Of a DNA stretch of 13,358 nucleotides, positions 1-13,358 are shown one piece after another. Each line of letters begins with the position of its first letter. The stretch's first letter is position 1. Under the pieces are notes generated by a model. It ran no database searches. It worked only from the letters and a program-made list of their open reading frames with translations, and had not been told where the DNA came from. The stretch spans positions 1 through 13,358 of the forward strand of contig JBHLPL010000050.1 of the NCBI GenBank assembly GCA_048939465.1. Reading direction: 5' to 3'. A program made the position numbers and the translations under genes. Origin of the DNA: Promethearchaeota archaeon. GTDB taxonomy: Archaea > Asgardarchaeota > Odinarchaeia > Odinarchaeales > JBHLKK01.

Positions 1-1
1 G

Positions 2-172
2 CCTGTTAGCGTCATGGTCATGGGCCTGTTCATTCTTGGCGAACCTCTCACGCTTTGGAGTCTATTTGGATCAGCTCTCGTATTGAGTGCCACCGTGCTA
101 ATCAGCTTGGAGAAGAAACTGGGGAGACCTTCAATCGAGAGAAACCAAAACAATCGACAGCGGAAACAGTAA
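2..172 (+). CDS. EamA/DMT-family transporter, C-terminal fragment (5' end outside window)
   Basis: Hand translation of frame 2 (not in the ORF track): PVSVMVMGLFILGEPLTLWSLFGSALVLSATVLISLEKKLGRPSIERNQNNRQRKQ*, TAA at 170-172. The P-V-x8-LGE-x-L-T...G..L.L pattern is the typical last two TM helices of an EamA repeat. Confidence 0.85.
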   Translation, partial: PVSVMVMGLFILGEPLTLWSLFGSALVLSATVLISLEKKLGRPSIERNQNNRQRKQ

Positions 173-280
173 ATGGCACTGATTGTTAAAGGATGAGCTA
201 CCGGAGGAATGTGCTACTGAGCACGCAACAGAAGCAAATAACATAAAAAGCAGGAGGTCTCATAAAGGCCTACATCCGAG

Positions 281-325
281 AATAAGATTCTTAAGATACT
301 ATCTAAGCAGAAGGAGAGGAGGAAT
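281..325 (+). promoter_or_regulatory. Putative promoter (purine-rich BRE-like AATAAGA + TTCTTAAG TATA-like) and SD of the lyase gene
   Basis: AATAAGATTCTTAAGATA at 281-298; strong SD GGAGAGGAGGAA at 313-324, 6 nt before ATG 331. The SD is clear, the TATA is non-canonical. Confidence 0.5.
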
Positions 326-330
326 TTCGA

Positions 331-1773
331 ATGTCTATAAAACTGTCTTCAGGTAAGGAAATCCCGATAGATATGTACAAAGCGAGAATGGTCCAGAAAA
401 TCTCCCTAATACCTGTCGAAGAACGACTCAATGCGATAGAAGAAGCAGGCTACAATACATTCTTGCTCAAAACCAGGGATATATTTCTCGACATGCTTAC
501 CGATAGCGGCGTAAATGCTATGAGCGACAATCAATTTGCTGGTATGATCAAAGCTGATGACGCATATGCTGGCAGCATGACCTTCTACGAATTTGCCGAA
601 TCAGTAAAGGAAATATTAGGGTACGAGCACGTAATGAATGTTCATCAGGGGAGAGCGGCTGAGCACCTAATTGCAAAAGTATTCGCCAGTTCGGGCGATG
701 TTATCCCGACAAACTACCACTTCACTACAACCAAAGCACACATTGAACTCACAGGGGCTGAATGCTTGGAAATCTTCACAGATGAGGCTTTAAAGACCGA
801 AAGCACTCATCCGTTTAAAGGTAATATGGACCCACAAAAGCTGAAGGATACGATCGAAAAGTACGGACGGGAAAAAATACCTTTTGTACGGATGGAAGCA
901 ACAACCAATTTACTTGGAGGACAGCCTTTCTCCATGGAAAATCTGAAGGAAATCGCTCAAATCTGCAGAGGGTACGAGATCCCGCTGATACTGGATGGAA
1001 GTCTGATTTGTGAAAATGCTTATTTCATAATGAAGAGACAAAGTGGGTACGAAAATAGGACTGTTTCAGAAATAGTCAAAGAGATGTGCAGCGTTGCCGA
1101 TCTATTCTATATGAGCGGAAGGAAGAACACATGCGTAAGAGGTGGTCTCATTGCAACTAACAATAGGGGACTGTTCGAAAAGATAGAGCCTTGGCTTCCA
1201 GTCTATGAAGGCTTCTTCACGTACGGCGGTATGTCTATGAGAGAAATAGGTGCTATGGAAGTAGGAGTAAGAGAGATGGTTGATCCTGATGTCGCGGGCT
1301 GTGCTATAGAGCAGATAAAATACTTCGTTGAAAAACTTGTTGAAAAGAGAATTCCTGTGGTTACACCGCCCGGCGGACTGGCCTGCCATCTGGATGCAAC
1401 GAAGTTCTTGCCTCATATTCCTCAAACGCAGTACCCTGCGGGAGCTCTAGTTGCTGCGCTCTACATAGCTTCAGGGATAAGGAGTATGGAAAGAGGAACC
1501 ATATCAATGGATAGAGACAAAGAAGGCAAGGAGCTTCTTTCGGATTTGGAGCTTGCCCGAATTGCGCTTCCGAGGAGAGTCTATACAATGTCGCATATCG
1601 AGTACGCAGTCGACAGAATAGAATGGCTGTATAAGCACAGAGAACTGATAAAAGGCCTCGTATTCGTCGAAGAACCTCCAGTACTCAGATTCTTCTTGGG
1701 AAAGCTGAAAGCTCTGGAGAACTGGGCAAGAGACCTAGCTGAAGCATTTAGAAAGGAACTCGGTCCATACTGA
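331..1773 (+). CDS. tpl: PLP-dependent beta-eliminating lyase, tyrosine phenol-lyase/tryptophanase family (TPL-like specificity residues)
   Basis: Motifs DMLTDSG, DAYAGS (catalytic Tyr79), HQGRAAE, NYHFTTT, GNMD, N193, D222, MSGRK (PLP Lys265), YEGFFTYGG, ERG, PRRVYT, LRFF. Family is certain; tpl versus tnaA rests on T132/R388/F454. Confidence 0.9.
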   Translation: MSIKLSSGKEIPIDMYKARMVQKISLIPVEERLNAIEEAGYNTFLLKTRDIFLDMLTDSGVNAMSDNQFAGMIKADDAYAGSMTFYEFAESVKEILGYEHVMNVHQGRAAEHLIAKVFASSGDVIPTNYHFTTTKAHIELTGAECLEIFTDEALKTESTHPFKGNMDPQKLKDTIEKYGREKIPFVRMEATTNLLGGQPFSMENLKEIAQICRGYEIPLILDGSLICENAYFIMKRQSGYENRTVSEIVKEMCSVADLFYMSGRKNTCVRGGLIATNNRGLFEKIEPWLPVYEGFFTYGGMSMREIGAMEVGVREMVDPDVAGCAIEQIKYFVEKLVEKRIPVVTPPGGLACHLDATKFLPHIPQTQYPAGALVAALYIASGIRSMERGTISMDRDKEGKELLSDLELARIALPRRVYTMSHIEYAVDRIEWLYKHRELIKGLVFVEEPPVLRFFLGKLKALENWARDLAEAFRKELGPY

Positions 1774-1905
1774 GCATTTGTCTCTGTTGGTTGAAGGATC
1801 TCACATATGGAAATATGAGGCACATGAAATCATTTGCTGATTTACCCCCGGTAAGCCTAGATAGTAGATTTCTAAATCCAGATACATCTTGAGTTTCGAG
1901 GGCAA

Positions 1906-2841
1906 TCAGCTAAGGACACTCATGTCTGCCGTCCAAAACTTGGAAAAGGCAGTTCTTTCACTGTGGTTCCTAAGAAGAAGCCCTATAAAATGTTGGAGCG
2001 CGACAGCCACTTCCGGTTTCTCAGCAAACCTGATCTCAATCTTGTTCTCGATGTAGTTTCCCACAATTCCGTAATCTTTCAATTCCTGCAACTTCTTTTC
2101 GATTCTATACCTGGCATATTTGAGCTGTTTCTTGATCTCTTCTGCTGAGATCTCAATTAGGAACCCATCACCGTTTTTCAGTTCTCCGTACCGTCCTATG
2201 GTCCAGAGGAATTTCAGACCGTCCTTCTTTCTTTTCACTTCTTGCTCTTGTCCGCCACGCGTTTTGCAGTGCAATGTCAACATGCTTTCAAGTTTAGAAT
2301 GCAGCTTCTGCATTGCCTTCTGCAGTTTGTCCGGTTTGATGCTTGTGCCTGAGAATGCTTTAGGGTTCAGGTGAGATGGATAAGGTACGGTCGAAGCACT
2401 GACAGGTTGAGACGTTGCCTCGAATTCGGTTTTGCTAATTCTCTTATGGATTTCATCAAGTCTTGCCTTGTTTAGATAAGGTAATGCGAATCTTTCATAC
2501 TCCTCCTGCGTTCCTTCTTTTTTCGTTCTCTCAGCAATGATATTTGTGGCGTGGACTAACCAGTTTATACGGGGACAGGGGTAGTCAAGACAGTAGCCGC
2601 AGTTATCTACGTTGTTTTTCAAGACACACCTTCTGGTGGGACAACTGCTCCAGAGAGGTACTCTATCCGGAGTGTTGAAGCACCCCTCGCAGTGAGGCTT
2701 ATCATATACCCATCCACGAGTTCGATGGAACTTCTTCCATCCCTTATCGACTGCGTTGCGATCTTTGTCGGATTTGAGATTGGCTTTGTATGCAGGACAG
2801 ATTCCGCAGTTAAATCCACAGAGAGAAATCTCTTCGTTCAT
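1906..2841 (-). CDS. DUF3795-type Cys-rich (Fe-S or Zn binding) protein with long C-terminal extension
   Basis: First ~90 aa carry ten Cys: CGFNCGICP, CEGC, CPTRRC, NCGYCLDYPC, the pattern I recognise as DUF3795. ATG 2841-2839, TGA 1908-1906. Confidence 0.8.
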   Translation of the reverse strand: MNEEISLCGFNCGICPAYKANLKSDKDRNAVDKGWKKFHRTRGWVYDKPHCEGCFNTPDRVPLWSSCPTRRCVLKNNVDNCGYCLDYPCPRINWLVHATNIIAERTKKEGTQEEYERFALPYLNKARLDEIHKRISKTEFEATSQPVSASTVPYPSHLNPKAFSGTSIKPDKLQKAMQKLHSKLESMLTLHCKTRGGQEQEVKRKKDGLKFLWTIGRYGELKNGDGFLIEISAEEIKKQLKYARYRIEKKLQELKDYGIVGNYIENKIEIRFAEKPEVAVALQHFIGLLLRNHSERTAFSKFWTADMSVLS

Positions 2842-2870
2842 TCCAAATCAGCAAGAAGTTATTCTAAGGT

Positions 2871-2878
2871 CATAAAAA
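2871..2878 (-). promoter_or_regulatory. TATA-like box for the DUF3795 gene (short-leader or leaderless transcript)
   Basis: TTTTTATG on the minus strand about 30 nt upstream of ATG 2841, with no SD before the ATG. Confidence 0.45.
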
Positions 2879-2921
2879 TGTTGCGGCTCTGATGAAAAGA
2901 TGCTCAGAAACCACATCTTAT

Positions 2922-3509
2922 CTAACCTGCTTTGCCTCCCACAATTCGAACGCCAATTTCAAAAGCTTCACCCATCATCTTCTTATTCTTCTTTACCCCG
3001 CCCAATTCATCATCCTCATGAGCGTAAAGAATCGTTTTTACCAATTCAATGTTTGCCCACTCAAAAAACCCTTTGACAGAGACTAGAGTCGTGTTGAATT
3101 CTTGCTCCTTGCCTGCAACTGCGACAAATACTCCTTTCCTCTTTTTCCTCATTCTTCTTTTGAAGACGTATGTTCCTGATGGATCCTTCACGTAGGGAAC
3201 CAGGCAATTACATCTATCTATCATAAGCTTGGTCTGAGCACTTACGGTGTCGAAGTAGATCGGAGAACCCAAAACAATTACATCGGATGTCTCCAACGCA
3301 GCATAGACCGTTTTCATATCATCTTCATAGAGGCAGTACCCAGGATCGGGGTCTACCCCGCAACTCTGACATGGCTTGATGTTCAAGTCATTAAGATAGA
3401 TCTTCTGCGTTTTTGCTCCTTGGCTGTTTGCTCCCTTCAGCACTTGAGTAACTAGCAAATCAACATTTCCCTTCTTTTTAGGGCTGCCAACGATACCGCC
3501 CACCTTCAT
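2922..3509 (-). CDS. Flavodoxin-family iron-sulfur flavoprotein (Isf / NAD(P)H-dependent FMN reductase-like)
   Basis: N-terminal GSP-K-x2-GN FMN loop, KPCQSC...C, SDVIVLGSPIYF, SAQTKLMIDR. SD GAGGGG upstream of ATG 3509. Confidence 0.9.
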   Translation of the reverse strand: MKVGGIVGSPKKKGNVDLLVTQVLKGANSQGAKTQKIYLNDLNIKPCQSCGVDPDPGYCLYEDDMKTVYAALETSDVIVLGSPIYFDTVSAQTKLMIDRCNCLVPYVKDPSGTYVFKRRMRKKRKGVFVAVAGKEQEFNTTLVSVKGFFEWANIELVKTILYAHEDDELGGVKKNKKMMGEAFEIGVRIVGGKAG

Positions 3510-3611
3510 AATAATCCCCTCGATTGGATCTGAATATATGCTAGACCATTTCTATTACGATTTCCTGAGATCGAGCCCTTATGCCCTCCTATAGTGCAAG
3601 ACAAGCATAAT

Positions 3612-3628
3612 AAGGCTTTTAAAGCCTT
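3612..3628. promoter_or_regulatory. Perfect 8-1-8 inverted repeat centred on the mscL TATA box
   Basis: AAGGCTTT-T-AAAGCCTT containing TTTTAAA (3617-3623), about 27-33 nt upstream of the ATGs at 3650 and 3656. Confidence 0.55.
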
Positions 3629-3646
3629 GAAACTTATCCTCAGACC

Positions 3647-4021
3647 GTGATGAATATGTCTACGGAAGACAAAATGTTAGAAGAACTGAAAGAGATTAGG
3701 AAGTTGCTCACACCTCCGCCACCTTCCCCACCTCCGAAGGGCATTAAGAATGAGTTCTTGGACTTCCTCAGCAAATATAAGGTCTTGGGTTTGGCTGTTG
3801 CCTTCATAATGGGTCTATACCTTGGACGTGTGGTTCAGGCACTCGTGACCGCCTTCATCATGCCAATAATCGAGCTCGTCCTGCCAGGCATCAATTGGGA
3901 AATGATAACGGTCGGTCCTTTCCGAATTGGCCTCTTCGTTGGTGAGTTGATAACCTTTGCTATCGTGGCCATGGTGATCTTCCTCATCGTTAAGCTCACC
4001 CAAAGATGGGGAATTGAGTGA
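3647..4021 (+). CDS. mscL: Large-conductance mechanosensitive channel MscL, archaeal variant; real start probably ATG 3656 or 3650
   Basis: S1 helix EFLDFL, TM1 LAVAFIMG...VVQALVTAFIMPII, TM2 G.FVGELITFAIVAMVIFLIVK, all matching the MscL pattern (EFKEF...LAVGVIIG...IIMP...G.F...I.F.I.A..IF..VK). Confidence 0.92.
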   Translation: MMNMSTEDKMLEELKEIRKLLTPPPPSPPPKGIKNEFLDFLSKYKVLGLAVAFIMGLYLGRVVQALVTAFIMPIIELVLPGINWEMITVGPFRIGLFVGELITFAIVAMVIFLIVKLTQRWGIE

Positions 4022-4029
4022 TATAAACT

Positions 4030-4050
4030 GTCCTTCTTCCCCTTTTTTTG
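4030..4050 (+). terminator. Archaeal oligo-pyrimidine/oligo-T terminator after mscL
   Basis: GTCCTTCTTCCCCTTTTTTTG starting 9 nt after the TGA. Confidence 0.65.
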
Positions 4051-4115
4051 ATGCCCGGTTCTTGGATGGCGGCGAATAAGGTTCGGAAGAATACTCACCT
4101 CGGCTCTTCAGTAAG

Positions 4116-6107
4116 CTATGGCTTGAGATGACGTTTGAAGAAATCAACGATCTTTCCATAGGCTTTTACTTGATTCTTGAACTTGTTGACGTCATGCCCT
4201 TCGTCTTCGAACATCAGATATTCGACTTCGGTGCCCTGTTTTCTGAGCCTGGCCACAACATCGGCCGATTCAGCCTCAATAACGCGAGGATCGTTCTTGC
4301 CCTGTATAACCAGAAGAGGTGCTTTGACTTGCCCGAAATAAGTGGCTGGCGATCGTTCTGTTAGAAACTTACCATCCTTCTCCGGATGGCCTATCGTAAG
4401 GTAGAAGTAAGTCTTCCAAGTCTCTGGTAGCCTCTGCACGAAAGTGATAAGATTGTACGGTCCAAACATCTCGCAGCCAGCCTTCCACAGGTCCGGATAG
4501 CGGGCAACCAGCCAGAGAGTCATGTATCCCCCGTATGATCTGCCCGTAACCGCACGTCTGCTAGAATCGATTCGAGGGTCTTTCTTCAACATCTCAAGTC
4601 CCTCAACTTGATCTCGAGAGTCATCACCTCCCCAGTCATGATCCACCGTTTTCATAAACTTCTGACCGTATCCCGTACTACCTCGAACGTTGGGTACAAA
4701 GACGGCAAAACCGTTCAGCGTTAGATATTGAATCAAAGGCATAGAGAACCATGTGAAATCAGGTCTCTCTTGACTTTGAGGTCCCCCGTGTACGTATAGC
4801 ACTAGAGGATAGGGCGGTTCATATCCCAGAGGTTTCGCTGGAAGGTAAAGGCGGGCTGAAATCCTCAAACCGTCGAAACTTGTAAAACTGGCATCTTCTC
4901 CTGAAGAAAGGAATCTCTCATCTATGCCAAGGATGCGCTCATTTGAAATACGAACATACTTCTGGTTCTTAGAATTGGGATTTATGAGATAGAGCTGGGA
5001 CGGAGAGTTGGCCCTAGTGAAAGCTGTCACATACTCTATCCTTGGTGGAGACTCAGATTCGTCTACAAAGGAGTTGAGGCCTAGTTCGTGTACAAGGGTT
5101 ACACCATCATTGAGGGGTGATTGTCCAACCAGAGTGTGAGAAACGTGGATTCTCGGTGGTACCTCCGAATCATCAAGCCGGCCTTCATACCACCAACTGC
5201 AACCGTCGATGTTATAATGAAGCAAGTAAGTATCCTCGTGAACGTGTTGGATCTCTTCGAGCTCACCCATCCCCTTATGTTTTATGCCATCGATCGGCAC
5301 CGGGTGAATCTCCTTAGGATCCTCTATGTCCAAGATGCCAACTCCTCCAAAATCGTCGTGGACGGTTGTTTTGAAGATTAGTGCATGATCGTCTCTTATG
5401 AAATAGACAGGAACAGAAAGCCCAAGAAGTGGATATTCCTCACCTTCTTTCCTCTGATCTATAGGAGTTCCAAAGAGAAGTTTTCGACGGGATGCACCGT
5501 GTTCCCAGATAAAAACGACCTCATCATTGGCAGTGTACGTATCTGCTAGAATCAACTTCTGGTGATTCCCGTTGTGACCTGCGTGGTAGTTGCCATAAAT
5601 GCTCTTTCCTAGTGATTGAATCTTTGGACCTTTCAGGTCAACCTGAATGGTTTCACGGTCGGGTGTTTTACGATCATCTATGTTAAAATACGCTATGGCG
5701 GCCTTTTCATCAAATCCGATTAGCAGGAGCTGCTGCCCCTCGTACCGTTCGCCAAAAATAGACTCTGGTACACCTCCAGTTTCCGGAACAAAGCAAGGCT
5801 GATAGTTTTCGTTTCCATCTTGATCGATCTGGACCAACACCTTCTTAAGAGTCGGTACGACCTGGAAGCTGTCACCGGCCATTAGATGTGGATTTTGAAG
5901 AGCCACACCTCGAGGCAGCAGCGGCTCAGGTATACTGCCACCTCGATCCATGGCGTATAGGCTGAACATACCGCTCATGTCACTAATGAAATAAACTCGA
6001 TCACCTACTAGCTGAGGAACTAGTAGTTTTCTGGCTGAGAGCAGAGACTCCAAAGGAAATTTCCCTTTTGTGTCCACAAATATCATCTCCCTTTTTCTAT
6101 ATTTCAC
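4116..6107 (-). CDS. S9-family serine peptidase (acylaminoacyl/prolyl oligopeptidase-like, propeller + alpha/beta hydrolase); real start probably GTG 6077 or ATG 6086
   Basis: YVHGGP, PNVRGSTGYG, nucleophile GRSYGG, QGKNDPRV (Asp), EDEGH (His). The track start at 6107 overlaps the upstream stop at 6097-6099; GGGAGATGAT sits 4 nt before GTG 6077, which fits an SD. Confidence 0.95.
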   Translation of the reverse strand: MKYRKREMIFVDTKGKFPLESLLSARKLLVPQLVGDRVYFISDMSGMFSLYAMDRGGSIPEPLLPRGVALQNPHLMAGDSFQVVPTLKKVLVQIDQDGNENYQPCFVPETGGVPESIFGERYEGQQLLLIGFDEKAAIAYFNIDDRKTPDRETIQVDLKGPKIQSLGKSIYGNYHAGHNGNHQKLILADTYTANDEVVFIWEHGASRRKLLFGTPIDQRKEGEEYPLLGLSVPVYFIRDDHALIFKTTVHDDFGGVGILDIEDPKEIHPVPIDGIKHKGMGELEEIQHVHEDTYLLHYNIDGCSWWYEGRLDDSEVPPRIHVSHTLVGQSPLNDGVTLVHELGLNSFVDESESPPRIEYVTAFTRANSPSQLYLINPNSKNQKYVRISNERILGIDERFLSSGEDASFTSFDGLRISARLYLPAKPLGYEPPYPLVLYVHGGPQSQERPDFTWFSMPLIQYLTLNGFAVFVPNVRGSTGYGQKFMKTVDHDWGGDDSRDQVEGLEMLKKDPRIDSSRRAVTGRSYGGYMTLWLVARYPDLWKAGCEMFGPYNLITFVQRLPETWKTYFYLTIGHPEKDGKFLTERSPATYFGQVKAPLLVIQGKNDPRVIEAESADVVARLRKQGTEVEYLMFEDEGHDVNKFKNQVKAYGKIVDFFKRHLKP

Positions 6108-7533
6108 CTTCTTTTAGTTGGTGAGTCGCACGAACAAACATCTGTCCCATACCGCGGGAAGTCTTATAAGTGTAGCGCGAGAACGCATCTCCAAAGACTG
6201 CGTGTCTAATGATTTTTCTTGGCCGCTTATAGAAGCCAAGATAGGCCTTCCATAACAATTCGAGTATTTGATCCCTCGAGAGATGCTCAGTTCTCATAAC
6301 CGGATGCGCAAAATCATAGCTGGACCAGTCGAAGTCTTCAACCAACCCCTTTTCCGCCATTTTCTCATAAAACTCCGTGCCGGGAACAGGGGTAACGAGG
6401 GCAAAAATGGTAACAAGAGGGTCCAACTCTTTGGCAAAATCAAGAATGTTTTGGATGTCCTTTTCATCATGATCCCAGTTTCCCAACATCATGAAGACCC
6501 ATGCGTGAATCTTATTCTTTTTGAGAAGTTTAACTGCTTCCTTGGCCTTTTCAGCGGTCGTTTGCTTGTTATAGAACTCTAACTCTTGATTTGAGTTGGA
6601 CTCAACCCCCAGATTTACCATGAAAACACCGGCTTTCTTCATCTTGGGGATTAAGTCCTTGTCACGTACCAGCAAGTCTGTTCTTGTTCCGTCTATCGCC
6701 ATCCTGATCTTCAATCTGCGCTCAATTATCTCATCAAGAAACTGCTCGGTCCTATCACGATCTACGTTGAATGACAGGTCATTAACCCAAAACGCATTCG
6801 TGGCGTACTCGCTATTCAACTCCTGAATCATATCTACTGCCTTCCCGGCACTCATTTGGCGGAAAGGCTTTTGACAGATTTTGGGAGAGCAGAATCTGCA
6901 GTTGTACGGACATCCCCTGGTCGTGACAACAACTGCAAAACTACCCCATTTAGGAGGTATCACCGGCAGCCTATATTTCTCCATCGGCAGCAAGTGCCAT
7001 GCGGGAAACGGCAAATCATCAAGATCAGGAATTGGAGGCCGATCCTTATTATGAACTATATCCCCGTCTCTCCTAAATGACAGTCCTTCAATTTTCTCTA
7101 GATGAGGGGCTTTCCTACGAAGCTCACCTATGAGTTCATGACATGTGAGCTCGCCATCACCTCTAACTATGAAATCTAGACTCCTGCATTTCTCAAAGGA
7201 TTCATCGGGAGCCAGGGTCAACTGCAGACCTCCGCCCACGGTAAAGGTTTCTGGATTCAAGTCCTTGGCAAGCTCAAGGCACTTAAACGAATCCGGAACG
7301 AAGCAAGTCATTGAGCTTGTGACTCCCACAATCCAGGGATCTCTTCTCTTGATCTCATCTCTTAATCCGGCCCAGTCGATCTTTTCCATATTACAGTCCA
7401 AAATATCAACTTCGATTTTGTTTTTATCAAGAAAGCCGGCCAAGTGGGCAAGTCCCAAAGGCTGTGCAAAGAATCCCCCACCTCCAGCAAAACCCCAGTA
7501 TCTTCTGGGTGGATCGATCAAGAGTAGGTCCAT
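6097..7533 (-). CDS. Cobalamin-binding domain radical SAM protein (class B / BchE-like), substrate unknown
   Basis: N-terminal B12-domain pattern (LLIDPP...PLGLAHLAGFL...VDILD, IVRGDGE), CxxxCxxC as TRGCPYNCRFC, LGVES, TPVPGTEFY. SD GGAGGAGG before ATG 7533. Confidence 0.93.
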   Translation of the reverse strand: MDLLLIDPPRRYWGFAGGGGFFAQPLGLAHLAGFLDKNKIEVDILDCNMEKIDWAGLRDEIKRRDPWIVGVTSSMTCFVPDSFKCLELAKDLNPETFTVGGGLQLTLAPDESFEKCRSLDFIVRGDGELTCHELIGELRRKAPHLEKIEGLSFRRDGDIVHNKDRPPIPDLDDLPFPAWHLLPMEKYRLPVIPPKWGSFAVVVTTRGCPYNCRFCSPKICQKPFRQMSAGKAVDMIQELNSEYATNAFWVNDLSFNVDRDRTEQFLDEIIERRLKIRMAIDGTRTDLLVRDKDLIPKMKKAGVFMVNLGVESNSNQELEFYNKQTTAEKAKEAVKLLKKNKIHAWVFMMLGNWDHDEKDIQNILDFAKELDPLVTIFALVTPVPGTEFYEKMAEKGLVEDFDWSSYDFAHPVMRTEHLSRDQILELLWKAYLGFYKRPRKIIRHAVFGDAFSRYTYKTSRGMGQMFVRATHQLKEGEI

Positions 7534-7577
7534 GTACCCTCCTCCGTACGGATACTTACAGATTACCTAAAAGTAGT

Positions 7578-7585
7578 ATAAAAAC
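7578..7585 (-). promoter_or_regulatory. TATA box for the radical SAM-peptidase unit
   Basis: TTTTTATA on the minus strand about 45 nt upstream of ATG 7533. Confidence 0.55.
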
Positions 7586-7718
7586 ATAATTAGCCATTGA
7601 AATCTATCACTTGCCTCTTTGAGACTCTTTTCTGGGATGCCCCACTGTCATTCGTTGAATCACGTTAATCGTCAGGTCTAGAAAACAATTAAGCTAGTAA
7701 AACATGCTCCTTATTACA

Positions 7719-7733
7719 GAAAAGTTTTTTATA
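7719..7733 (+). promoter_or_regulatory. BRE + TATA promoter of the nucleotidyltransferase gene
   Basis: GAAAAG followed by TTTTTTATA, a near-canonical archaeal BRE-TATA; SD GGAGGA at 7788-7793 ahead of ATG 7802. Confidence 0.7.
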
Positions 7734-7801
7734 GGACTAAACTACAACTTAGGCAACAATATCTCCTAGCCGTTAATGGCTTTTGATGGAGGAAATCTCC
7801 A

Positions 7802-8707
7802 ATGCCAAAGCTGGCAACTTCAGATGATATAATTGACATTGCCACGAAAATCGTGAACGAGGCAGACAAGAAGGGTATTACACTTAGGGTGATGGGTGCT
7901 GTTGCAGTCGCTCTACACCTCAACGATCATTATGGTTTATGGCAAGAATTAGGGCGAAAACTCACAGACATCGATTTCGTGGGATATAATAAAGAACGAA
8001 AAAAGATAGAAAGCATGTTGAAGTCATCCTTTGGTTATGAAATATTGGAATCAAGTCTCACTCCTGCCCTCTACCTGCGGAGGATTATTTGGTGGGATCC
8101 TTCCAAAGATGCCTTAATGATGCCAAGCGGAAAGAAACCACTTAATGGTGATGTTTTTCTCGACAAGCTTCAAATGAACCATACGATCGAATGGAAGGGC
8201 AGGCTACATATCGATAACCCTACTATCCCCTTGGCAGAAGTCGTGTTGCAGAAAACACAGATAGTTGGAGGGGAGAAGCATCTGGGAATGGGCGAAAAGG
8301 ATGTCAAAGACATGATATGTCTTCTCCTGGATCATGACGTGGGGGACAGCGATGATGACAGAATAAATGCAAAAGTAATTGCAGATACTCTATCCAATGA
8401 CTGGGGTTTTTATCACACTGCCACCACAAATCTTAAACTCCTTAAGGAACAGTGGCTTCCCAAGCATAATCTGCCCAAAAAAGACAACGATATCATTCTG
8501 GCAAGAATTGACAAGCTCTTGGACGCTGTTGAAAACAAGAAGAAGTCCTTTAAATGGAAAATGCGTGCAAGAATCGGCACAAAGAAAAAGTGGTTCCAGA
8601 CAGTCGAAGAAGTAGAGAGAATGGAGCAGTACTGTCCCAACTGTGGCGCAGAAATGGAGCTTGGCTCAGAAGTCTGCAAGAACTGCGGGACCACATTGAA
8701 ATCCTAG
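7802..8707 (+). CDS. Uncharacterised pol-beta-superfamily nucleotidyltransferase-like protein with C-terminal zinc ribbon
   Basis: LRVMGAVAV...TDIDF (G32, D56, D58) fits hG[GS/A]x(n)DhDh; third acidic candidate D117; K151 and KDVKD (166-170); C-terminal CPNC-x10-CKNC. Confidence 0.75.
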   Translation: MPKLATSDDIIDIATKIVNEADKKGITLRVMGAVAVALHLNDHYGLWQELGRKLTDIDFVGYNKERKKIESMLKSSFGYEILESSLTPALYLRRIIWWDPSKDALMMPSGKKPLNGDVFLDKLQMNHTIEWKGRLHIDNPTIPLAEVVLQKTQIVGGEKHLGMGEKDVKDMICLLLDHDVGDSDDDRINAKVIADTLSNDWGFYHTATTNLKLLKEQWLPKHNLPKKDNDIILARIDKLLDAVENKKKSFKWKMRARIGTKKKWFQTVEEVERMEQYCPNCGAEMELGSEVCKNCGTTLKS

Positions 8708-8750
8708 GTGAGACATCCAGATAACCTCACTTCGGGTTGACGGAAATAAG

Positions 8751-8817
8751 AGAGCAAAAGAAATGCTAAGAAAATGAATGTTCTCTTTCCTACTCCCTGA
8801 TCAAGATGGTTTTGATC
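8751..8817. terminator. Convergent termination region between the NTase and phosphoesterase genes
   Basis: Hairpin GATCAA-7nt-TTGATC (8799-8817); minus-strand T-rich tract CATTTTCTTAGCATTTCTTTTGCTCT (8751-8776); plus-strand TTCTCTTTCC (8781-8790). Confidence 0.45.
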
Positions 8818-8826
8818 TATTGCCTT

Positions 8827-9792
8827 TTACCCCGAAACGAAGAGAACATCCTCGATTTTCTTGTCTGAAATCACTACGTGAGCTCCCCAAAGCACACCTT
8901 CGCCGTATTCGCTACCTGGATTAACACATAGGGTATTTCCCAGCTTGATTTTCCCCCGAGATTCATGAATGTGGCCGTGCAGCGCCAGAAGTGGTTGATA
9001 TTCTAGAATGGCGTCTCGAACTGCTTGGCTTCCGACACTGATCATTTTGTAGCCCCCTCCTAGCTCTAGCTTCGGTGTAAGAGTCTCATCAAGCTCCGGT
9101 GCAACATCGAGTGAGGTCCCGTACGGAGGAGCATGAAAGTTGAATATTGCATTCTTGAAGTCCTTGACATCACCCATCATCTTCTCGATTATATTCCCTA
9201 GCTCCTCGTCAGTTACATCTCGAGGACAGTTCCATGGTGTCATGTTGCAGTAGCCCGTGCTTACCATCTCATGTATGTCATCAATGTAGACAACTTTTTC
9301 CTCTGGATTTATGATATGATCTGCACTTGAACTTGATAATACATCAGAGACTTCAGGTATGTCGTCATTGCCTCCAGTAACGTACAGTTTTATGCCCGTT
9401 CCTGACAGACGTTCTTCAGCCAGTTTTACCCATCCTTCCAGCGTTTCCAGCACCAAACGGTTGAACAGGTCATTGAATCTTTTCTTGTCTTCATTTAGTC
9501 CTTTTAATTCCTTCTCAGTCGTTCGATAAGGATAGTAACCGGCATCATGGATTCTTCTTTCGACTTTTTGAAGCTCTTCTTCTGTTTTTCCTGAGAGGAT
9601 ATTACCATAAAGTTCAGCCTTGTGAGATCCGTCAGACTGCTTTACAAACGGGACTATCATCTTTCCAGTAATGTCGCCGCCAAGAATCAGAACATCTATT
9701 TTGTAGATCTTCCCCGCATTGATGAATTTCTTAAAGGTCACTTCGGATCCGTGCACATCAGTTGCGTAGAAGAGTTTTGTCTTCTTGCCCAT
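8827..9792 (-). CDS. Calcineurin-like metallophosphoesterase (Icc-related family)
   Basis: All five metal motifs in order: TDVHG (D12/H14), GGD (D40), GGNDD (N142), FHAPP, HGHIHE. SD GAAGGTGGG upstream of ATG. Confidence 0.92.
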   Translation of the reverse strand: MGKKTKLFYATDVHGSEVTFKKFINAGKIYKIDVLILGGDITGKMIVPFVKQSDGSHKAELYGNILSGKTEEELQKVERRIHDAGYYPYRTTEKELKGLNEDKKRFNDLFNRLVLETLEGWVKLAEERLSGTGIKLYVTGGNDDIPEVSDVLSSSSADHIINPEEKVVYIDDIHEMVSTGYCNMTPWNCPRDVTDEELGNIIEKMMGDVKDFKNAIFNFHAPPYGTSLDVAPELDETLTPKLELGGGYKMISVGSQAVRDAILEYQPLLALHGHIHESRGKIKLGNTLCVNPGSEYGEGVLWGAHVVISDKKIEDVLFVSG

Positions 9793-9828
9793 TTTTTACC
9801 CACCTTCTGGGTTTGGTATTTTTCCACC

Positions 9829-9846
9829 TTTAAATAAATCTTTCTC
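9829..9846 (-). promoter_or_regulatory. BRE + TATA promoter of the metallophosphoesterase
   Basis: Minus strand GAGAAAGA-TTTATTTAAA about 37-54 nt upstream of ATG 9792, downstream of the permease terminator. Confidence 0.65.
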
Positions 9847-9869
9847 TTGAAACCTGTGTGAACGGTACT

Positions 9870-9897
9870 GAAAACAAAAAGAAGGGGAAAGTAAAGT
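9870..9897 (-). terminator. Oligo-T terminator after the APC permease
   Basis: Minus strand ACTTTACTTTCCCCTTCTTTTTGTTTTC beginning about 9 nt after TGA 9906. Confidence 0.6.
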
Positions 9898-9905
9898 ATA
9901 CTGCG

Positions 9906-11537
9906 TCAGTCAGGTGGGATTTCTCTGAACCTTATGTCCATGGGAACTCCTTTTGATTTCCTGTAGAAGTACGAGACCCAGAAGAGTACCGTAGGAACAC
10001 CCAGTAGGAACAGTATGGTTGCACTCAGGTAGATAATCTGTAAACCTACAGCTTCTCCTGTAAGCGCTGGGAATAGGATTGAATACACGGAGAATGCGCT
10101 CATTGCAGCTGATATCAATCCAAGCCAAAACGTTATCGGAGCTCCAGCAAACCTCTTCTGCACCACAGCAGGCGCTCGCTCGAATATGTCCTTTCTTCTG
10201 AAATGGAAGACCATGCCTACGATTCCTAAGATAGTCCAGCTTATCATCCAGACCGCAATTGTGTGCGCAATGTATGCTAGCCACGGAGTAAATGTAGCTA
10301 CAGTGTGGATAGAAGTAGCGCATACGCCGCCCGTTAATACTGAGCCCCATGCGCGTCCCTTCGTATCGACGGCCGCTACAAAGTTCGGAAGAATACCATC
10401 AAAGGAGTATGCGAATAGGTTCCGTATCGGGCCGAATCCAAGTCCGAGTATGCCACCCCAGTTGATGATAAACATGCCAACGGGGCCCGCTATCAGAGAC
10501 AGGATCAGATTATCCGTAAGATAGGCGGTCAAGACATAACAGACCGGAGTGTACGGATATGGAGCCCACACCACAGAATCCAGTCCAGCAGCATTAATGT
10601 ATGAAACGGCTTCGATCATGTTGACGCCTATGCCGGTGTAGGTTGCTAGGACGAAAAGCTCCCAATAGACTATGAACATTGCAATTGATCCGAATTGTGC
10701 TAGGAACATCGATTTCCTGATCTGCTTTATCTCCCCTGCAATATTTGAAACGTAAGTTGAACCCAGAGTGCTTAGCTGGTGATAAGTATAACCCGCCATT
10801 ACAGTTGAGGTCATTGAAAACAAGCCAGGCGTCCAGCCGCCACCGGCGGGGGGTGGTGCAGCGGCTGTGGCATAAACATTGGCGGAGTCTATCCCTCCTC
10901 TGCTTAGCAGCCTCGCTTCCATTGCAGCCGGGGTTGTTGTGAAGTTGATAAACATATAGGTAAAGAGCATTATCCACGTGGTAAACATTACGAACCATTG
11001 AGCTCTCATAACCCATTTTGTGCCAAGCCACATGACAAAGAACGCAAAGAAGATTTGGATAAAGCCAAGACCCCAAGCAAGGGGGGTCGTTACGTCCCCG
11101 AGCATCACGCCGGCATTCTGTAGACCAGTGTCTCCATTGAAGAGCCCGATCTGATATACGGTATCTGCGATTCCCCAGCTGGTTCCCCAACCGGCGAGAG
11201 AACCGGACCACATTAGCCCGCCTCCAAAGACCATTCCCCAGGAGGCCAGAAGACCAATGTAGGGATGTATGATTCGGCTTCCGAAGATATACTCACCGCC
11301 GGATCTAGGCATAGCAATCGAAAGCAGTGCATAGAGGGCTACGATAGGATAGAGCATAGCAATCATAGTAGCAGCTATGTATTGGTTGGCACCAGGATAG
11401 AGCACCTGGGACCATATGATGTAGTGGTATGCATACGGAATTGTGGGATTCACGAAAGCGTACATAAGGGCATCGAGTGGACTGACAACTCTTACAAGAC
11501 CTGAAGCTTTTCTTACAAAGACTTCTCTTTCACCCAC
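9906..11537 (-). CDS. APC-superfamily amino acid/polyamine permease (archaeal type)
   Basis: N-terminal FVRKASGLVR..S..DA, MPRSGGEY loop, about 12 hydrophobic segments, C-terminal EIPPD. GTG start with SD GGGGAG. Confidence 0.92.
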   Translation of the reverse strand: MGEREVFVRKASGLVRVVSPLDALMYAFVNPTIPYAYHYIIWSQVLYPGANQYIAATMIAMLYPIVALYALLSIAMPRSGGEYIFGSRIIHPYIGLLASWGMVFGGGLMWSGSLAGWGTSWGIADTVYQIGLFNGDTGLQNAGVMLGDVTTPLAWGLGFIQIFFAFFVMWLGTKWVMRAQWFVMFTTWIMLFTYMFINFTTTPAAMEARLLSRGGIDSANVYATAAAPPPAGGGWTPGLFSMTSTVMAGYTYHQLSTLGSTYVSNIAGEIKQIRKSMFLAQFGSIAMFIVYWELFVLATYTGIGVNMIEAVSYINAAGLDSVVWAPYPYTPVCYVLTAYLTDNLILSLIAGPVGMFIINWGGILGLGFGPIRNLFAYSFDGILPNFVAAVDTKGRAWGSVLTGGVCATSIHTVATFTPWLAYIAHTIAVWMISWTILGIVGMVFHFRRKDIFERAPAVVQKRFAGAPITFWLGLISAAMSAFSVYSILFPALTGEAVGLQIIYLSATILFLLGVPTVLFWVSYFYRKSKGVPMDIRFREIPPD

Positions 11538-11585
11538 GAAAATCTCCCCAAAACCTTTTTGAAGACAGCATATTATTTGTCATAA

Positions 11586-11600
11586 TTTAAATAGTTTTTG
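11586..11600 (-). promoter_or_regulatory. BRE + TATA promoter of the APC permease
   Basis: Minus strand CAAAAAC-TATTTAAA, about 49 nt upstream of GTG 11537. Confidence 0.6.
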
Positions 11601-11800
11601 GCCTGTTTTTTAAAATAGAAAATTGTTGACTTGTTATAAAGTCGCCTTATATGGTTCTTTGGCTTTCTCATTGATGCAAAGTGTACTCATTGGCTTATTT
11701 GTGGGACCAAAAATGCTATCTTTGATTTACAGTCTGAGTAGGAATTATCATCTCTGTTTGCGATTCGAATATAGGGAACGATATTCGTTTTCTTACTTGA

Positions 11801-12235
11801 TCATCTCCTCAGCATCGTTAAAATACCGCCTGCAAGACCTAATGCACCCCCAATGATATTTATGATGCCAAAACCAAGAGTGATAACGGGGATGCAATAG
11901 AAGAACGCCATAAGACCCCCAAACCATGCCCTACGTTCGGAGCGGCCCAGAGTTCCTCCGGCTATTATGAAAAAACCGTTCATGATGCCTAGAGAAAGGT
12001 TCATGTAACCTTGCTGAACAAGCAGCGCCGCGTCCTCAGGGTCGGCAACCTGAGCAGCGACATCGAAAAAGCCGAAAAGGTAGAATATAGCAGCGCCTAT
12101 AACCAGGATGCCCGCCGCTAGTGTTATTGGAAATCCCCATTTGAACTCCTTGTGTTCGATTTCTCTTGTTTCTTTTCCCGTTTGAGTCATCAATTCCTCT
12201 TCATATTTCTTCTTTCTTCCCTTTCGACTGCTCAA
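11801..12235 (-). CDS. Small integral membrane protein, hypothetical (charged N-terminal tail, 3-4 TM helices)
   Basis: TTG start with strong SD AGGAGGT 6 nt upstream; hydrophobic segments; Gly-rich last helix IIGGALGLAGGIL. Confidence 0.8.
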   Translation of the reverse strand: MSSRKGRKKKYEEELMTQTGKETREIEHKEFKWGFPITLAAGILVIGAAIFYLFGFFDVAAQVADPEDAALLVQQGYMNLSLGIMNGFFIIAGGTLGRSERRAWFGGLMAFFYCIPVITLGFGIINIIGGALGLAGGILTMLRR

Positions 12236-12300
12236 AAAATGAACCTCCTACTACGGCAAATTACAAGAACTGTCAAGGGTAAGGATATTCTACGAAGTCA

Positions 12301-12309
12301 TATAATAAA
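12301..12309 (-). promoter_or_regulatory. TATA-like box for the small membrane protein gene
   Basis: TTTATTATA on the minus strand about 66 nt upstream of TTG 12235 and 32 nt downstream of the TPR gene stop. Confidence 0.45.
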
Positions 12310-12340
12310 TTTAACAGACCACTATGCCTTCCCTTATTCT

Positions 12341-13357
12341 TCAGCTTCTCCTTCTTTCCGAGAATTCCTCCAAAAAGGAGGAAATAAACGGATCTCGGTC
12401 TTCTTTATCGATTAGCTCGTAAACCTGCTTAGCTTCCATAATTGTATCTTCAGATTCACCTTTGCTTAGCCTCGCAATAAGACCAGCAAGCTTATACCAA
12501 TTATTGTTCTTGAGAGGTTCAACTCCTTTGCCCAAACGCTGATTCCTGAAGTCCTGTACAACTCTCTCGCCCTCGTCGGGTCTCCCCAATCTTACCTGCA
12601 TTGCAGCCACAACACAAATAGCTCTCGCAACTTCGTCAGCTGTTTCTTCATCCAACTTCGACCTTTCAGCCCAGTCAAAGAACTTCTGATACTCTTCAAC
12701 GGCCTTTTCAAAATCAGCTTGCATCTTGTAACATTCACCAGTATCGGCATGGGCTAGAGCAGCTGTCGGTCTTAGGTGTTTCTTAAGGTCGGCAAAGTCC
12801 TTACCAGCAGGAAATTCTTGAGCTTTAATTATCCTTGAATAGTATCGGAGTGCTTGCTCAAACTTTCTTAGTCTCCTATAGCATCCGCCGGCTCGTAAAT
12901 ATAGTCTGTAGCCCACAACTCTGGAAGCTGGGGCCGGCCTACCAGATCGATCGACCAAGTCTGCTTGTTTCAAGTAATTCTCAGCACCTTTCTCAAAAAG
13001 CTCGGCCGCTTTCTCAAATTTTCTCCTTCTCTCCGCAGACATAGCTGAAGCTGCGTAGAAAAGACCGTAGAATTCATGAAGAGCGGCCTCCTGGCGTATC
13101 AGCCATTTGTCCGGCTTATCTGTTTTTTGTAAGGTCTTCTCGAAGTCAAACATTTTTTTCTTTGCTAGAATAGCGTTTTTGAAGCATTGAGCCGCCTTAT
13201 CATAATTCTCATCCTCGAAGTAAAATCTCAGTCCGTTGGCCCAGTAGTAATTACTCTGCCCAACATGGGCATTGGAAAAAGCTATGTATTTTTTCTTTGC
13301 AGAAGGTGCCACCTTTGAAGCTTCTTTATAGGAATCAGAAGATTCCTTGAAGTGAGC
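12341..13357 (-). CDS. Tetratricopeptide-like helical repeat protein, 5' end outside the window
   Basis: Repeats such as NYDKAAQCFKNA, KFEKAAELFEKGAENY, AGGCYRRLRKFEQALRYYSRII, TGECYKMQADFEKAVEEYQK. The frame stays open upstream of the GTG at 13312 (AHFKESSDSYKEASKVAPS) to the window edge, so the track start is not the true start. Confidence 0.85.
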   Translation of the reverse strand, partial: AHFKESSDSYKEASKVAPSAKKKYIAFSNAHVGQSNYYWANGLRFYFEDENYDKAAQCFKNAILAKKKMFDFEKTLQKTDKPDKWLIRQEAALHEFYGLFYAASAMSAERRRKFEKAAELFEKGAENYLKQADLVDRSGRPAPASRVVGYRLYLRAGGCYRRLRKFEQALRYYSRIIKAQEFPAGKDFADLKKHLRPTAALAHADTGECYKMQADFEKAVEEYQKFFDWAERSKLDEETADEVARAICVVAAMQVRLGRPDEGERVVQDFRNQRLGKGVEPLKNNNWYKLAGLIARLSKGESEDTIMEAKQVYELIDKEDRDPFISSFLEEFSERRRS

Positions 13358-13358
13358 G

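Follow-up and report, generated by a model that had tools for sequence, protein, structure and literature searches.

The three genes and their products

Three neighbouring genes lie between positions 7,802 and 11,537 of the window, which is the whole 13,358-nt stretch of contig JBHLPL010000050.1 (Promethearchaeota archaeon, assembly GCA_048939465.1) that was analysed. They encode a predicted nucleotidyltransferase (NT, 7802..8707, + strand, 301 aa), a metallophosphoesterase (MPE, 8827..9792, − strand, 321 aa) and an APC-superfamily permease (9906..11537, − strand, 543 aa, GTG start). NT and MPE converge with a 119-bp gap, and the permease gene lies 113 bp upstream of MPE on the same strand. 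The initial annotation had described this arrangement as a Pol-beta-type nucleotidyltransferase converging on a complete calcineurin-like phosphoesterase directly behind an APC permease, and its observation is confirmed, with one caveat on the word "complete" given below.

NT belongs to a family without a curated model. No nucleotidyltransferase hit was obtained with either Pfam or NCBIfam, the only Pfam match being a C-terminal zinc ribbon at residues 275–299 (8624..8698, + strand; Zn_Ribbon_1, 28.6 bits, residues 277–299; CxxC...CxxC), which is seen only in the closest relatives. Searches returned 569 homologues, most of which are 250–280 aa long and cover only about 88% of the query, and 2838 representatives at E ≤ 1e-3 (1980 at E ≤ 1e-10). 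The fold nevertheless confirms a Pol-beta nucleotidyltransferase of the ANT(2'')/Lnu/MenT-AbiEii structural branch: the model has a pLDDT of 92, and structural alignment with VIA-align gives Z scores of 11.8 to ANT(2'')-Ia (4xje), 11.8 to MenT1 (8an4), 11.2 to 5uvd and 9.8 to LnuA. G32, D56-x-D58 and D117 are invariant or at least 90% conserved in 64 homologues, and the residue numbers D56 and D58 given initially are correct. The catalytic motif span (7895..8311, + strand) comprises G32-A33, D56-x-D58, D117/D121, K151 and D167-x-x-D170, all in invariant or ≥90% conserved columns of the alignment, and the order of these motifs matches that of the four motifs described for DUF1814 nucleotidyltransferases (PMC7450476).

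MPE is a calcineurin-like metallophosphoesterase of the aq_1956/TT1561 structural branch, with a cap inserted at about residues 45–130. Its Pfam Metallophos score is 23.2 bits against a cut-off of 21.5. The motifs D12-x-H14, G-D40, G-N142-D-D, H220 and H272/H274/H276 are conserved, and all metal ligands are therefore present, although the usual His of the GNH(D/E) motif is Asp here. The model (pLDDT 96) is closest to 2yvt (Z 25.4) and 1uf3 (Z 24.5), followed by Mre11, MPPED2, Rv0805 and GpdQ at Z 17–20.

The permease scores 43 bits with AA_permease_2 (cut-off 27) and belongs to a distinct subfamily nearest to the cationic amino-acid transporters. While the single sequence finds no solved relative, the subfamily profile matches GkApcT (6f34, E 9e-24) and CAT1 (E 4e-23) best, and also hits CAT4, LAT2 and AdiC. 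The subfamily has two signatures. The first is the cytoplasmic N-terminal motif F7-x-R9-K-A-S12-G13-L14-V-R16 just before TM1 (11490..11519, − strand), in which the Ser/Thr preceding Gly-Leu is present in all 58 complete module-linked permeases, while the four other APC genes of this genome have Leu or other residues at that position. The second is the extreme C-terminal tail G-V-P-M-D-I-R-F-R-E-I-P-P-D-COOH (9909..9950, − strand): judged by eye, about 55 of 59 module-linked permeases end in this tail or a near variant, [FYW]-x-E-[IVL]-P-[PVA]-[EDA], while the strict pattern [IVL]PP[ED] matches 31 of 59. In this genome, the tail is carried only by the four subfamily members (labelled C98, C77, C41 and C107).

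The initial annotation also assigned each gene its own BRE/TATA promoter. One TTTAWA box lies upstream of each of the three starts on the right strand, at 74 nt for NT (TTTATA, 7728..7733, +), at 42 nt for MPE (9829..9834, −, in the 113-bp spacer between the permease and MPE genes) and at 54 nt for the permease (11586..11591, −, with further boxes at 77 and 103 nt). These are consensus matches only, the density of such boxes in the window is 0.8 per kb per strand, and the proposed promoters are no more than plausible.

Co-inheritance of the three families

The three families are linked far beyond chance. Out of 80 loci around NT homologues from about ten phyla, 64 carry this MPE family and 62 this permease family within 7 kb, in more than 25 different gene orders, while the next most frequent family is present in only 21. 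NT is the immediate neighbour of MPE in 42 of 79 loci, with a median gap of 49 bp, whereas 12 of 79 loci have NT without either partner nearby. In 151 Asgard genomes, NT is found in 62, MPE in 64 and the APC subfamily in 63, which are almost the same genomes, and the tallies per taxonomic family are almost identical (for example 0/14 and 0/25 in two families for all three). By hand count, 61 genomes hold both NT and MPE, and 67 of 97 MPE matches lie within 10 kb of an NT match. These data confirm the co-occurrence in archaea, Chloroflexota and Actinomycetota claimed in the initial annotation, and contradict the possibility that the three families are no more adjacent than other transporter-enzyme pairs.

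The 2-Mb genome itself holds four or five copies. Beyond the one described here, C77 carries APC, MPE and NT on one strand, 60–250 bp apart, C41 carries APC and NT next to an MttB gene, and C84 carries a diverged NT converging on an MPE at the contig end. The subfamily permease C107, on the other hand, has no adjacent NT or MPE. In addition, at least 13 clusters of about 580-aa proteins are natural NT-MPE fusions. One of these, P0124 of a Planctomycetota metagenome-assembled genome, aligns with NT at residues 13–253 (39% identity) and with MPE at residues 267–573 (41% identity), and a permease carrying both subfamily motifs lies 4 kb from it. We found no paper describing this gene set.

The neighbouring genes are amine-catabolism genes of varied kinds. 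The flanking catabolic genes differ between loci and include MttB with a corrinoid protein, a PYLIS/mtbB element (dimethylamine methyltransferase), arginine-deiminase-like genes with ornithine/putrescine carbamoyltransferase, class-III aminotransferases with AFOR, pyruvoyl arginine decarboxylase with deoxyhypusine synthase and, in Chloroflexota, GntR with two FGGY kinases, GlpA-like and G1P-dehydrogenase-like genes. No PII-like adaptor recurs in the neighbourhoods, and only a 2-TM protein of unknown function does, in 21 of 80 loci.

Predicted function of the module

The initial annotation proposed that the two enzymes have opposing chemistry, with three options: (i) reversible NMPylation of a protein or RNA, GlnD-like but split into two genes, (ii) activation and hydrolysis of an imported compound, or (iii) synthesis and degradation of a nucleotide signal. 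This interpretation is partly supported: gene neighbourhood, phyletic pattern, paralogous copies and natural fusions agree that the genes form a real, co-inherited and so far undescribed module, and both enzymes look active and opposed in chemistry, judging from conserved catalytic residues and confident models, but the choice between the options rests on indirect evidence alone. What the analysis establishes is that a special APC subfamily related to cationic amino-acid transporters travels with its own Pol-beta-fold nucleotidyltransferase and its own metallophosphoesterase. Catalysis, the acceptor, any interaction and the direction of transport are inferred, the last from family and context only.

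In our preferred reading, to which we give a probability of about 0.4, the permease would take up small cationic nitrogen compounds such as methylamines, betaines, polyamines, or arginine and its derivatives, and NT and MPE would form an antagonistic pair switching the permease, or an adaptor bound to it, according to nitrogen or substrate status. NT would transfer an NMP from an NTP onto one constant acceptor with release of PPi, and MPE would hydrolyse that phosphodiester again, which in logic is a GlnD-like writer/eraser split into two genes, and fused in some bacteria. The most specific candidate acceptor is the invariant Ser/Thr (S12 here) of the F-x-R-x-x-[ST]-G-L motif, and the ...E-I-P-P-D/E carboxy-terminus could be the docking peptide.

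A constant target (option i or iii) is indirectly favoured over chemistry on the imported compound by the conservation of the two enzymes, NT having 17 invariant columns and 38% mean column identity and MPE 22 and 48%, compared to 14 and 26% for the permease, across contexts whose catabolic genes differ, namely MttB/corrinoid, dimethylamine methyltransferase, arginine-deiminase/polyamine and glycerol-phosphate genes. Several of the implied substrates, such as methylamines and polyamines, have no hydroxyl group to nucleotidylate. Writer-eraser fusions are moreover typical of regulatory cycles such as GlnD, GlnE and Rel/SpoT. However, the structural neighbours of NT act on small molecules (ANT(2''), LnuA) or on tRNA (MenT), not on proteins, and the conservation of NT and MPE would also fit a constant small-molecule or nucleotide substrate. 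The invariant Ser/Thr could be purely structural, the conserved C-terminal tail holds no conserved hydroxyl residue, and covalent nucleotidylation of a secondary transporter has, to our knowledge, no precedent.

The best surviving alternative, though unlikely, is processing of the substrate, in which the permease would import an amino alcohol or similar amine and NT would act as a kinase substitute, O-nucleotidylating it as ANT(2'') and Lnu do with amino-sugar drugs and thereby trapping or masking it for downstream demethylases or aminotransferases, before MPE removes the nucleotide or phosphate. The closest solved folds do include these small-molecule enzymes, and NT has invariant aromatic and acidic residues that could cage an ammonium group (the D200-W201-G-F-Y motif, W252 and W264). 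The module also sits inside catabolic operons, in Chloroflexota between two FGGY kinases, a HAD phosphatase and GlpA-like genes with 4-bp overlaps, and a single 952-aa protein joins a GCV_T folate domain to this MPE. On the other hand, the contexts imply chemically different substrates, several of them without a hydroxyl group (di- and trimethylamine, polyamines, glycine betaine), yet the conserved positions of NT and MPE do not vary with context. Forming and then hydrolysing the same phosphodiester would also be a futile cycle unless MPE cuts on the other side of the phosphate, which has no precedent for this pairing.

A local nucleotide signal is less likely still. Here NT would make a small signalling nucleotide, for example a dinucleotide or a capped or cyclic species, MPE would degrade it, and the permease would be its effector or its input. 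Synthetase-hydrolase fusions are typical of second-messenger enzymes such as Rel/SpoT and GGDEF-EAL, relatives of MPE include the cyclic-nucleotide phosphodiesterase Rv0805 (Z 18.1) and, by a weak sequence match, an Ap4A-hydrolase-like protein (3qfm), and the high conservation of both enzymes fits a constant nucleotide substrate. However, NT resembles single-transfer enzymes (ANT, Lnu, MenT) much more than cGAS/DncV or OAS-type cyclases (Z about 6), the permease has no nucleotide-binding domain recognisable by Pfam, and four to seven paralogous modules in one genome would cross-talk through a diffusible signal.

Tagging of RNA ends is more doubtful again. In this model NT would add nucleotides to tRNA or RNA 3' ends as MenT toxins do, slowing translation when the amine or amino acid is scarce, and MPE, which has a Mre11-like fold, would trim them off. 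MenT1 ties for the best structural match, the motif order agrees with DUF1814, the conserved C-terminal helix is strongly basic (median charge +5 over residues 246–270) and Mre11 nucleases are the closest characterised folds to MPE (Z 18–20). The model gives no reason, however, for obligate linkage to one permease subfamily, NT is neutral overall (median pI 7.0), and there is no match to the Pfam AbiEii model. A toxin-antitoxin or anti-phage module, with a MenT/AbiEii-like toxin, the phosphoesterase as an enzymatic antitoxin as in the opposing chemistry of DarT/DarG-type pairs, and the permease as an unrelated neighbour, is very improbable despite the fold similarity, since PADLOC gave no hits for NT, the permease or the 2-TM partner and only a short generic match for MPE, the permease subfamily shares the same phyletic pattern and neighbourhood, the surroundings are catabolic operons rather than defence islands, and toxin-antitoxin fusions into one polypeptide would be unusual.

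Comparison with characterised systems

The AmtB-GlnK-GlnD system (ammonium channel, PII protein and uridylyltransferase/uridylyl-removing enzyme) couples, as is inferred for this module, a nitrogen-compound transporter genetically to a Pol-beta-superfamily nucleotidyltransferase and a phosphohydrolase reversing the transfer, with writer and eraser in one polypeptide in GlnD, as in the NT-MPE fusions. The resemblance is one of logic only: the putative removing enzyme here is a calcineurin-like metallophosphoesterase and not an HD domain, the transporter is an APC/LeuT-fold permease and not an Amt channel, and no PII protein recurs in the neighbourhood.

The DUF1814/AbiEii/MenT toxins, for example M. 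tuberculosis MenT1 and MenT3 (PMC7450476, PMC10435456), share with NT the bilobed Pol-beta fold (Z 9.0–9.3 to MenT3 and MenT4, in addition to MenT1) and the order of the four motifs (G..DxD, a second acidic motif, Lys, and D-x-x-D). The position that MenT toxins phosphorylate on themselves is Ala33 in NT, however, no AbiEi or MenA antitoxin gene is present, and the partners are a phosphoesterase and a permease inside catabolic operons. The antibiotic O-nucleotidyltransferases ANT(2'')-Ia and LnuA, which both act on hydroxyl groups of polycationic amino compounds, are the best or near-best structural matches (Z 11.8 over 158 aligned residues at an rmsd of 3.6, and Z 9.8), but sequence identity is 13–16%, and NT carries about 70 extra C-terminal residues with the invariant motifs DWGFY and K248..W252..R255..W264 and has no resistance context.

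For MPE, the closest folds aq_1956 (2yvt) and TT1561 (1uf3), of Pfam Metallophos_3 (to which MPE has a partial match), are structural-genomics proteins of unknown function and add no functional information. They share 16–19% identity with MPE, which differs by its cap insertion of about 85 residues and by GNDD in place of GNH(D/E). The permease shares the LeuT fold of the APC superfamily with the cationic amino-acid transporters (GkApcT, SLC7A1/CAT1) and the antiporters of arginine and agmatine pathways (AdiC, ArcD, AguD), from which its subfamily is distinguished by its own N-terminal [ST]-G-L and C-terminal E-I-P-P-D/E motifs. In some loci it sits where ArcD or AguD sits, beside arginine-deiminase-like and ornithine/putrescine carbamoyltransferase genes.

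Components of the module and their family assignment

The window corresponds to contig C98 of a 1.96-Mb, 91%-complete MAG of a Promethearchaeota (Asgard) archaeon, and holds three ORFs exactly as described in the initial annotation, at 7802-8707 (+), 8827-9792 (-) and 9906-11537 (-), coding for a predicted nucleotidyltransferase (NT), a predicted metallophosphoesterase (MPE) and an APC permease. NT and MPE converge with a 119-bp gap, and the permease lies 113 bp upstream of MPE on the same strand. Each gene has a TTTAWA box 42-74 nt upstream of its start on the correct strand, against a window-wide density of 0.8 per kb per strand. Separate promoters are therefore plausible, although this is no more than a consensus match.

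NT (P0001, 301 aa) has no nucleotidyltransferase hit in Pfam or NCBIfam, and only a C-terminal zinc ribbon was recognised. In an alignment of 64 homologues (A1), G32, D56, D58, R94, F119, H127, K151, Q153, D167, D170, W201, K248, W252, R255 and W264 are invariant, while D117 and D121 are nearly so. The sequence thus carries the features of the Pol-beta nucleotidyltransferase superfamily, namely the hG[GS/A] element (G32-A33), the invariant D56-x-D58 and a third carboxylate (D117, conserved at 90% or more). The AlphaFold model (pLDDT 92) is a Pol-beta-type NTase as well: all the top VIA-align matches (the seven with Z >= 8) and the leading Foldseek matches are NTases, with Z 11.8 to ANT(2'')-Ia (4xje), 11.8 to MenT1 (8an4), 11.2 to 5uvd, 9.8 to LnuA, 9.6 to JHP933 and 9.0-9.3 to MenT3 and MenT4, generic Pol-beta cores following at Z about 7. 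The order of the conserved positions matches the four motifs described for DUF1814 NTases (PMC7450476), of which I and II are of Pol-beta type, III contains a Lys and IV is acidic, since K151 and D167-x-x-D170 are invariant and stand in the right order; this match is one of order and not of superposed residues. Residues 1-270 gave no Pfam hit even at E <= 10, so NT does not match the DUF1814/AbiEii/MenT model (PF08843) and we do not file it as a member of that family. No AbiEi or MenA antitoxin gene lies next to it either, the neighbours being MPE, the permease and catabolic genes. NT has no hit to NTP_transf_5 (PF14907), and its paralogue on contig C52 of the same genome scores 25.0 bits against a cut-off of 31.2.

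MPE (P0002, 321 aa) passes the calcineurin-like metallophosphoesterase model (PF00149) with 23.2 bits against a cut-off of 21.5. It keeps D12-x-H14, G-D40, G-N142-D-D, H220 and H272/H274/H276 (alignment A2), and the dinuclear metal ligands D12, H14, D40, N142, H220, H274 and H276 are invariant or nearly so. The catalytic His of the GNH(D/E) motif is however absent, as the motif is an invariant G141-N142-D143-D144, a substitution found throughout the family. The model of MPE (pLDDT 96) is closest to the uncharacterised aq_1956 (Z 25.4) and TT1561 (Z 24.5), followed by Mre11, MPPED2, Rv0805, Lmo2642 and GpdQ at Z 17-20. The sequence model of the first two, Metallophos_3 (PF14582), is not reached, with 24.1 bits against a cut-off of 28.2 over the C-terminal 60 residues only, although structurally these are still the nearest proteins.

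The permease (P0003, 543 aa) passes AA_permease_2 (PF13520) with 43 bits against a cut-off of 27 over residues 46-509. A profile of its subfamily (A3) finds GkApcT, CAT1, CAT4, LAT2 and AdiC as the nearest solved transporters, which indicates a cationic amino-acid/amine type of APC permease. Single-sequence searches of the PDB gave nothing useful for any of the three proteins: for NT only the zinc ribbon was matched, to L32, for MPE the best match was 3qfm at E 0.045, and for the permease there was no hit.

Linkage of the three families

The association of the three genes is more than chance adjacency, which we considered and rejected on four independent lines of evidence. First, paralogues are present in the same genome. 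Contig C77 carries permease, MPE and NT on one strand, C41 carries permease and NT directly followed by an MttB-family methyltransferase, C84 carries a diverged NT converging on an MPE at the contig end, which is the same layout as in the window, and C52 carries an NT cut by the contig end. One MPE paralogue (C4:1354-2298 (+)) lies without NT or permease, directly after a HerA/DUF87-type ATPase gene.

Second, a scan of species-representative genomes gave 573 NT relatives, of which the 80 best loci were examined; these come from Bathyarchaeia, Thor- and Heimdallarchaeota, Thermoplasmata, Nitrososphaeria, Methanobacteriota, Chloroflexota, Actinomycetota, Thermodesulfobacteriota and Acidobacteriota. 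Clustering of all ORFs within 7 kb shows the MPE family in 64 loci and the permease family in 62, whereas the next most frequent family is present in 21. NT is the direct neighbour of MPE in 42 of 79 loci, with a median gap of 49 bp, all three genes lie within four genes of NT in 53 loci, and more than 25 different orders and orientations occur. The genes stay together while their order changes, as is expected of genes kept together by selection rather than by shared descent. The close relatives found through protein P0005 are simply syntenic and add no independent evidence. Similarity scores across the loci correlated with rho 0.75 for MPE against the permease and -0.03 to 0.6 for NT against the others, but this is confounded by phylogeny and by the choice of loci as the best NT matches, so it is given little weight. 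The permease of the window is 60% identical to permeases of Bathyarchaeia MAGs (loci L022:5247-6869 and L023:5298-6878), which also hold the best NT matches; this is far closer than expected between phyla and suggests that whole modules are transferred horizontally.

Third, in an even sample of 151 genomes of the phylum, NT (E <= 1e-10) is found in 62, MPE (E <= 1e-30) in 64 and the permease subfamily (E <= 1e-40) in 63. The tallies per family are nearly identical; for example, none of the three was found in any of the 14 and 25 genomes of two families. Sixty-one genomes hold both enzymes and, by hand count, 67 of 97 MPE matches have an NT match within 10 kb on the same contig, many of the remainder sitting at contig ends. 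These are given as counts without a P-value, since related genomes are not independent. Several NT matches in one family of Asgard genomes (G012:C1:1911169-1913330, G023:C1:1827073-1827813, G034:C276 and C134) carry in-frame TAG, TAA or TGA codons while the adjacent MPE is intact, and could be decaying copies or assembly errors.

Fourth, a search for longer relatives found at least 13 clusters of proteins of about 580 aa with NT at the N-terminus and MPE at the C-terminus. In one of them, P0124 from a Planctomycetota MAG, NT spans residues 13-253 at 39% identity and MPE spans 267-573 at 41% identity, and a permease of the same subfamily lies 4 kb away. A different fusion is seen in P0125, a protein of 952 aa in which a GCV_T folate-binding domain (residues 35-334) is joined to this MPE family (about residues 640-952) through an unassigned middle third. 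This may be a real link to N-methyl amine demethylation, but it rests on one ENA contig and may be a gene-calling artefact. Complex prediction of NT (1-270) with MPE, using both alignments, returned no answer with a score of 0.00, which is no evidence either way.

The copy in the window is an ordinary member of the module. It differs only in its convergent NT/MPE orientation, which is rare (2 of 42 adjacent pairs), and in the extra zinc ribbon on NT.

Permease subfamily and genomic context

The module-linked permeases share two features that the other APC genes lack. The first is an N-terminal cytoplasmic motif, F-x-R-x-x-[ST]-G-L-x-[RK], just before TM1, whose Ser/Thr is present in all 58 complete sequences. 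The second is an extreme C-terminus, G-[IV]-D-x4-[FYW]-x-E-[IVL]-P-P-[EDA], which about 55 of 59 sequences carry in this form or as a near variant. Four of the eight APC genes in this genome carry both motifs, namely those on C98, C77 and C41, which all lie next to an NT, and the one on C107. The latter lies next to a homologue of a protein of about 230 aa with two central TM helices and no Pfam match, which is a fourth, facultative partner of the module, seen in 21 of 80 loci (L029:8230-8943 (-), L067:6429-7124 (-) and 19 others) and usually lying between the permease and MPE. In this genome it is not in the window but at C107:283-966 (+), and at about 20905-21525 (-) on C31.

The flanking genes are catabolic, nitrogen-related and varied. 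They include an MttB-family methyltransferase plus corrinoid protein (C41 and nine other loci), class-III aminotransferases with aldehyde:ferredoxin oxidoreductase or aldehyde dehydrogenase, a carbon-nitrogen hydrolase, an arginine-deiminase-like gene plus ornithine/putrescine carbamoyltransferase in one co-directional string with the module (locus L075), and pyruvoyl arginine decarboxylase and deoxyhypusine synthase in Thermoplasmata. In Chloroflexota the module is part of a tightly packed operon consisting of cupin, FGGY kinase, GntR/UTRA regulator, permease, MPE, NT, FGGY kinase, HAD phosphatase, GlpA-like dehydrogenase, SdhB/C-like subunits and a G1P-dehydrogenase-like gene. A search with Rfam found no riboswitch or other regulatory RNA upstream of the module in the window or in eight bacterial loci, but only a tRNA and a pyrrolysine insertion element (PYLIS_2, mtbB type, 89 bits) at L099:6811-6910 (+), directly upstream of the permease in a Thermodesulfobacteriota MAG, where a Pyl-containing dimethylamine methyltransferase gene therefore precedes APC-NT-MPE.

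Possible roles of the module

The observation on which the initial annotation was based, three adjacent genes forming a candidate undescribed module, is confirmed. Its interpretation as a pair of enzymes with opposing chemistry beside an importer is supported only in part, in that the module is real and linked while several chemistries remain compatible with the data. The family membership of the proteins, the linkage of the genes, the fusions and the subfamily motifs are what the analysis itself establishes, whereas catalysis by either enzyme, transport by the permease, the acceptor of the nucleotide and any regulatory effect are inferred from sequence, predicted structure and context. From the flanking genes we infer that the permeases carry small cationic nitrogen compounds, probably different ones in different copies. 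Both enzymes look active, and their predicted chemistries oppose each other, NT forming a phosphodiester with release of PPi and MPE hydrolysing phosphoesters, while the fusions are taken to show that they act together.

NT and MPE are much more conserved than the permease, with 38% and 48% mean column identity and 17 and 22 invariant columns, against 26% and 14, and they do not change with the catabolic context. Several of the implied substrates, such as methylamines, polyamines and glycine betaine, offer no hydroxyl group. One constant acceptor is therefore favoured over chemistry on the imported molecule. Writer/eraser pairs that are sometimes fused are the hallmark of regulatory cycles, as in GlnD, GlnE and Rel/SpoT, and our preferred, although tentative, reading (probability about 0.4) is a GlnD-like nucleotidylation cycle that would switch the permease or an adaptor bound to it. 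The invariant serine of [ST]-G-L (S12) is the most specific candidate site, and the E-I-P-P-D/E tail a possible docking peptide. In its most far-reaching form, which we consider unlikely but not excluded, the MenT/ANT-like NTase would O-nucleotidylate the invariant Ser/Thr of the cytoplasmic F-x-R-x-x-[ST]-G-L segment of its cognate permease, the metallophosphoesterase would remove the nucleotide, and the conserved carboxy-terminus would recruit the enzymes. This would be a mode of transporter control with no described precedent, shared by archaea and bacteria.

The strongest alternative, less likely but possible, is O-nucleotidylation of an imported amino alcohol as a trapping or "kinase-substitute" step, which is supported by the likeness to ANT/Lnu, the invariant aromatic and acidic residues of NT and the position in operons. 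A locally acting nucleotide signal is more doubtful, and MenT-like tagging of tRNA ends, with MPE as the trimming nuclease, more doubtful still; MenT-style control by auto-phosphorylation was rejected, since the equivalent position is Ala33. Net charge and pI of the families did not separate the hypotheses. A toxin-antitoxin or defence pair was rejected as very unlikely, since the context is catabolic and the permease shares the phyletic pattern. Comparison with PADLOC-DB gave no hit for NT, the permease or the 2-TM partner and, for MPE, only a 32-bit partial match to PDC-S10 over about 43 residues of the generic GHxH region.

In terms of logic the closest system is AmtB-GlnK-GlnD, but none of its defining parts (PII protein as acceptor, HD-domain removing activity, Amt channel) was found among the recurrent neighbours or in the proteins themselves. 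In terms of fold, NT is nearest to ANT(2'')/Lnu and MenT/AbiEii, and MPE to two proteins of unknown function. Full-text literature searches found no description of the trio, nor of the function of the aq_1956/TT1561 family. The NT family alone has about 2000-2800 representatives at 50% identity and spans Asgard archaea, Bathyarchaeia, Thermoplasmata, Nitrososphaeria, Chloroflexota, Actinomycetota, Planctomycetota and other groups, yet it has no curated model, no name and no paper that we could find. It is almost always tied to one permease subfamily, and sits in the gene clusters by which uncultured sediment and soil microbes use methylamines, betaines, polyamines and arginine derivatives. Knowing what the pair does would annotate thousands of "hypothetical" genes, show how these organisms control or prime amine uptake, and might reveal a new use of nucleotidyl transfer, either on a transporter or on small amines; the natural fusion proteins and the compact bacterial operons make the question directly testable in E. 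coli.

Other genes of the window

A 144-aa glycine-rich small membrane protein with no family match (11801-12235 (-)) lies just upstream of the permease, and is conserved in the closest relatives (locus L019) but not found among the recurrent partners elsewhere. Divergent from NT, a B12-binding radical SAM gene (6097-7533 (-)), whose best but sub-threshold NCBIfam match is BchE-like, overlaps a prolyl-oligopeptidase-family S9 peptidase gene (4116-6107 (-)) by 11 nt, which looks like an operon; an S9 peptidase also lies near the permease in the Planctomycetota fusion locus (L102). The genes at 331-1773 (+), 1906-2841 (-), 2922-3509 (-) and 3647-4021 (+) are a tryptophanase/tyrosine phenol-lyase family gene (603 bits to PRK13238), a DUF3795 protein, an NADPH-dependent FMN reductase and an ORF whose counterpart in the syntenic relatives is called MscL, all of them ordinary genes that are syntenic in related MAGs.
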